This document shows, one piece after another, positions 1-64,000 of a stretch of 64,000 nt of DNA; the stretch's first letter is position 1, and each line of letters begins with the position of its first letter. A program made the position numbers and the translations under genes. This DNA comes from Bifidobacteriaceae bacterium (lineage in GTDB: Bacteria; Actinomycetota; Actinomycetes; Actinomycetales; WQXJ01), in assembly GCA_031278655.1 (NCBI GenBank), contig JAITJZ010000064.1:8607-72606 (forward strand), in the 5' to 3' direction. Under the pieces are notes generated by a model. That model was given only the letters and a program-made list of their open reading frames with translations. It searched no databases and had not been told where the DNA came from.

Positions 1-412
1 TGGGCGGCGTGCGCCAGCCGATGACCTCGAGCCCTTCCTCGGCCACGATCCGCCCGATGGCGTCGATGGCGGCGGCGGCCTCGTCCTGGCCGCGCGGCAG
101 GAAGGCCATGCCGACGGCGTAGCGCCCGGCCGGCGGCACATCCAGCCCCAGCGCCCCGAACAGCCGCCGCATCAACTTGTCCGGCACCTGCGTGAGGATG
201 CCGGCGCCATCGCCGGTGTTCGGCTCGGCCCCGACCGCCCCCCGGTGGTCGATGTTCTCCAGCACCGTCAAGGCCGCGTCGACTATCGCCCGGCTCGCCC
301 GTCCGTCCATTTGCGCCACGAAACCGACCCCGCAGGCGTCGTGCTCATATTCGGGCCGGTAAAGCCCGGTTGCCGGGGGTCCCATTCGGTATGGGGTGGG
401 GCGAGCAGCCAT
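1..412 (-). CDS. gltB: Glutamate synthase large subunit, 5' part (runs off window start)
   Basis: Manual translation from ATG at 412 gives MAARPTPYRMGPPATGLYRPEYEHDACGVGFVA...DHRGAVGAEPNTGDGAGIL, the GltB GATase N-terminus (catalytic Cys in DACG); AAAGGTGG RBS upstream. Confidence 0.95.
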   Translation of the reverse strand, partial: MAARPTPYRMGPPATGLYRPEYEHDACGVGFVAQMDGRASRAIVDAALTVLENIDHRGAVGAEPNTGDGAGILTQVPDKLMRRLFGALGLDVPPAGRYAVGMAFLPRGQDEAAAAIDAIGRIVAEEGLEVIGWRTPP

Positions 413-658
413 AGTCCACCTTTCGAGCGTTTGTCTTGTCCGATGCCGTGCCGCCTCTGACACCTGTGGGCGGCCAAGCTAGGATACCCGGTCGGACCGG
501 TCGCAGACGGCTCCCCGGGGACACCACCGGCCCGCCGCCCCCCGCGGCGCCCGGCTTGGCGCCCGACTTTGGGCGTGTGGCTGGCGCATTCGCCCCGAAT
601 AGACTAAGTTCCCGAATACCCCTTTGTTCGGCGTCTAGACACTAGTAAGGACGGATCG

Positions 659-1243
659 ATGACTCAAGCACCGCCACCTCCCGAAAGCGGCTACCCGCCG
701 CCCCAACAGCCGCAGCCCGGCCCTTACCAGGCCCCGCCGCCGCAACCAGGCCAATACCCGCCGCCGGCCCCGGCGCCGCAGCAGGCGCCGCCGCCCGGTT
801 ACTACGCCCAGCCTCCGGCGCAGCCGCCGGCCCCGCCTCAGGGCTACTACCAGCAGCCGCCCGCCTACGGCGCCCCCGCCGCCCCTGTCGGAGACCCTGA
901 CATCCAGCAGAACAAGGTCTATGCGGTGCTCTCGTACATCGGCATCCTGGTGCTGGTCCCGATCTTGGCGGCGAAGGAGTCGCGCTTCGCGCGCTTCCAC
1001 GCCAATCAGGGCCTCCTGCTGCTGATCGGCGAGGTCGCCTACGCAATCATCTACTCGATCATCTCAGCCATCGTCGCGGCCACCTTCTCGTGGAGCGCGG
1101 CCGCGCTGGCGTCTTTGATCCTCTTTGTGCTCGGCCTCGTCTCGCTCGTGTTCCCGGTCTTCTCGATCATTGGGATCGTCAACGCCGCCCAGGGCAAGCC
1201 CAAGGCGCTGCCGCTGATCGGCAACATCCGCATCCTGAAGTGA
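659..1243 (+). CDS. DUF4870-like membrane protein with Pro/Gln-rich N-terminus
   Basis: P/Q/Y-rich N-terminus, then AVLSYIGILVLVP...FARFHANQG and three hydrophobic helices; TAAGGA RBS. Confidence 0.8.
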   Translation: MTQAPPPPESGYPPPQQPQPGPYQAPPPQPGQYPPPAPAPQQAPPPGYYAQPPAQPPAPPQGYYQQPPAYGAPAAPVGDPDIQQNKVYAVLSYIGILVLVPILAAKESRFARFHANQGLLLLIGEVAYAIIYSIISAIVAATFSWSAAALASLILFVLGLVSLVFPVFSIIGIVNAAQGKPKALPLIGNIRILK

Positions 1244-1256
1244 TGATTTAGGGCTG

Positions 1257-1288
1257 GCGGCCCAACCGCCTGGCGGCGGTTGGGCCGC
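1257..1288. terminator. Perfect 14-bp stem hairpin between convergent genes, probable bidirectional terminator
   Basis: gcggcccaaccgcc-tggc-ggcggttgggccgc lies between the stops at 1243 and 1299. Confidence 0.7.
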
Positions 1289-1298
1289 TCTCCCCCGG

Positions 1299-2342
1299 CT
1301 AAGCCTCGGCGGCGCCGTCCGCGTCCGCCGGCTCGTCCGTCCGCGCGTCATCGGCGTCATCGGCGGCCTCACCGCCGTCGGCGGCGTCGTTGGCGTCATC
1401 GCTGTCGGCACCGCCGTCGTCGGCGGCCTCACTGTCGTCGTTGGCGTCATCGTCGGCGTCGTTGGCGTCACCGGCCGGGCTGGCGGCCTGGGGCGCGGAC
1501 AGGCCGGCCGGTGCCAACTGGAGGTCGGCGCCATGTTTGCGGCGCGACCAGGCGAAGCCGATCAGCCCGGCCAAACCGACCACAATGGCGGTCCAAACGT
1601 TCAGGCGCAGCCCCAGAAAATGATTGGCGGTGTCGATGCGCAGCGCCTCGATCCAGACCCGGCCCAGGCAGTAGAGCGCCATGTAGGCGAAAAACGTCTG
1701 GCCGTGGCCCCACTGCCAGCGCCAACCCGCCCAGATCAGGACCGCCGCCACACCCAGGTTCCAGACCAGCTCATAGAGGAAAGTCGGGTGGAACAGGGTC
1801 TCCGCCGGGAAACCCGCCGCCTCCGCCACCGTCGGCGACACCTTCAGCCCCCAGGGCAGGGTTGTCGGCCCGCCGAACAGCTCCTGGTTGAACCAGTTGC
1901 CGAGCCGCCCAATGGCCTGGCCAACGGCGATCCCCGGGGCCAACGCGTCCGCCACCACCGGCAGCCGCAGCCCCACCCGCCGCGCGCCGATGACCGCGCC
2001 CACGGCGCCCAGCGCGATCGCGCCCCAAACACCCAGCCCGCCGTTCCAGATCGCCAGGGCCGCCCAAGGGTCGCCGCCCGGCCCGAAGTACGCCGCCGGC
2101 GAAGTGATGACGTGGTAGAGCCGGGCCCCGACAATCCCGAACGGCACCGCCCACAGGGCGATGTCGACCATGGCGTCGGCCCGGTAACCCGCCCAGGCCA
2201 GGCGCTTGGCGCCGATCCAGCCGGCCGCCAGGATGCCGGCGATCATGGTCAGGGCGTAGGCGCGGATCGGCAGCGGCCCAAGGTGCCAGACGGAGTCCGT
2301 CGGGCTGGGCAGGAAACCGGGCAGCAGGTCGAGCGCTGTCAC
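1299..2342 (-). CDS. lgt: Prolipoprotein diacylglyceryl transferase with acidic low-complexity tail
   Basis: GARLYHV, GRLGNWFNQELFG and HPTFLYE motifs; GTGA overlap with trpA stop. Confidence 0.95.
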   Translation of the reverse strand: MTALDLLPGFLPSPTDSVWHLGPLPIRAYALTMIAGILAAGWIGAKRLAWAGYRADAMVDIALWAVPFGIVGARLYHVITSPAAYFGPGGDPWAALAIWNGGLGVWGAIALGAVGAVIGARRVGLRLPVVADALAPGIAVGQAIGRLGNWFNQELFGGPTTLPWGLKVSPTVAEAAGFPAETLFHPTFLYELVWNLGVAAVLIWAGWRWQWGHGQTFFAYMALYCLGRVWIEALRIDTANHFLGLRLNVWTAIVVGLAGLIGFAWSRRKHGADLQLAPAGLSAPQAASPAGDANDADDDANDDSEAADDGGADSDDANDAADGGEAADDADDARTDEPADADGAAEA

Positions 2343-3154
2343 GGCCGGGCGGCCTCGCGCAATTCGGCCGCCAGCGCCTCGACGTCCCGCCCGGCGGCCA
2401 GGCGCTTGACGAAGGCCGAGCCGACTATCACGCCATCGGCGAAGCTGGCGACCTCGGCCGCCTGCTCCGGCGTCGACACGCCGATCCCAACACAGACGTT
2501 GTCAGCGCCCGCCGCCCGCGTCCGCTCCACCAGCGGCCGGGCCAGCTCCGAGAGCGAGGACCGCACCCCGGTCACGCCCATGGTCGAGGTCGCGTAGGTG
2601 AACCCCCGGCAGGCGGCGGCGGTCAGGCGCAGGCGCTCGGCCGATGACGTCGGCGCCACCAAGAAGACCTTGTCCAGCCCAAAGCCGTCAGCGGCCCGCG
2701 TCCACGCCCCCGCCTCCTCCGGGATCAGGTCCGGCGTGATCAGCCCGGCGCCGCCGGCGGCGGCCAGTTCGCCCGCGAAGCGCTCCTCGCCGCGCCGGAA
2801 GACCGGGTTGTAATAGGTCATGACCTCGATCGGGACGCCGGCCGGCGCCAATTCCGCGACCGCCTCGAAGACGTCGTCGACCCGGAACCCGCCCGCCAAG
2901 GCCGCCGTCGCCGCCTCGGCTATGACTGGTCCGTCCATGACCGGGTCGGAATATGGCAACCCCAGTTCGATCACGTCGGCCCCGCCCCGGATCAGCGCCC
3001 GGCAGGCGTCGATCGAAGCCGTCAGCGACGGGAAGCCGCAGGGCAGGTAGGCCACCAGGGCCGCCCGGCCCTCGGCCCGGGCCCGTCCGATGGCGTCGGC
3101 GGCGCCTTGGGGGCGCCCGCCTCGACCCAGCCCGCCCGCGTTCAGAGCCCTCAT
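2339..3154 (-). CDS. trpA: Tryptophan synthase alpha subunit
   Basis: [20 protein letters not shown] and DGVIVGS motifs; ATG at 3154 overlaps trpB stop (ATGA). Confidence 0.95.
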
Positions 3155-4332
3155 AGGTTGAACCACCTCGCCGCCGTCTCCACGTCCTTGTCGCCGCGCC
3201 CGGACAGGCAGACCAGCACCACCGCCTCAGGGCCCAGCTCACGCGCCAGCGTCAAGGCCCCGGCCAGGCCGTGAGCCGATTCGATGGCCGGCATGATCCC
3301 CTCCAAACGGGTCAGTTTGGCGAAGGCGTCCATCGCCGCCGCGTCCGTCACCGCGCGGTAGACCGCCCGCCCCGAATCCTTCAGAAAGGAGTGCTCCGGT
3401 CCCACCCCGGGGTAGTCCAGCCCGGCCGAGATCGAATGCGACTCGATCGTCTGGCCGTCGGCGTCCTGCAGCAGATAAGACTTGGCGCCGTGGAGGGCGC
3501 CCGGCGCCCCGGCGGTCAGGGTGGCGGCGTGCCGACCCGTCTCGACGCCATCGCCGGCCGCCTCGAACCCGTGCAGGCCAACGCCTCCGTCCTCCAGGAA
3601 AGCCGAGAACAGCCCGATCGAGTTCGAGCCGCCGCCGACGCAGGCGCAGGCCGCCGTCGGCAAGCGGCCGACCTCCGCCAGCATCTGCGCCCGGGCCTCG
3701 CGCCCGATCACCGATTGGAAGTCGCGGACCATGGCCGGGAAGGGATGCGGCCCGGCGGCCGTGCCGAAGACGTAGTTGGTGTCCGCCACGTTCGTGACCC
3801 AATCCCGCAGGGCCTCATTGATGGCGTCCTTGAGGGTCCGCGAGCCGGTCTTGACCGCCACCACCTCAGCGCCCAACAGCCGCATGCGGGCCACGTTCAG
3901 GGCTTGGCGCTCGGTGTCCTCGAGGCCCATGTAAACCACGCAATCCAGGCCCATCAGAGCCGCGGCCGTGGCCGTGGCGACCCCGTGCTGGCCGGCGCCG
4001 GTCTCAGCGATGACCCGGCGCTTGCCCAGCCGTTTGGTCAGCAACGCCTGGCCGAGGACGTTGTTGATCTTGTGGGAGCCGGTGTGGGCCAAGTCCTCGC
4101 GTTTCAAGAAAATCCGCGCCCCGCCCGCCTCGGCCGCGAAGCGGCGAACCTCGGTCAAAGGGGTGGGCCGCCCGGCGTAGACGCGGGCCAGATGGTCCAG
4201 CTCGGCGCCGAAGGCTGGGTCGGTCTTGGCCGCCTCGTAGGCGGCGCTCAGTTCGTCGAGGGCGGCGATCAGTGCCTCAGGCACGAAGCGCCCGCCGTAG
4301 GACCCGAAATAAGGCCCAGGCATTTGGCTCAT
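3151..4332 (-). CDS. trpB: Tryptophan synthase beta subunit
   Basis: [27 protein letters not shown] (PLP lysine), [16 protein letters not shown]; start at 4332 via ATGA overlap with trpC stop (the longer track ORF is spurious upstream). Confidence 0.97.
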
Positions 4333-5153
4333 CGGCGCAATGATCTCACAGATGGATGCGCCCCCATCGCCACCAGCTCGCGGACGGCCTGGGCCGGGTC
4401 TGAGGCGCTGGCCAGATACTCCCCGATCAGGACCGCGTCGGCGCCGCAATGGGCGTAGGCGGCTAGGTCGTGGGGGCTGGAGACACCAGACTCGGCCACT
4501 TTGACGATCCCAGGCGCGGCCTTGGGCGCCAGGCGGGAGAACAACGACGGGTCGACCGACAAGGTCTTGAGGTCGCGGGCGTTGAAACCGATCAAGCGGG
4601 CGCCGGCGTCGACGGCGATCGCCAGTTCGGCCTCGTTGTGGACCTCGACCAGGGGCGTCATGCCCAATGAGACCGTCCGCTCGATCAGCCCGATCAGTTG
4701 CAGCCGCTCCAGCGCCGCCACGATCAACAAGACCAGGTCGGCGCCGTGGGCGCGCGCCTCCCAAACCTGGTACGAGCTGACGATGAAGTCCTTGCACAGG
4801 ATCGGCAGGTCGACCGCGCGGCGCACCGCCGCCAGGTCGCCGAGCGAGCCCCGGAAATGGCGCCGCTCGGTCAGCACCGAGATGGCGGCCGCGCCGCCCT
4901 CCTCATAGGCCCTGGCCAAAGCGGCCGGGTCGGCGATGGCGGCGATCGCCCCGCGCGACGGGCTTGATCGTTTGACCTCGGCCACCACCCCGACAGAGCC
5001 GATGTCCGCCAAGCGCGCCAGGAAGTCCTTGGCCGGTCGGCGGGCGCCAGCGCGCGCCTTCAACTCGTCCAGACTGATCAGGGCTTGCCTGTCGGCCAGG
5101 TCAGCGCGCACGCCTCGAACGATCTGGTCCAGGACCGTCCCCGCCTTGCTCAT
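4329..5153 (-). CDS. trpC: Indole-3-glycerol phosphate synthase
   Basis: [34 protein letters not shown] motifs. Confidence 0.95.
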
Positions 5154-5169
5154 ATGGCGACTGCTCCGT

Positions 5170-5751
5170 CTAGACCAGCGGCCCGGCCAGCGGAACGGCG
5201 CCCATGGCCGCGCCGAGGCTGTAGTAGTAGTAAGGGTCTTGATCGGCGATCCAGACCGTCAGGCCGATCACCCCGATCCAAAAGACCAGGCTGACGCCCA
5301 ATCCGATGTAGCCAACGATCACTCCCCCGAGCGCCAGGCCGCGGTTGTTGGCCGTGCCCTGCTTGACCGCGTTCAAGCCCATGTGCCCAAAGATGACGCC
5401 CAGAATCGAGCCGACGAACATTGCGAACAGGACCGACAAGCCCGCGATCGACAGGATCAGCGAGGCCACGCCCCAGCCGTTCTTCGAAGTCGCTTGGATG
5501 GTCCGGGGATCATAGGCCGGGTAAGCGGGATAGGTCGGGTAGGGCGCCGGCCAACTGCTTTGGACTGGCGCGTAAGCGGGGACGACCTGTGTGTCCGCGG
5601 GCGGCTGATAGACCGGCGGCTCGTAAGGGGGCGCAGGCACTGGCGGCGGATAGGACTGCGCCCCGAAGGGCTGGGCCACATAGGGTTGGGCGGGTGTGGG
5701 CATGCCCGAGGATTGGAAGTCAGCGGGACCGTATGGGGATTGATCGCTCAC
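5170..5751 (-). CDS. DUF4190-like membrane protein with Pro/Tyr-rich N-terminus
   Basis: ASLILSI...GVIFGHMGL...[11 protein letters not shown] pattern; GTG at 5751 overlaps hisI stop (GTGA). Confidence 0.8.
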
Positions 5752-6167
5752 AATCTCCAACCTACAGTGTCTGGCGGACCGGCTTTGCCGCTGTCAGCCC
5801 CTTCCCGGCCGCTGGTCAGCAATTCCCGTCCCGTGAAGCAGCTCGGGGTCCCGGTGTGACAAGCTGGGCCGATCTGTTCGACGCGCACCAGGAGGGCGTC
5901 CCCGTCGCAGTCGGCGGCCACGGATTTGACGAATTGGACATGGCCGGAGGTGTCGCCCTTGCGCCAGTACGCCTGGCGCGAGCGGGACCAGAACCAAACC
6001 CGCCCGCTTGTCAGCGTCCGCTCGACGGCGGTCCGGTCCATGTAACCGACCATCAGCACCTCGCCGTTGTCGTGGCGCTGGATGACGGCCGGGATCAATC
6101 CGTCGGCGCCGAACTTCAACCGCCCGCGTGGATCCGCGCCCGTCGGCCAGCTCTCAGTCATCGCCAT
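5748..6167 (-). CDS. hisI: Phosphoribosyl-AMP cyclohydrolase
   Basis: [34 protein letters not shown] motifs. Confidence 0.95.
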
Positions 6168-6180
6168 TCACCCCGTGCTC

Positions 6181-6235
6181 GCCTGACACCATGTTCGCCT
6201 GACACCATGTTCACCTGACACCATGTTCACCTGAC
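6181..6235. repeat. 16-bp tandem repeat, about 3.4 copies, spanning the hisF stop
   Basis: (g/a)cctgacaccatgttc at 6181, 6197 and 6213, plus a partial copy at 6229. Confidence 0.9.
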
Positions 6236-7003
6236 CTCGTGGCCGGCCGCCGCCAGCGCGTCCTTCACCTGACGGATGGTGAGCGCGCCGAAGTGGAAGA
6301 CGGAAGCCGCCAAGACGGCATCGGCCCCGGTGGCGGCGGCGGCCACAAAATCCTCCACCCGCCCGGCCCCTCCCGAGGCGATCAGCGGCAAGCTGACCGC
6401 GCCACGCACGGCCGCCAGCATCTCCAGGTCGAAGCCGCCGGTGGTGCCGTCCGCGTCCATCGAGTTCAGAAGGATCTCACCGGCGCCCAACTCCTGCCCG
6501 GCCCTGGCCCACTCAACCGCGTCCAAGGCCACGCCGCGCCGCCCGCCGTGCGTGGTCACCTGGTAGCCGGAGGGCGTGACGACGCCGTCCTGGCAACGCC
6601 GCGCGTCCACCGACAGCACCAGCACCTGGCTGCCGAAGCGGCCCGCGATCCGTTCGATCAGGCCCGGGTCGGCGATGGCCGCCGTGTTGACGCCGACTTT
6701 GTCGGCCCCGGCCCGCAGCAACCGGTCCACGTCCTCGACACGGCGGACGCCGCCACCCACCGTCAGCGGCACAAAGACCTGGTCGGCGCTGCGCCGGACC
6801 ACGTCGAGCATCGTCTCGCGCCCCGCCGAGGACGCCGTCACATCCAAGAACGTGACCTCGTCGGCGCCCATCTCGTCATAGCGGGCGGCCAGGGCCACCG
6901 GGTCGCCGGCGTCCCTCAGGTCGCGGAAGTTGACGCCCTTGACCACCCGCCCGGCGTCCACGTCGAGGCACGGGATCACCCGCAGCGCCACGCCCACGCT
7001 CAC
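6227..7003 (-). CDS. hisF: Imidazole glycerol phosphate synthase cyclase subunit
   Basis: [39 protein letters not shown]; GTG overlaps pafA stop. Confidence 0.97.
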
Positions 7004-8445
7004 TCCCTCCCGGCCTCAGCCATGATCTGATCGAACTCGTTTGTCGGGGCGGATTCGGCGGCCGCCGCCGCCCCCTCCAGCCCCGCTATCAGCGCCTCCG
7101 CCGCCGGGTCGGCGCTGTCGAGCGGGTCAAGCAGCGCCACCGCCGGGGCCTGCCCCAACTTCAAGCGCACCCAATCGACAGTGTATTCCCGCCCGGCCGC
7201 GCGGGCCGCCGCCACGAAACGTCCGCGCAGGTGGGCGCGGGTGGTTGGCGGGGGCTGGGTGACGGCCGCCGCCGCCTGCCGATGTCCGATGACGTCGGCC
7301 AGGTGGCCGCCCGCCTCCAGCTTTTGGCGCAGACCGCCTTGGGCGTCGAGCTGGTGGTAAGCCAGTTCCAGGCGCAGGACGCGCGGGTCGGCCAGCGCGG
7401 CGCCGGTGCGCTGACGGTAGCGCTCGATCAGGCGCCACTTCGCCAGCCAGTCGAGTTCGGTCTCAAGGCCGTCGAAGTCGAGCCTGTCCCAGGCCGTCAA
7501 GGTCCGGCGCCAAAGGTCCAGCGCAGCCGTTTCTGAGGGGCTGGCGGCGGCCGCCTCGGCGGCCGCGAAGAAGCGCCATTGGACCGTCACCGGGTCGATT
7601 GTGCGGCCGTCGGCCAATGCGATCGGGTGCGCGCCGCGCCCCTGGGCGGCGGGCCAGCTCTGGGCCACTTGGCGCAGCGCCTGAACCGGGTGGGCCAGTT
7701 CCAGGTCCGGGAGTTGGCCGCCGCCGGCGGCGGCCCGCAGCAACAGCACCATCGAGGCGACCTTGAGGCGGGCGGCCGCGCCCGCCATGTTCGAGTCCCC
7801 GACAATGACATGCAGGCGGCGGTGGCGCCGCCCATCCCCGTGCGGCTCGTCACGGGTGTTGATGATCGGCCGCGAGCGGGTGGTGGCCGAACTCAGCGCC
7901 TCGGCCGTGTGCAAGGCGCGCTGCGACAGCAGGTAGCGGACGCCCTTCGGGTCGACCTGGACTTTGCCGGCGCCCACCAGCAACTGCCGGGTGACCAGGA
8001 ACGGGATCAGTTTGGCCGCGACCTCGGCCGACCCGGCCCGGTCCACCTGGTAATTCTCGTGGCAGCCGAAGGCGTGGCCGGCCGAATCGGTGTTGTTCTT
8101 GAGCAGCGCCACCGGGGCGCCGGCGCGGCGCCCCGCCGCCTCCGCCAGAACCGCCATCAGCCGGTCCCCGGCCCGCTCCGCCGCCAACAGTTCCTCGATC
8201 GTGGAACACTCCGGGGTGGCGTATTCGGGATGGGAACCCACGTCCAGGTAGAGCCGCGCCCCCGCCGGGGTGAAGACATTGGTGCTCCGGCCCCAGGCCA
8301 CCACCGGCCGGAACAACTCGCGCGCCGCCGCCTCGGCCCTGGCCAGGTCGGCTCCGCCAGCGGCGCTGGCCGAACCGGCTGGCCCGGCCGCGCCCGGCGG
8401 CGCGGCCACGCCGTACTCGGTTTCGAGTCCAAAGACCGCGCTCAC
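7000..8445 (-). CDS. pafA: Pup--protein ligase
   Basis: [58 protein letters not shown]; start placed at GTG 8445. Confidence 0.93.
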
Positions 8446-8455
8446 CGGGCGCTGC

Positions 8456-9154
8456 TCACGGGAGCGACCCCAGGCGGGCGAAGGCCCGCCCGGAACTGGC
8501 GCGGACCAGCAGCCCAACCTCATAACCGTCATCGCCGCCGGCGGCGGCGGCGCCGCCGGCCCGGCCCTCGCCGTTGCCTGAGAACGCGCCCTCGGCCAGA
8601 GCCAGGCGTGCCAAGCTCCCGGCCTGGGCCAGGCTCAACCCCGGGCGCCAACCCTCGGCCAGAGCCTGACGGCCCGCCGGCGTGGCGCCGCCCAGCACCG
8701 CCCAAGGCAACTCGTCGCTGACCGAACCGTCGAAGCGGACGTGGAAGACGGCATCGGACACCTGGCTGGCGCCAACCTCCGCCACCGCCAACTCGACCTC
8801 CAACGGCTTCGGGTCGCCGGTGAAGGCGGCGGCGATGGTCTGGGCGTAAGCCCCGGCCAAGCCGCGGGCGGTGACATCGGTGCGGTCATAGGAGTAACCG
8901 CGCAGGTCGGCGTAACGGATGCCGGCCACGCGCAGAGCCTCGAACTCCGACCACTTGCCGACCGCGGCGAAGGCCATCCGGTCATAGATCTCCGACAGCT
9001 TCCTCAACGCCCGCGAAGTGTTGGCGGCGGCCAGGAGCACGCCATCGGCGGTCGACAAGACCACGGCTGGGCGGCCCCGGGCGACGCCGCGCTTGGCGAA
9101 GTCCGCCCGGTCCTTGATGATCTGCTCGGGCGGGACGTACAACGGCATGGTCAT
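8456..9154 (-). CDS. prcA: 20S proteasome alpha subunit
   Basis: PEQIIKDRADFAKRG, RKLSEIYDR, YADLRGYSYDRTDV, KPLEVELAVAEVG. Confidence 0.93.
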   Translation of the reverse strand: MTMPLYVPPEQIIKDRADFAKRGVARGRPAVVLSTADGVLLAAANTSRALRKLSEIYDRMAFAAVGKWSEFEALRVAGIRYADLRGYSYDRTDVTARGLAGAYAQTIAAAFTGDPKPLEVELAVAEVGASQVSDAVFHVRFDGSVSDELPWAVLGGATPAGRQALAEGWRPGLSLAQAGSLARLALAEGAFSGNGEGRAGGAAAAGGDDGYEVGLLVRASSGRAFARLGSLP

Positions 9155-10017
9155 GGGCGGGCCCGCCTCGCCTCGCCGCGCCTCTCCAGCGCCCGCGCCA
9201 ACTCATCGTCCGGGACGCGGCTGTAACCCCGGGCGTCGACCCGGGCCACCACCGGGTAAATGTCGCGGGCCTGGTCCACCCCGGCGGTGGCGGCGTCGTC
9301 ATCGGCGGCGTCGATGAGCGCGGTCAACGCCGTGCGGATGGCAGTCCTGGCGCTGGCGGCCGGGTTGTGGAGTTTCTTCAGCGAGCCCTTGGCGAAGACC
9401 GCGCCCGAGCCGATGGCGGCGTAGTCGCGCTCCTCGTAGCTGCCGCCGGTGACGTCGAAGGCGAAGATGCGCGCCGCGGCGCCGTCCCAACCGCCCAGCA
9501 ACGGCACCACCACCAGTCCCTTCATGGCCAGTTCCAACTGGCCGGCGATGATCGCCGCCAACCGGTTGGCCTTGCCGGAGAGCGACAGGGCGATCCCCTC
9601 GATCTTCTCGTAATGCTCCAGCTCCAGTTGGAACAGCCGCACCAATTGGATCGACAGCCCGGCCACCCCGGCCAGGCCGATGGCCGTCCAGGCGTCCGCC
9701 GGGTAGACCTTCTCGATGTCGCGGCTGGCGATCTGATGGCCGACGGTCGCACGGCGGTCGCCGGCCATGACGAGCCCGTCCTTGTAGGTCAACGCCACGA
9801 TGGTGGTGGCCGTGGGCGGCGCGCCGGGCGCCCCGGCCCCGGTTGGCCCCACCGCTCCGGTTGCTCCGGCTGCCCCGGCTGCTCCTATTACTCCAGTTGC
9901 TCCGGTTGCTCCGGCGAAAGGCCACCGCGCCCCCGGCGCGGCCCGGCCCAGGAACTCCACGAACGAGTTGCCCGGACCGAAGTAAGTGGCGGGCAGGCCG
10001 TCCGGCGCGCGGCTCAT
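9151..10017 (-). CDS. prcB: 20S proteasome beta subunit with propeptide
   Basis: TTIVA (Thr1 at 9805-9807), AGDRRAT, DIEKV, AIGSG. Confidence 0.95.
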   Translation of the reverse strand: MSRAPDGLPATYFGPGNSFVEFLGRAAPGARWPFAGATGATGVIGAAGAAGATGAVGPTGAGAPGAPPTATTIVALTYKDGLVMAGDRRATVGHQIASRDIEKVYPADAWTAIGLAGVAGLSIQLVRLFQLELEHYEKIEGIALSLSGKANRLAAIIAGQLELAMKGLVVVPLLGGWDGAAARIFAFDVTGGSYEERDYAAIGSGAVFAKGSLKKLHNPAASARTAIRTALTALIDAADDDAATAGVDQARDIYPVVARVDARGYSRVPDDELARALERRGEARRARP

Positions 10018-10199
10018 TGGCCGCCCTTTTGGACGAACCCCTTGACGAACGCCTCCGCCGAATCCTCCAGGACCTCGTCTATCTCGTCCAGCAAGTCATC
10101 GATCAACTGGGTGCGCGATTGCGGCGCGGCGGGCGGCGCCGGGGCTGGCTCATCGTCGCGGTCGCGCGGTGGCAGATCGGTGCGGCGGACTTGCTCCAT
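10014..10199 (-). CDS. pup: Prokaryotic ubiquitin-like protein Pup (GGQ type, needs Dop deamidation)
   Basis: IDDLLDEIDEVLE..AEAFVKGFVQKGGQ; alternative GTG start at 10205. Confidence 0.95.
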   Translation of the reverse strand: MEQVRRTDLPPRDRDDEPAPAPPAAPQSRTQLIDDLLDEIDEVLEDSAEAFVKGFVQKGGQ

Positions 10200-10298
10200 G
10201 GTCACAAGAGTCTAGAACGTCCGGCCGCAGCGGACGCACCGGGGCGCGGGCGTTTGCCCCGCGCTGGCGGGCGGATTAAGGTGGCAGTGGCCAACAAG

Positions 10299-10314
10299 CG
10301 TGGCGCGAATCACA
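10299..10314 (+). promoter_or_regulatory. Candidate CRP/GlxR- or Rex-type operator downstream of a TAAGGT -10 (10277-10282) for the PFOR operon
   Basis: CGTGG-N6-TCACA versus consensus TGTGA-N6-TCACA; right half perfect, left half 3/5. Confidence 0.35.
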
Positions 10315-10368
10315 GCGCCGGACTTTGGTCCCCCCAAAAAGCCTCAAAACAAAAGATGGAAGGCCATC

Positions 10369-13300
10369 GTGACGACCTCACAGGCATGTTTTCCCGGTAT
10401 CCCCGAAGTGATCAATGGCAATGGCGCCGTCGCGCACGTTATGAAACACGTTTGCGGCGGCATGATCGGCTATCCGATCACACCTTCCACCGAGATCTCA
10501 GAGTTGTTTGAGGCGGCCCGCGCCGAGGGCCAGCTCAACGTCTGGGGGGCGCATCCGTTCTTCGTCGAGGCCGAGGGCGAGCACTCCGGCCAATCGGGCG
10601 CCCTGGGGGCGGCCCTGACCGGCGGCAACTACATCTCGAACGCCTCCAGCTCGCAGGGGGTCCTCTACGGCCTGGAGTCTCACTACGTCACCGTCGGCAA
10701 GAAGGTCGGCGGTTTTGTGCTGCATCTGGCGGCGCGCGTGGTCTCGAAGCACTCGCTCAACGTCATGGCCGGGCACGATGACGTCTACGCCCTGTTGCCG
10801 TCCGGCTACACAGTGCTGTTCGGGTCCTCGCCGCAGGAGGCGGCCGACCTGGCCGCCATCGCCTACCGGTTGGCCGGGCTGTCGCTGATCCCGGTCGCCA
10901 ACACCATGGACGGGTTCGCCACCTCGCATGTCATGACGGAGGCGCGCCTGCCGGAACCGGCCCTGCTGCGCGCCTATTTGCCGGACCCGGCCGGGCGGAT
11001 TGACTGCCCGACTGTCGCCCAGGCGATCTTGTTCGGGGCCAAGGGCCGGATGTTCCAACTGGGGCAGTACTTGGACCGGCACGCGGCTGATTTCGAGGCC
11101 CCTGACCTGAGCGCGCTGCGCGCGCATCTGGCCTCCATGGCCGAGGCGGTCGAAGCCGACGACGCCGCCGAACTGGCCGCAGAGACAATGGTCTGGGTGC
11201 CGGAGGACCTGCGCGGGCAATGGCGGCGCCAGTGGCTCGGAGCGGACCGGCGCGGCACGCGCCAAGCGGTTCCCGCCCTGGTGGACCCGCACAATCCGGG
11301 TTTGACCGGCCCGGTCCAGAACCAACCGGACTTCCAGGCCGGCTCGGCCGACCACCGCGCCCACTTCGCCGCCGACGTGCCGGCGCTGGCCCGCCAGGCC
11401 ATGATCGAGTACGCCGCGCTGACCGGGCGCGAGTACAGCCCGGTCATGGCTTACGGCTGCGAGGACGCCGATTTCGTGATGGTCGGCCTGGGCTCGATCA
11501 CCGATGACGTCCGCGCCGTCATCCCCCACCTGCGCGCCCAGGGGATCAAGGCCGGGGTGGCCTCGGTCAAGCTGCTCCAGCCGTTCCCCGAGGCGGAGTT
11601 CGTCCAGGCCGTCGGCTCGGCCAAGGCCGTGATGGTCTTGGAGCGCTCCGACGACACGGCCCTGACCCGGTTGACGACGCAGGCGTTGTTCCGGGCCGCC
11701 GCCGGGCAGTTGCTGCCCGATGCCGCGCGCCTGGCCGCCGCTCCCAAGGTGACGACCGCGATTTTCGGTTTGGGAGGCCACGACGTCCAGCCCCGCCACT
11801 TGGTCGCCGCCTTCAAGGCGATGGCGGACGGCTCCGCCGCGGACGTGGTCTACCTGGGCTCGCAGTTCTTCGATGAGCAGCCGCCGCCGGCCCTGGCCGG
11901 CGTCCACGACCAGTTGCGCGCCGCCTACCCCGAGACCGTCAGGATGGGGTTGGCGACTGAGGACAACCCGTCGCTGCTGCCGCCGGGCGCGCTCAGAATC
12001 CGTTTCCATTCGGTTGGCGGCTACGGCACCGTCGCCACCGGCAAACTGCTGACGGACATCTTGTCCGGTGTGCTGTCGATGCACTCGAAATCGGCCCCCA
12101 AGTACGGCTCCGAGAAATCCGGCGCGGCCACCAACTACTACATCACGCTGTCGCCGGAGCCGGTCTTGTTGACGAACGCGGAACTCGAGGACGTGGACGT
12201 CGTCATCTCACCCGACCACCAGGTCTTTGTCCACACCAATCCGTTGAAGGGCCTGGCCGAGGGCGGCACTTTCATCATGCAGTCTGACCAGGCGCCGCTC
12301 GCGGTCTGGCGTTCGCTGCCGGCGCACGCGCGCCGCGCCATCCGCCAGCGGCAGATCAAGTTCCTGGTGGTCGACGCCTTCGCCGTGGCCAAGAAGCACG
12401 CGCCCAGCCCGGAGTTGGAGACCCGGATGATGGGCATCGCCTTCATCGGGGCGATGATCGGCCACGTCGAGGCGGTGGCCGGCGGCGCCGGCCAGGACGC
12501 GGTCGAGGCCAAGGTCCGCGAGCAGATCGAATACAAATTCGGCCGCAAGGGCCAGGCGGTCGTGGATGGCAACATGGCGGTCATCAAGGACGGCTTGGCC
12601 TCGACCCGACTGGTCGACCACTCCCAGCCGGAGTTCGCCGAGGACCAGGCGCCGGCGGCCCGCGCCCGGGCCAGGTCGGTGGCGCTGTCCGCCGCCATGT
12701 GCCCGGCGGCCGCCGAGTCCCGCCCGGCCGCCCTCTTCGACCCGGCTTATTACGAGGACCTGGTGGCGGCCCCGTTCCGGCGGGGCACCATAGCCGAGGC
12801 CCCCGTCTTGCCGGGGGCTGGCCTGTTCATGCCGATCGCCTCCGGGGCCAACAAGGACAAGGGCGTCTTCCGGCGCCAAACGCCGGTCTTCAACCCGGAT
12901 ATTTGCACGGGCTGCCTCGAGTGCGCGCTGGCCTGCCCGGATACGGCCATCCCCAATCAGGTCCATGAGATCCGCGATCTTTTGGCGGCGGCCGTGGCCG
13001 CCGCCAACCTCACTCCCAGCCGGGCCGAGGCCCTGGCCCCGCACGTGTTGGACTGGGCGGACGCCATCCGCCAGGCCTACCGCCTGGACCCGGAGCTGCG
13101 CGACCTTGGCGACGCCGCCCGCCGCGCCGCCGCCGGCTTGGCCGCGCCGGCGGTCGACCGGGTGACGGAGGCGGTGGTGGCGGCCTTGACGCAGTTCCCG
13201 GCCGCCCGGACGCGGCCCTTCTTCGATTCGGTCGAAGCTTCCGAATCCGGGCGCGGCGCGCTTTTCAGCGCCACCGTCGATCCTTGGAAGTGCACCGGCT

Positions 13301-15483
13301 GCCTTCAATGCGTCGACGTCTGCGGGCCCTCGGCCCTGGTGGCGGTCGATCAGACGGCCGCCAGCGCCGACTTGCTTGAGACCCGCTTCGAGCGGCTGGG
13401 CCAACTGCCTGATTCCCCGAAGCGGTTCCTTGATGGCGCCACGGACATCGACGGCGACGTCAAACGCCTGCTCCTGGACCATGACGCCTATTACGCCATG
13501 ACCGGCGGCCACGGCGCCTGCCGCGGCTGCGGCGAGGTCACGGCCTTGCGCCTGGCCACCACCGCCGCCCACGCCGTCGGCGAGGGCCGCCGGGCTGAGC
13601 ACGTCAAGGAATTGGAGGCGCTGATCGCGGACCTGACGGCCAAGGCCGACTCGATCCTGGCGGGCGCCGCCGCCAACGCCGCCCGGGGCCGCGCTGGGAC
13701 CGGCGCGACGGCATCGGACAAAGACACCGACAAAGACGCCGACAAAGACACCGGCAACAACACCGACAACGACGCGGCCGCGCGCCTGGCCCACCTGAAC
13801 GAACTGATCGCCGTCCTGGAGGCGCGGCTCTACCTCTACGAGGGCGGCCCCACCGGGCGCGGGCCGGCCACCACGGTCATCGCCAACTCGACCGGCTGTT
13901 CCTCCGTCTACGCCTCGACCATGCCGTTCACGCCTTACACCGACCCCTGGGTGAACTCCCTCTTCCAGGACGCGCAGCCGCTGGCGGTCGGCATCTACGA
14001 GGGCTTGGTGTCCCAGTTGGTCCCCGAGGTCCGCGCGACGCGGGCGGCGCGGCTCGAACTCGCGGACGCCTTCGACCCGGAGCGCGACGGCCGGCGCCTG
14101 GCGACGATCTCCTGGCGCGACTTCACTCCCGCCGAATTGCGGCTGCTGCCCGCCATGCTGACCGTCTCCGGCGACGGCGCCGCCTTCGACATCGGCTTCG
14201 GGGCCATGTCGCGGGTCCTGGCCGGGGGCACGCCGATCAAGGCGATCGTGCTCAACACCGGCGCCTACTCCAACACCGGCGGCCAAGCCTCGACCGCCTC
14301 ATACACCGGCCAGGACGCTGACCTGGCCCGTTACGGCAAAGCCCACGCCGGCAAACTCGAGTCGCGCAAGGAATTGGGGCTGCTGGCCTCCTTCCACCCG
14401 CGCGTCTTCGCCTGCTCGGTCTCGACCGCGCTGCACTCGCACTTCCTGGCCACCACCCTGGCGATGCTCGATTACCAGGACGGCTCGGCCGTGATGGAGG
14501 TCTACACCCCCTGCAGCACCGAGAACGGAATCGCCGAGGACCTCTCCAACGCCCGCTCGCGCCTGGCCGTCGAATCGCGCATGGCGCCGCTGTTTGTGCA
14601 CGACCCGCGCCGCGGCCCGAGCCTGCCGGAGCGCTTCTCGCTCGACGGCAACCCGGAGCCGAACGCGCTTTGGACCACCCGCACTTTGCAGTACACCGAT
14701 GACGCCGGCCAGGTGGCGTTGTTGCAGACGCCGCTGACGCCGGCCGACTTCGCCTTCGGTGAGGTCCGGTTCGCCAAGCAGTTCCGCCGTTTGGCGCCGG
14801 AGCAGGCCGCCGATGCCGTGCCCATCGCCGAGTATGTCGAGTTGCCTCACGATCAACGGGCCGGGCTGACACCTTTCATTTGGGCGGCCGACCGGAACGG
14901 GCGCCTGGTCCAGGTCGCCTGCCTGCCCGGGGTGGTGGGCCTGGTCGAGGACCGGCGGCACTATTGGCGGACGCTGCAATTCTTGGCCGGCCAGCGCGAC
15001 GCGGAACTCTCGGCCGCGCATCGGGCCGAGGTCGCGGACCTGACCGCACGCTATGAGCAGGCCGTCGCCGCCCGCGAGGATTCGCTCGATCAGATCGCCG
15101 CCGCCATGGCCGAGTTGGCCAGTTCGGCTGAGGCGGCGCCGCAGGCGCTCGGGTTGGGCGGGTTCGGCTTTGGCGGCGCTGTTGGCGGCGCTGTCGCTGG
15201 CGGCGGGGCTGCCGCGGCGGCGGGCGGGGCTGCCGGCGGCGGGGCGGCGGCCGGGCGGCCGATCTGGCTCGACCCGGCCGACGAGCCGACCTGCAACGAC
15301 TGCGGCACCTGCTACCAGGAACTGCCGCAACTGTTCGAGAAGACGACCATCGTGGTCGACGGCGAGGCCCGCGTCGTGGCCCGGATGATCGACGGCGCCC
15401 TCGACGGGATCGACGTCACCCCCGAACTGACCAAGCGGATGGGCAGGGTCAAGGCCAACTGCGACGCGGAGATCATCAAGTGA
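10369..15483 (+). CDS. Enlarged pyruvate/2-oxoacid:ferredoxin oxidoreductase (PFOR-like, ~1704 aa) with C-terminal fused ferredoxin
   Basis: GYPITPST; gamma domain FHSVGGYG...YGSEKSG; CTGCLECALACP and CTGCLQCVDVC; CRGCGE, NSTGCSS, GDGAAFDIG, NTGAYSNTGGQ; C-terminal CNDCGTC...C. GTG start after GGAAGG RBS. Confidence 0.9.
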   Translation: MTTSQACFPGIPEVINGNGAVAHVMKHVCGGMIGYPITPSTEISELFEAARAEGQLNVWGAHPFFVEAEGEHSGQSGALGAALTGGNYISNASSSQGVLYGLESHYVTVGKKVGGFVLHLAARVVSKHSLNVMAGHDDVYALLPSGYTVLFGSSPQEAADLAAIAYRLAGLSLIPVANTMDGFATSHVMTEARLPEPALLRAYLPDPAGRIDCPTVAQAILFGAKGRMFQLGQYLDRHAADFEAPDLSALRAHLASMAEAVEADDAAELAAETMVWVPEDLRGQWRRQWLGADRRGTRQAVPALVDPHNPGLTGPVQNQPDFQAGSADHRAHFAADVPALARQAMIEYAALTGREYSPVMAYGCEDADFVMVGLGSITDDVRAVIPHLRAQGIKAGVASVKLLQPFPEAEFVQAVGSAKAVMVLERSDDTALTRLTTQALFRAAAGQLLPDAARLAAAPKVTTAIFGLGGHDVQPRHLVAAFKAMADGSAADVVYLGSQFFDEQPPPALAGVHDQLRAAYPETVRMGLATEDNPSLLPPGALRIRFHSVGGYGTVATGKLLTDILSGVLSMHSKSAPKYGSEKSGAATNYYITLSPEPVLLTNAELEDVDVVISPDHQVFVHTNPLKGLAEGGTFIMQSDQAPLAVWRSLPAHARRAIRQRQIKFLVVDAFAVAKKHAPSPELETRMMGIAFIGAMIGHVEAVAGGAGQDAVEAKVREQIEYKFGRKGQAVVDGNMAVIKDGLASTRLVDHSQPEFAEDQAPAARARARSVALSAAMCPAAAESRPAALFDPAYYEDLVAAPFRRGTIAEAPVLPGAGLFMPIASGANKDKGVFRRQTPVFNPDICTGCLECALACPDTAIPNQVHEIRDLLAAAVAAANLTPSRAEALAPHVLDWADAIRQAYRLDPELRDLGDAARRAAAGLAAPAVDRVTEAVVAALTQFPAARTRPFFDSVEASESGRGALFSATVDPWKCTGCLQCVDVCGPSALVAVDQTAASADLLETRFERLGQLPDSPKRFLDGATDIDGDVKRLLLDHDAYYAMTGGHGACRGCGEVTALRLATTAAHAVGEGRRAEHVKELEALIADLTAKADSILAGAAANAARGRAGTGATASDKDTDKDADKDTGNNTDNDAAARLAHLNELIAVLEARLYLYEGGPTGRGPATTVIANSTGCSSVYASTMPFTPYTDPWVNSLFQDAQPLAVGIYEGLVSQLVPEVRATRAARLELADAFDPERDGRRLATISWRDFTPAELRLLPAMLTVSGDGAAFDIGFGAMSRVLAGGTPIKAIVLNTGAYSNTGGQASTASYTGQDADLARYGKAHAGKLESRKELGLLASFHPRVFACSVSTALHSHFLATTLAMLDYQDGSAVMEVYTPCSTENGIAEDLSNARSRLAVESRMAPLFVHDPRRGPSLPERFSLDGNPEPNALWTTRTLQYTDDAGQVALLQTPLTPADFAFGEVRFAKQFRRLAPEQAADAVPIAEYVELPHDQRAGLTPFIWAADRNGRLVQVACLPGVVGLVEDRRHYWRTLQFLAGQRDAELSAAHRAEVADLTARYEQAVAAREDSLDQIAAAMAELASSAEAAPQALGLGGFGFGGAVGGAVAGGGAAAAAGGAAGGGAAAGRPIWLDPADEPTCNDCGTCYQELPQLFEKTTIVVDGEARVVARMIDGALDGIDVTPELTKRMGRVKANCDAEIIK

Positions 15484-18314
15484 GCCGCCCGGTGGCCGAA
15501 TGGGCCAGCGCCCGCCAAGGGCTCGACGCCTCGCTGAACAAACTCCGCCAACTCGAGTCCAGCCCCGAGGTCGCCTCCTTCAACGGCCAATTGAAGGTCC
15601 TGGAGCGGCGTTTGGCCGCCAACCCGCGCGTCTTCCGCGACCTGTTCATAGCCGACGGCGTGGCGGCGGTGGCGGCGGCCTTCAGGGGCGAGGAACTGAC
15701 CGGCGAGTTCACCAAGCGGCTGTGGGCCATGCTCCAGCGCGAGGACGACACCTCGACCCTGATAATGCGCTTCATCTGGAACCTGCCGGTGGGCAAGAAG
15801 CGCATGTTCATGCGGGCGCTCGACACCCATCTGCGCGACGACTACCCCATGTTCGCCGGGCTCAGCGACGGCTGGCCGGCCGGGAACGGGATTGAGCCCT
15901 ACATCCGCTCGCCCGAGGTCCGCTCCCAGGATTTCGAACTGGTCAACAAGGGCTACCTGGGTTACATGGACCTGGGCCACACCCGCCGCGACGTCGATCT
16001 GTTCGTCTGGTTGGAGGCGATCCGCGACAAGCAATGCGCCGAGGCGCCCTGCGAACTCGGTCAATTCCTGGCCGAGCACCGGGCGCCCAAAGGCGGCTGC
16101 CCGGTGCGCATCCACATCCCCGAAATGTTCGCGCTGATCGGCTGCGGCCGCTTCGCCGACGCCCTGGCGATGCTCGAGAAAGCCAACCCGCTGCCGAATG
16201 TGACCGGCCGGGTCTGCCCCCAAGAACTCCAATGCCAAGGCGTCTGCCTGCACAAACACCCTATGTCAATCGGCCAGGTGGAATGGTTCCTGCCAGAGCG
16301 GGACAAACTGGTCGACCCGGACGCCGCCCGCCGGCGCTTCGCCGGCCGCGCCGACCCGTGGTCCAGCGCCGTCCTGCCGCCGGTGGCGGTGGTGGGCTCG
16401 GGGCCGTCCGGCCTCATCAGCGCCTACCTGCTGGCGGTTGAGGGCTTCCCGGTGACGGTCTTCGAGGCTTTCCACGAACTCGGCGGCGTGCTGCGCTACG
16501 GCATCCCCGAGTTCCGCCTTCCGAACCAGTTGATCGATGACGTGGTGGCCAAGATTCGGCTGCTCGGCGGGCGCTTTGTGACCAACTTCGTGGTCGGCAA
16601 GACCGCTGCCCTGGCCGACCTGCGGGCGGCCGGTTTCTGGAAGATCTTTGTCGGCACCGGGGCCGGCCTGCCCAAGTTCACCGGCGTGCCGGGCGAGCAC
16701 CTGCTCGGGGTCATGTCCGCCAACGAATTCCTCACCCGGGTCAACCTGATGCAGGCCCACCGCCAGGGGGCGGAGACGCCGCTGCCGGCCGTGCGCGACC
16801 GCCACGTCATCGTCATCGGCGGCGGCAACACGGCCATGGACGCCGCCCGGACCGCCAAACGGCTGGGCGGCGACGTCACCATTGTTTATCGGCGCACCCA
16901 GGCGGAGATGCCGGCCCGGGTCGAGGAACTGGAGCACGCCCTGGAGGAAGGCGTCAAACTGGCGGTGCTGCGCTCCCCCAGTCAGTTCACAGGCGACCCG
17001 GAGACCGGCTTCGTCCGCTCCGCCAGCGTCGATGTCATGGAGCTGGGCGAGCCGGACGAGTCTGGGCGGCGCCGCCCGGTGCGGACCGGGCGCAGCGAGA
17101 CAATGCCGGTCGACTTGGCCATCATGGCCTTGGGCAACGCCGCCAACCCGATCATCAAGGACTCCGAGCCGCGCCTGGAGGTCTCCCGCTGGGGCACCAT
17201 CAACCTGGGCGGGGCGGACACCCAGCAAACCACCCTCGAGGGTGTGTTCACCGGCGGCGACGCCGCCCGCGGCGGCTCGACCGCCATCATGGCGGCCGGC
17301 GACGGCCAAGCGGCGGCCAGGGAAATCCTGCGGCTGACCGAGGCAGCCGGCGCCGGCGGCGCCGACCCGGCTGATGTGGCGGCGGCGGTGGGCTCGGCCC
17401 TGGCCTACACCGAGGCGGCGGCCGCCGCCCCCGTGATCCTGGCCCGGCGGGAACTGACACCCGGGATCGTGGAGTTCGAGGTCCGCGCCCCGGCGGTGGC
17501 GGCCTCGGCCCAGGCTGGCCAATTCGTGCGCGTCCTGCCGTGGACCGGCGGCGAACTGATCCCCTTGACGCTGGCCGATTGGGACACAGCCGCCGGGACG
17601 GTCACGCTGGTGGTGCAAGACATGGGCGCGTCCTCGCACAGGATCAACCAACTCGCCGTCGGGGACGCCTTCGCCGGGATCGCCGGCCCCCTCGGGCGGC
17701 CGTCTGACCTGCATCATTACGAGGCCGACGAAACAGTCGTGTTCACCGCCGGCGGCCTCGGCCTGCCGCCCGTCTACCCGATCATGCGCCAGCATCTGCG
17801 CCTCGGCAACCACGTCACCCTGATCTCGGGCTTCCGCTCCCGGGAACTCATGTTCTGGGACCAGGACCACGAGCGGGTCGGCCGCCTGCAGACCGAGTTC
17901 GGACAGCAGTTGGACGTCATCTACGCCGCCAACGACGGCTCCTTCGGGATCAAAGGCTTCGTCACCACGCCGCTGGCGGAAATGCTCGAAGCCGAGCGGG
18001 CTGGAACCGCCGCCCGCCGGATCGCGGAAGTCGTCGCCATCGGACCCCCCCTGATGATGCGCGCGGTCTCCGACCTGACCAAGCCCTACGGCACCCCCAC
18101 CGTCGCGTCGCTGAACTCGATCATGGTCGACGCCACCGGCATGTGCGGCGCCTGCATGGTCCCGGTCTTGGCCGACGGCAAACTGGTGCGCAAACACGCC
18201 TGCATCGACGGGCCGGAGATCGACGCGCACACAATCGACTGGGACAAGTTCCTGCCCCGCTTCAACCTGTTCAAAGCCCAAGAAGCCGAAGCCCGCCGCC
18301 GCGTCGGCATCTGA
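15480..18314 (+). CDS. Single-chain NfnB(GltD/SudA-like)-NfnA(FNR/SudB-like) Fe-S flavoprotein with extra N-terminal domain
   Basis: GCP..IHIP, GRVCPQELQCQGVC, VGSGPSG, GGGNTAMD, TGGD; then GQFV, PLTLAD, GPLG, GGLG, IGP..MM, MVDATGMCGAC...ACIDGPE; GTGA overlap with the PFOR stop. Confidence 0.85.
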   Translation: MSRPVAEWASARQGLDASLNKLRQLESSPEVASFNGQLKVLERRLAANPRVFRDLFIADGVAAVAAAFRGEELTGEFTKRLWAMLQREDDTSTLIMRFIWNLPVGKKRMFMRALDTHLRDDYPMFAGLSDGWPAGNGIEPYIRSPEVRSQDFELVNKGYLGYMDLGHTRRDVDLFVWLEAIRDKQCAEAPCELGQFLAEHRAPKGGCPVRIHIPEMFALIGCGRFADALAMLEKANPLPNVTGRVCPQELQCQGVCLHKHPMSIGQVEWFLPERDKLVDPDAARRRFAGRADPWSSAVLPPVAVVGSGPSGLISAYLLAVEGFPVTVFEAFHELGGVLRYGIPEFRLPNQLIDDVVAKIRLLGGRFVTNFVVGKTAALADLRAAGFWKIFVGTGAGLPKFTGVPGEHLLGVMSANEFLTRVNLMQAHRQGAETPLPAVRDRHVIVIGGGNTAMDAARTAKRLGGDVTIVYRRTQAEMPARVEELEHALEEGVKLAVLRSPSQFTGDPETGFVRSASVDVMELGEPDESGRRRPVRTGRSETMPVDLAIMALGNAANPIIKDSEPRLEVSRWGTINLGGADTQQTTLEGVFTGGDAARGGSTAIMAAGDGQAAAREILRLTEAAGAGGADPADVAAAVGSALAYTEAAAAAPVILARRELTPGIVEFEVRAPAVAASAQAGQFVRVLPWTGGELIPLTLADWDTAAGTVTLVVQDMGASSHRINQLAVGDAFAGIAGPLGRPSDLHHYEADETVVFTAGGLGLPPVYPIMRQHLRLGNHVTLISGFRSRELMFWDQDHERVGRLQTEFGQQLDVIYAANDGSFGIKGFVTTPLAEMLEAERAGTAARRIAEVVAIGPPLMMRAVSDLTKPYGTPTVASLNSIMVDATGMCGACMVPVLADGKLVRKHACIDGPEIDAHTIDWDKFLPRFNLFKAQEAEARRRVGI

Positions 18315-18358
18315 CGCCTCGCCCCGATGCTCGACGCGCCTTTGGACTTGCGACGCCA

Positions 18359-19957
18359 TTACCTGATGATCAGGTGCCCAGCGCGCTCCGTGTACCCCGA
18401 AAGGTTGTTCATCCGCAACTGGTCCAACCGACCGGCGAACCACATCAGAAGCAAACTGGCCGCGCCCGCCAGACACACGCAGATAGTGCCCACAAGTGAA
18501 GCCGCGACCACGCCCACGTTAGTCACGTGCAGTGCCAACACCAATGTGGACCACCCGCAACAGATCATCGACCAACACACGATCCACCTCGGCCAACGCA
18601 GCAGTTCGGTGCGCGCCGGGTGCTCGCCTTCCCGAGCCGTGAACCCTAGAAAGACCGTTAGCACGGCGGTCATAACTGGAACCACACTGGTGATTCCGTA
18701 GAATTTGTCAACCCTGCTCGTGCCCTTGGCCTGCTCGTCGATCAGGTCCAGGAATTTCTGCGCCTTCCAATCTCCTCCCAGCGCCTTCCCCACAAAATCC
18801 ACGGCGGCAGCGAGATTGTCATTGCCATGGAGGCGAACCCACTCAGCCGCGTCCGCCAACACGCTGTCTGTGCCAGCCTCGCGGAAGAACACCCACGCGA
18901 CGCAGAACCAAGCGATAGCGGCGGCCACCTGGGCCAAAATTCCCGGCACCAAAAAACGCGCCCCATCGGGCCTGATCCTCAAGCTGGCGTAAACCCCGCT
19001 GTTCGCCCCGATTCTCCGCGAAAAGTCCCTGGTGTACACCGTCGCTATAGCCGACGAGGACCTCGTTCGCACAGAGCCGACTGGCGACTCCCGCCGATTT
19101 CCGGCGACAGTCACGACGGGAACCGCTTGCGCGCTGATACGGGTTCCTGCCGGGGCGATGAATGAAACATACTCACGGGCTGCTCTGCCGACATTCGGCA
19201 GCGTCAGGCTTAGCAGCCCGCCCCGATAACCGAGCTTCTCCGTCCAACTGAGCGTCCGGCGCCACCCGCCTGAGCTGTTCCAATCGGTGTAACTGTAGGA
19301 GATTTGACGCACACCGGTCGGCCTCGAACCTATTGGCACGAGCGGCATGTAGTTGAACGTGAACTGCGTCAATAACGCTTCGAAGTCCTTGTGGTCCTTG
19401 AGCAATGTTTCCAATGGCGACCGGCCAAGGCGATCCTCGGTCTCCCACACGAAGAGGGGATCCCCCCGGCCTTGGTTCTCCAGCAATCGCTGGGTTTGCT
19501 CCCTGTCGGGAAGAATCCTGATGCTCTTCCATACCGAATCTCTGGCGGAACCCTGAAGCGGGGGCAAACGCTTGTCCTCAAGCACGCAGTCAAGCATGCC
19601 CAGGGCGATCTTAGAGTGACCTTCACTCTGCGCCATGACCAAAGGTCGGCCTGCGTCGTCGCGCACCTCCAAGTCAGTGAGGTTCTTCGTCAGGAACGCC
19701 AAGGGAAGCCACAGGGTCTGTCGCCGAGACAGCCCTGCTCTCCGCGCGCGCTCGGCGACATCGTCCATGTCGATGTCGAGGGTCACAGTTCTTTTCCAGC
19801 GGCTGACATCCAGCAACTCGATTGACTCCCGATGCCGCCAAATCCACGACGGGTCATCCACCAGGTTCCACATAAAGCGAGCGATCAACTGGCGTTGATA
19901 GGGCGGAGTCGGAGGCGGCTTCCCGAAAAGCTTGCCGCCTGAACGGGTTTCCGTCAT
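18359..19957 (-). CDS. Hypothetical protein: large soluble N-terminal domain plus about 4 C-terminal TM helices; lower GC
   Basis: 532-aa ORF with atypical codon usage; hydrophobic segments near the C-terminus; ATG directly follows the upstream TAA. Confidence 0.75.
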   Translation of the reverse strand: MTETRSGGKLFGKPPPTPPYQRQLIARFMWNLVDDPSWIWRHRESIELLDVSRWKRTVTLDIDMDDVAERARRAGLSRRQTLWLPLAFLTKNLTDLEVRDDAGRPLVMAQSEGHSKIALGMLDCVLEDKRLPPLQGSARDSVWKSIRILPDREQTQRLLENQGRGDPLFVWETEDRLGRSPLETLLKDHKDFEALLTQFTFNYMPLVPIGSRPTGVRQISYSYTDWNSSGGWRRTLSWTEKLGYRGGLLSLTLPNVGRAAREYVSFIAPAGTRISAQAVPVVTVAGNRRESPVGSVRTRSSSAIATVYTRDFSRRIGANSGVYASLRIRPDGARFLVPGILAQVAAAIAWFCVAWVFFREAGTDSVLADAAEWVRLHGNDNLAAAVDFVGKALGGDWKAQKFLDLIDEQAKGTSRVDKFYGITSVVPVMTAVLTVFLGFTAREGEHPARTELLRWPRWIVCWSMICCGWSTLVLALHVTNVGVVAASLVGTICVCLAGAASLLLMWFAGRLDQLRMNNLSGYTERAGHLIIR

Positions 19958-20173
19958 TTACAACTCAACAGGCGCCACAACGCTGCTCGCACCATCGCCG
20001 ACGGCGCCCAATTCCACGCTCCGCGACCCTGTGCCGCCAGCCTTCATCTGAATATCACCGATGAGGTAAGTGCGATCCAAGCCTCTGCGCTCGAGCTGTT
20101 TGCCGATGCTTCGGTCGCCGGCCTCGGGACTGACAAGCCGCGCGCGCAGCCACGGCATCATGTCAAGCGTCAC
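19958..20173 (-). CDS. Small hypothetical protein (71 aa)
   Basis: GGAGGAG RBS 6 nt before GTG; its TAA stop abuts the ATG of the 532-aa gene (TAAATG). Confidence 0.55.
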   Translation of the reverse strand: MTLDMMPWLRARLVSPEAGDRSIGKQLERRGLDRTYLIGDIQMKAGGTGSRSVELGAVGDGASSVVAPVEL

Positions 20174-20309
20174 TTACTTCTCCTCCGTCGCACCAGGACA
20201 CCGTAGCACTAGCGAGACACCCCGAAGACACTTTCCAATAAGCTTCGGAATCGTGCCGGAATCCATTCATCGCCCACGCGACTTCCGGCCTCACGCGGGC
20301 AACGCTACT

Positions 20310-20360
20310 AACTACACGCTTCTGATCTAGCGCGACACGCCGGCGTGGGGCGTGTAGTTT
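20310..20360 (+). promoter_or_regulatory. Leaderless-type promoter of the MFS operon with inverted repeats
   Basis: TAGTTT (20355-20360) 6 nt before GTG; inverted pair aactacacgc (20310-19)/gcgtgtagtt (20350-59); palindrome cacgccggcgtg (20336-47). Confidence 0.45.
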
Positions 20361-20366
20361 GACAAC

Positions 20367-21902
20367 GTGCCCTTCGCCCGGTCGACCCGAGTCCTGATCG
20401 GCGTCATCGGCGTCGAGTTCGTCTCCGGCGTGCTCGGCGCCTACTACACGCCGCTGATCGTGCCGTTGGCGCGCTCCGTCGGCCTGCATGATTCCGACTG
20501 GAACTGGGTCGAGGCGGCGCAAACCCTGTTCGCGGCGGTGGCGATCCCGGTGCTGACCAAACTGGGCGACCGCTTCGGCCACAAGAAGGCGCTGCTCGCC
20601 TCCATCATCATCACCGCCGGCGCCTCCTGGTGGGTGGTGGCCGGCGGCGGGTTTGTGCCTGTCATCTGCGCCTTCTCGCTGATGTCCGTCAGCGCAGTGT
20701 GGGTGGCGCTGGAACTCACCCTGCTGCGCTCCAGCCTCGGGGACACCACCGACTCCCAGGAGCGCGTCTCGGCCGCCTCGGCCGCGCTGATCGTCTCCTT
20801 CATGCTCGGCTCGGTTGGGGCGGCGATCTTCGGCGGGCAGTTCTTCACCGGCGCGGGCGGCTGGGAGGCCCTCCAGGCCGCCGTCGCCAGCGGCCAAGAC
20901 CCGGCCGCCAACGCCGTCTTCGTCCGCGTCCTGCGCCTGACCCTGCTGGTCCCGGCCACCGGGGTGACAATCCTGATCCCGCTGGTCGCGTTCCTGGTCC
21001 CGGAGTCGCGCCGGGCGCCGCCCAGGCAGAGCGACCTCAGCGGCCTGGCCTGGCTGATCGGCATCCTGATCCTGGTGGTCGGCGGGTTGAGCCTGGTCAA
21101 GGTTCTGGGCGTGGCCCGCCCCGAAGGTTGGGTCGTGATCGCGGCCGGGCTGGCGCTGCTCCACCCCTTCGCCCGTCACCAACTCCGGGCCGGCGAGCCC
21201 ACAATCGACCTGCGGCTGCTGCGCCAACCCCAGGTCTGGCCCTACCAGGCCGTCTCCCTGCTGCTCGGGATTGGCTACACGGCCACCCAGATACCGCTGG
21301 TCACCTTCGCCAGCACCGATCCGGCCGTGCATGGTTACGGCCTGGCGGCCGATTCGGGCGATGTCTCGATCGTCATGGCCGTGATGATCATCGCCATCTC
21401 GCTGACCGCCGGCTGCCTGACGGCCTTCGGCTCACGCCTCAACAAACTGCGGCTGATCAGGCTGGCGCCGTTCATCCACGCCGGCGAGTTCGCGGTCTTC
21501 CTGTTCCTGCACACGCAGCTCTGGCACGCCTACCTGGCGGTCGCCATCGGCGGCGTCGGCGCCGGCATCCTGATCGCCTGGCTGCCGGCCACCGCCGCCA
21601 ACGCCGCGCCCCGCGACAAGACCGCCACCCTTGTCGGGTTGATCAGCCTCGGCCGGATGGTCGGGACCGCCATCGGCTCGGCGGTGTTCGCGGTGGTGCT
21701 GGCCACAATCGGGCGCCAGTCGGCGACCGCCGCGGCGCTGAGCGGGTACCTGACCGTCTTCGGCATCGCCATGGCGTCCTCGCTGCTGGGCGGGGCGCTG
21801 CTGGCCGCCGCCTGCGACCCGGCCGCGCGCCCGCCAGCGGCCGGCCCCAAATCCCCCAACACCGCTAACAACGCCAACGACCAGGAGGAAGAACATGCCT
21901 GA
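20367..21902 (+). CDS. MFS transporter (DHA2-like, about 14 TMS)
   Basis: Motif A-like KLGDRFGHKK, many hydrophobic helices, PESRR and EPTIDLRLL linkers. Confidence 0.88.
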   Translation: MPFARSTRVLIGVIGVEFVSGVLGAYYTPLIVPLARSVGLHDSDWNWVEAAQTLFAAVAIPVLTKLGDRFGHKKALLASIIITAGASWWVVAGGGFVPVICAFSLMSVSAVWVALELTLLRSSLGDTTDSQERVSAASAALIVSFMLGSVGAAIFGGQFFTGAGGWEALQAAVASGQDPAANAVFVRVLRLTLLVPATGVTILIPLVAFLVPESRRAPPRQSDLSGLAWLIGILILVVGGLSLVKVLGVARPEGWVVIAAGLALLHPFARHQLRAGEPTIDLRLLRQPQVWPYQAVSLLLGIGYTATQIPLVTFASTDPAVHGYGLAADSGDVSIVMAVMIIAISLTAGCLTAFGSRLNKLRLIRLAPFIHAGEFAVFLFLHTQLWHAYLAVAIGGVGAGILIAWLPATAANAAPRDKTATLVGLISLGRMVGTAIGSAVFAVVLATIGRQSATAAALSGYLTVFGIAMASSLLGGALLAAACDPAARPPAAGPKSPNTANNANDQEEEHA

Positions 21903-23226
21903 TGTGGCAATCATCGGATCGGGCTCGGCCGGGACGCTGGCCGCCTGGAGGCTGCGCCAATTGCTCGGCCCCGAAGCCGGAATCGTGGTCTTCGAACGCG
22001 AGCCGGCCGTGGGCGGCCGCGCGCACCACATCCAATTCGCCGGCGAGCAGATAGAACTGGGCGGCACCCTGATCCACACCGACAACCGGCGCCTGATCGA
22101 CTTGGCCGCCGCCGTGGGCGTGGAACTGACAGAACGCCGGACGGGCCCCCCGGCCGGCGACGGCTCGCTGCTGCTCTGGGACGGACGCGAAGCGGTCTTC
22201 CAGGCGCCGCTGGACGGCCTGCGCCTGCCGCTGGCGCTGATCCGCCAATACGGCCCCTTCAACCTGCTCAAGCTCAGGACCCTGGCGAAACAGGCCAAGG
22301 CGGCCTGGAACAGCGTCTACGGCCTCCAAGACCAGGGTTCGGTGTTCGAGACGCCGCAAGCGCTGATCGCGGCCGCCGGGCTGGCCCCGTACATCCAGGA
22401 ATCGCTGGCCGAACTGGCCAAGGGGCGCGGCATCCGCGGTCACCTGATCGACCACTTCGCCACCGGCGTCCTGCGCGACATGTACAACCAGACCTCTGAC
22501 GTGATCGCGCTGGCCGGGCTGGTCGGCTTGGCCGGGGCGGGCCTGGCCGGAGGCAAACTGGTGGCGGCGCCGTCCGGCAACTCGGCCCTCCTGGCCGCGG
22601 CGCTGGAGCGAAGCGGGGCGGAACTGCTCCTGGGCAGCCGGGTTGACGGCATCGTGCCCGATGCCGTCAAGGTGAGCGTCTCGGGGCCCGGCCTGACGCC
22701 GCGAAGCTTCGACGCGGCCGTGATCGCCGCGCCGCTCGAACTCGCCGGGATCGCCGTCGAAGGCCCTGACGGCCCCGTCACCACCGATGTGGGGCGGCGC
22801 TTCCAGGAGGTCCATGTCACCGTTGTGGCCGGCGAAGTCAACCCGGCCTTCTTCGGCCTGCGGGCCGTGCCGGGCGACATCCTGACCACCGACAGCCCCC
22901 AGGCGCAGTTCAAGGCCTTCGGCCAGACCGGCCATTCACGCTCGCTCGGCGTCCCGATCTGGAAGTTCTTCTCCGCCGAGCCAGTCGGCGAAGAACTGCT
23001 GGAGCGGGTCTTTGTCGAGGTCAAGGCGGTCCACCGTCATCTGTGGCAGGCCTATCCGGTGCTCGAGCCCGCGCCCGAGTTGCTGGCGTTCCGCCTGGCG
23101 CCCGGCGTTTACCAGGTCAACGGTTTCGAGTCGGTGGTCTCGACCCTCGAAACCGAGGGCGCCGTCGGCTGGTCGGTGGCCGATCTGGTGGCGCGCGACC
23201 TGCGCGCCCGCCAGCCCGGGGCTTGA
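21895..23226 (+). CDS. FAD-dependent oxidoreductase resembling prenylcysteine oxidase/lyase
   Basis: IIGSGSAG, FERE..VGGR, ELGGTLIH, MYNQ, SGN, WQAYP and NGFESVVSTLE align by eye with recalled PCYOX1 motifs; AGGAGG RBS. Confidence 0.75.
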   Translation: MPDVAIIGSGSAGTLAAWRLRQLLGPEAGIVVFEREPAVGGRAHHIQFAGEQIELGGTLIHTDNRRLIDLAAAVGVELTERRTGPPAGDGSLLLWDGREAVFQAPLDGLRLPLALIRQYGPFNLLKLRTLAKQAKAAWNSVYGLQDQGSVFETPQALIAAAGLAPYIQESLAELAKGRGIRGHLIDHFATGVLRDMYNQTSDVIALAGLVGLAGAGLAGGKLVAAPSGNSALLAAALERSGAELLLGSRVDGIVPDAVKVSVSGPGLTPRSFDAAVIAAPLELAGIAVEGPDGPVTTDVGRRFQEVHVTVVAGEVNPAFFGLRAVPGDILTTDSPQAQFKAFGQTGHSRSLGVPIWKFFSAEPVGEELLERVFVEVKAVHRHLWQAYPVLEPAPELLAFRLAPGVYQVNGFESVVSTLETEGAVGWSVADLVARDLRARQPGA

Positions 23227-23229
23227 GCG

Positions 23230-24141
23230 GTGGCGGCCGGGCCGCTTTGGGCGGTCCTTCCCGGCATGACGATGCCGCCGGAGGACTTCGCCGCCCTGGC
23301 GGCGGCCTTGGCGCCGGTCCAGCCCGCGGACGCCCCCGGCCCGGCTCACGTCCAAGTCCGCGTCCTTGACGCCTACGATGTCGCCGTGACAGCCCCAGCC
23401 GAGGACCAGCGGCGTTGGTTCGCGGCCAGGGGCGGCTGGTCGAAGGTGCGCTTGGTGGGGCACTCGGCCGGCGGCGCGGCCGCCCTCGAGTGGCTCCTGA
23501 CCCGCCCTGACGAGGTCGAATGCGTGGTCCTGCTCGAGCCGGTGGACCTTGATGAGAAGCCGTCCCGCCTGCGTGCCGGGTCGCTCGCCCACCGGGCGGT
23601 GGGCGGGGTGTTGGCGGCGGCCGGGTCGTGGCCGCCGCTGGCGCGGCTGATCGGGCGCGCCGGGCGGCGCGCCTTTTGGCGGCTGTTCACCGACCAGCCG
23701 GACCATTTGTCGCGCCGAAGCGTCGACAGGATCTGGGGGAACCGGCGGGCCTTGGTGGCCGTCTGGCGCCAGGTCTTCGAACGCTTCGACCAGGAGGCGC
23801 GCGTCCGGGATCGGTTGGCGGCGCTGGAACGGCGGGCCGGCGGCGCGGCGAGCCCGGCTGGGGCCGAGCGCCAAGCTGGGGCTGAGCGCCAAGCGGATAC
23901 TGAGCGCCAAGCTGGGACGGTGGCGACGGCATCGGACCTGGCGGCGATCTTGGTGGTGGCGGGCGACCAGGCCGAGCCCTATCTCCCGGCTCTGGCGCGC
24001 CGCCTGGGCGCCGACTTGGCGCGGATCGGCGGCGACCATCTCTTCCCGACGCGCCGACCGCGCGCCACCGCCGCGCTCATCGCCGCGTGGCACGCCAGCT
24101 TGGGCTCCGACCCGCGCCCAGCCCCGCGCCCCAAAGACTGA
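23230..24141 (+). CDS. Alpha/beta-fold hydrolase
   Basis: VLPG oxyanion-loop position, GHSAGG nucleophile elbow, LLEP, C-terminal GGDH; internal 18-bp repeat (GAERQA, about 3 copies). Confidence 0.75.
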   Translation: MAAGPLWAVLPGMTMPPEDFAALAAALAPVQPADAPGPAHVQVRVLDAYDVAVTAPAEDQRRWFAARGGWSKVRLVGHSAGGAAALEWLLTRPDEVECVVLLEPVDLDEKPSRLRAGSLAHRAVGGVLAAAGSWPPLARLIGRAGRRAFWRLFTDQPDHLSRRSVDRIWGNRRALVAVWRQVFERFDQEARVRDRLAALERRAGGAASPAGAERQAGAERQADTERQAGTVATASDLAAILVVAGDQAEPYLPALARRLGADLARIGGDHLFPTRRPRATAALIAAWHASLGSDPRPAPRPKD

Positions 24142-24148
24142 GGCGGGC

Positions 24149-25030
24149 TCAACCGACGGCGGTGGTGAAGTCGATCAATTCCTCGACCCGCCCCGTCAGG
24201 GCGGGCTCCAGGTGGGACAGATGGTTGACCTCTGCCAGGAGGCGGCGCCAGGCGTCAGCCACATCGGCCTGGTCGCGGGCCGGCCAGCCGAGCTGAGCCA
24301 GCAGCCCAAGCTTCCAGTCGGTTCCGCGCGCCACCTTGGGCCAGGCCGCCAGGCCCAGGCGTTGCGGGCGGACGGCCTGCCAAATGTCGACATAGGGGTG
24401 GCCCAGGATCAGGATCGAGCCAGGCTCGCATTCGGCGCGCACCCGCTCCGCGATCCGCCATTCCTTCGAGCCCTCGACCAGGTGATCGACAAGCACCCCG
24501 AGGCGCGCCTCGCCCGCCGAGGGCCCGAACCGCCGCGCCCGTTCGGCCAGGTGGTCAATCCCGTCCAGCATCTCCACCACCACGCCCTCGACCGCCAGGT
24601 CCTCGCCCCAGACCTTTGCGATCAGTTCGGCGTCGTGGCGCCCCTCGACCCAGATGCGCGACTCGCGGGCGACCCGGGCGCGCGCCCCCGCCACCGCCAC
24701 CGACCCGGAGGCGGTGCGCCGTCCAGGACCGCCGCGGGCCGGCGCCGGCCCGGCCGCGACCAGCACCACCGGCCGGCCGTCGATCAAGAATCCCGGCCCC
24801 AGCCTGAAGCCGCGCGTCCGGCCGCGCCGATCTTCGAGGACCGCCACCAGCATCCCGCCCGCCTTCTCGACCCGCACGATGGCGCCCACCCAGCCCGTCT
24901 CGACGTCCTCGACCACCAGGCCAAGTTCGGCGGCCACCTTGGCGGAGGCGGGGCGCGCCGCCCGGTGCGGGTCCTGCGCCAGCACGTCGCGCCCGTAACG
25001 GTCTGGCCCGTCGAAGCCGCGCCCGCTCAA
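24149..25030 (-). CDS. DUF3097 family protein (TOPRIM-like VEG..D motif)
   Basis: DRYGRDVLA, VVEDVETGWVGA, RIWVEGRHDAEL, GVLVDHL, GHPYVDIWQAV; TTG start overlaps dop stop. Confidence 0.85.
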   Translation of the reverse strand: MSGRGFDGPDRYGRDVLAQDPHRAARPASAKVAAELGLVVEDVETGWVGAIVRVEKAGGMLVAVLEDRRGRTRGFRLGPGFLIDGRPVVLVAAGPAPARGGPGRRTASGSVAVAGARARVARESRIWVEGRHDAELIAKVWGEDLAVEGVVVEMLDGIDHLAERARRFGPSAGEARLGVLVDHLVEGSKEWRIAERVRAECEPGSILILGHPYVDIWQAVRPQRLGLAAWPKVARGTDWKLGLLAQLGWPARDQADVADAWRRLLAEVNHLSHLEPALTGRVEELIDFTTAVG

Positions 25031-26742
25031 ACCTGGTCCACCCCGGTCAGCCGGGAGACCAAATCCCGGGCCGAGGCCGCCTCGGCCAGCAGCGCCTCGA
25101 CCTGGTCGCGCCGCCCCGCCAGCGGGCTGAGCAGGCCGAGGCGGGCGCCGCCGCCGTCCCAGGCCAACGTCAACGAGTCCCAACCGGCCGCCACCACATT
25201 GTCCGGGTAGCGCGACAGGGCCTCGCCTTTCAGGTAGGCGCGGGTCGACGTGGGCGGATGGGCCGCGGCCCAGGCCACCTCCCGTTCCTCGAACAGTGAC
25301 TCGACGCCGCCCCGGGCCGCCAGGCGCGCGAACAGCGAGCGCGACGGGTCGGCGTCGGTCCATCGCAGGTCGGCGGCGCGCAGCTTCGGATGGTCCCAGC
25401 CCCAACCGCGGCGGGCCCGCAGCGACTCCAGCAGTTGATATTTGGCGACCCATTCGACCTGGCGGGCGAGGCTCAGCGGGTCGGTCCTCAAGCCGTCCAG
25501 CAACGCCGACCAGCGCTCGATCAGGTCCGCCGCCTCGGCGTCCGGGAAGCGCAGGTTGGCGGTCACGAAGTCCCGGCAGCGCTGTTGCGCCGCCACCGCG
25601 GTGAGTTCGCCGCCGGACCGCAAAGCCAAGCCGCCCGATGCCGTCAGGTCGCGGCTGACCTGCCAGAACGCCGGCGCCGGGGTGGCCAGGCGGAGGGCTT
25701 CGGCCAATTCGGAGGCCCGCGCCGGGGGCGCGGCGGCCAGGGCGCGCAGAACCAGCCCGGTGACTCCGAGGCGCACATAGGTGGCGACCTCCATCATGGT
25801 GGCGTCGCCGACGATGACGTGGAGGCGCCGCCAGCGGGCCGGGTCGGCGTGCGGCTCGTCGCGGGTGTTGATGATTGGGCGGTTGAGGGTTGTCTCCAGC
25901 CCGACCTCCGCCTCCACGAAATCGGCCCGCTGCGAGATCTGGAAGCCGGGCTCTTGCGAACGGGCGCCCAGCCCCACCCGCCCCGAGCCGGTGAAAACCT
26001 GGCGCGTGACTAGGAACGGCGTCATGACGCCGACCAACAGCTCCCAATCCACGGCCCGGTCCACCAGGTAGTTTTCATGGGTGCCGTAGGAGGCGCCGTG
26101 GCCGTCGGTGTTGTTCTTGTAGAGGGACACCGGCGTCCCGGCCGCCGCCAGGATCCCCCCGGCGCGGGCCATGATCCGTTGCCCGGCCAGATCCCACAGC
26201 GCCGCCTCGCGGGCGCTGGCCGTCTCCGGGCTGGCATACTCCGGGTGGGCGTGGTCAACGTAGAGCCTGGCCCCGTTGCGGAGCAGGGCCGCGCCCGGCC
26301 CCCGGCGGACGGGATCGTCCCGCCCGCGCCGGCCGGGCCAATCGGCCTGGCCGGCCACATCGGCTCCAATGGCGCCGCCGATCCCATCAGCCAGGCGCGA
26401 ACCGGCGCGGCTGGAACCGGGCCGGGCCGGCGGCGCCGACCAGACGGCATCGGGCAAAAGCGTGGCCGCCGGGGCGGGCGAAGCGGGCTGGTCCGCCCGG
26501 GCCGAGGGCTGGGCGGCGGCGCGGTCCAGGCGGAAGCCGCGGGCGTCGTTGAGGGGGTCCTCGGAGGCGTGGTCCCAGGGCGCCACCCGGCCGTCCTGGC
26601 TGGCCTTGTAGGCGGCCACCACCCAATTCGACAACTCGACCGGGTTCTGGCGCGGGGCCCCGCGCCCGGGCGCCCCGTCCCCCGCCGCCCGGTCGGCCAT
26701 GATCCCGTATTCGGTCTCGATTCCGAAGGCCAGTTCGACCAC
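25027..26742 (-). CDS. dop: Pup deamidase/depupylase
   Basis: [56 protein letters not shown]; GGGGAG RBS. Confidence 0.93.
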   Translation of the reverse strand: MVELAFGIETEYGIMADRAAGDGAPGRGAPRQNPVELSNWVVAAYKASQDGRVAPWDHASEDPLNDARGFRLDRAAAQPSARADQPASPAPAATLLPDAVWSAPPARPGSSRAGSRLADGIGGAIGADVAGQADWPGRRGRDDPVRRGPGAALLRNGARLYVDHAHPEYASPETASAREAALWDLAGQRIMARAGGILAAAGTPVSLYKNNTDGHGASYGTHENYLVDRAVDWELLVGVMTPFLVTRQVFTGSGRVGLGARSQEPGFQISQRADFVEAEVGLETTLNRPIINTRDEPHADPARWRRLHVIVGDATMMEVATYVRLGVTGLVLRALAAAPPARASELAEALRLATPAPAFWQVSRDLTASGGLALRSGGELTAVAAQQRCRDFVTANLRFPDAEAADLIERWSALLDGLRTDPLSLARQVEWVAKYQLLESLRARRGWGWDHPKLRAADLRWTDADPSRSLFARLAARGGVESLFEEREVAWAAAHPPTSTRAYLKGEALSRYPDNVVAAGWDSLTLAWDGGGARLGLLSPLAGRRDQVEALLAEAASARDLVSRLTGVDQV

Positions 26743-26752
26743 GGCTCTCCCC

Positions 26753-28285
26753 TCAGGCCTCGACCTGGCGCCCGCCGCCCGCGAGCGTGCGCATGAACAC
26801 GATCCGCTCGCCCTTGCGGCCGGAGACGCGGGCCCAATCGTCGGCGTTGGTGGCGCCGGGCAGGTCCTCGTTCTCGGCGAACTCCGCCGCCACGGCGGCG
26901 GTCAGGTGGCTGGCGGTGATGCCGCGCCGGCCGTGTTCGAGCAGGTCCTTGACGGCCGCCTTCTTGGCGCGGTCGACGATGTTGCGGATCATGGCGCCGG
27001 AGGCGAAATCCTTGTAGTACAAGACCTCTTTGTCCCCGGAGGCGTAGGTGACCTCAAGGAAGCGATTGTCCGGCGCGGTCGAATACATCTGCGCCACGGC
27101 CCCGGCGATCAGCTCAGGGATCGACTCGCCCTGGCCCAACGGCAGTTCCGGGACCAGATATTTGCTGAAGATGTCGGCCGCCGCCGTTTGGTCCGGGCGC
27201 TCAATCTTAATCTTGACGTCGAGGCGTCCGGGCCGCAGGATGGCCGGGTCGATCATGTCCTCGCGGTTCGAGGCGCCGATCACGATCACATTGTCGAGCG
27301 TCTCGACGCCGTCGATCTCTGCCAAGAGTTGCGGCACCACAGTTGTCTCCACGTCGCTGGACACCCCCGAGCCGCGGGTGCGGAACAGCGACTCCATCTC
27401 ATCGAAGAAGACCACCACCGCCCCGCCCAGGGCCGCCTTCTCGCGCGCCCGGGCGAAGATGGCCCGGATTTGGCGCTCGGTCTCCCCGACGTACTTGTTC
27501 AGCAACTCCGGTCCCTTGATGTTGAGGAAAACCGCCCGCTTGGCGTCCTCCCCGGCCAAGGAGCGGGCGACGGCCTTGGCGATGAGGGTCTTGCCGCAGC
27601 CGGGAGGGCCGTACAACAGTACGCCTTTCGGCGCGCGCAACTGGTGCTCCCGGTACAGTTCGGGGTGACGGAAAGGCAACTCCACGGCATCGCGCAACTG
27701 GCCGATCTGCTCACCCAACCCGCCGATGTCCGCGTACGAGACGTCAGCCACGTCATCGGCGGCCAGATCCTCGGCGTGCGAGCGCGAGACGACCTCGAAA
27801 GCGAACCCGCCGCGCTGGTCGATCGCCAAAGTGTCCCCCGGGCGCAGCCGCAAACCCAGCAAAGACCCGGCCCGGCGGATGACCAGCTCCTCCTCGGCGC
27901 GGCCCTGGACCAGCAACCGGTCCTCGCTCAAGACCTCCTTGACGGCCGCGACCTCCCCCGTCCGCTCGAAGCCCTCAGCCCGCAGCAGCGCCATGGTTTG
28001 ACTGAGCGCCACGGTCTGCCCCGCCAACAACGCCGCCCGGTTGACCTCCGGGCCCACAGCCACCCGCAGGCGGCGGCCCTGCTGGACCACATCGGCGGAG
28101 CCGTCCGCGTTCCAGCCCCAGAACAGCGCGTAGCCGCCGGGCGGCTGCGACAACTCCGTCACCTGCTGGCGGGCCTCTGCCAACTGCTGACGCGCCGACA
28201 CCAACGACTGCGTCAGGCGCCGGTTCTTCTCCTCCAGCGAGGCGGCGCGCGCGACCTGCTGGTCATAGGGGCTGATCTCTGGCAC
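26753..28285 (-). CDS. arc: Proteasome-associated AAA ATPase (ARC/Mpa), lacking C-terminal GQYL
   Basis: N-terminal coiled coil, [52 protein letters not shown]; GTG 7 nt after TAAGGT. Confidence 0.95.
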
Positions 28286-28400
28286 GGCGTTAACCTTACG
28301 GCTCGGGGCTGACACCGGCTTCACCGGCGGCGGTGGCCGGGGTGGCCGGGCGCGCCGGTGGGTGGCCGCGGCGGTGGCCTGGCGGGCCCGGCGGGGCGCG

Positions 28401-30371
28401 TCAGAGGCGGCGGATCAGGGCCAGGAACATCGCGTCCGTGCCGTGGCGGTCGGTCCACAACTGCGCCATGCCGTCAGCGCCGATGGCGTCCGCTGGCAAC
28501 AGTTCGATTTCCGAGGCCTCGATCAACTGCGCGTCCGCGCGCTCGGCCAACACGTCCCCCACCACCAGGCGGGTCTCGGCCAGATGCGGCGAGCAGGTGG
28601 TGTACGCCACCACGCCGCCCGGCCGGGCGCGGTCCAAGGCAGCCCGCAGCAGGTCACGCTGGAGCGGGCCGAGGGTCGCCAGATCGGCCGGCGAATGCCG
28701 CCAGCGCGCCTCTGGGCGCCGCCGCAGCGCCCCCAACCCGGTGCAGGGCACGTCCGCCAGCACGCGGTCGAACTGGCCTTCGACCTCCCGCGCGTCGAGT
28801 TCCGTCACCGTCACCGCGTCACCCAGCTGCTTGAGCGCGCCGCGCACCAGTTCCGCCCGGTGGGGTTGGGGTTCGTTGGCGGTCAGGTGGCCGCCTCTTT
28901 CGCGCACGATGCCGCCGAGCAGCGCCGCTTTGCCGCCCGGTCCGGCGCACAGGTCGAGCCATTGCCCTTGGTCGTCCGCGACCGGGGCCTCGGCCAACGC
29001 CCAGGCCACCAGTTGCGAGCCCTCATCTTGGACTCCCGCCTGCCCGTGCCTGATGGCCGCCAGGTCCCCGGGGGCCCCGCGCGGCATGATCACAGCCGTG
29101 GGCGCCAGTTTCCCCCTGATGGCAGGCTGCTTCGAGCGCGCCTCGACCTGAGCCGCCAATTGGTCGGCGGTCATCAGGCCCGGGCGGGCCACCAGCGTCA
29201 CCGGCGGTTGGCCGTTCGACGCCGCCAGCACGGCTTTGAGGTCAGCTTGGTCGCGGCCAGCGCCGATCAGCGCTTGGCGCAGGGTCCTGACCACCCAGGC
29301 CGGGTGGGAATAGCGGATTGCCAGGGTGTCTATCGAGTCGTCGTCCTCCGGGGCCGCCTGCGCCAGCAACTGTTCGTAGGGGCCCTCTGTGACGGCTCTG
29401 AGGATCGCGTTGGCGAAGCCGCTGGGGCCCACGCCGATGGCCTCGCGGGCGATGGCGACCGTGGCGGCCACGGCCGCGTGGTCCGGCACGCGCATGGCCG
29501 CGATCTGGTGGATGCCGAGCCTGATCACGTCCATCACGTCTGCGTCGATCTGATCGCGCCCGGCGACTTTGGCGATGACGGCGTCGTATTGGCCGCGCAT
29601 TCGAATGGTGCCGTAGGCCAGTTCGGTGGCGAAGGCCGCGTCGCGGCCGGTGATCTGGCGCTCTGTCAACATGGTTGGCAGGGCCAGATTGGCGTAGGCG
29701 CCCTTGGACACCGCTTTGAGCAGGTCAAAAGCCGCGCGGCGGGCCGGGTCGGCGGACCGCTGGCGTTCCGACGGCGCCTGCGCCGACCATGACCGTTTCG
29801 GCCCGCGCCCGGAGTTTTCCCGGCGCTGGTAGCCGTCGCCCTCGCGCCTCGGCCGCCGCTCGCCGTCATCCCGGCGCTGGTAGCCGTCGCCATCGCGCCT
29901 GGGCCGCCGCTCGCCATCGTCCCGGCGCGGCTTCCACCTGCCGCCACGCTCGCCGTCATCCCGGCGCTGATAACCCCCCTCGCCGTCCCGGCGGGGCTTC
30001 CACTCGCTGCCGCGCGCGCGATCCCCGTCCCGGCGCTGATAACCGCCGCCCTCACGGCGCTGATAACCGTCGCCCTCACGTCTGGGCCGCCGCTCGCCAT
30101 CGTCCCAGCGGGGCTTCCACTCGCTGCTGCGCGCGCGATCCCCGTCCCGGCGCGGATAACCGCCGCCCTCACGGCGCTGGTAGCCGCCGCCCTCACGCCT
30201 CGGGCGGCGCTCACCATCGTCCCGGCGGGGCTTCCACCCACCGCCACGCTCGCCATCATCCCGGCGCGGATAACCGCCGCCCTCGCGGCGCTGGTAGTTA
30301 CCGCCGTCGCGGCGAGGTTTCCACTCGCCGTCAGCCTCCCGCTGAGGCCGGCCTTCGCCCTGCTCACTCAT
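28401..30371 (-). CDS. rsmB: 16S rRNA m5C967 methyltransferase RsmB/Sun with ~200-aa repetitive N-terminal extension
   Basis: NusB-like domain ([19 protein letters not shown]), [29 protein letters not shown]; ATGA overlap with fmt stop. Confidence 0.92.
29790..30360 (-). repeat. Imperfect in-frame repeat array encoding [13 protein letters not shown](G/D)GYQ-like units
   Basis: Recurrent cgccgtc(a/c)cccggcg and cgccctcacggcgctg blocks in the rsmB 5' region. Confidence 0.9.
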
Positions 30372-31351
30372 CTTCCGAAAATCCCCTCAATGTCTTTGCC
30401 AGCGGTTCCCATGCGGGCCCCGCGCGCCCAGGCGTCGGCGCTCATCCAGCCTTTGCCCGCAGGCTTGACCTGGTTCAACGCGACCCAGCCGCTCCCGGTG
30501 GCGACCATGACCGCATGTTTCAGGGCCAGCAAGTTGCCAGGCTGACCCGCGGGCGGCGGCTGCGAGCCAGCGCCCCGCCCAACTGATCCGATTTCATTCG
30601 GCGGCGATCCCAACGGCCCGATCTTCAGGCGTTGGCCGCGCCACCAAGTCCACGCGCCCGGCACGGGCGTGCAAGCGCGGATTTGGCGATCAACAGCCAG
30701 GGCCGGGGCCGTCCAGTCTACCTCGGCGTCAGCCGCGGTCACCTTCGGCGCGTAGCTGACGCCCTCATCGCCCTGCGGACGCGGTCGCGCCCGCCCGGCC
30801 GCGATCAAGTCCATGGTCGCCGCCAGCAATTTGGCGCCGTCTTGGGCGAGGGTCTGGAGCACATCACCGGCGGTGGCGCGCGGCGGCACTTGGTACGTGA
30901 CGGCGCCGAAGACCGGCCCCTGGTCGAGTTCCTTGACAATCTGGAAGGTGGTCGCGCCGGTGATCTGGTCCCCGGCCCAGATCGCGCGCTGGACCGGCGC
31001 CGCTCCGCGCCAGGCCGGCAGTAGCGAGAAATGCAGGTTGACCCATCCGCGCGGGGCGATGGCTAGGGCCGATTCGGGCAGCAACGCCCCATAGGCCACA
31101 ACCGCCACGGCCTCGGGCTCAAGCGAGCGGAGCTTGGCTTGGAAATCCGCGTCCTGGGGATGCTCCGGCCGCAGCAGCGGCAAACCCATCGCCAGGGCCG
31201 CCTCCGCCACCGGCGCTGCCAGCGGACGCCTCCCCCTGCCCGCCGGCCGGTCTGGTCGGCTGATGACAGCGACCAATTCGTGCCCGGACGCGGCCAGCGC
31301 CTCCAGCGCCGGTATGGCCGCGGCCGGGGTGCCGGCGAACGCAATACGCAT
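30368..31351 (-). CDS. fmt: Methionyl-tRNA formyltransferase
   Basis: MRIAFAGTP, VAYG, NLHFSLLPAWRGAAPVQ, ELDQG, YAPK. Confidence 0.96.
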   Translation of the reverse strand: MRIAFAGTPAAAIPALEALAASGHELVAVISRPDRPAGRGRRPLAAPVAEAALAMGLPLLRPEHPQDADFQAKLRSLEPEAVAVVAYGALLPESALAIAPRGWVNLHFSLLPAWRGAAPVQRAIWAGDQITGATTFQIVKELDQGPVFGAVTYQVPPRATAGDVLQTLAQDGAKLLAATMDLIAAGRARPRPQGDEGVSYAPKVTAADAEVDWTAPALAVDRQIRACTPVPGAWTWWRGQRLKIGPLGSPPNEIGSVGRGAGSQPPPAGQPGNLLALKHAVMVATGSGWVALNQVKPAGKGWMSADAWARGARMGTAGKDIEGIFGR

Positions 31352-31361
31352 TCAAGGAACC

Positions 31362-33608
31362 CTAGTGCAGTTCGCCATCGACCTTGACCCGCACGCGATC
31401 GCCTGATTGGCCGCGCGGCTGTCCGCGCGGCTGTCCTTCTGGCTGGTCGCCCGCCCGGCTGCCCGACCGGTCGTCCGATTGGCCGCCCGGTCGGCTTGGG
31501 CGGCTCGGTCGGCTTGGTCGGCTCGGTCGGCTGGCGGCGGGCGTGCGCAGCCAATCCCGGATTTGGGCGATCGTCTCGCGCGCCTGCGGCTGGGCGATCA
31601 GCAGCGCCGTCCTGGACCATCCCTGGCCGGGGCTCGCCTGGTCGAGGATCGCTTGGTCGGGGCCCGCCTGGTCGGGGCTCGCCTGGTCGAGGATCGCTTG
31701 GTCCGGGCCCGCCTGGCCGGGAACGACGCGACCGTCACCGCTGATCGCAATGCTCCTGACGGCGCCCGCCGCCTCCAAACGCGCGACCAGGTCCGCCACC
31801 CCCGCGGTTGGTCCGCTCAGAACAACGGCCTTGACGGCCGGCGGCAAGCCCAATTCCCGTCGCTCGGCCAGTTCCCGTGCCGCCAACCAAACCGGGTCCC
31901 AGCGCACCAGGGCCTGCGCCGCCGCTCCCCCCTCCGAACCCAGGAGAAGCACCGGGCGTCCGGGTTGGACCAGCGCGGCGGCGTTCATCCAGATGCGCAG
32001 CGCGTCCACGGCCGCGTCCAATTCGGGCCGGGCGGCCCAGGCCCCGGCGTCCAGCAGGAGGCCGGCGGCGTAGCCGCCGACTGCTTCCGGCTCGGCCCCC
32101 GGAGTGGCCACGACCAGCGCCGGCGGCGGTCCCACAGACGCCGGGCGCCCGCCCTGATCGAGCCGGCCGTCGCCGCGCGAGCGCACCACCGGCGTGCCGG
32201 GGAAGGCGCGCTCGACCTCGGCCGCGGTCCGCGCCAGCCCAAAGGTCTCGTGGCTGGCGCTCGGGACCTGGATCAACACCGGGCCTTCGGCCAAAGCCTG
32301 CCGGATCAGCCGGAACGCCGCCCCGGGCAGACGAGCGGCGGCCGTGGCGCCTTCGCGCGCCAAGTCCTCCGCCGTCGGCGCGCGCACAACCGGCGTGGCC
32401 GCCCGTGCCGCCGCGCGGCTGGCCCCGACTGATCCCAGCCAGCCGCTCTCGACCAGGGCTTGTGTCTCAACGCTCCTGGTCAGTCCGGCGATGATCAGGC
32501 CGGCCCGTTCCTGGCCCGCCCTGACGGTCATCACCGTCCGGGTGTGCGCGTAGGGCGCGTGAGGCTCCCGCAGGGCCGAGTCGGCCTCGCTCACCAGGAC
32601 CAAGAGGCCGGGCCGGGCGAGTGGCGCGTAGGCCGCCGCTCGGGTCCCGATCAGCACGTCGACCTTGCCCGATGCCGCCGCCCAGTACGCCTCCAGGCGA
32701 GCCTCGGGCCCGTCCCCGGCCACCAGCCGGGCGATGGCGAAGCTCTCCCCCAAGGCCGCGGCCAGGCGACCCACCACCCGCTCAGACGGCGCCACGATCA
32801 GCGTCTGACCGCCGCCCTGGCGGCAGGCTCGCGCCGCCGCCGCCAACCCATCGGTCAGGTCTGATCCCGGCAGATGCGCCCAGGCCGCCCGCGCGCGCCG
32901 GCCAGCGGCCAAGTCGGCCACAAACGGCGCCAGCGCCTGACCGTTCGCCGCCAGCCCAGGGCGAAGCCCAGGGCGAGGCACAGGGTCAAGCCCAGGGCGA
33001 GGCACAGGGTCAAGCCCAGGGTCAAGCCCAGGGTCAAGCACAGGGCGAAGCCCAGGGTCAAACCCAGGGCGAGGCGCAGGGTCAAGCACAGGCTGGGCCG
33101 GTTGTTGAACTGCGGCCGCCGCAGCCGCCTGGGCGCTGCCTCGCCTCCGTCCCTCAGCGGATGAGTCGCCACCGGCGCCGCCGCCCAGGCCCGCCTCAAC
33201 CGCCAGCCGCTTCTCGGTGCTGATGTGCGCGGCCGGGATGGCCAGGCGCAGCACATCCGCCACCGTGCCCGCTTGACGTTCGGCGATGGCGTTCGCCAGA
33301 CGCCACAGACCCGGCGTCAGCAACGGCAACCCGGACGGGACCCGCGTCAGCGGGCTGAGCTTGCCGGGATGCTCCGAACGTTGGTCGCGCCGCACAATGA
33401 ACCCGTTGACCCGGCGCCCCCCGAAACGCACCGCCACCCTCGCGCCCGGCTGGGCCGCCGCGTCAAGGTTGGCGGGCACCAAGTAATCGAAGGTGCGGTC
33501 CAACTCAGGCGCCGACAAGTCCAGAGTCACCACCGCCACCGGGCTGCGCGGCGCTGGCTCCGGCTCGGGCTTCGCCCGCTTGCGCGGCCGCCGGGCGGCC
33601 GCCCCCAA
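31362..33608 (-). CDS. priA: Primosomal protein N' (actinobacterial type), zinc-binding region deleted; start uncertain
   Basis: LDRTFDYLVP, GARVAVRFGGR, GTVADVLRLAIP, IGTRAAAYAP, EPHAPYAH, VATPGAEP, LVRWDP, ERRELGLPP, RVKVD; conserved metK-priA-fmt order. Confidence 0.88.
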   Translation of the reverse strand: MGAAARRPRKRAKPEPEPAPRSPVAVVTLDLSAPELDRTFDYLVPANLDAAAQPGARVAVRFGGRRVNGFIVRRDQRSEHPGKLSPLTRVPSGLPLLTPGLWRLANAIAERQAGTVADVLRLAIPAAHISTEKRLAVEAGLGGGAGGDSSAEGRRRGSAQAAAAAAVQQPAQPVLDPAPRPGFDPGLRPVLDPGLDPGLDPVPRPGLDPVPRPGLRPGLAANGQALAPFVADLAAGRRARAAWAHLPGSDLTDGLAAAARACRQGGGQTLIVAPSERVVGRLAAALGESFAIARLVAGDGPEARLEAYWAAASGKVDVLIGTRAAAYAPLARPGLLVLVSEADSALREPHAPYAHTRTVMTVRAGQERAGLIIAGLTRSVETQALVESGWLGSVGASRAAARAATPVVRAPTAEDLAREGATAAARLPGAAFRLIRQALAEGPVLIQVPSASHETFGLARTAAEVERAFPGTPVVRSRGDGRLDQGGRPASVGPPPALVVATPGAEPEAVGGYAAGLLLDAGAWAARPELDAAVDALRIWMNAAALVQPGRPVLLLGSEGGAAAQALVRWDPVWLAARELAERRELGLPPAVKAVVLSGPTAGVADLVARLEAAGAVRSIAISGDGRVVPGQAGPDQAILDQASPDQAGPDQAILDQASPGQGWSRTALLIAQPQARETIAQIRDWLRTPAASRPSRPSRPSRPSRPGGQSDDRSGSRAGDQPEGQPRGQPRGQSGDRVRVKVDGELH
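32953..33090 (-). repeat. 12-bp-period in-frame repeat (PGLD/PVPR/PGLR units) inside priA; further 15-bp (31610-31715) and 9-bp (31487-31535) arrays near its 3' end
   Basis: cagggYSAagcM units visible about 11-12 times. Confidence 0.85.
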
Positions 33609-33627
33609 GCCCGGCAGAATCCCCTGC

Positions 33628-34836
33628 TCAGACAGCTGCTCGCAATGCTTCGACCTGGTTCACCTCCTCCCAGCTAAAACCGGCGCGGCCAAAATGCCCA
33701 AAGGTGGCTGTCGGCCGATAGATCGGCCGAAGCAAGTCCAACGCCTTGATGATCGCCGCCGGCCGCAGATCGAAGACGCTGGTGACGGCGCGCACCAAGA
33801 CGGCATCGGAAACTTCGGCCGTTCCAAAACTGTCAACCGAGACGCTGACCGGCTCGGCCGCCCCGATGGCGTAAGCGACCTGGACCTCGCAACGGCGCGC
33901 CAACCCCGCCGCGACGATGTTCTTGGCCACCCACCGCGCGGCGTAGGCGGCCGACCGGTCGACCTTCGACGGGTCCTTGCCGCTGAAAGCGCCGCCGCCG
34001 TGGCGGGCCATCCCGCCGTAGGTGTCGACGATGATCTTGCGCCCGGTCAATCCCGTGTCCGCCGCCGGGCCGCCAACGACGAAGCTGCCCGAGGGGTTGA
34101 CCAGCACCTGCCGGGGCGCCGCCCAACCCTGCTGCGCCATCACCGGGCCGATCACCGCCGCCAGCAGGTCGCGTTCGAGGCGACCGCCTTCCACGCCCGG
34201 GGCGTGCTGGGCCGACACCACCACCGTGTCCACCCCGACCGGGCGCCCGTCCCGGTAAGCCACAGTCACCTGGGTCTTGCCGTCCGGCCTGAGGTAGTCG
34301 AGTTCGCCGGTCAGACGCGCGTCCTCGAGGCGCTGGGCCAGCCGGTGCGCCAGATGGATCGGCAACGGCATCAACTCCGTGGTCTCATCGACCGCGTAGC
34401 CGAACATCATGCCCTGGTCACCAGCCCCTTGGGCCTCAGCCCAGCCGTCAGCCGGGTCAGGCGCCCAGCCGCCTTCTGGCTCACGGCCACCCCGGACCTC
34501 GACCGACTCGTCAACCCCGGCCGCGATCTCGCGGCTCTGGCCCTCAATCAGCACCGCCACCCCGCAACTGGCGCCGTCGATGCCCGCCTCGGCGCTGTCA
34601 TAGCCCTGGTCCAGCAGCACCTCGCGGGCTATGTCCGCGACCGGCACATAACCCTCGGTGGTGACCTCGCCGGCGACGATCACCTGCCCGTGCGAGATCA
34701 ATGACTCCACCGCCACCCGAGCGCGCGGATCGGTGGCCAGCAGGGCGTCCACCACGGCATCGGAAATCTGGTCGCAGAGCTTGTCGGGGTGGCCGCCGGT
34801 GACGGACTCGGACGTGAACAGCTTGGTCTCACTCAC
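33628..34836 (-). CDS. metK: S-adenosylmethionine synthetase
   Basis: [48 protein letters not shown]; GTG 7 nt after TAGGGT. Confidence 0.97.
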
Positions 34837-34959
34837 GGCCACAACCCTAGCCGCCCGCTCTGACACCGACTTCGGATAGTCAAACGCCGAGCCCGCCCGC
34901 CGCCGCGCCCCTGCCCAGGCTTCCGGCCGCCAGCGGGCACGCGGGGCTATGATCGCAAC

Positions 34960-35568
34960 GTGACTATCGCCCAGTTTTGGTTTGACCCCATCTGCCCCTG
35001 GACATATGTGACCTATCAGTGGCTGGCGGAAGTGCGCGCCGAGCGAGCGGTCGCCATCCGGCCCAAGTTGCTGTCGTTGCTGTTCTTGAACGAGGGCCGC
35101 CCGGACGAGCGCCATGCCGCCAGGCATGCGGCCTCCCTGCCGCTGGAACGCTTCCTGGCCCTGGTCCGCGCCGAGCGCGGCGACGCCGCCATGGAGCAGG
35201 CTTATCAGACGCTGGCCACGGCTTTGTTCGTGGACAGTTTGGAGCCGGACGCCGCTTTGATAACCAAGACCGCCGATGCCGTCGGGATCGACCCGATAGA
35301 AGCGGCGGCCGCCGCTGAAGACCCGATCTGGGACGCCATCATCCGCCATGATCACGACGCCGCCATGGCGCTGGTCGGCGCCGACGTCGGCTCGCCGGTG
35401 ATCGCGCTCGAAGACGGCCCGGCGTTCTTCGGCCCGGTGCTGGCGCGGGCGCCGCGCGGCCAGGAGGCGGGGCGCGTCTGGGATGGTTGCCGGGCGCTGG
35501 CCGCGCACCCGGATTTCTTCGAATTGAAACGCTCGCGCGGAGCCCGCGCCACCATCCGTTTCGACTGA
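34960..35568 (+). CDS. DsbA-like thioredoxin-fold protein (Rv2466c/mycothiol-dependent reductase-like)
   Basis: [24 protein letters not shown]; TATGAT 6 nt before GTG. Confidence 0.88.
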
Positions 35569-35708
35569 TCGGGCCAACGGCTCACGCCACCCTCCCCAGG
35601 AACAAATAGAACGGCGCACCAGCGGTGTTCAGCCTCGCTGTCAGCCCTGGCACAATGGGACGGGGGCGGCCGGAGGACGCCGCCAGCACCGATGGAGGAG
35701 CAGCTCGA

Positions 35709-36716
35709 ATGGGATTGTTTGGACGCGCCAGCCAGAGCAGCGCTGGCGCCTGGCACGCGACCGGCGGACTCAAGGCTGACACACGCCAAGCCCTGATGCG
35801 CGAAGTGGTGCGCACCGGCGGCGACGCCCAATTCAAATCCGGCCCGGAGGGTCAGGTCCTGGTCATGCCGGGAGGCGCGCGCATCCCCGTCGAGGGCCTT
35901 TACGCCGCCGTCGCGGAGACCCCGGCCGACCAGCGCGCTGATTTGATCCGCCGCTGGGTCGCGGACGCCCGTGCCCAGGACGCCGGCGCCGCCCGCGCCC
36001 GCCAGGGCGCGGACACGCGCACCGCGAACGCCAGCCCAGCCGCCGAGCCAAACCGCCAACAACAACCCGAGGCTCTCAGCGCCGCCGAATTGCGCCAACA
36101 CGTCCACACATTGCTCGGCCCCGCCGCCATGGTCAACCGAGCCGGTTTCCCTTACGCACGCAGTCCCTTCCCCGGCGTGGAGCAGGTCCTCTGCCTGGTT
36201 TACCCCAACCAGATCCTGCCCCTGACCGGGGATTCCATTGATCGCTTGGCCCTGTCGCTGGACGAGTTGTTCGCGGCCGGACAGGCCAACGTCGACGCGC
36301 TCCCAACCGATCCGCCGGAGCCGCTGGGCGACCCGGGCCTGACGTTCATCACCGGCCCGTCCGAGTTCGTCGCCTCCAAGGCCGCGAACATAGCCGCCCT
36401 GGTGGCCGGGCCGATAGGCCCGGCGCCGCATGGGCTGTTCTTCGCCGTCCCCAATTACAACTCCGTCGCCTGCGCCGTGATCATGCCCGGCTGGGGCCGG
36501 GCCTTCGCCCACATGATCCGCGCCGCCGTCCTGGCGGCCGACCAGGCCGCCCAAGCCCACACCCGCGTCAGCCCGCTGACCTACTATTGGGCGCCGGACG
36601 GGACCGTCGAGCAGGTCACCAGCGTCCGCGAAGGCGGCCCGTTGGAGGAACGCATTTACCTCGACCGGCCGTGCCCGGCTTTTGACCGCTACGTCGGCGA
36701 CACGGTCGCGGAGTAG
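35709..36716 (+). CDS. Conserved-looking actinobacterial hypothetical protein
   Basis: GGAGGAG RBS before ATG (MGLFGR...); GC-typical codon usage; FVASK, HGLFFAVP and VSPLTYYW blocks. Confidence 0.7.
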   Translation: MGLFGRASQSSAGAWHATGGLKADTRQALMREVVRTGGDAQFKSGPEGQVLVMPGGARIPVEGLYAAVAETPADQRADLIRRWVADARAQDAGAARARQGADTRTANASPAAEPNRQQQPEALSAAELRQHVHTLLGPAAMVNRAGFPYARSPFPGVEQVLCLVYPNQILPLTGDSIDRLALSLDELFAAGQANVDALPTDPPEPLGDPGLTFITGPSEFVASKAANIAALVAGPIGPAPHGLFFAVPNYNSVACAVIMPGWGRAFAHMIRAAVLAADQAAQAHTRVSPLTYYWAPDGTVEQVTSVREGGPLEERIYLDRPCPAFDRYVGDTVAE

Positions 36717-36775
36717 CGGCGCAGCCGCACGGCGCCGCCGGTCCGCCACGCCATCCGCCGATGCCGTGCGCCCGG

Positions 36776-37966
36776 TTATCGCTCGAAGACGAGGGCAGCG
36801 GCGGCGTCGAGGATGACCTCGGCCACGGCGCGCTTGGAGCCGGAGGCGCGGGCCACCTCGGCGCCATCGGCGCCGAAAAGCACCACGTCGTTGACGTCCT
36901 CGCCGAAGACGGCGCCGCCCGCCACCACATTGGCAACAGTCAAGTCCGCGCCCTTGCGGCGCGCCTTCGCGGCCGCATGCTCCAGGGCGCTGGCGGCGGC
37001 GTCGCCGGTCTCAGCCGCGAAGGCGACAATCACCTGGCCCGGGCGGCGCGCCGCCACCAAGCCCGCCAGAATGTCGGGGTTCGGGACCAGCGACAAGCTC
37101 AGCCCATCGCGGCCCGCCCGCTTGATCTTGGCGCCCGCCGGCTCGGCGGGCCGGAAATCAGCCACCGCCGCCGCCATCACCACCAGGTCGGCCTGAGGCG
37201 CGCGAGCGGCCATGGCCGCCTCCAACTCCAAGGCCGTCCCCACGCGGACAACCTCCACCCCCGCCGGGATCGGCTGGTCGACGTTCGCCGCCACCAAGGT
37301 GACCCGGGCGGCTCGGCGGGCGGCGGCATCGGACAACGCCAAACCCTGTTTGCCTGACGAACGGTTGCCCAAAAACCTCACCGGGTCCAGCGGCTCCCGC
37401 GTCCCCCCGGCGCTGACCAGCACGTTCAGGCCGGCCCAAGGGCCGGCGCCGAGCAGACGCCCAACGGCGGCGGCAATGTCCGCCGGCTCCGCCATCCGGC
37501 CCGGGCCGCTGTCCGCGCCCGTCAACCGCCCGGCCGGGGAGTCCAACACGGTCACGCCGCGGGCGGCCAAAGTGGCCAGATTCGCGCGCGTCGCCGGGTG
37601 CTCCAACATGGCGCTGTGCATCGCCGGCGCCATCAGCACCGGCGCCCGCGTGGCCAAAAGGGTGGCTGTCAACAAGTCGTCGGCGCGGCCGGCGGCGGCG
37701 CGGGCCAGCAGATCGGCGGTGGCTGGCGCCACCACCACCACGCGGGCGCCGCCCGCCAAAGCCACGTGATCCACGCCGGCGGCCTGGTCGAAGACCGATG
37801 TGCAGACCGGCTCGCCGGTGAGGGCCTCAAAGGTGGCGCGGCCCACAAAGCGCAGGGCCGCCTCTGTCGGCACCACCCTGACGCGGTGACCCGCCTCGGT
37901 CAACAGCCGGATCAGGGCGGGGGTCTTGTAGGCGGCGATCCCGCCCGCGACCCCCACCACGATCAC
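36776..37966 (-). CDS. coaBC: Bifunctional phosphopantothenoylcysteine decarboxylase/ligase
   Basis: GVAGGIAAYK, VAPATADLL, PAMH, SAGGTREPLDPVRFLGNRSSGKQG, AAVADFRP, AFAAET. Confidence 0.96.
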   Translation of the reverse strand: MIVVGVAGGIAAYKTPALIRLLTEAGHRVRVVPTEAALRFVGRATFEALTGEPVCTSVFDQAAGVDHVALAGGARVVVVAPATADLLARAAAGRADDLLTATLLATRAPVLMAPAMHSAMLEHPATRANLATLAARGVTVLDSPAGRLTGADSGPGRMAEPADIAAAVGRLLGAGPWAGLNVLVSAGGTREPLDPVRFLGNRSSGKQGLALSDAAARRAARVTLVAANVDQPIPAGVEVVRVGTALELEAAMAARAPQADLVVMAAAVADFRPAEPAGAKIKRAGRDGLSLSLVPNPDILAGLVAARRPGQVIVAFAAETGDAAASALEHAAAKARRKGADLTVANVVAGGAVFGEDVNDVVLFGADGAEVARASGSKRAVAEVILDAAAALVFER

Positions 37967-37973
37967 GGCGATT

Positions 37974-38237
37974 TCACTCCCCGGCGGGCGCGATCGTCAA
38001 AAGGCCCTGGTTGATCTCGCGCATGGCGATCGACAGGGGCTTCTCCTGCGGCCCGGCCTCGACCAGCGGGCCGACGTGCTCGAGCAGGCCCTCGTTCAAC
38101 TGGGCGTAGTAGCCGTTGATCTGGCGCGCCCGTTTGGCCGCGTAAATGACCAAGGCGTATTTGGAGTCTGTGACCTCGAGCAGATCATCGATCGGCGGAT
38201 CGGTGATGCCCTCGGGGTTGGCTGTGGTACCTGACAA
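37974..38237 (-). CDS. rpoZ: RNA polymerase omega subunit
   Basis: [38 protein letters not shown]. Confidence 0.96.
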
Positions 38238-38257
38238 TGAACAATCCTTCCAACGTC

Positions 38258-38288
38258 GGTCGGCCTCAGCCCACGGCTGCGGCCGACC
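38258..38288. other. Intergenic stem-loop between gmk and rpoZ
   Basis: ggtcggcc-t-cagc-ccacg-gctg-c-ggccgacc. Confidence 0.55.
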
Positions 38289-38848
38289 TATTTTAGCCCC
38301 ATGATCGAAGCCACCTGCGCCACGGTCAGCTCGAGGTCGTCATTCGTCAAGACAAAATCGAACTCGCCGCGCGCCCGGACCTCCGCCTCGGCGGTGGCCA
38401 GGCGCCGCCGCCGCTCCGGCCCGTCCTCGGTGCCGCGCTCGGCCAGCCGCCGCTCCAATTCCGCCCAAGTTGGCGGCATCAGAAAGACCTGCAGCGCCCC
38501 GGGCATCGACTGGCGCACTTGGCGCGCGCCCGCCAGATCGATCTCCAGCAGCGCCGGCCGCCCCTGGCCCAGCGCGTCCTCGACCGCCGCCCGCGGCGTC
38601 CCGTAGAGGTTGCCGTTGTACTCGGCCCACTCCAACATGTCGCCGGCGTCCACGGCGGCCTCAAAGGCCGCGGGCGAGACGAAGAAATAACTAACGCCTT
38701 CGACCTCGCCTGGACGTGGACGCCGGGTGGTGGCTGAGACAGACAGATAGACCTTCGGATGGCGTTCAGCGATCAGGGCCGCAACTGTGCCTTTGCCGAC
38801 CCCTGAGGGGCCGGCCAAAACTGTCAGGCGAGCTGGGGACCAGACCAC
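38288..38848 (-). CDS. gmk: Guanylate kinase
   Basis: [38 protein letters not shown]. Confidence 0.96.
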
Positions 38849-38851
38849 CGA

Positions 38852-39163
38852 TCAGCCGAAACGCTCGATCAACTGCTCCCTCTGATGCGGTCCGAGCCCG
38901 CGAATGCGCCGCGACTCGGAGATGCCGATTTCCGTCATGATGGCCTTGGCCTTGACCTTGCCCACGCCGGGCAGGGCCTCGAGCAGGGCCGCCACTTTGA
39001 TCTTGCCAATGATTTCGTCTTCCAGCCCAAGCGCCAAGACCTCGCTGAGCGAGCCCTCGGACGCCTTGAGCCGGTTCTTCACCTCAGCCCGCGCTTGGCG
39101 GGCTTCGGCCGCCTTCTTCAGGGCCTCGGCCCGCTGTTCTGGAGTCAGTGGAGGTAAAGCCAT
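38852..39163 (-). CDS. mihF: Actinobacterial integration host factor
   Basis: MALPPLTPEQRAEAL, KIKVAALLEALPGVGKVKA, ISESRRIRGLG. Confidence 0.95.
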   Translation of the reverse strand: MALPPLTPEQRAEALKKAAEARQARAEVKNRLKASEGSLSEVLALGLEDEIIGKIKVAALLEALPGVGKVKAKAIMTEIGISESRRIRGLGPHQREQLIERFG

Positions 39164-39241
39164 TCCTGTAATCCCCTTCGGTGCCGTCGTTCGACTTGGA
39201 CAGTCACAATCTAACGACTGACCAGGGATGATGCAACGGCT

Positions 39242-40101
39242 CTAGGACGCGATTCCAATAAACATCAAATTGGCGCCGGTTTCACGGACCGCCGCGGCCA
39301 GCCGCGCGGGGTCCGGGCCGGCCCCGGCGATGGCCCGCGAGGCGGTCGCCAGGACCAGGCCGCGGGCGGGGCCGAACAGCCGCGCCACATCCTCTTCGCG
39401 GCCGCCTTGGGCCCCCAGGCCGGGCACCAGAATAGGGCCTCCCACCTGCGCAATCATCTGGGCCGCAGCCGGCGGCAAAGAGCCGATGGTGGCGCCGATG
39501 ACGACCCCCAAATGACCCATCGGCGCCGCCCCGGCGTTGGCTTGGGCGACCGCTTGGATGACCGTTTCGCCCACCTGCAAGCCGCTGGCGGTGACCGCCC
39601 GCTGCACCAGGGCGCCTTCCGGATTCGACGTCAACGCCAAAACAAAAACTCCGCGCCCGGTCTCCCCCGCCAACTCCAAAGCCGGCCCCAGCGACCCGAA
39701 ACCGAGGTACGGGCTGAGGGTGACGGCATCGGCGGCCAGGGTCGAGGCGTCGGACAGATAGGCCTCGGCGTACCCGCGCATGGTCGAGCCGATGTCGCCG
39801 CGCTTGACGTCCAGCAGGCTCAGCATCCCGGCCTGCCGCGCGCTCGCCAGCACCTCCTCAAGGGCGGCGATGCCGCGCGAGCCGTGACGCTCGAACAGCC
39901 CCGACTGGGGTTTGACCGCCGCCGCGCCGCCGGCCTGGGCGGCTTCGATCAGTTGGCGGCCGAAGAAGGCCAGGTTCTCGGGCGTGTCCGCCAAACCCCA
40001 ATCGGCCAGCAGCGCCGGGTGCGGGTCGATCCCGACGCAGAGACGGCGCCCGGCCGCGAAGCAGGCGTGGAGGCGGGCGGCGAAGGCGTTCGGCGCCCCG
40101 C

Positions 40102-40105
<4 letters not shown>
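39242..40105 (-). CDS. pyrF: Orotidine-5'-phosphate decarboxylase
   Basis: [46 protein letters not shown]; GTGA overlap with carB stop. Confidence 0.95.
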
Positions 40106-43371
<3,266 letters not shown>

Positions 43372-43376
43372 CTGGG

Positions 43377-43411
43377 CCTCCTTTCCCGCCTCACAGGACG
43401 GGCCTTAAAGG
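43377..43411 (-). promoter_or_regulatory. PyrR-binding RNA element overlapping the carB Shine-Dalgarno; -10 TAGGCT at 43432-43427
   Basis: Minus strand CCTTT-AAGG-CCCGTC-CTGTGA-GGCGGG-AAAGG-AGG: lower stem, purine bulge, upper stem with CNGNGA hexaloop; the SD AAAGGAGG forms the 3' lower stem. Confidence 0.8.
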
Positions 43412-43484
43412 AATCTTCTGCCGTCAAGCCTAGCGCCGCCGCCGGCGCCCAGCGGCCTGGAGGGCCCCGCCGGGCGCAAGAGGT

Positions 43485-43815
43485 TTCCCGCCGGGCCAAG
43501 GCGACGCCCAGGGCGCCTTCTGTGAGCGTCGTGAAATCGGGGCTGGGCAGGCCGGGGCTTGATCGGCTTGCGACCCAGGCCAAAATCGGATCAACCAAGT
43601 AAAGCTTGTACTGCGCGCCAGCCACCAGGCGGCCCGAATCATCCCGCTGGTGGCAGCGGAGCGCGGCGTAGGAATTCGACCTCCCGCAGCGCCGCTTGAG
43701 CGGCCGGGCCTTGTATGTCTGCGGGGCAGGGCGGCAACCGCGGCAGGTCGGGGCGCGTCGCCACGAGGTAGTCCCCAAAGCTCATCGGCAAGAGCTGCCT
43801 GATGCGGCGCAGGCC
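43485..43815 (-). pseudogene. Remnant of an AAA_14/DUF4143-type ATP-binding protein gene
   Basis: Two out-of-frame fragments: RQLLPMSFGDYLVATRPDLP and AQYKLYLVDPILAW...PDFTTLTEGALGVALAR; no start, Walker motifs or intact middle. Confidence 0.55.
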
Positions 43816-43922
43816 CGGTGACACTGCGGGCGGCGGCCGCAGACACCAGGCCACAAGGCAGACGCACAGCCGCCCGGCGCGCGACGGAAGCCGGTGACAG
43901 AGGCGCGGCCTAGACTTGGGCC

Positions 43923-46900
43923 ATGGCGACGACACCCCAGCCGTCCAGTTGGTTGACCGCGTGGGACAGGTGCCCCCACTGCGGGGCTGTCCTGACCTCT
44001 GGACGCTGCGCCGCCTGCGGCTTGGTGCTGAGCGGCGCGAACGGCGCCCGGCTGGCCGAGTTGTCGGTGGCGGCCTCGGCCGCCATGCGCGCCGGCTCAT
44101 CCACCGCCAGGCTCTTGATGGCCGAACGCTCGCGCCTCGTCAACCAGTTGCTGTTGCAATCCCCGGGCCCGCAGCCGCCCGCAGAGGGCCGGCCAACGCC
44201 GGAACAACCAGCGCCCACGGGGCCATACCCGGTCCAGCAGCCGCCCCCAGGTCCCCAGCCCGGGCCGGGTCGGCCGTGGCCGCCAGGGCCGGGGCCGGTC
44301 CAGCAACCGCCACCAGGTCCCCAGCCCGGGCCGGGTCGGCCGTGGCAGCCAGGCCCACAGGCGGCGCCAGGTCACCCTTGGGCGCCAGGCCCATACCCGG
44401 GCCAGCACTGGTTGCCGCCAGGGCCATACCCGGGCCAGCAGTGGCAGCCATACCGGCCCGTCCCCAAACCGCCTTCGCAGTGGACGCCGACAACAGCCTT
44501 GGCGCTGGTCGGCGCCCTGCTGATGGCCTCAGCCGGGATCGGGTTCGCCTTCTTGATCCCAGACCTCGGTTCGACCTCGCGCCTGGTCGCCCTCGCCCTG
44601 GGCGCCCTGGCCGCCGGCGGCGGCGCGCTGTTCCTGAAACGGCGCCGGCTGACCGCGACCGGCGAGGCATTGGCCGCCGTGGCGGCCGCGCTGGCGTTGT
44701 TGACCTGGGCCATCGCCGTCGACGAAGTCCAACTTCAGCCAACCCGAGCCGTCGCCAGCGCCACCAGCCTGTTCCTCCTCGGCGCCCTGATTCACCTGGC
44801 CGGGAGGCTCGGCCCGAGGATATGGCGAGCGGCCGGCCTGCTCATCGCCCCATTCTCGGCCCTGTTCCTGCCGCAGATGATCTCTGCGGAACAGTTCCCG
44901 CCGGCGGACGGCGGCGACGTCTGGACGGGCCTCTCCTGGGTTGGTTTCGCCTTGATCGCGGCGATCGGCCGCAAGGTCGAGTCCGCCCGGGCCGAGCGAG
45001 TCATCCTGGAGGTTGTCAGCGCCTGCGCCGGCATGGTCGCCGTCCTGGTGGCGGTCAGCGCCTGGACCACACCCGGCGCCCCGTTCATTTGGTTGACCCT
45101 GGCGGTCCTGGCGGTGGCGCTGGCCACGGCGGGTGTCCCCCGCTGGGCGGTCAAGAGCCCCGGCGCGCTGGCATCGGCGCCGCCGCCCATGTCAGCGCCG
45201 CCCATGTCAGCGCCGCCCGCGTCAGCGCAGCCCGCGCCGTCCGCCGGTGCCGCGCCGTCCGCCGGTGCCGCGCTGCCCGCCGGTGCCGCGCCGCCCGCCG
45301 ATGCCGCGCCGCCCGGTTCCGCTCGCGGCGCCGGCCAGCCGGACAGTCAGGTTGGGAGCGCCTGGGTCAGGGTCCGGCACGAGTTCGATCATCGCGCCGC
45401 CTGGCTGCCGCTGGCCGGCGCCGCCTTGGTGGTGGCCGGGGCCAACGCGGTCTATCTGTCGGCTGACAGCCCGCACGCCCAGCCCCTCGAAGCCTGGTCG
45501 CTCGGATTGTTCGGCGCTTTGGCCGTCTGGGCGCTGATAGCGGGCGCGGCCGCCATCGCGGGCCGGCTGGCCCCGACCGGCCGGTCCCCTCAGGGGGCAG
45601 CCCGGCCAAAGCAGTTCTCCGTGGCCGGTCTGTTCGCGCTCGGGGCGCTGATCGGCCTGCTGGTCCTGTCCATTCCCACGCTGACGCTCCGAACCATGGA
45701 AGTGCTGGCCGGCGCGACCATCGGGGAGCAGCCGATGCCCGCCGCTCAGCCGCTGGCCTGGATTGTTCCAGCGGCAGGCCTGGCGCTGACCGCGCTGGTG
45801 CCCCGGCCGACCGCGATTCGCGCCGCCGGGCGTTCGTTGGCGGCGCCGCTCGCCGCCGCCTGCGTGGTCGGCTGGGCCGGCCTCGCCGAGGTGCCCGCGC
45901 CAGTCCGGCTGGCCATCTTGGCGCTGGTGTCCTTGGCGTTCAGCGCCGCCGCTTGCGGCGCCGTGCTCGCCCCCGGCCGCCGCCCGCGCTTCAGTCGGAC
46001 GGTGGCGCTGATCGGCCCGGTCGGCGCCTTGATGCTGGCTCTGCCGATATCTTTGTACGCCGCCCAGCAACCGGCTCTGACGGCGGCGGCGGCCTTCGCC
46101 GTCCCGGCGCTGATCATGGTGGTCGGCCTGTCGCTGCGGCCGATCGCCTGGCCGTTCCTGACCGCCGCCGCGGCGGTGCCCGCCACCGTCCTCGGAATCC
46201 TCGCCCTCGGCCACTACTGGCCGGGCGTCGACGGCGGGCATGTGGCGGCGGTTGTGGCGGCGCTGCTGGTCGCGGCGCTGACCCTGGCCCGGCGCCCGGC
46301 CTTGGCCAGTTGGGCGGTGCTGGTGGGGATCGCGACGGCTTTCTTCGCCGCAGTCGCCCTCGACCTGCTGTTCGAACGCACCTGGAGCGGCGCCGCCGGA
46401 GCCGGCGCCATGACGGTCCTGGCGTTGGCGGCGGCGCTGGTGCGCCGCCGCCAGTTGCCCCTCGGCCTCAAGCTGATGGCGGCGGCGGTCGGCGTCGCCG
46501 CCTCGGCGCTGACCTTGGTGGCGGTGCTCGCCCTGGTCACGCCCGGCTCAGGGTCGATTTGGCTGTTCCCGCTGGTGGCCGTCGAGGCGGCGGCCGCCGC
46601 CGCCGGCGGCCTGTGGTTGCGCCAAGCGCCCGCCGGGTCTGCGCGCGACCGGGTTCGCTCGGCGGTCGGGACCACCCTGATAGTCAGCGGCGCGGCTTTG
46701 GGCCTGGCGGCCGTTGGCCTGGCGGTGATCTGGCCGGTGACCGGGGCCACCACCGTCTTGGCCGCCGCCGCCATCCTGGCGGCGGCCTCGGCCGGAGTCG
46801 CCAGCGTCCGGGGCGGCTCGGAGCATGCCTGGTGGTACACCGGCGTGATGACCTGCGTGGTCCTGTGGAGCGCCCTGGTCTGGGGAGGCATCGGCTTGAT

Positions 46901-48167
46901 CGAGGCCTACACCCTGCCGCCGGCGCTGGCGGCGGCGGGGATCGGCGGCTGGCTGGCCCGGCGCCGGCCAGCCATGCTGGCCCTGGCCACGCCCGGCGCC
47001 TGGCTGGCGGTGGCGCCCAGCCTGCTGGCGCAACTGCTCGGCGACGACCCAATCCTGCGGGCCATCGAACTGGTGGCGCTCGGCGTCATCGCCCTCAGCT
47101 TGGCGGCGGTCTTCGGCCATCTCCGCCGCGCCTTCGCGCCGGTGGCGCTGGGGCCCGCCGCCGGGCTGGCGTCACTGGCCTTGGCGGTTGGCGCTCTGCC
47201 GCCCTTCCCGAGGGGCTTCGAGGCGCTCCGGCCCATGGCCACCTACCCCACGGCGCTGTTCGCCCTGGCCGCGGTCATAGGCGTGATCGCTGCCGCCGGG
47301 CTGGTGGCCGTGGGCCAACTCCTTTCCAGCCGCGACGCCGGGCGGCGCTGGTGGCTGCTTGGCGCCCTGATCCTGGCCGCCTTGACACCCGTCAGTTCGA
47401 TGAGGTTCACGTGGCCGGTCGTGGTGACAATGTGGGTGGCCATGGCCGCCTGTCTGGCGCTGGTGATCGTGGCCGCGCGCCAGCAGAGCCGGGGCCGCGC
47501 CGCCCTGCCGCCGTTCTGGGCCATCTGGTTCGTGGCGGTGGCGCTGGGCATCGCCGGCTGGTCGACCCGCGAGCTGCGGGTCGAGGTCTTCGCCGTGCCG
47601 CTGGGGCTGAGCCTGTTCGCGGCCGGATGGCTGGCGCGGCGCTGGCTCGGCGGCCCGGCCTGGTCCGTGGCGCCGGGGGTGGCGGCCACCCTCGTGCCGT
47701 CCACCCTGGCGGTCGGCACCGACCCGCTGACCTGGCGCCCCATCATGGTGCTGGTCCTGGCGCTGGGCTTCATGGCCATGGGCGCGCTGCGGGCCTGGCG
47801 GCCGCCGACCTTTGTCGCGGCCGTCTCGATCGTGATAACGGTCTTCGAGGTCTTCGCCCGCCCGGGTGGCATCAAGGCTGTGCCGTGGCTGCTGGCCCTG
47901 CTGGCCGCTGGCGGTTGCCTGTTGACCCTGGCCGTCTTCTTCGAATTGCGCGCCCGGCGCAACAGCCTCAAGGCCGCACCCGCGTCCGCGCCGCCGGCGG
48001 GCAAGACCCTGCCACCGGGGCCTCCAGCCGGCCCGCCGCCGCCGCTGAGCGCGCCCCCGGCGGAACAGGCGCCACCCACGCCCGGCCAGACCGCAGATCA
48101 AGTCCCGCCCGCGCCGCGGCCCCCGGCCGGTCAGACCCCGTCGGCCGGCCTCGGCGCGTCGCCCTGA
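43923..48167 (+). CDS. Very large polytopic membrane protein (SCO7613/DUF2157-like) with N-terminal zinc ribbon and Pro/Gln repeats
   Basis: CPHC-x7-CAAC, P/Q/G repeats, dozens of hydrophobic helices, IEAYTLP and VEVFAVP blocks; TAGACT 6 nt before ATG. Confidence 0.75.
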   Translation: MATTPQPSSWLTAWDRCPHCGAVLTSGRCAACGLVLSGANGARLAELSVAASAAMRAGSSTARLLMAERSRLVNQLLLQSPGPQPPAEGRPTPEQPAPTGPYPVQQPPPGPQPGPGRPWPPGPGPVQQPPPGPQPGPGRPWQPGPQAAPGHPWAPGPYPGQHWLPPGPYPGQQWQPYRPVPKPPSQWTPTTALALVGALLMASAGIGFAFLIPDLGSTSRLVALALGALAAGGGALFLKRRRLTATGEALAAVAAALALLTWAIAVDEVQLQPTRAVASATSLFLLGALIHLAGRLGPRIWRAAGLLIAPFSALFLPQMISAEQFPPADGGDVWTGLSWVGFALIAAIGRKVESARAERVILEVVSACAGMVAVLVAVSAWTTPGAPFIWLTLAVLAVALATAGVPRWAVKSPGALASAPPPMSAPPMSAPPASAQPAPSAGAAPSAGAALPAGAAPPADAAPPGSARGAGQPDSQVGSAWVRVRHEFDHRAAWLPLAGAALVVAGANAVYLSADSPHAQPLEAWSLGLFGALAVWALIAGAAAIAGRLAPTGRSPQGAARPKQFSVAGLFALGALIGLLVLSIPTLTLRTMEVLAGATIGEQPMPAAQPLAWIVPAAGLALTALVPRPTAIRAAGRSLAAPLAAACVVGWAGLAEVPAPVRLAILALVSLAFSAAACGAVLAPGRRPRFSRTVALIGPVGALMLALPISLYAAQQPALTAAAAFAVPALIMVVGLSLRPIAWPFLTAAAAVPATVLGILALGHYWPGVDGGHVAAVVAALLVAALTLARRPALASWAVLVGIATAFFAAVALDLLFERTWSGAAGAGAMTVLALAAALVRRRQLPLGLKLMAAAVGVAASALTLVAVLALVTPGSGSIWLFPLVAVEAAAAAAGGLWLRQAPAGSARDRVRSAVGTTLIVSGAALGLAAVGLAVIWPVTGATTVLAAAAILAAASAGVASVRGGSEHAWWYTGVMTCVVLWSALVWGGIGLIEAYTLPPALAAAGIGGWLARRRPAMLALATPGAWLAVAPSLLAQLLGDDPILRAIELVALGVIALSLAAVFGHLRRAFAPVALGPAAGLASLALAVGALPPFPRGFEALRPMATYPTALFALAAVIGVIAAAGLVAVGQLLSSRDAGRRWWLLGALILAALTPVSSMRFTWPVVVTMWVAMAACLALVIVAARQQSRGRAALPPFWAIWFVAVALGIAGWSTRELRVEVFAVPLGLSLFAAGWLARRWLGGPAWSVAPGVAATLVPSTLAVGTDPLTWRPIMVLVLALGFMAMGALRAWRPPTFVAAVSIVITVFEVFARPGGIKAVPWLLALLAAGGCLLTLAVFFELRARRNSLKAAPASAPPAGKTLPPGPPAGPPPPLSAPPAEQAPPTPGQTADQVPPAPRPPAGQTPSAGLGASP

Positions 48168-50275
48168 CCAGCCCCGTCCGGGATGATCGGGGCGCTGGGC
48201 GCCTCGTCCACGTCATCGGACAAGTCGGCGCCGGCGAACTGGGACTGGTACAACCGCCAATAGGCGCCCTTGGCGGCCAACAGCTCCTCATGGTCGCCCT
48301 TCTCAACCACCGACCCGTGCTCCATGACGACGATCACATCGGCGTCGCGGATGGTCGAGAGCCGATGCGCGATCACGAAAGAGGTCCGGCCCCGGCGGAG
48401 CTTGTTCATCGCCTGCTGAACCAGGACCTCCGTGCGGGTGTCGACCGATGACGTGGCCTCGTCCAGGATCAGGATCGCCGGATCGGCCAAGAAGGCCCGG
48501 GCGATGGTCAGCAACTGCCTCTCGCCGGCCGAGATGTTGGCGGCGTCCTCCTCGATCATGGTCTGATAGCCGTCCGGCAGCGCGTGCACGAACCTGTCCA
48601 CATAGGTCGCGCGGGCGGCGGCGAGGATCTCCGCCTCGGTGGCGTCAAGGCGGCCGTAGCGGATGTTGTCGTAGATGGTGCCGGAGAACAACCAGGTGTC
48701 CTGCAACACCATCCCCATCTTCGAACGCAAGTGTTCCCTGGTCAGGTCGCGGATGTCGACGCCGTCAAGGGTGATGGCGCCGCCCTCGATCTCGTAGAAG
48801 CGCTCGAGCAGATTCACCAGCGTCGTCTTGCCAGCGCCAGTCGGCCCCACAATGGCCACGGTCTGACCGGGTTTGGCCCACAACCGCAGGTTCTCGATCA
48901 AAGGTTGGTCCGGGTCGTAGGCGAACTTGACCCGGTCGAAATCGACCCGGCCGGTGAAGTCGTCGAGGCGCTTCGGCTCGGCGGCGTCCGGCGGCAATTC
49001 CTCGGCGTCCAACAACTCGAAGACGCGCTCGACCGAGGCCACCCCCGACTGCAACAGATTCATCATCGAGGCGATCTGCCCGACCGGCTGGCTGAACTGC
49101 CGCGAGTACTGGATGAACGCCTGCACGTCGCCCAGCGACATGGTCCCGGACGCCACCCGCAGCCCGCCCAACACAGCGATGACCACGTAGACCAGATTCG
49201 ACACGAAACCCATGACCGGCTGGATCGCCATGGAGATGGCCTGAGCCTTGAAAGAGGCCTCATACAACTCGGCGTTGCGGGCGCGCAACTCGGCGCGGGC
49301 CTGGGCCTGGCGGCCGAACAGTTTGACGACGGCGTGCCCGGTGTACATCTCCTCGATGTGGGTGTTCAACTCCCCGGTCGACGCCCACTGTTTGACGAAC
49401 TGCGGCTGCGCCCGCTTGGCGATGAGCGCGGTCACGACCGCCGCCAGCGGGATCGACGCCACGGCCACCAAGGTCAGCCAGCCGGAAATCGTCAGCATCA
49501 TGACCAAGATGCCCACCAGCGAGAAGACGGCGAACAGCAGCTGGGTCATGGTCTGTTGGAGGGTCTGACCAACGTTGTCGATGTCGTTCGTCACCCTTGA
49601 CAACACCTCGCCCTTGGGCTGGCCGTCGAAGTACTTCAGCGGCAGGCGGCCGAGTTTGACCTCGACATCGCGGCGCAGCCGGTACATCGAGTTCTGGATG
49701 ATCTGCGCGGTGATGATCCCCTGGACGTAGCCCAGCAGGGCGGAACCCAGATAGATCGCCAGCACGCCTGTCAAGATCAAGCCCACGGCGCCGAAGTCGA
49801 CGCCGACCCCGGCCGTGAAATCCATCGCCCCGAGCATGTCCGCCATGCTGGCGTTGACCTCATCGCCGCCGCTTTGCGGCTGGCTTGCCATGGCCTCCAG
49901 CAGCTTCATGACCTGGGCTTTCGGCATGGTCTCGCCCGGTCGCAGAAGACCGGCCTCAACCAGCCGCTGGCCGATCAGCTTGCCCATGAAACCCTCAAAG
50001 ACACGGTTGGTGGCCTGGCCCAGGATCTTCGGCCCGATCACGCTCAAGGCCACCGACGCCACCGTCAGGATCATGGCCCCGGCGATCTTGGCCCGCTCCG
50101 GGGCCAGCAGCCGCAGGAATCGCAGCCCCGACTCGCGGAAATGCAGCGCCTTGGCGCCTGGCAGCGGCGGCCCGCCGGGGCCGAAGCGCGGTCCGGCCGC
50201 CGCCCGCCCCCTGGCGACCGCCTGGCTGTTCTTGGGCGCGCCCCCGGCGCCAGCGCGCTTGCCGCCCCGGCTCAT
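48131..50275 (-). CDS. Heterodimeric ABC exporter subunit 2 (TMD-NBD, consensus Walker B)
   Basis: GPTGAGKT, ISAGERQ, LILDEATS, IAHRLST; ATGA overlap with partner. Confidence 0.92.
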   Translation of the reverse strand: MSRGGKRAGAGGAPKNSQAVARGRAAAGPRFGPGGPPLPGAKALHFRESGLRFLRLLAPERAKIAGAMILTVASVALSVIGPKILGQATNRVFEGFMGKLIGQRLVEAGLLRPGETMPKAQVMKLLEAMASQPQSGGDEVNASMADMLGAMDFTAGVGVDFGAVGLILTGVLAIYLGSALLGYVQGIITAQIIQNSMYRLRRDVEVKLGRLPLKYFDGQPKGEVLSRVTNDIDNVGQTLQQTMTQLLFAVFSLVGILVMMLTISGWLTLVAVASIPLAAVVTALIAKRAQPQFVKQWASTGELNTHIEEMYTGHAVVKLFGRQAQARAELRARNAELYEASFKAQAISMAIQPVMGFVSNLVYVVIAVLGGLRVASGTMSLGDVQAFIQYSRQFSQPVGQIASMMNLLQSGVASVERVFELLDAEELPPDAAEPKRLDDFTGRVDFDRVKFAYDPDQPLIENLRLWAKPGQTVAIVGPTGAGKTTLVNLLERFYEIEGGAITLDGVDIRDLTREHLRSKMGMVLQDTWLFSGTIYDNIRYGRLDATEAEILAAARATYVDRFVHALPDGYQTMIEEDAANISAGERQLLTIARAFLADPAILILDEATSSVDTRTEVLVQQAMNKLRRGRTSFVIAHRLSTIRDADVIVVMEHGSVVEKGDHEELLAAKGAYWRLYQSQFAGADLSDDVDEAPSAPIIPDGAGQGDAPRPADGV

Positions 50276-52005
50276 GCCGCCTCCTCCAGGCTCATCTGCG
50301 AGGCCACGATCTCCCTGTAGGTGGGACAATCCTCAAGCAGTTGGCCGTGGCGCCCGCGCCCCACCACCCGGCCGCCGTCGAGGACCAGAATCTGATCGGC
50401 CTCCATGATGGTGCTGACCCGCTGCGCCACCGCCACCACCGTCGCCTCGCGGGTGACGGGCCGCAAGGCCGCCCGCAGCCGCGCGTCGGTGGCCAGGTCC
50501 AAAGCCGAGAAGGCGTCATCGAAAACATAGATGGAGGGCCGGCGGATGACGGCCCGCGCGATCGACAGCCGTTGACGCTGACCCCCGGACAGGTTGGTCC
50601 CGCCCTGGACGATCGCCGAGTCCAGGCCGTCCTCAAGGCGGCGCACAAAGCCGGCCGCCTGGGCGATCTCAAGGGCTTCCCACATCTCCGCGTCGGAGGC
50701 GTCCGGCCGCCCGTAGGCCAAGTTGGAGCGCACCGTCCCGGAGAACAGGTAGGCCTGTTGGGGCACGAAGCCGATGGCGCCCCACAAGGTGTCCAGGTCC
50801 AGGTCCCTGACATCGACGCCCCCGACCTCGACCCGCCCGGAAGTGGCGTCGAACAGCCTTGGGATCAGGTTGACCAGGCTGGTCTTGCCCACGCCGGTGG
50901 CCCCGATGATGGCTGTGACCTGGCCAGGCCCGGCCTCGAAGCTGATCTCATGGAGCACCGGCGCCTCGGCGCCCTGGTAGCGGAAGGAGGCCGCGTCCAA
51001 GCGCAGCCGGCCCGGAGCGGTGAAGCGCCGAACCGGCTCGGCCGGTTCGGCGACGGTGATCCGGCAGCGCAAGACCTCTTGAATCCGCTCGGCGCAGGCC
51101 TGCGCCCGGGGCACGAAGAAGAACATCATCGACGCCATCATGACGCTCATCAGGATCAGCATCAGGTAGGTGATGAACGCGGTCAACCCGCCCACCTCCA
51201 TGGCGCCGGACTCGACGCGGTGCCCGCCGAACCAGATCACCGCCACCGATGTGGCGTTCATCAACAGCATGACGAACGGGAACATCAGCGCGAAGGCGTA
51301 GCCGACGGACAGCTGCAATCTCGTCAGGTCGCGGTTGACCTTGTCGAAGCGCTCCTCCTCATAAGGCTGGCGGACGAACGCGCGGATCACGCGCAGGCCG
51401 TCGATCTGCTCCCGCAGCACCTTGTTGACCGCGTCAATGGCCGTTTGCATCGCCCGGAACAGCGGACTCATGCGCCGCAGCAGCAACGCCAAGAACACGA
51501 TCACGACCGGCAGGATGACCAGGATCAGCGACGAGAGGACGCGATCGTGGCGCAGCGCCATGGCCCCGCCGCCGATCATCATCAGCGGCGCCGCGATCAG
51601 GAACGCCAGCGTCATCAGCACCAGCATTTGGACCTGTTGGACGTCGTTGGTGGTGCGGGTGATGAGCGAGGGCGGGCCGAAGCGGGCCAACTCCCGCGCC
51701 GAGAAGTCCATCACCTTGTCGAACAGCGCCTGGCGCAGGTCCCGGCCCAGCCGCATGGCGGTGCGCGCGCCCAGGAACACGGCCACGACCACGGCCGCCA
51801 CCTGCCCCAAAGACACCGCCAGCATCCAGCCGCCCGTCGCCACGATGTAATCGGTGTCGCCCCTGGCGACGCCATCGTCGATGATGTCGGCGTTCAGCGA
51901 CGGCAGGTAGAGGTTGGCCGCCGCCTGGGCCATTTGCAGGACCACAACCACGGCGATGGCGCCGCGATAGGGCCTGAGATAGGCGCGAAGCAAGCTCGTC
52001 AGCAT
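50272..52005 (-). CDS. Heterodimeric ABC exporter subunit 1 (TMD-NBD, degenerate Walker B)
   Basis: GATGVGKT, LSGGQRQR, YVFDDAFSALD, VAQRVST; AAAGGAG RBS. Confidence 0.92.
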   Translation of the reverse strand: MLTSLLRAYLRPYRGAIAVVVVLQMAQAAANLYLPSLNADIIDDGVARGDTDYIVATGGWMLAVSLGQVAAVVVAVFLGARTAMRLGRDLRQALFDKVMDFSARELARFGPPSLITRTTNDVQQVQMLVLMTLAFLIAAPLMMIGGGAMALRHDRVLSSLILVILPVVIVFLALLLRRMSPLFRAMQTAIDAVNKVLREQIDGLRVIRAFVRQPYEEERFDKVNRDLTRLQLSVGYAFALMFPFVMLLMNATSVAVIWFGGHRVESGAMEVGGLTAFITYLMLILMSVMMASMMFFFVPRAQACAERIQEVLRCRITVAEPAEPVRRFTAPGRLRLDAASFRYQGAEAPVLHEISFEAGPGQVTAIIGATGVGKTSLVNLIPRLFDATSGRVEVGGVDVRDLDLDTLWGAIGFVPQQAYLFSGTVRSNLAYGRPDASDAEMWEALEIAQAAGFVRRLEDGLDSAIVQGGTNLSGGQRQRLSIARAVIRRPSIYVFDDAFSALDLATDARLRAALRPVTREATVVAVAQRVSTIMEADQILVLDGGRVVGRGRHGQLLEDCPTYREIVASQMSLEEAA

Positions 52006-52016
52006 AGTTCTCCTTT

Positions 52017-52070
52017 GGGCGGCCGACGCCGCCCCAACTGTCCACGCGCCGCGCTCGTCCGGCGCGGCGC
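52017..52070. terminator. Two GC-rich hairpins between the SPFH gene and the ABC exporter
   Basis: gggcggc-cgac-gccgccc (52017-34) and gcgccgcgc-tcgtccg-gcgcggcgc (52046-70). Confidence 0.45.
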
Positions 52071-52075
52071 CGATC

Positions 52076-53224
52076 TCACACCTCGGGCGGCCGTCTGGGG
52101 CGCGTCAACGGCGGCGGCGGCGGCAGGCTTGGCGCCTGGCCCGCCTCGTGGGCCGGGTCGAAGGGGACGCCCGTGCCGGTCCCCACCCGGCTGGCGTCCG
52201 AAGTGGCGGCATCGGCCGCGCCCTGGGCCTGACGCAGCGCCTGCGCCGGGTCCTCCAACGCCACGTCCTGAAAAGCCAACCGCCCCAGCGTCCGGGCGGC
52301 CGCGTTCCGGGCCCGCGGCGGCCCGCCCTCCGGCTTGAAAGCCCCGGCCATGGACGCCAACGCCTCCGTGAACTCGGCCGGGATGATCCACAACTTCGAA
52401 CTCTCCCCGCGCGCCAACTGCGGCAGCATCTGCAGGTACTGGTAAGCCAGCAGCTTCGGGTCGGCGTCGCCCTCGTGAATTGCCTCGAACACCTGCAAGA
52501 TGGCCCGCGACTCGCCCTGCGCCCTCAAGATCGAGGCCTGGGCTTGGCCCTCGGCCGTCAAAATGGCGGCCTGCTTCTCGCCCTCGGCTTTGAGGATCTG
52601 CGACTGCTTTATGCCCTCAGCGGTCAGAATGGCGGCGCGGCGGTCGCGCTCGGCGCGCATCTGCTTCTCCATCGAGTCCTGGACCGAGCCGGGCGGGTCG
52701 ATCGCCTTCAACTCGACCCGCTGGACGCGGATGCCCCAACGGCCGGTGGCCTCGTCCAGCACGCCGCGCAGTTGGCCGTTGATCTGGTCGCGGCTGGTCA
52801 AGGTCTGCTCCAGATCCATCGAGCCGATGACGTTGCGCAGGGTGGTGACGGTCAATTGCTCGATGCCGGTGATGTAGTTGGCGATCTCATAGACGGCCGC
52901 CACCGGGTTGGTGACCTGGAAATAGATCACCGTGTCGATCGACACCACCAGGTTGTCAGAAGTGATGACCGGCTGCGGCGGGAAGGACACCACCTGTTCG
53001 CGCAGGTCCACCATGGCGCGGACACGGTCGACGAACGGCACCAGCAAACGCAGCCCCGCCTCCATGGTCCGCTGGTAGCGTCCCAGGCGCTCGACCAGCC
53101 AGGCTTGGGTTTGCGGGACTATGCGGATCGCCTTCTTCAGGATCACCACCGCGAAGATGACGATCACCAGGGCGAACACGACTAGCGCCACCGTCTGCGG
53201 GTCGAGGCCGTCTTGGCTGGGCAT
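52076..53224 (-). CDS. SPFH/stomatin (band 7) family protein
   Basis: VERLGRY, VDLREQV, VITSDN, TTLRNVIG, RVELKAIDPP, AEGEKQAAIL. Confidence 0.93.
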   Translation of the reverse strand: MPSQDGLDPQTVALVVFALVIVIFAVVILKKAIRIVPQTQAWLVERLGRYQRTMEAGLRLLVPFVDRVRAMVDLREQVVSFPPQPVITSDNLVVSIDTVIYFQVTNPVAAVYEIANYITGIEQLTVTTLRNVIGSMDLEQTLTSRDQINGQLRGVLDEATGRWGIRVQRVELKAIDPPGSVQDSMEKQMRAERDRRAAILTAEGIKQSQILKAEGEKQAAILTAEGQAQASILRAQGESRAILQVFEAIHEGDADPKLLAYQYLQMLPQLARGESSKLWIIPAEFTEALASMAGAFKPEGGPPRARNAAARTLGRLAFQDVALEDPAQALRQAQGAADAATSDASRVGTGTGVPFDPAHEAGQAPSLPPPPPLTRPRRPPEV

Positions 53225-53227
53225 GAT

Positions 53228-53677
53228 TCAGTCCTCTCTGTCCCGGGCCGCCACAATCGCGGTGGCGCCGTCTATGGCCTTCACAACCAATTCCGCGCCG
53301 GGCCGCAAGGTCATGCCGCCCTCGCTCCGGGCGGTCCAGACATCGCCGCCGATCTTGACTCGGCCGCCGTGCTCATCGACAGCGCTGACCGCCTCCGCCG
53401 GCCGGCCCACCAACGCGGCCGCGCCGGAGACCGGCCGCGGGTCGGCCTTGACCTTGAGGAAACGCAGCATCAGCGGTCTGACCGTCGCCAACATCACCAC
53501 CGAGACCACCGCGAAGACGATGACGGTCACCCACCAAGGGGTGCCCAACCAGGCCAGCCCGGCCGCCGCCAACGCCCCCACGGACAGCATCAGAAAGGTG
53601 AAATCGACCGTCATCAGTTCGATCACGCCCAGCACCAAGGCACCGATCAACCACCACAACCACAGCCATTCGACCAC
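53228..53677 (-). CDS. NfeD family protein
   Basis: WWLIG..LGVIEL, LVGRPA, GRVKIGGDVWTA; typical SPFH partner. Confidence 0.9.
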   Translation of the reverse strand: MVEWLWLWWLIGALVLGVIELMTVDFTFLMLSVGALAAAGLAWLGTPWWVTVIVFAVVSVVMLATVRPLMLRFLKVKADPRPVSGAAALVGRPAEAVSAVDEHGGRVKIGGDVWTARSEGGMTLRPGAELVVKAIDGATAIVAARDRED

Positions 53678-53726
53678 CGGACCGCCCTTCTACTCGATGC
53701 TCCCGCACCTGCGCCTGACGACAAGG

Positions 53727-54515
53727 TTAGCGGCTGGCGACCGCTCCCCAGCGGTCGCCGCGCGTGGAAACAAGCAGGTCCATGCCGAATGTCTGGGACA
53801 AGGAGGCGTCCGTCAAGGCTTCGGCCAGTGGCCCGGCGGCGACCAACCGGCCCTCGGCCATCAGGGCGGCGTCGGTGAAACCGGGCGGGATCTCCTCAAT
53901 GTGGTGGGTGACCAAGACCATCACCGGCGAACGCGGGTCTGCCGCCAGTTCCGCCAGCGCCCCGACCAGCACTTCTCTGCCGCCAAGGTCCAGCCCGGCC
54001 GAGGGCTCGTCCAACAGCAGCACCTCTGGGTCGGCCATCAGGGCGCGCGCGATCTGGGTGCGTTTGCGCTCGCCCTCAGACAGGGTGCCGAACGGCCGAT
54101 CCGCCAACCCGAGCACGTCGAAAGCCGCCATCAAGTCCCTGGCGCGGGCCTCGTCATCGGCCTCGTAAGTCTCCCGCCACCGGCCGGTGACCCCGTAGGC
54201 GCCGGTGACGACGGCATCGGAAACCTTCTCCGCCATCGGGATGCGCCCGGCCAAAGCGGCCGAGGCGAAACCGACGCGCGAACGCAACTCGAAGACGTCG
54301 ACCCGGCCCAACTGCTTGCCCAAGACCCAGGCCCGGCCGCTGGTCGGGAACAGCCTGGTGGCGGCGATCTGCAGGAGGGTGGTCTTGCCGGCGCCGTTGG
54401 GCCCGAGCATGACCCAGTGCTGGCCCTCGCGGACCACCCAGTCGACGCCGTCGAGGATCGTCTTGGGGCCGCGCGTGACCCGGACTTGCTCGAAGCGCAG
54501 CGCCTCGTTGGTCAC
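53727..54515 (-). CDS. ABC transporter ATP-binding protein (ModF-like)
   Basis: GPNGAGKT, LSEGERKR, LLLDEP, LVTHH; GTG overlaps glgA stop. Confidence 0.88.
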   Translation of the reverse strand: MTNEALRFEQVRVTRGPKTILDGVDWVVREGQHWVMLGPNGAGKTTLLQIAATRLFPTSGRAWVLGKQLGRVDVFELRSRVGFASAALAGRIPMAEKVSDAVVTGAYGVTGRWRETYEADDEARARDLMAAFDVLGLADRPFGTLSEGERKRTQIARALMADPEVLLLDEPSAGLDLGGREVLVGALAELAADPRSPVMVLVTHHIEEIPPGFTDAALMAEGRLVAAGPLAEALTDASLSQTFGMDLLVSTRGDRWGAVASR

Positions 54516-55723
54516 AGCCCCGCCACCTTCCGGTAGACGGCCATTGTCCGCAGTCCGATGGCGTCCCACGAGAAGTGGTCCTCGACGCGGCGGCGCGAGG
54601 CGGCCCCGAAGGCGGCCAAGCGGGCCGGGTCGGACAGCGCCCGCGCCAGCGCGGCGGCCATGTCGGCGACGAAACCGTCCGGGTCGAGGGGTGTGCCGGT
54701 GCCGTCGTCGCGCTGTTCGATCGGCACCAGCCAACCGGTCACCCCGTCCTGGACAACCTCCGGGATGCCGCCCGTGGCCGTCGCCACCACCGGCACGCCG
54801 CAGGCCATGGCCTCCAGGTTGACAATCCCAAGCGGCTCGTAGATCGAGGGGCAGACGAACACCGAGGCGTGCGAGACGATGGCGTCCAACTCCGCCTGCG
54901 CCAGCATTTCCTCGATCCAGATGACGCCTTGACGGTCCCGGCTCAGATCTTCGACCAGGCCGCGGACCTCAGCGGCGATCTCGGGGGTGTCCGGGGCCCC
55001 GGCCGCCAGGACGATCTGCACGCCGGGATCGAGCTGGCGCGCCGCCCTCAAGAAGTACGGCAAGCCTTTTTGGCGAGTGATCCGGCCGACGAACACCACC
55101 GCCGGCGCCTCCGGGTCGATCCCCCGCCGCCGGACCGCCTCGGCCGCCGCCGCGTCCCGCCGGGGGCGCCATTTGTCCAGGTCGATGCCGTTGTGAACGA
55201 CCTCGATGCGATCCGGGTCGACGAACGGGTAAGCCTTGATGATGTCGCGGCGCATGCCGGCGCTGACGGCGATCACCCCGGCGGCGCCCTCGTAGGCGGT
55301 TCGTTCCGCCCACGACGACAGGGCGTAGCCGCCGCCGAGCTGCTCCGCCTTCCAGGGGCGCAGCGGCTCCAGCGAATGCGCCGAGAGCACATGCGGGACG
55401 CCGTGCAGCAGACCGCCCAGGTGCCCGCCAAGGTTGGCGTACCAGGTGTGGGAGTGAATCAGGTCCGCGCCGGCCGCGCCGCCGGCCATCTTCAGGTCGA
55501 TGTCGAAGACGGCCAGGGCCGGATTGGGGTAGGCCCCCGGCGGCGGCGAGTCATAGCCGGTCACGCCGGCCTCCTCGCGCGGGCCGTCGAAGGCCAGCAC
55601 GCGCACATCCGCCGACCGGCGCAAGACCTTGGCCAATTCAGCCACATGAACCCCGGCGCCGCCGTAAACATGCGGCGGGTACTCCCGTGTCAGCAGGTCG
55701 ACACGGAGTCTTGTTTCCACCAT
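54512..55723 (-). CDS. glgA: Actinobacterial GlgA/GlgM (alpha-maltose-1-phosphate synthase, GT4)
   Basis: LTREYPPHVYGGAGVHV, HSHTWYA, HSLEPLRPWKAEQLGGGY, FVGRITRQKG, EPLGIVNLEAM. Confidence 0.93.
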   Translation of the reverse strand: MVETRLRVDLLTREYPPHVYGGAGVHVAELAKVLRRSADVRVLAFDGPREEAGVTGYDSPPPGAYPNPALAVFDIDLKMAGGAAGADLIHSHTWYANLGGHLGGLLHGVPHVLSAHSLEPLRPWKAEQLGGGYALSSWAERTAYEGAAGVIAVSAGMRRDIIKAYPFVDPDRIEVVHNGIDLDKWRPRRDAAAAEAVRRRGIDPEAPAVVFVGRITRQKGLPYFLRAARQLDPGVQIVLAAGAPDTPEIAAEVRGLVEDLSRDRQGVIWIEEMLAQAELDAIVSHASVFVCPSIYEPLGIVNLEAMACGVPVVATATGGIPEVVQDGVTGWLVPIEQRDDGTGTPLDPDGFVADMAAALARALSDPARLAAFGAASRRRVEDHFSWDAIGLRTMAVYRKVAGL

Positions 55724-55795
55724 GTGTCCAGGCTATCCGCCTTGGCCCCGGGCCAGTGACCGACCACGCCGAATCCTTCCGGTCCCGGGCGCGGG

Positions 55796-58159
55796 TCAGG
55801 GCGGGCTTTCGACCACCGTGCCGGATTGGTCGGTGCGTTTGACCTCGCCGAAGCGGGAATAGAGGTCGAGGGCGGCCTGGCTGGGATGGCCGTAGGCATT
55901 GCCCTCCCCGGCGCTCATGACGGCGACCCTCGCCGCCAAGGCCTCGGCCAGCGCCTCTGACTGGGAGGCGGACCCATGATGGGCCACCACCACCAGCCCT
56001 CCCTTGCCGGGAACAGAGCCGTCTGGCGCCGCCGATGCCGCGAGGGCGCTCAGCAGGGCCGCCTGGCCCTCCACTTCGAGGTCGCCAAGGGCCCACACCG
56101 CCAGGCCGTCGGTCTCAGCCAGGACGGCCAAGCCGGCGTTGTTGGCGGCCTGATCCTCGCCATCGGAGGCCTCATCCGGGCAGAGCGCCGCCAGCGCGGA
56201 CGGATAGATCGTCAGCTTGGCGCCGCCAGCCTGCCCCGAAAGCGGTTCGGCCTGGTCGACCCGCCGCAGGACGCCGCCCGCCGCCTCGGCCGCGGCCAAG
56301 GTGGGGCCGGCCGCTTGGCCGCAAGGCGGCCCGTGGACCACCTCCCCGACAGCCCGCCCGTCCAGCGCCTCGCTCAGACCGCCAACGTGGTCGGCGTGAA
56401 AATGGGTCAACACGACCACGTCCAACCGCTCCACGCCCAATTCCGCCAGGCAGGCGCCGACGCCTCCGCCCCGCGGGCCCGCGTCCACCAGGATGGCGGA
56501 GTCCGTGCCTGTGCGCACCGCCACGGCTGTGCCTTGGCCGACGTCGCAGACGGCCGCGGCCCAGTCTTCCGGCGGCCCTCGGCCCAGCACCGCCCCCAGC
56601 GGGCCCCTGGCCGCGCCGACCCCGACTGCGGCCACCACGGCGGCCGCCGCCAGCGCGGCCATGGCCACCCGAACCCGGCCGCCTCGGCGGCGCAACCACC
56701 AGACGGCGGCGCCTAGCGCGGCCGTGGCCGCGACGGCGGCGGCGAATCCGCCCACACCCGTTGGCCAGGCGATCGCGGCCAGCGGCCACCCCGCCACCCA
56801 GGTGGCCACGCCGCCGATGTGGGCCGCCGCCACATTGCCCACGGCCGCCCCAACACCGGCGACGGCGCCGGACAACGGGGCCATCCCCACCGAAATCAGG
56901 GCGCTGATGGTGGCGACCGGCACCGCCGGCGCCGCCAAGAGGTTCGCGGGCAGGGCGGTCAGCGAGATCTGACCGGCGAAGATCACGATCACCGGGGCGC
57001 AGACCAACTGGGCCGAGCTGGTCAGGGCCGTGGCCTCGGCCAGGGCGGCGGGCAGGCGCGGCCAGCGCCGCCGCATCGCCAGCGCCAGCGGCGGCGCCAG
57101 GACGATCAGCGCCGCGGTGGCCAGCACCGACAGCAACAGGCCGTAGGACCGCGCCAGCCACGGGTCAGCCAGGAGCACCGCCAGCACCGCGGCCGCCAAG
57201 GCGCCCAGCGCCAAACGGGTCTTGCCGAAGGCGATCCCGGCGACCGCCGCCAACCCCATCGCCACCGCTCGCCAGACGGACGGCCCGGGGCCGATCAAAG
57301 CCACGAAGGCTGCCAGGGTGGCCACCCCCAACGCGCCCATCAGCCAGCGCGGGGCGCCGGCCAACGCCCCCACGCCCAGCACCGCGCCGAGCACTATGGC
57401 CACATGCGCGCCGCTGACCGCGGTGATGTGGGTCAGCGAGGTGGTCTTCAGGTCGGCGTCCAGCTTGGCGTCGATCCGGCTGGTGTCGCCGAGGGCGATT
57501 CCGGCCAGCAACGGGCTGGCCCGCGTGTTCAGGCCCGCCCGCAAGCGGTAGACCAGGCCGCGCCAACCGGTCGGCTGCGACACCGCCGCCGTTCCGATGG
57601 CCGTGGCCACCAGCCTTTGAGCGGCGCCCGGCTCGGCCAAGGCCAGGCGGGCGCGCAGACGCACCAGCGCCCCCGCCGCCGGCGGCGGGCCGTCGAAGTA
57701 GGCCAATGTCGGCACGCCGCGCCCCTCCAACTGGGCCTCGAGGGCCGCCCCCGATCCGGCGCCCGCGACAGCCTCCGGGCTCACCGGCCACGCGACGCCA
57801 ACCGCTCGCACCGAGTCGGCGCCGCCCCAGGGCGAGGCCCGGGCTTTCGCCGGTTCGGTCAGCCGCAGGACCAGGTCGACGCGTTCTTCGGCCCGGGCGG
57901 CCTTGACCAATTCGGTCCGCTCCCACGCCAACGCTTGCGCCCCGGCGCCGGCCAAGACCAGGCCGGTGACCAGCGCGCCCAGGCTGACCGCGATCAGGGC
58001 CGGGCGCCGCCCGGCCCGCATCAGCCCGATCCCTCCCGCCGCCGCGCCGACCAGCCCAAGGCCCAGGCACCAGCGGCGCGGCCAGTCCAGCGCCAGGGCC
58101 AGCGCCGCCCAGGCGCAGGCGCTCGGCAGCGCCAGACGCAGGTCAATGGTTCGCCTCAA
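55796..58159 (-). CDS. comEC: DNA uptake channel ComEC/Rec2 with MBL domain
   Basis: HITAVSGAH, GPSVWRA, PANLLA, DVGQG, THFHADH, GDLE, AHHGS. Confidence 0.92.
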   Translation of the reverse strand: MRRTIDLRLALPSACAWAALALALDWPRRWCLGLGLVGAAAGGIGLMRAGRRPALIAVSLGALVTGLVLAGAGAQALAWERTELVKAARAEERVDLVLRLTEPAKARASPWGGADSVRAVGVAWPVSPEAVAGAGSGAALEAQLEGRGVPTLAYFDGPPPAAGALVRLRARLALAEPGAAQRLVATAIGTAAVSQPTGWRGLVYRLRAGLNTRASPLLAGIALGDTSRIDAKLDADLKTTSLTHITAVSGAHVAIVLGAVLGVGALAGAPRWLMGALGVATLAAFVALIGPGPSVWRAVAMGLAAVAGIAFGKTRLALGALAAAVLAVLLADPWLARSYGLLLSVLATAALIVLAPPLALAMRRRWPRLPAALAEATALTSSAQLVCAPVIVIFAGQISLTALPANLLAAPAVPVATISALISVGMAPLSGAVAGVGAAVGNVAAAHIGGVATWVAGWPLAAIAWPTGVGGFAAAVAATAALGAAVWWLRRRGGRVRVAMAALAAAAVVAAVGVGAARGPLGAVLGRGPPEDWAAAVCDVGQGTAVAVRTGTDSAILVDAGPRGGGVGACLAELGVERLDVVVLTHFHADHVGGLSEALDGRAVGEVVHGPPCGQAAGPTLAAAEAAGGVLRRVDQAEPLSGQAGGAKLTIYPSALAALCPDEASDGEDQAANNAGLAVLAETDGLAVWALGDLEVEGQAALLSALAASAAPDGSVPGKGGLVVVAHHGSASQSEALAEALAARVAVMSAGEGNAYGHPSQAALDLYSRFGEVKRTDQSGTVVESPP

Positions 58160-59025
58160 CCGAAGGCCACCGCCTCGGCCAGCCCGGCCAGGATCTTCGG
58201 CCCGATGCCTGTGACCTCCGCCAGGTCGCTGAGCTGCCCAAAGGGCCCGTTGGCGGTCCTGAAGTCAACAATCCGCTGGGCCAGCACCGGCCCGATCCCC
58301 GGCAGCGCCGTCAGCGCTTCGGCGTTGGCGTGGTTGACGTCAACCTTCCCGTCCACCGTTGCGCCGGCCGCCCCCGCGCCCGCGTCGCCATCGCCGGAGC
58401 CGGCGCTGGAGCCGGCGCCGCCGGTCGAGCCGATCACCGGCGGCGGCGTCTCGCCGGGCCGGGGCACAAAGATCCGTTCGCCGTCGGCCACGCGGGCGGC
58501 CAGGTTGAGCACGCTCAGATCGGCATCGGCGGTGGCCCCGCCCGCCGCCGCCAGGGCCTCGAAGACCCGCGCCCCGGCCACCAACTCGACCACGCCCGGG
58601 CTCGCCACCGCCCCGGCCACATGCACCAGCAACTTGTCGGCGCCCTCGCCTAAGCCACCGCCTAAGCCACCGCCAGAACCGTCACCGGAGCCAGCGCCCT
58701 CGCCCCCGGCCGACGGCTCAGCCGTGGGCGCGTTGTCCCAGGCGACCGGGGCCGTCTCGGCCGCCGGGTCGTCCTCGCCGCCGCCGCCAGCCGCGATCAC
58801 TGACGGCGCCACCAGCCCCAGGACGGCCAGGGTCAAAGCGGCGGCCACGCCGATCGCCGCCCATCGGCTCGGCGCCAGCCGCCAGCGCGGCCGGGCGTGG
58901 CTGGCGCCGGGGCGCTCGGCCGCCTCGGCGGCGGTCAGGCGGGCGCGCAGACGCAGCCGCGACAACACGTCATCGGCGGGGCCGAGGGGATCAGCCGCGG
59001 GATCGGGCTGCGGGCGGCCGGTCAT
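58156..59025 (-). CDS. comEA: DNA-binding competence protein ComEA (SLBB plus HhH)
   Basis: VHVAGAVASPGVV, LNLAARVADGERI, VNHANAEALTALPGIGP, EVTGIGPK. Confidence 0.92.
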   Translation of the reverse strand: MTGRPQPDPAADPLGPADDVLSRLRLRARLTAAEAAERPGASHARPRWRLAPSRWAAIGVAAALTLAVLGLVAPSVIAAGGGGEDDPAAETAPVAWDNAPTAEPSAGGEGAGSGDGSGGGLGGGLGEGADKLLVHVAGAVASPGVVELVAGARVFEALAAAGGATADADLSVLNLAARVADGERIFVPRPGETPPPVIGSTGGAGSSAGSGDGDAGAGAAGATVDGKVDVNHANAEALTALPGIGPVLAQRIVDFRTANGPFGQLSDLAEVTGIGPKILAGLAEAVAFG

Positions 59026-59117
59026 CGCCCCAATCTAGGGCGAGCCGCCCCCCAGTCGCGGCCATAACGCTTCCGGCCTGTGGATCGGTGAAAACACTCA
59101 GCCGACCAACACGAGCC

Positions 59118-59191
59118 AACGCCGGCCAACAACCCCCGCGAAACCCGAGAACAACCGGGGGAACAACCCGGGAACAACCCCCGCGAAACCC
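59118..59191. repeat. Intergenic direct repeats directly after the leuS stop
   Basis: aacaacccccgcgaaaccc at 59118 and 59173, with shorter gaacaacc units between. Confidence 0.75.
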
Positions 59192-62104
59192 CTAAACCAC
59201 CAGGTTGACGAGCCTCGGCGGCCGGGCGATGACGCGCCGGACGGGGCGACCGCCCAAGGCGGCCGCGACGGCGGGGCTGGCCAGCGCCGCCGCCTCCAGG
59301 CCGGCGGCCGAGATGTCCGGCGCCACCTCCAGGCGGGCGCGGACCTTGCCCTGAATCTGGACCACGGCCGTGACCGTCTCGACCGCCAAGTAGGCCGGAT
59401 CGGCCTGCGGATAGGGCTCGCGGGCCAGCGACTCGGCGTGGCCCAGGCGCTGCCAGAGTTCTTCGGCGATGTGCGGCGCCACCGGCGCCAACAGCTTGAC
59501 CAGGGTTTCCACCGCCAAGCGCGGCGCCGCCGCCAGCCCGGTGAGGTGGTTGTTGAGGACAATCATCCGGGCGATGGCGGTGTTGAAGCGCATCGCGTCC
59601 ATCTCCTGACGGACCTCAGCCACAACCCGGTGCATGAGCTTGGCGGTGGCCTCGTCCGGCGCCGCCTCGGACACCGCCGGCTCGCCGGTCGCCTCGTCGA
59701 TGGCGTTGCGCCAAAGGCGCTGCAGGAACCGGAGCTGCCCTATCACCGCCCGCGTCTCCCACGGCCGCGAGACGTCGAGCGGCCCCATCGACATCTCGTA
59801 GAGCCGGAAGGTGTCGGCGCCGTAGGTCGCGTACATGTCGTCAGGGGTGACGATGTTCTTCAGCGACTTGCCCATCTTGCCGTACTCCTGCGTCACCGGC
59901 TGGCCGCTGGGGGCGTGGCGGAAGGCGCCGGGCGCGTCCTCCACGACCTCCTCGGCGGCGACGTATTGGCCGCGGGCGTCGGTGTAGGCGTGGGCCTGGA
60001 TGTAACCCTGGTTGAAGAGACGCTTGAAGGGCTCGTTGCCGGAGACGTGGCCCAAGTCGTAGAGCACCTTGTGCCAGAAACGGGCGTACAGAAGGTGCAG
60101 GACGGCGTGCTCCACCCCGCCCACATAGAGGTCGACCCCTCCGGCCCGGTCGCCGTCCGCCCTGGGCGCCAGCCAGTAGTCCTCCTCGGCCGGGTCGACG
60201 ATCCGCTCGGCCTCGGCCGGGTCCAGGTAACGCAGGTAATACCAGCACGACCCGGCCCAGTTCGGCATGGTGTTGGTGTCGCGCCGGTAGACCTGCTCGC
60301 CCTCGCCCAGGTCGAGCCGCACATGGGCCCACTCGGCGTTGCGGGCCAGCGGGGTCTCCGGCGCCGAGTCGGCGTCCTCCGGGTCGAAGGTCCGCGGCCG
60401 GTAGTCCGGCACTTCCGGCAGTTCCACCGGCAGCATCTCGTCCGGCAGCGCGATCGGCTGGTCGTCGGCGCCGTAGACGATCGGGAACGGCTCGCCCCAG
60501 TAGCGCTGCCGCGAGAACAGCCAGTCGCGCAGCCGGTAGGTGACCGTCTCGCGGCCCAGCCCCCTCTCGGCCAGCCAGCGCACGATGCCGTCGCTCGCCT
60601 CGCGCACGGACAGCCCGTTGAGCGAGATGGTGGCGTTGGCGGAGTTGATGGTGGCGCCGGGGCCGGTCCAGGCGCCGCCCTGCCAATCCTCGGGCGGTTG
60701 GACTGTGCGCACATGGGGCAGGTCGAAGGCTTGGGCGAATTCCCAGTCGCGCTCGTCCTCGGCCGGCACGGCCATGATCGCGCCGGTGCCGTAACCCATC
60801 AGCACGTAGTCGGCTGTGAACACCGGGATCGGCTGGTCGTTGACCGGGTTGACGGCGAACAGGCCGGTGAAGACGCCGCTCTTGCCGCGGCCTTCGGCCA
60901 CCCGCTCGGCGGCGGTCTTCTTGGCGGCGGCCGCGGCGTAGGCCCTGACCGCCTCGACCGGTGTGGCGTGGCCGCCGGTCCAGGCGGCTTTGGCGCCCTT
61001 GGGCCAGGCGCTCGGAGTCGACTCGGCCAGCAGCGGGTGCTCGGGCGCGACCACCATGAACGTGGCCCCGAAGAGCGTGTCCGGGCGGGTTGTGAAAACT
61101 GTCAAGACGGCATCGGGCGCGGCCGCCTGAGGCGACCCCGTGCCCGGCGCTACCTTGAAGTCGACCGTGGCGCCGGTCGAGCGCCCAATCCAGTTGCGCT
61201 GCATGGCGACAACTTTCTCCGGCCAATCAACGCCGTCGAGGTCCGCCGCCAGGCGCTCGGCGTAGGCGGTGATGCGCATGTTCCACTGCCGCAGCGGTTT
61301 GGTGAAGACCGGGAAATTGCCGCGCTCGGACCGTCCCTCGGCCGTGACCTCCTCGTTGGCCAGGACCGTGCCCAGCCCGGGCGCCCAGTTGACGGGCGCG
61401 TCGGTGATGTAGGCGAGGCGGAATTGGTTGAGCGCGCGGCGGCGGGCGGAGGCGTCCATGGCGGCCCAGTCGCCGCCGCCGGGCACGGCTTTGCGCCCGG
61501 AGGCGAAGGCCTCCTCCAACTCGCTGATGGGGCGGGCCGCGCCCCGGCCGCCGTCCCGGCGCGGCGCGTCCCGGTCGTACCAGGAGTTGAACATCTGCAG
61601 GAAGACCCACTGCGTCCAGCGGACATATGACTCGTCGGTGGTGGCGAAGGAGCGCCGGGCGTCATGGGCCAGGCCCAGGCGGCGCAGCTGGGCGCGCATG
61701 GTGGCGATGTTGTCCTCGGTGGTGAGGCGCGGGTGGCGGCCGGTCTGCAGGGCGTATTGCTCGGCTGGCAGGCCGAAGGCGTCATAGCCGAGGGCGTGGA
61801 GAACGTTGTCGCCCTGCATCCGCCGGTAGCGGCCGACCACGTCGGTGGCGATGTAGCCGAGCGGGTGGCCGACGTGCAGCCCCTTGCCGGACGGGTAGGG
61901 GAACATGTCCATGACGTAGAACTTGCCGGCGGCCGGGTCCGCGTGGCGGCCGGCGGCATCGGTCAAATGCCCGGTCGGGTTGGCGGCCCAGAAAGTGCCG
62001 CGCCGCTCCCACTCGTCTTGCCATTTGGTCTCGATCTGCTGGGCCATGGCGGCCGTGTAGCGGAATTGCGGTTCGTCGTCCGCCGGCACTCGTGATTCAG
62101 GCAC
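59192..62104 (-). CDS. leuS: Leucine--tRNA ligase
   Basis: MFPYPSGKGLHVGH, FTTRPDT, RDWLFSRQRYWG, YVGGVEHA, KMGKS; GTG 6 nt after TACCCT. Confidence 0.97.
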   Translation of the reverse strand: MPESRVPADDEPQFRYTAAMAQQIETKWQDEWERRGTFWAANPTGHLTDAAGRHADPAAGKFYVMDMFPYPSGKGLHVGHPLGYIATDVVGRYRRMQGDNVLHALGYDAFGLPAEQYALQTGRHPRLTTEDNIATMRAQLRRLGLAHDARRSFATTDESYVRWTQWVFLQMFNSWYDRDAPRRDGGRGAARPISELEEAFASGRKAVPGGGDWAAMDASARRRALNQFRLAYITDAPVNWAPGLGTVLANEEVTAEGRSERGNFPVFTKPLRQWNMRITAYAERLAADLDGVDWPEKVVAMQRNWIGRSTGATVDFKVAPGTGSPQAAAPDAVLTVFTTRPDTLFGATFMVVAPEHPLLAESTPSAWPKGAKAAWTGGHATPVEAVRAYAAAAAKKTAAERVAEGRGKSGVFTGLFAVNPVNDQPIPVFTADYVLMGYGTGAIMAVPAEDERDWEFAQAFDLPHVRTVQPPEDWQGGAWTGPGATINSANATISLNGLSVREASDGIVRWLAERGLGRETVTYRLRDWLFSRQRYWGEPFPIVYGADDQPIALPDEMLPVELPEVPDYRPRTFDPEDADSAPETPLARNAEWAHVRLDLGEGEQVYRRDTNTMPNWAGSCWYYLRYLDPAEAERIVDPAEEDYWLAPRADGDRAGGVDLYVGGVEHAVLHLLYARFWHKVLYDLGHVSGNEPFKRLFNQGYIQAHAYTDARGQYVAAEEVVEDAPGAFRHAPSGQPVTQEYGKMGKSLKNIVTPDDMYATYGADTFRLYEMSMGPLDVSRPWETRAVIGQLRFLQRLWRNAIDEATGEPAVSEAAPDEATAKLMHRVVAEVRQEMDAMRFNTAIARMIVLNNHLTGLAAAPRLAVETLVKLLAPVAPHIAEELWQRLGHAESLAREPYPQADPAYLAVETVTAVVQIQGKVRARLEVAPDISAAGLEAAALASPAVAAALGGRPVRRVIARPPRLVNLVV

Positions 62105-62198
62105 CGCTCTAGGGTACAAGCACGGCCCGCCGGGCCGGGCTAAGGTGGGAGGCGGCATTTGAACCGTGCCGAAATCATCCGTTCTTTAGGAGGAACCG

Positions 62199-62639
62199 AT
62201 GCCCGCACCGCGCACCACCCCCATCCTTCAGGCCGCCTTGGTCGACTTGATCGACCTGTCGCTGTTGGCGAAGCAGGCCCATTGGAATGTCCGGGGCACC
62301 AACTTCCGCTCTGTCCACCTTGAGTTGGACGAGGTCATCGACCAGGTTCGCGTCAATTCCGATGACGTGGCCGAGCGTCTGGCCGCCGTCGGCGCCAGCC
62401 CGGACGGCCGGGCGTCGACGGTGGCGTCGACCTCCAAGGTCCCGTCGATCGAGCCGGGCCCGATCAACGCGGCCGTGGTCGTGGCCGAGTTCGCGTCCCG
62501 CATCAGCGAGGCCGCCCGCCGCATCGAGACCGCCTTGCCGGAGCTGGACGAGGACATGCCCTCCCAGGACCTGCTGATCGAGGTCGTGGCCGGGTTGGAC
62601 AAGGCCGCCTGGATGCTGCGCTCCCAGACCCTGTCCTGA
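62199..62639 (+). CDS. dps: Dps family DNA-protection/ferritin-like protein
   Basis: KQAHWNVRG..F..VHLELDE, DDVAERL, W.LRS; AGGAGG RBS. Confidence 0.95.
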   Translation: MPAPRTTPILQAALVDLIDLSLLAKQAHWNVRGTNFRSVHLELDEVIDQVRVNSDDVAERLAAVGASPDGRASTVASTSKVPSIEPGPINAAVVVAEFASRISEAARRIETALPELDEDMPSQDLLIEVVAGLDKAAWMLRSQTLS

Positions 62640-62755
62640 CCTTGTCCTGACCCTGGTCTGACCCTGGCCTGTTCGGGGCTCCGCCGGACTGCGCCGGCTA
62701 GCTGCGCTGGCGGACTGCGCCGGCTGGCTGCGCTGGCTGGCTGCGCTGGCTGGCG
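62628..62755. repeat. 11-bp repeat x4 spanning the dps stop, followed by 26-bp x2 and 13-bp repeats
   Basis: acc(c/t)tg(t/g)(c/t)ctg at 62628, 62639, 62650, 62661; cggactgcgccggct(a/g)gctgcgctgg at 62685 and 62711. Confidence 0.85.
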
Positions 62756-62780
62756 CCGACGGGCCGGTCCCGCCGCTGCC

Positions 62781-64000
62781 TCAGCCGTCGTCCGGGCTGG
62801 ACTGGCCCTCCAGGCCCGGTCGCAGGTCCGGCTCCATGTCCGGCTCGTGCGCCGGGTCGGCCTGGTCGGGGCCAGACGGATCGTCTGCGGGCGCCCCGGC
62901 GCCCCCAGCGTCTTCGCCGTCCGCGTCCTCAGCCGCGCCGTCGCCAGGCGGCTGCGGCCAGGCCTTGATGGCGGACAGTTTGGCGGAGGCGTCCGGGTAG
63001 ATCGTCAGCAATTGCCAGGCGGCGATCCGCCGCTCCCGGTCGAACAACAAGATGGTCAACTCCGCCGGGGCGCCGAGCGGCCCGAAGGTGGTCGACTCGG
63101 CGTTGTCCCGCCCGGTCGAGGCCTGGGTGTAGAGGATGCCGCCGCCGGCGGCGTGCGGGTTGGCGCGGCTGTGCATGTGGCCGGTGAGGGCCGCCGGGAC
63201 GCAGCCGCTGTCCAGCGCCGCCTCGGCCATGATCGGCCGATGCACCAGCAGGAAGTCGACCGGCCCGTCCTGGCAGGCGGTCTCGGCCAGGCGCCGCGCC
63301 ACATCCTCGATGGTCTCATCGCCGGTCAGCCGCGTGCCGGCGCCGACTTCGGTGTGCGTCGGGTCGAGGTCGCCCAGGATGCGCCAGCCCGCCACTTCCT
63401 CGACGCCGCCGTCCAGCACCACGGCGCCGGCGTCCCGCTCCTGCTCGGCGGTCTCGCGGGTGTCATGGTTGCCGGGCGCGGTCACCCAGGCCGCGTCCGG
63501 GGGGATGGCGGCCGCGATCTGGTCGACGCAGTAGCGTTCCACCGGCGTGCCGTCCACGGTGGTGTCGCCGCCGTCCAGCACCAGTTCGGTCGCCAGCGCC
63601 GCCGCCGCCGCGGCCACGACCTGAACCATGCCGACGTTGCAGTGCAGGTCGGAGAAGAACAGGACCGGTTCGAGGCCGCCGTACGGGTCGGCGCCCACCA
63701 ACCACGGCGCCGTCGAGGCGCCGCGCTCCGGCACGCCCTGGGAGGCGGCGCCCCCCGGCGCCCCAGTGTCCGATGCCGCCGTCCCCGACCCAGCGTCAGC
63801 GTCGGTGGCGCCGTCGTCAGAGCCAGCCGCAGACTCGCCACCGGAGCCGGCGCCGGAGCCAGCACCGCGGTCAGCACCAGATTCAGCACCAGATTCAGCA
63901 CCAGATTCAGCCCTGGCGCCGCCGTCCCCCGGGGCGGCGCCAGGCCCAGGCCCGGACTCAGACTCCGCCCGCTGCGCCGCCGCCAACGTCTGCGTGGCGA
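62781..64000 (-). CDS. Calcineurin-like metallophosphoesterase, 3' part (start beyond window)
   Basis: SDLH, GGD, GNHD and GHMH motifs; frame open to window end; G/A/S-rich insertion. Confidence 0.85.
   Translation of the reverse strand, partial: ATQTLAAAQRAESESGPGPGAAPGDGGARAESGAESGAESGADRGAGSGAGSGGESAAGSDDGATDADAGSGTAASDTGAPGGAASQGVPERGASTAPWLVGADPYGGLEPVLFFSDLHCNVGMVQVVAAAAAALATELVLDGGDTTVDGTPVERYCVDQIAAAIPPDAAWVTAPGNHDTRETAEQERDAGAVVLDGGVEEVAGWRILGDLDPTHTEVGAGTRLTGDETIEDVARRLAETACQDGPVDFLLVHRPIMAEAALDSGCVPAALTGHMHSRANPHAAGGGILYTQASTGRDNAESTTFGPLGAPAELTILLFDRERRIAAWQLLTIYPDASAKLSAIKAWPQPPGDGAAEDADGEDAGGAGAPADDPSGPDQADPAHEPDMEPDLRPGLEGQSSPDDG

Follow-up and report, generated by a model that had tools for sequence, protein, structure and literature searches.

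A long PFOR-type gene precedes a fused Nfn-like gene

Within the 64,000-nucleotide stretch of contig JAITJZ010000064.1 from a Bifidobacteriaceae bacterium (GCA_031278655.1) that was analysed here (the window), two genes follow one another on the + strand. Gene A (10369..15483) is predicted from its ORF and translation to encode a long 2-oxoacid:acceptor oxidoreductase of the PFOR type, which is a single chain and carries a tethered ferredoxin, and gene B (15480..18314) a single-chain Nfn-like flavoprotein of 944 aa that matches NF009415. The open frame of gene A runs from 10300 to 15483 (+) and offers more than one start: GTG at 10369, with a GGAAGG ribosome-binding site 5 nt before it, yields 1704 aa, a start at 10300 would yield 1727 aa and the database gene call at 10411 yields 1691 aa. 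The original prediction had put the protein at about 1704 aa, beyond the roughly 1200 aa of classical PFOR, and this length stands when set against the enzymes of M. thermoacetica (1171 aa) and D. africanus (1231 aa); more than 100 homologues of 1640-1724 aa share 62-82% identity with gene A. At the junction, the TGA stop of gene A (15481-15483) overlaps the GTG start of gene B (15480-15482), which has a GGAG 8 nt before it. The GTGA overlap previously proposed to join the genes is thus present in the sequence, and an ATGA/GTGA stop/start overlap is kept in five related loci.

Pfam recognises POR_N, PFOR_II, POR, two Fer4 motifs and TPP_enzyme_C in gene A, which has the domain order I-II-III-V-VI in common with homodimeric PFOR (D. 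africanus 1B0P, M. thermoacetica 6CIN; NifJ/YdbK type, TIGR02176). Domain I (POR_N, 10459..10962, + strand, Pfam 1e-33), the pyrimidine-binding half of the TPP site, carries YPITPST, a conserved Glu and HLAAR, which align with substrate and TPP residues of solved PFORs (6cin_A). Domain II (PFOR_II, 11467-11799, +) and domain III (POR, CoA-binding and gamma-like, 12016-12597, +) were placed by Pfam and by the 6cin_A alignment, in which they jointly (11467..12597) cover 6cin_A residues 205-714. The two [4Fe-4S] motifs of domain V (12883..13329, +; Fer4 matches at residues 862-885 and 985-1008) are CTGCLECALACP and CTGCLQCVDVCG, each C-x2-C-x2-C-x3-C according to cysteine positions and the conservation profile, and a family-specific insert of about 100 aa separates them. 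In domain VI (TPP/Mg-binding, 13478..14619, +; 6cin_A and 1b0p_A alignments), the proximal [4Fe-4S] cysteines lie in GACRGCGE, STGCSS and YTPCST, and the TPP/Mg motif (GDGAAFDIG...NTGAYSNTGGQ) is intact in the alignments to 6cin and 1b0p. This domain also contains a D/T/K-rich low-complexity insert (about 13633-13782) that is gapped in 65-79% of relatives and appears to be genome-specific.

Gene A and homodimeric PFOR have in common the TPP/Mg motif, the proximal-cluster cysteines, both domain V motifs and the active-site residues, the Thr/Arg/Glu of the active site being kept in the alignments to solved PFORs. The similarity to 6cin is nevertheless low (261 bits over the matched parts), and gene A is about 500 residues longer than homodimeric PFOR, with inserts in domains I/II, V and VI and, unlike that enzyme, about 290 additional aa at the C-terminus, the last of which form a tethered ferredoxin domain for a predicted fourth [4Fe-4S] cluster. 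By Pfam and the alignments, gene A has the features of the OFOR superfamily (the POR_N plus TPP_enzyme_C type, POR and a four-Cys proximal cluster), whereas TIGR02176, the NifJ PFOR equivalog, reaches only 374 bits, split over 4 stretches, where the cut-off is 911. As far as sequence goes, gene A is PFOR-like in architecture yet outside this curated equivalog, and it encodes a complete but divergent single-chain PFOR-type enzyme. A dead scaffold resembling the Kor-associated adaptors described below was ruled out, since all TPP and cluster motifs are intact.

With an equivalog score below the cut-off, any substrate assignment is tentative. Pyruvate is the most likely 2-oxoacid: gene A matches PFOR/PorA models and PFOR structures best, and it keeps residues that align with the Thr, the Arg, the Asn and the small hydrophobic pocket of what we take to be the pyruvate site of the D. 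africanus enzyme. These residues and matches argue against oxidation of a different 2-oxoacid (2-oxoglutarate, 2-oxobutyrate, or a branched-chain or aromatic one), which we judge improbable even though the low equivalog score, the generic NCBI name and several large inserts relative to solved PFORs would fit it.

The C-terminal tail of gene A carries a probable tethered ferredoxin

The family-specific extension of gene A (14668..15129, +) was delimited by AF2 and cross-phylum conservation. In the AF2 model, which took in the last 330 residues, it comprises an ordered alpha/beta domain (14668-14985, pLDDT 80-94) and a 44-residue helix (14998-15129). The extension region is conserved across phyla, and a Foldseek search of the 330-residue C-terminal model against the PDB returned no significant match (best E = 0.5), so the extension domain stays unclassified. 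There follows a Gly/Ala-rich tether of about 40 residues (15136..15255, +), disordered in the model (pLDDT <50) and represented in relatives by a low-complexity stretch of variable length and sequence, and then a single-cluster ferredoxin domain (15256..15480, +) defined by profile matches and invariant cysteines.

The ferredoxin motif, C-N-D-C-G-T-C-Y-Q ... N-C-D-A-E (that is, C-x2-C-x2-C...C), occurs in 118 of 120 homologues and is seen across phyla, and its four cysteines (C13, C16, C19 and C69 in the alignment) are invariant. Pfam Fer4_13 and Fer4_15 span their full profiles on the tail with E = 4e-4 to 8e-4, at scores below their cut-offs (21.5 vs 24.5 bits and 20.5 vs 22.4 bits, respectively). 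A profile of the tail also finds PDB 7m1o/7m1n, a solved 'putative ferredoxin' of 72 aa, at E = 8.5e-5 with the cysteines aligned. The AF2 pLDDT of the domain is only 53-83 and, as Foldseek gave no match, the ferredoxin assignment rests on the Cys motif and on sequence-profile evidence. Collectively, these data support a real, conserved and flexibly tethered single-cluster ferredoxin, and uphold the original prediction that gene A ends in a helix, a Gly/Ala linker and an extra CxxCxxC...C ferredoxin. A tethered ferredoxin on PFOR seems not to have been described before: we found none in the literature on PRK12779, on PFOR and NfnAB in actinobacteria, on PNO in Cellulomonas or on OFOR architectures.

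Gene B belongs to the Pattern C fused Nfn homologues

The model NF009415 (PRK12779) scores 1589 bits on gene B (cut-off 1519) over residues 3-942 of 944, and homologues are 70-85% identical. By this match and its domains, gene B is a 'Pattern C' member of the fused Nfn proteins, with B-A domain order and an N-terminal extension. In a search of representatives, full-length Pattern C proteins fall into essentially one 50%-identity cluster. Passages of the account by Liang, Huang and Wang 2019 (PMC6405883) present Pattern C fused Nfn (e.g. Mobiluncus curtisii ADI67453) as uncharacterised proteins of Actinobacteria, Alpha- and Gammaproteobacteria that are about 200 aa longer and have the NfnA part at the C-terminus; gene B fits this description in length, domain order and host range, and the same passages do not mention an upstream long PFOR. 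The literature searched yielded no biochemical data on a Pattern C Nfn.

The NfnB/GltD-like module (15912..17339, +), placed by alignments to 5jca_L and 4ylf_B, by Foldseek and by invariant columns, has the FAD site VAVVGSGPSG and the NADPH site VIVIGGGNTAMDAART ... YRRT, and residues 173-612 match the large subunit of P. furiosus NfnI (5jca_L, 348 bits) and 4ylf_B (323 bits). The NfnA/PyrK-like module (17436..18311, +; 5jca_S, 4ylf_A, 5vj7_B; Pfam DHODB_Fe-S_bind and NAD_binding_1) comprises FAD- and NAD-binding domains and a [2Fe-2S] site of the form D-x4-C-x2-C-x15-C (Asp + 3 Cys). Residues 649-929 match the NfnI small subunit (5jca_S, 226-229 bits; 4ylf_A, 158; 5vj7_B, 123), and this module aligns end to end with 5jca_S, its own MVDATGMCGAC...ACIDGPE conforming to the ligand motif MVD(A/G)TGMCGAC...AC(I/V)DGPE. 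An AF2 model of gene B superposes on both Nfn chains in Foldseek (TM 0.82 for the large and 0.87 for the small chain). Alignments and model thus agree with the earlier claim of a fusion between an NfnB/GltD-like and an NfnA/FNR-[2Fe-2S]-like module. Gene B and NfnI-type two-chain Nfn (5jca, 4ylf) have both subunit folds and the FAD, NADPH, NAD and [2Fe-2S] motifs in common; gene B differs in being a single chain, in its B-A order and in an extra N-terminal domain of about 135 aa.

This conserved N-terminal domain (15480..15884, +), helical in AF2, goes beyond what had been described for gene B. It has no Pfam match and no PDB match by profile search, yet 17 of its internal positions do not vary among 10 loci of 2 phyla. 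The domain is specific to Pattern C, and we propose that the tethered ferredoxin, or PFOR, would dock on it.

The Fe-S region of gene B contains 6 invariant Cys, C-x4-C-x15-CP ... CP-x4-C-x3-C, while a seventh (C222) is not conserved. The first of these motifs, C-x4-C-x15-CP, compares with C-x2-C-x6-C-x3-CP in P. furiosus NfnI-L (7 Cys + Glu), leaving gene B with one conserved Fe-S Cys fewer and a 12-residue insert, such that cluster content and redox tuning may differ from Nfn. This departure from NfnI would suit a B that is a plain non-bifurcating ferredoxin:NAD(P)+ oxidoreductase, in which case the same hard-wired pair would act as a simple pyruvate:NAD(P)+ oxidoreductase, an analogue of Euglena PNO or pyruvate dehydrogenase. 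Moreover, passages of PMC6405883 report that P. furiosus NfnII/Xfn is non-bifurcating, that very similar Nfn homologues can be so too and that sequence does not reveal function. However, neither the FAD and NAD(P) domains nor the Asp + 3 Cys [2Fe-2S] site has been lost from the NfnA-like module, the module is far closer to the small subunit of bifurcating NfnI (229 bits) than to that of non-bifurcating Xfn (123 bits), and a plain reductase would not need a second nucleotide site. On this evidence we regard the plain reductase as rather unlikely and favour an Nfn-like B.

Genes A and B form a strict cassette

The original prediction had proposed a synteny survey of both architectures, and such a survey reveals strict pairing. 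We searched 301 genomes of the host's order with the 327-aa family-specific tail of gene A and with gene B. Gene B is present in 26 genomes, 25 of which also have the tail, and the two genes are adjacent and on the same strand in 24 of the 26, the two exceptions being contig ends. None of the remaining 275 genomes has gene B or a cassette-type tail; the one weak match to the tail among them (32% identity) is a KorAB-adaptor protein of genome G590. Of 10 Pattern C loci that could be assessed, 9 have a full-length gene A directly upstream of gene B, including those of 3 Gammaproteobacteria MAGs and 1 Alphaproteobacteria MAG, and gene A was found near none of 69 Nfn loci of Pattern B (or otherwise not of Pattern C). 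Unlike two-chain Nfn, gene B has a PFOR gene as its obligatory partner. The exception is a Devosiaceae locus (L010) in which a Pattern C gene B sits beside FngABC-like genes with no PFOR nearby, indicating that gene B can work with other partners.

Over 45 pairs, the pairwise identities of gene A track those of gene B (r = 0.94). Genes A and B are a strict cassette, passed on as a unit in two phyla and spread laterally across phyla. With co-occurrence, adjacency, translational coupling and co-evolution combined, functional coupling of A and B is well supported.

A similar tail module accompanies KorAB

KorAB-associated 'pseudo-PFOR' adaptor proteins at two further loci (L081 and L082) contain a segment 29-33% identical to gene A residues 1395-1564. 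Like gene A, they carry this homologous extension domain ahead of a linker of low complexity and end in a C-x2-C-x2-C...C ferredoxin. Here, by contrast, the tail belongs to a protein of its own in which Pfam detects no catalytic domains, and the accompanying OFOR is of the two-subunit Kor type. At L081, the adaptor gene follows NfnB-like, KorA and KorB genes in an operon. The NfnB-like protein of this operon has the canonical 4-Cys motif and lacks the N-terminal domain of gene B, and a docking domain common to the two proteins is ruled out by this absence. The occurrence of an extension, linker and ferredoxin module next to another OFOR/NfnB-like set may represent an independent parallel for the wiring of A to B.

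The host genome encodes further redox proteins

The host genome encodes NuoF/NuoI-like subunits of complex I and a free 7Fe ferredoxin of the FdxA type. It also has a second, multi-subunit OFOR and a 2-oxoacid dehydrogenase of the E1 alpha/beta type that scores 378 bits on the PDH model TIGR03181, below its 411-bit cut-off; AceE and PflB are absent from this genome. We dropped the notion that gene A is the only route from pyruvate to acetyl-CoA, given the E1-type dehydrogenase and the second OFOR. Named relatives with the A and B families belong mostly to facultative genera, e.g. Cellulomonas, Actinotalea and Demequina, and members of the Propionibacteriaceae appear in both match lists. The complex I subunits, the free ferredoxin and the second OFOR indicate that the host is not obviously a strict anaerobe, and these genes, along with the E1-type dehydrogenase and the facultative relatives, make the original conclusion that the pair implies anaerobic metabolism too strong.

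The free FdxA-type ferredoxin and the second OFOR also show that soluble ferredoxin exists in this host and might serve genes A and B as well. Domain VII of D. africanus PFOR is an oxygen-protecting cap, and the extra domain of A could likewise be such a cap, or else an internal relay, with A and B co-expressed but not wired and B acting as a general Nfn transhydrogenase on soluble ferredoxin. The free ferredoxin, the second OFOR and the occurrence of gene B without gene A in L010 are in keeping with that arrangement, which we nonetheless find improbable in light of the near-perfect two-way co-occurrence and adjacency across two phyla, the co-evolution of A and B, the recurrence of the same tail module beside another OFOR and NfnB-like set, and the disordered linker of about 40 residues, which makes little sense in a fixed relay.

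A proposed route from 2-oxoacid to NAD(P)H

That A and B exchange electrons we consider highly likely, and we lean towards the tethered ferredoxin domain as the path. On balance, we favour A and B as a dedicated two-protein redox module that leads from 2-oxoacid to NAD(P)H through the tethered ferredoxin with an Nfn-like stoichiometry. Gene A would oxidise a 2-oxoacid (most likely pyruvate) with CoA, and electrons would pass from TPP through the three internal [4Fe-4S] clusters of A to the fourth cluster in the tethered domain. This domain would take the place of soluble ferredoxin and, in what we infer to be a physically docked A-B assembly, hand electrons over to B at its Fe-S entry site, and the fused NfnB-NfnA modules of B would reduce NAD(P)+. 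Such a pair would probably couple the oxidation of a 2-oxoacid to NAD(P)H formation independently of soluble ferredoxin. The favoured Nfn-like reaction would be pyruvate + CoA + NADH + 2 NADP+ -> acetyl-CoA + CO2 + NAD+ + 2 NADPH; the involvement of NADH, and with it confurcation as the actual reaction, is put forward tentatively, at somewhat less than even confidence. In a more far-reaching version that we deem possible but doubtful, A and B would form a stable supercomplex, a new class of flavin-based bifurcating/confurcating enzyme with a covalently tethered low-potential carrier, in which the N-terminal domain of B docks the tether and reduced ferredoxin never enters the soluble pool, allowing facultative Actinobacteria and Proteobacteria that are exposed to oxygen to run PFOR chemistry without electron leak to O2, each pyruvate yielding 2 NADPH at the cost of NADH.

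Both PFOR and Nfn are reversible, and the A-B machine would be so in principle. B might then bifurcate electrons from NADPH to NAD+ and the tethered ferredoxin, and A would serve as pyruvate synthase (acetyl-CoA + CO2 -> pyruvate), a task for which hard-wiring would aid the delivery of scarce low-potential electrons. Characterised FngABC consumes reduced ferredoxin (PMC13689815), and the gene B beside FngABC-like genes in L010 fits B as a ferredoxin reducer. Yet the named hosts are heterotrophic facultative fermenters, and the flanked PFOR of propionibacteria is sugar-induced and tied to acetate formation (PMC7650540). We hold the synthetic direction to be unlikely and retain the oxidative one, from pyruvate to NAD(P)H.

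Relation to known systems and implications

Since the module would bypass free ferredoxin, it invites comparison with textbook PFOR and Nfn, which are thought to communicate via a diffusible ferredoxin pool, and with the PNO of Euglena and Cryptosporidium, in which PFOR is hard-wired to an NADP+-reducing flavoprotein and free ferredoxin is not needed. PNO is a functional analogue of the proposed A-B pair, but it is one polypeptide with a cytochrome-P450-reductase-like FMN/FAD domain rather than an Nfn-like one, and it has neither a tethered Fe-S ferredoxin nor a second nucleotide site. Pfam detects no flavodoxin or CPR domain in A or B, placing the pair outside PNO.

Pairing PFOR with Nfn is not a wholly new idea. 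In propionibacteria, PFOR is co-transcribed and co-regulated with the NfnB/NfnA-like genes on its flanks, growth is crippled when PFOR is knocked out, and a bifurcating complex was postulated (McCubbin et al. 2020, PMC7650540); Pattern C had been listed in 2019 in passages of PMC6405883. Thus, the original view of the pairing as uncharacterised stands insofar as we found no biochemical characterisation, and needs amending insofar as the complex had been postulated and Pattern C catalogued. The idea of McCubbin et al. is the same as that of the A-B pair, except that it describes no tethered ferredoxin and has the NfnA-like part oxidise quinol, ferredoxin and quinol together reducing NAD(P)+. 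With this quinol-linked model for the PFOR-flanking genes of propionibacteria, the authors sought to solve a redox-balance problem (PMC7650540). For the pair described here it is very improbable: the NfnA-like module of gene B aligns whole, NAD-binding domain included, with soluble NfnI-S, and no hydrophobic or membrane segment is seen in the gene B sequence or AF2 model.

As a dedicated module of the kind favoured here, the A-B cassette would be a natural example of a hard-wired pathway from 2-oxoacid to NAD(P)H and, if confurcating, would allow the docking of a bifurcating flavoprotein with its low-potential partner to be studied in a defined system of two proteins. The hypothesis is directly testable in cultivable cassette hosts such as Cellulomonas chitinilytica and Actinotalea fermentans. 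It bears on a compact module for NADPH-dependent biosynthesis from pyruvate in engineered strains, on how PFOR chemistry might coexist with oxygen exposure, and on the NADH/NADPH balance of fermenting facultative actinobacteria, among them Cellulomonas, Actinotalea, Demequina, the propionibacteria and the Actinomycetaceae.

Organisation of the locus

The window, with a G+C content of ~70%, holds two head-to-tail open reading frames on the + strand, one (10300-15483) for gene A, which encodes a long PFOR-type protein, and one (15480-18314) for gene B, a single-chain fused Nfn. When translated from the GTG at 10369, which is preceded by GGAAGG at a spacing of 5 nt, A has 1704 aa; the public gene call starts it at 10411 (1691 aa). 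The TGA stop of A (15481-15483) overlaps the GTG start of B (15480-15482), which has GGAG 8 nt upstream. The public gene call places the start of B at 15492, but we kept it at 15480 because five related loci retain an overlapping start (ATGA/GTGA).

Upstream of A lies the divergently oriented pup-proteasome operon (7000-10199, - strand), in which pup (10014-10199), read from the sequence as a 61-aa Pup ending in GGQ and overlapping the prcB start with its stop, is followed on the same strand by prcB (9151-10017), prcA (8456-9154) and the Pup ligase gene pafA (7000-8532). Directly downstream of B, a 532-aa ORF on the - strand (18359-19957) gave no match in a Pfam search and coincides with the lowest G+C of the window (0.618 at 18001-20000 versus ~0.70 elsewhere); this ORF may have been inserted recently next to the A-B cassette. 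With pup, prcB, prcA and pafA on the opposite strand upstream and a minus-strand ORF downstream, A and B therefore form a two-gene unit of their own.

A divergent PFOR-type protein with a predicted C-terminal ferredoxin domain

The Pfam matches of A (POR_N, PFOR_II, POR, two 4Fe-4S motifs and a TPP_enzyme_C fragment) follow the order of a single-chain PFOR. The protein scores 374 bits against TIGR02176 (cut-off 911) and its best solved structure is the PFOR of M. thermoacetica (261 bits); judged from sequence, it is a divergent PFOR-type protein. A main alternative is that its substrate is another 2-oxoacid. Alignment to solved PFORs revealed that domain I keeps YPITPST, the TPP-activating Glu and HLAAR, that domain VI keeps GDGAAFDIG...NTGAYSNTGGQ, and that the four proximal-cluster cysteines are aligned (GACRGCGE, STGCSS, YTPCST); domain V carries two C-x2-C-x2-C-x3-C motifs. 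The catalytic hardware of A is thus intact despite the divergence. The extra length of ~500 residues stems from a C-terminal extension of ~290 aa and from several inserts, located between domains I and II, between both domain V motifs (~100 aa) and in domain VI. The last of these is partly a D/T/K-rich low-complexity stretch (…DKDTDKDADKDTGNNTDND…) in the TPP domain (13633-13782) that is peculiar to this genome, and which we ascribe to its lineage because 65-79% of 118 close homologues have gaps at its positions.

Modelled with AF2 (10-sequence alignment, mean pLDDT 69), the C-terminal 330 residues of A comprise, in order, an alpha/beta domain predicted with confidence, a helix of 44 residues, ~40 disordered Gly/Ala residues and a small domain bearing C-N-D-C-G-T-C...C. 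A PDB structure search with the extension domain found no significant neighbour. The small domain matches Fer4_13 and Fer4_15 over the full profile length, yet below their cut-offs, and when used as a profile it retrieved 7m1o/7m1n (E = 8.5e-5), the solved structure of a ferredoxin of 72 aa whose cysteines align with those of the domain. These four cysteines are invariant across ten loci from two phyla and the motif occurs in 118 of 120 homologues of A; the linker ahead of the domain is of low complexity and variable in all relatives compared.

A fused Nfn with a distinctive N-terminal domain

B belongs to NCBIfam NF009415/PRK12779, which it matches over the full length (1589 bits, cut-off 1519). 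Residues 173-612 align with the large subunit of P. furiosus NfnI at 348 bits and with NfnB of T. maritima at 323 bits, and residues 649-929 align with the NfnI small subunit (229 bits), including its Asp + 3 Cys [2Fe-2S] motif; the two chains of NfnI can each be superposed on the AF2 model of B (pLDDT 77, pTM 0.71), with TM 0.82 and 0.87. That B is a non-bifurcating reductase is a main alternative to an Nfn-like function, but its NfnA-like part scores clearly lower against the small subunit of the non-bifurcating Xfn (123 bits) than against that of NfnI. Compared with classical Nfn, the Fe-S region of B retains only six invariant cysteines, and its first motif reads C-x4-C-x15-CP instead of the C-x2-C-x6-C-x3-CP of the NfnI large subunit. 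Moreover, the first ~135 residues form an additional helical domain without a match in Pfam and PDB searches, in which seventeen internal positions are invariant across phyla. Every element of the gene pair described in the original prediction (ORFs, GTGA overlap, 1704-aa A, terminal ferredoxin and fused NfnB/NfnA B) was thereby confirmed.

The family of B corresponds to the 'Pattern C' Nfn homologues of the Mobiluncus curtisii type, which Liang, Huang and Wang (2019, PMC6405883) assign to Actinobacteria and to Alpha- and Gammaproteobacteria, describe as ~200 aa longer with a C-terminal NfnA part, and single out as uncharacterised. In the Nfn tree of Poudel et al. (2018, PMC6085437), who made no mention of PFOR, the Mobiluncus sequence is basal.

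Genomic linkage of A and B

Among 401 genomes sampled evenly across the phylum, this was the only one with a full-length B, and the gene is therefore rare. The expected co-occurrence of both architectures was borne out by a synteny survey within the order. Of 301 genomes, 26 encode B (every one of the 11 sampled from the genus, 6 of the 8 from the rest of the family, and some from three other families), 25 of these also encode the family-specific C-terminal 327 aa of A, and in 24 the 3' end of A abuts or overlaps the 5' end of B on the same strand by coordinate comparison, the two genomes without adjacency being fragmented assemblies with contig ends at the locus. The remaining 275 genomes of the order lack the tail of A, apart from one weak 32% match. 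A scan of species-representative genomes yielded 11 Pattern C loci. Upstream sequence exists for 10 of these, and in 9 of them tblastn located full-length A including its tail directly ahead of B; three of the 9 are in MAGs of Gammaproteobacteria and one is in a MAG of Alphaproteobacteria. A was found nowhere near 69 other Nfn loci, including Pattern B of Bacteroidota. The cassette is thus widespread, with spacings of ~10-440 nt rather than overlaps in Gammaproteobacteria. In two of the latter MAGs the long PFOR is split into two overlapping ORFs (L004, 2490-7446) or the Nfn is truncated at 718 aa (L009, 7815-9968), which look like frameshift errors of long-read assemblies rather than pseudogenes.

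Full-length B sequences collapse into a single representative at 50% clustering, consistent with a close-knit family that has spread laterally. Pairwise identities of A correlate with those of B (r = 0.94 over ten loci, whose pairs are not independent), indicating that the two genes travel together, across phyla too. A and B being merely co-expressed is a further main alternative; comparative genomics strongly supports a functional linkage, and the originally proposed interpretation is partly supported.

The sole exception is a Devosiaceae MAG (L010, 4341-10595), where the Pattern C Nfn is preceded not by a long PFOR but by DAO+Fer2_BFD, Pyr_redox_2 and DUF1667 genes, the DUF1667 ORF continuing into the Nfn ORF with no stop between them (either a fusion or high-GC read-through). 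B still adjoins a ferredoxin-dependent enzyme there, but PFOR is not its partner in every lineage. Weak matches to the tail of A in other genomes of the order led to an independent parallel at two Kor-type loci. One (L081, 2857-10022, in G590) comprises four overlapping genes for an NfnB-like protein (662 aa), KorA, KorB and a protein of 758 aa that lacks any Pfam domain. This last protein has a segment 33% identical to residues 1395-1564 of A, then an Ala/Gly/Pro-rich linker and a C-terminal C-x2-C-x2-C...C ferredoxin. At the other (L082, 8908-15124, in G522), a KorA-like gene is followed by one for a similar protein of 1043 aa. Extension, tether and ferredoxin thus constitute a recurring device where an OFOR gene adjoins an Nfn-like gene, which strengthens the case that the module could serve as the electron link between the two enzymes. 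The N-terminal domain of B was sought in the NfnB-like partner of L081 and is absent, so docking surfaces need not match.

Physiology of the host

In the 92.65%-complete assembly of this genome we detected neither an AceE-type E1 nor PflB. It encodes an E1 alpha/beta-type 2-oxoacid dehydrogenase (C13:3133-4239; closest to a PDH model, with a score below its cut-off), an OdhA-like protein, the alpha subunit of a second, multi-subunit OFOR (C162:2826-4178), a free 7Fe FdxA-type ferredoxin (contig C100, 119-aa ORF, - strand) and, from motifs only, NuoF/NuoG/NuoI-like complex I subunits (contig C31). Anaerobic metabolism had been thought to be implied by the gene pair; the gene content instead resembles that of a facultative organism rather than of a strict anaerobe. 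Since a soluble ferredoxin is encoded, the proposed independence from free ferredoxin concerns the module alone and does not extend to the cell.

Proposed electron transfer and its precedents

Electrons would pass from TPP in A via its proximal cluster and the two domain V clusters to the tethered [4Fe-4S], and from there through the Fe-S pair of B to the NfnB-like FAD, where NADP+ would be reduced, while the NfnA-like [2Fe-2S]/FAD arm would exchange electrons with NAD(H). If B is Nfn-like, the established PFOR and Nfn reactions would give a net pyruvate + CoA + NADH + 2 NADP+ -> acetyl-CoA + CO2 + NAD+ + 2 NADPH; operation in reverse, in the pyruvate synthase direction, is another main alternative. 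Beyond composition, conservation and linkage, we infer this mechanism and consider it plausible.

McCubbin et al. (2020, PMC7650540) reported that propionibacterial PFOR shares both transcript and regulation with the GltD-like and DHOD-like genes on its flanks and that PFOR knockout cripples growth of P. freudenreichii; they postulated a PFOR/Nfn-like bifurcating complex in a quinol-oxidising variant and urged further study. Such a quinol-linked model is likewise a main alternative for A and B. The pairing had been presented as uncharacterised: a literature search covering few subscription journals, which leaves absence unproven, found no paper on the tethered ferredoxin domain or an assay of the A-B pair, but such a complex had already been postulated and Pattern C catalogued. 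The idea is therefore hinted at in the literature and not unprecedented, yet it merits experiment; new is a PFOR and an Nfn that are apparently hard-wired via a tethered ferredoxin, with a distinctive N-terminal domain on the Nfn.

Follow-up and report, generated by a model that had tools for sequence, protein, structure and literature searches.

PCYOX uses its flavin to oxidize a thioether directly, an unusual chemistry that the literature that we found describes for enzymes of metazoans and plants, where it bears on lipoprotein oxidation, drug metabolism and ABA signalling. What, then, is a flavoprotein of this family doing in the cytoplasm of an uncultured member of the Bifidobacteriaceae, encoded between a permease and a hydrolase, and on which compound might the three proteins act? 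We addressed this question by computational analysis of the locus, of its homologues in other genomes and of structural models of the oxidase and the hydrolase.

Organization and Insertion Site of the Locus

The window is the whole 64,000-nucleotide stretch of DNA that was analyzed. At positions 20367–24141 it carries three co-directional genes on the plus strand, for an MFS permease, a PCYOX-family flavoprotein and a serine alpha/beta hydrolase. The features of the locus are as follows.

18315–24148, no strand assigned: 5.8-kb segment, a lower-GC two-gene module plus the three-gene cassette; absent at the same site in a congener
20355–20360, plus: possible –10 element TAGTTT (TANNNT type), from reading of the sequence; 6 nt 5′ of the permease GTG
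20367–21902, plus: MFS permease, 511 aa; GTG start
21884–21889, plus: Shine–Dalgarno sequence GGAGGA for the oxidase, inside the end of the permease gene; 5 nt before the oxidase ATG
21895–23226, plus: PCYOX-family (Prenylcys_lyase, PF07156) FAD-dependent oxidase, cytoplasmic, 443 aa; ATG start
23230–24141, plus: alpha/beta hydrolase with Ser nucleophile (Abhydrolase_1), 303 aa
23857–23916, plus: 18-nt tandem repeat, 3.3 copies, encoding AGAERQ-type repeats inside the hydrolase gene

The open-reading-frame coordinates agree with the layout of the original prediction, in that the permease and oxidase genes overlap by 8 nt (21895–21902) and a gap of 3 nt (23227–23229) separates the oxidase gene from that of the hydrolase. 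An in-frame TAG at 20355–20357, 12 nt 5′ of the permease GTG, blocks any upstream start. Read from the sequence, the TAGTTT element and the nearby GTG would fit a leaderless transcript. A scan of 19800–24400 for sigma-70 promoters and intrinsic terminators returned nothing, the consensus being a poor fit for high-GC actinobacteria.

The corresponding site is empty in the congener G008, where the Nfn and DUF3097 genes converge with approximately 65 bp between them, and thus the cassette is accessory. In G009 the same site holds an aminotransferase and a 2-hydroxyacid dehydrogenase. The 5.8-kb insert has no flanking direct or inverted repeats; the matches found were all short and seem due to chance. 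The lower-GC upstream genes (18359–20173) were considered as a part of the system and were rejected, because their orientation is divergent and no other cassette locus has them.

Family, Fold and Active Site of the Oxidase

The best profile match of the oxidase is Prenylcys_lyase (PF07156; 157.2 bits against a cut-off of 27, E 7.9e-46), as the original prediction had proposed, and not HemY, an amine oxidase or a carotenoid desaturase; the runner-up, Amino_oxidase, reached 60 bits. The match spans residues 115–438, corresponding to profile positions 14–356 of 363, and was confirmed on the genome. The N-terminal region matches NAD_binding_8 (E 5e-10) and contains the dinucleotide-binding Rossmann motif expected for non-covalent FAD (GSGSAG at 8–13, E34, GGR at 40–42), conserved in our alignment of 25 bacterial sequences (A1). 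The sole full-length relative in the PDB is the ancestral PCYOX1, 9fxq (E 1.8e-31, residues 4–426; Barone et al., JBC 2024, PMC11530802), and identity to PCYOX1-type enzymes is approximately 25%. The AF2 model of the oxidase (pLDDT 92.7) gave the same structure as its top Foldseek match (E 6e-36, TM 0.89/0.85, rmsd 2.7 Å), with 457 aligned columns for a chain of 464 residues, and hence the fold is kept over its full length. The matches that follow 9fxq are amine oxidases, at TM of approximately 0.65.

The motifs that the original prediction had compared with those of the eukaryotic enzymes are all present, each aligned with its counterpart in 9fxq: IELGGTLIH with YEAGGSVIH, LRDMYNQ with MRVNYGQ, SGN with GGN, WQAYP with WLAYP, and NGFESVVSTLE with NGIEWAASAME. 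Mutagenesis of PCYOX1 identified Tyr221 as essential and indicated that Val234 and Tyr433 also matter (PMC11530802). The two tyrosines touch the cysteine head group in the PCYOX1 model, and Val234 is a small tunnel residue whose replacement by tryptophan inactivates the enzyme (PMC11530802). In the alignment to 9fxq these residues correspond to Y197 (Tyr221), V210 (Val234) and Y387 (Tyr433) of the oxidase, on the presumption that the chain numbering of 9fxq is that of the paper minus 20. All three vary little or not at all among the bacterial sequences of A1 and among 168 family members. Conserved too are the family signature residues R42, Y142, Q199, N229, K357, W384, P388, E412 and E419; prokaryotic and eukaryotic members have the signature residues in common, and the positions assigned to the cysteine head group are among them. 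Judged by sequence and by model, the oxidase is a member of the PCYOX family.

A Prokaryotic, Cytoplasmic Branch of the Family

The oxidase shares with PCYOX1/PCYOX1L and with the plant farnesylcysteine lyase (FCLY) the Pfam family, the two-domain fold, the FAD motifs and the signature residues. It differs from PCYOX1 and FCLY in being cytoplasmic, and not lysosomal, ER-resident or secreted. Because the Rossmann strand begins at residue 3, there is no room for a signal peptide and none was found, in keeping with what had been predicted; close relatives all lack an N-terminal extension, whereas in the named eukaryotic members the chain starts with a hydrophobic leader. It differs, moreover, in its phylogenetic position. 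In the tree with the eukaryotic PCYOX enzymes it falls into a separate prokaryotic branch: its actinobacterial clade of 44 representatives (support 1.0) is nested in a prokaryotic group devoid of signal peptides, apart from the named plant, cnidarian, brown-alga and choanoflagellate sequences. A recent transfer from a eukaryote is rejected on account of this placement. Clustered at 50% identity, the top matches give about 70 distinct groups of this branch. Of 401 sampled genomes of the class, only one was found to have PF07156. Nocardioides bruguierae is the only cultured carrier that we found. A literature search on PF07156, on bacterial prenylcysteine lyase and on farnesylcysteine with actinobacteria turned up no characterized prokaryotic enzyme, as the original prediction had also stated.

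The Hydrolase and the Permease

In the plant pathway, farnesylcysteine lyase is preceded by prenylcysteine methylesterase (ICME/PCME), a serine hydrolase of the alpha/beta fold, and the hydrolase of the cassette had been proposed as the counterpart of this esterase. This proposal found no support. In contrast to ICME/PCME, the hydrolase is small and lidded and gave generic matches only (Abhydrolase_1, E 9.6e-7; otherwise Abhydrolase_6 and Hydrolase_4), with Abhydrolase_3 weak at E 0.039; neither sequence nor fold placed it in a specific esterase family. The serine nucleophile is S79, in GHSAG, and this residue, Asp106 and His270 are invariant in alignments A2 and A3. The AF2 model (pLDDT 88) has a core of approximately 240 aa and a large helical lid, and its best fold matches are generic esterases, lipases and dehalogenases (TM approximately 0.55), with monoacylglycerol lipases among them. 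The tandem repeat encodes a low-complexity insert of low pLDDT, at which the alignment of orthologues has a gap. Among 5.8 billion proteins only nine homologues were found, labelled "lipase" at JGI. Six of the nine are on contigs that agree in length with oxidase-bearing ones, and none was seen away from the oxidase where the context could be checked. The hydrolase is thus probably a private partner of the oxidase.

The permease belongs to the general MFS_1 family (PF07690, E 1.8e-19), with about 11–14 predicted transmembrane segments. Its similarity is weakly to the DHA2 type (efflux pumps), and its score of 32.5 bits against the DHA2 antiporter model TIGR00711 (EmrB) is far below the cut-off of 230. 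A PDB search found no relative, and NCBIfam gave no assignment. Orthologues of 64–83% identity adjoin the oxidases of loci organized as in the window (type A), and homologues of 24–27% identity adjoin those of the racemase-bearing loci described below (type B). The permease co-diverges with the oxidase.

Conservation and Partner Exchange

The linkage of the three genes, implied by the original prediction, is conserved: permease, oxidase and hydrolase occur together in six independent genomes or contigs (oxidase identity 48–83%), with different flanking genes at each locus, and N. bruguierae has an oxidase–hydrolase pair. In three congeners, which form a sister clade, a racemase takes the place of the hydrolase in racemase–MFS–oxidase operons (type B). 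This racemase is of the two-Cys aspartate-racemase type, with both catalytic motifs present (IACNTAH and LGCTELP), and shares its PLP-independent fold with CuyB and the aspartate racemases. CuyB acts on a sulfur-bearing beta-substituted alanine. The best NCBIfam match of the type B racemase is the cysteate racemase CuyB. Its score of 100 bits falls short of the equivalog cut-off (190), which means that the type B racemase is not CuyB proper; the window's own cassette lacks it. A racemase as partner points to an amino-acid substrate. Operons with an MFS permease and a private hydrolase or a racemase set the bacterial oxidases apart from PCYOX1 and FCLY. The oxidase stands alone in five of 17 contexts, these distant bacterial members being found in unrelated surroundings, and therefore the partners are not obligatory.

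Proposed Function and Alternatives

We consider it somewhat better than an even chance (probability roughly 0.55) that the cassette is a self-contained accessory module for uptake and oxidative C–S cleavage of an S-substituted cysteine-type amino acid. The permease would import an amphipathic substrate, the direction of transport being presumed, and the lidded serine hydrolase may strip a blocking ester or acyl group from it. The flavoprotein, by the chemistry expected from its family membership and conserved active-site residues, would take a hydride from the carbon adjoining sulfur, and hydrolysis of the resulting thiocarbenium ion would give free cysteine and an aldehyde. A lipophilic S-substituent (prenyl, alkyl or acylglyceryl) is plausible, prenyl being the only one with biochemical precedent in the PCYOX family. 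O2, or perhaps a different acceptor, would then re-oxidize the reduced FAD. A gene for cytochrome bd makes it plausible that the cell meets O2; PFOR and Nfn, also encoded in the genome, suggest that the organism lives mostly without oxygen, a way of life with which an oxidase that forms H2O2 sits uneasily. Counting against this reading are the weak resemblance of the permease to DHA2 efflux pumps, the hydrolase's want of a specific family and the non-obligatory partners.

The substrate named in the original prediction was prenylcysteine of eukaryotic origin. The cassette would then scavenge or detoxify S-farnesyl- or S-geranylgeranyl-cysteine, with removal of the C-terminal methyl ester by the hydrolase, release of cysteine and prenyl aldehyde by the oxidase, and import of the substrate or export of farnesal by the permease. 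Prenylcysteines are the only known substrates of the family (PMC11530802), and the full-length PCYOX1 fold (TM 0.89), the tunnel valine (V210), the large lid and the monoacylglycerol lipases among the fold matches of the hydrolase would all suit such a compound, as might the identity of the one cultured carrier, N. bruguierae. Yet for PCYOX1 the methyl ester is nearly as good a substrate as the free acid (PMC11530802, Table 1), and therefore a demethylating step is not obviously needed; nor does the hydrolase, with its marginal Abhydrolase_3 score, resemble a specific esterase. ICMT (isoprenylcysteine carboxyl methyltransferase, PF04140) was found in none of 19 genomes of the GTDB family, control genomes having given matches, and an endogenous pool of methyl-esterified prenylcysteine is rejected on this ground. 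An L-prenylcysteine substrate, moreover, does not predict the racemase of the sister operons, and the bacterial clade is an old lineage distinct from that of the eukaryotes, which gives no hint that a host passed on the gene recently. A search by sample and run identifiers yielded no habitat for the MAGs. The eukaryotic prenylcysteine substrate is possible but unsupported, and we hold it to be rather unlikely.

A substrate from within bacteria is conceivable as well. S-Diacylglyceryl-cysteine, of the Lgt pathway, is the main lipid–cysteine thioether that bacteria make themselves. The cassette might recycle the lipoprotein anchors of the cell or of its neighbours, if the permease flipped or imported this compound, the hydrolase stripped its O-acyl chains and the oxidase split S-glyceryl-cysteine to cysteine and glyceraldehyde. 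The lipase-like, lidded hydrolase, the "lipase" label of its homologues and the location of all partners in the cytoplasm or the membrane are in line with this. The proposal is speculative and without precedent, however: the carbon adjoining sulfur is not allylic and so would be harder to oxidize, lipoproteins are universal whereas PF07156 was found in just one of the 401 sampled genomes of the class, and the racemase is again left unexplained. We regard it as very improbable. Somewhat less so, if still improbable, is a flavoprotein that has drifted to amine or other non-thioether oxidation beside an efflux pump, in which event the cassette would be a detoxification or export module and not one of cysteine salvage. 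Amine oxidases do have the same fold, the weak matches of the permease are to DHA2 pumps, and the distant bacterial members are solitary. Against such drift speak the signature residues, those of the cysteine head group included, which are conserved across prokaryotes and eukaryotes, the far lower profile scores of the next-best families, and again the racemase, with its hint of an amino acid.

Uptake and oxidative cleavage of an S-substituted cysteine would add to known modes of salvage. Bacillus subtilis recovers S-alkylcysteine by N-acetylation, CmoO sulfoxidation, CmoJ C–S cleavage and deacetylation (PMC10863075). The module proposed here resembles the CmoO/CmoJ and YxeK (S-(2-succino)cysteine) pathways in that bacteria recover cysteine with flavoenzymes and processing of the head group. 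The enzymes of those pathways are unrelated two-component flavin monooxygenases that use sulfoxide/peroxyflavin chemistry in several steps, whereas direct oxidation to a thiocarbenium ion, in one step, is proposed here. It is possible, as a tentative generalization, that prokaryotes own a branch of cytoplasmic thioether oxidases in dedicated uptake-and-processing cassettes, for a one-enzyme recovery of cysteine distinct from both pathways, with eukaryotic prenylcysteines, remnants of bacterial lipoprotein anchors and D/L thioether amino acids (lanthionine-type) as candidate substrates.

The cassette points to an unstudied bacterial route for the uptake and splitting of sulfur-linked cysteine compounds. 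The exchange of hydrolase for racemase within one genus is a clear and testable clue to the natural substrate, and N. bruguierae provides a cultured entry point for genetics. A soluble, cytoplasmic bacterial branch would offer easily expressed enzymes for the study of mechanism and for biocatalysis, in the form of C–S cleavage that avoids a sulfoxide intermediate. It would also give a handle on the bacterial fate of lipid–cysteine and further amino acids with a thioether, a side of sulfur salvage of which little has been mapped.

Layout of the cassette

As originally predicted, three co-directional open reading frames are linked in the window, whose G+C content is about 70%. The MFS permease and oxidase genes overlap by 8 nt, and the oxidase and hydrolase genes are spaced by 3 nt.

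Open reading frames of the cassette
20367-21902, + strand, MFS permease, 511 aa
21895-23226, + strand, oxidase, 443 aa
23230-24141, + strand, hydrolase, 303 aa

The ATG of the oxidase is preceded at 5 nt by a strong GGAGGA. An in-frame TAG stands 12 nt before the GTG of the permease, and a TAGTTT (TANNNT) element ends 6 nt short of this start codon, a context that would be compatible with a leaderless actinobacterial transcript. A generic scan of the cassette region for sigma-70 promoters and terminators found none. The next gene after the hydrolase, encoding a DUF3097 protein (24149 onward), is convergent. Its longest open reading frame (632 aa, 24149-26047, − strand) overlaps that of dop (25027-26742) by approximately 1 kb. 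In the 383-aa translation taken here, residue 121 is where the DUF3097 domains begin, so translation probably starts far downstream of the first start codon of this frame.

Family, fold and active site of the oxidase

The original assignment of the oxidase to the prenylcysteine oxidase family was borne out by both profile and structure comparisons. The top Pfam match is PF07156 (Prenylcys_lyase; 157 bits against a cut-off of 27 bits, E 7.9e-46, profile positions 14-356 of 363), and Amino_oxidase scores only 60 bits. No NCBIfam equivalog fits the protein, the HemY, CrtI and HpnE models matching the Rossmann N-terminus only. The sole full-length relative in the PDB is the ancestral PCYOX1 (9fxq; E 1.8e-31, residues 4-426); the remaining matches span just the first 50-120 residues. 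An AlphaFold2 model built from 25 homologues (pLDDT 92.7) superposes on 9fxq with TM scores of 0.89/0.85 and an rmsd of 2.7 Å, the next structures being amine, nicotine and protoporphyrinogen oxidases (TM of about 0.6-0.69).

In PCYOX1, the Y221A variant loses both activity and substrate binding, V234W loses activity, and Y433 touches the cysteine head group (PMC11530802). Taking the chain numbering of 9fxq as the numbering of that paper minus 20, which is our reading of the two, their aligned counterparts in the oxidase are Y197 (in LRDMYNQ), V210 and Y387 (in WQAYP). The 25 bacterial homologues all share both tyrosines, and V210 is nearly invariant among them; all three are also kept across 168 prokaryotic and eukaryotic family members, in which R42, Y142, Q199, N229, K357, W384, P388, E412 and E419 are conserved as well. 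Sequence comparison thus establishes family membership together with conservation of the active-site residues. The oxidase is cytoplasmic; it has no signal peptide and begins directly at the Rossmann strand.

Distribution and phylogeny

The oxidase gene is single-copy in the 2.73-Mb, 92.6%-complete metagenome-assembled genome (MAG). PF07156 occurs in 6 of the 11 genomes of the genus of the window and in no other genus of its uncultured GTDB family (19 species genomes). Of 401 genomes sampled evenly across the class, only that of the window has a match above the cut-off, so the gene is both rare and patchily distributed. A word-indexed search returned 37 relatives, from Nocardioides bruguierae and from MAGs carrying the labels Propionibacteriaceae, Bifidobacteriaceae or Coriobacteriales; their annotation reads "FAD-dependent oxidoreductase" or, in JGI data, "prenylcysteine oxidase/farnesylcysteine lyase".

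An exhaustive profile search gave 995 clusters (50% identity) at E<=1e-30, and the best 168 of these were used for a tree. One group (73 representatives) consists of sequences mostly devoid of an N-terminal extension, its named members being Chloroflexota, Bacillota and Actinomycetota MAGs. The other (95 representatives, hydrophobic leaders in most) has as named members legume farnesylcysteine lyases, a cnidarian PCYOX1-like protein, and sequences of Ectocarpus and a choanoflagellate. The oxidase of the window falls within an actinobacterial clade of 44 representatives (SH-like support of 1.0), and the prokaryotic sequences as a whole form a weakly supported group (0.51). The tree of 168 bears no sign of a recent transfer of the oxidase from a eukaryote. 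The closest orthologous oxidase (76% identity; L014/L023, G011:C177, from genome G011) is interrupted in the MAG assembly by a single in-frame TAG, which could be a sequencing error or mark a recent pseudogene.

Gene linkage and insertion site

We compared 17 independent gene contexts. The linkage of permease, oxidase and hydrolase that had been predicted is conserved at the level of gene order in 6 of them, and oxidase with hydrolase in 1 more.

Gene contexts of the oxidase (G, genomes; L, loci or contigs)
MFS-oxidase-hydrolase, 6: window, G011, G007, L002, L003/L004, L024; oxidase identity 48-83%
Oxidase-hydrolase with LysR regulator, 1: N. bruguierae
Racemase-MFS-oxidase (type B), 3: congeners G012, G005, G006; oxidase 32-34% identical
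MFS beside oxidase, 2: L008; L009, MFS divergent (Coriobacteriales)
Oxidase alone, 5: L006, L016, L017, L026, L028

The flanks of the cassette are unlike in every genome.

Genes flanking the cassette
Window: DUF3097, dop
Other genomes: MetE and siderophore ABC transporter
Other genomes: peptide ABC transporter, beta-lactamase-family protein, dipeptide epimerase
Other genomes: acetyltransferases
G011: aldehyde dehydrogenase and Zn-alcohol dehydrogenase (L023:5257-8431)
L002: Opp-type ABC transporter, then S9 peptidase

Nfn and DUF3097, which bracket the cassette of the window, are approximately 65 bp apart in congener G008. At the same junction G009 has a class-V aminotransferase and a D-2-hydroxyacid dehydrogenase (L041:1272-3599, G009:C9), so the site is variable within the genus. 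The differing flanks and the short junction in G008 make the cassette a self-contained, mobile accessory unit. Directly upstream of it in the window (18359-20173) lies a divergently oriented two-gene module of lower GC (0.62), for which the Pfam search gave no match; module and cassette together fill the site that measures only those 65 bp in G008.

Partner proteins and candidate substrate

The permease matches PF07690 (E 1.8e-19), with weak similarity to DHA2/EmrB far under the cut-off, and a PDB search gave no relative. Its identity tracks the divergence of the oxidase, at 64-83% in the hydrolase-partnered (type A) operons and 24-27% in type B.

The racemase of type B (L019:2922-3644; L021:9982-10728, − strand; L022:3073-3795, in G012, G005 and G006) is a two-thiol enzyme of the two-Cys aspartate-racemase type, 240-248 aa in length (PF01177, E 1e-20 to 1e-24), with both catalytic motifs (IACNTAH and LGCTELP). 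Its PDB relatives are aspartate racemases, and the best NCBIfam model is the cysteate racemase CuyB (about 100 bits, under the equivalog cut-off of 190). The placement of a racemase of beta-substituted alanines in translational adjacency to permease and oxidase argues for a pathway substrate that would be a free amino acid modified at its beta-sulfur, in agreement with the conservation, in the oxidase, of the residues assigned to the cysteine head group.

The hydrolase has an alpha/beta-hydrolase GHSAG nucleophile elbow (Ser79) with invariant His270 and Asp106. Its model (pLDDT 88) reveals a canonical core and an approximately 110-residue helical lid, with generic fold matches (TM of about 0.55) to esterases, monoacylglycerol lipases, haloalkane dehalogenases and epoxide hydrolases. 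The hydrolase gene contains an 18-nt tandem repeat (3.3 copies, 23857-23916), which encodes a low-complexity insert of AGAERQ-type repeats that is absent from the orthologues and modeled with low confidence. A search of 5.8 billion proteins detected just nine members of the family; six are on contigs that equal oxidase-bearing contigs in length, and no other context was encountered.

We propose that the permease would import an amphipathic S-substituted cysteine derivative, which the serine hydrolase (type A) or the racemase (type B) would convert to a form acceptable to the oxidase; PCYOX1 requires a free alpha-amino group (PMC11530802). The flavoprotein would then oxidize the C–S bond to a thiocarbenium ion, hydrolysis of which would give cysteine and an aldehyde. 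Oxygen may re-oxidize the FADH2: the MAG encodes cytochrome bd, and hence the organism meets oxygen. It also encodes PFOR and Nfn, so another acceptor is possible. The dehydrogenases flanking the cassette in G011, or an aldo-keto reductase near the oxidase in L006 (4700-5719), could handle the aldehyde. In L002 an S9 peptidase gene (prolyl-oligopeptidase/acylaminoacyl-peptidase type, L002:2533-4533) overlaps the start of the permease gene; with the Opp transporter, this is a hint that a peptide or N-acylated form of the substrate may be what reaches the cell.

A lipophilic S-substituent is weakly favored by three features: the substrate domain retained in full, the small residue V210 and the lid of the hydrolase. 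The original prediction went further, to prenylcysteines derived from eukaryotes, a hydrolase resembling the plant methylesterase and a eukaryote-associated bacterium; this specific version we consider unlikely. The hydrolase matched no specific esterase family in profile and fold comparisons, which counts against the methylesterase analogy, and PCYOX1 already accepts methyl esters (PMC11530802), which leaves no obvious need for demethylation. ICMT is missing from all 19 genomes of the GTDB family. The racemase variant, a partner that scavenging of L-prenylcysteine does not predict, likewise points away from prenylcysteine.

Our literature search found no paper on a prokaryotic PF07156 member, in keeping with the original statement that no characterised bacterial example is known, and the published study of PCYOX evolution sampled Metazoa only. 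Bacterial PF07156 proteins as such are not new, as automatic annotation had already labelled homologues. What is new is that a distinct, cytoplasmic branch of the family is recognized in prokaryotes, with its dedicated MFS-hydrolase and racemase-MFS operons and the accessory, insertion-type behavior of its cassette.
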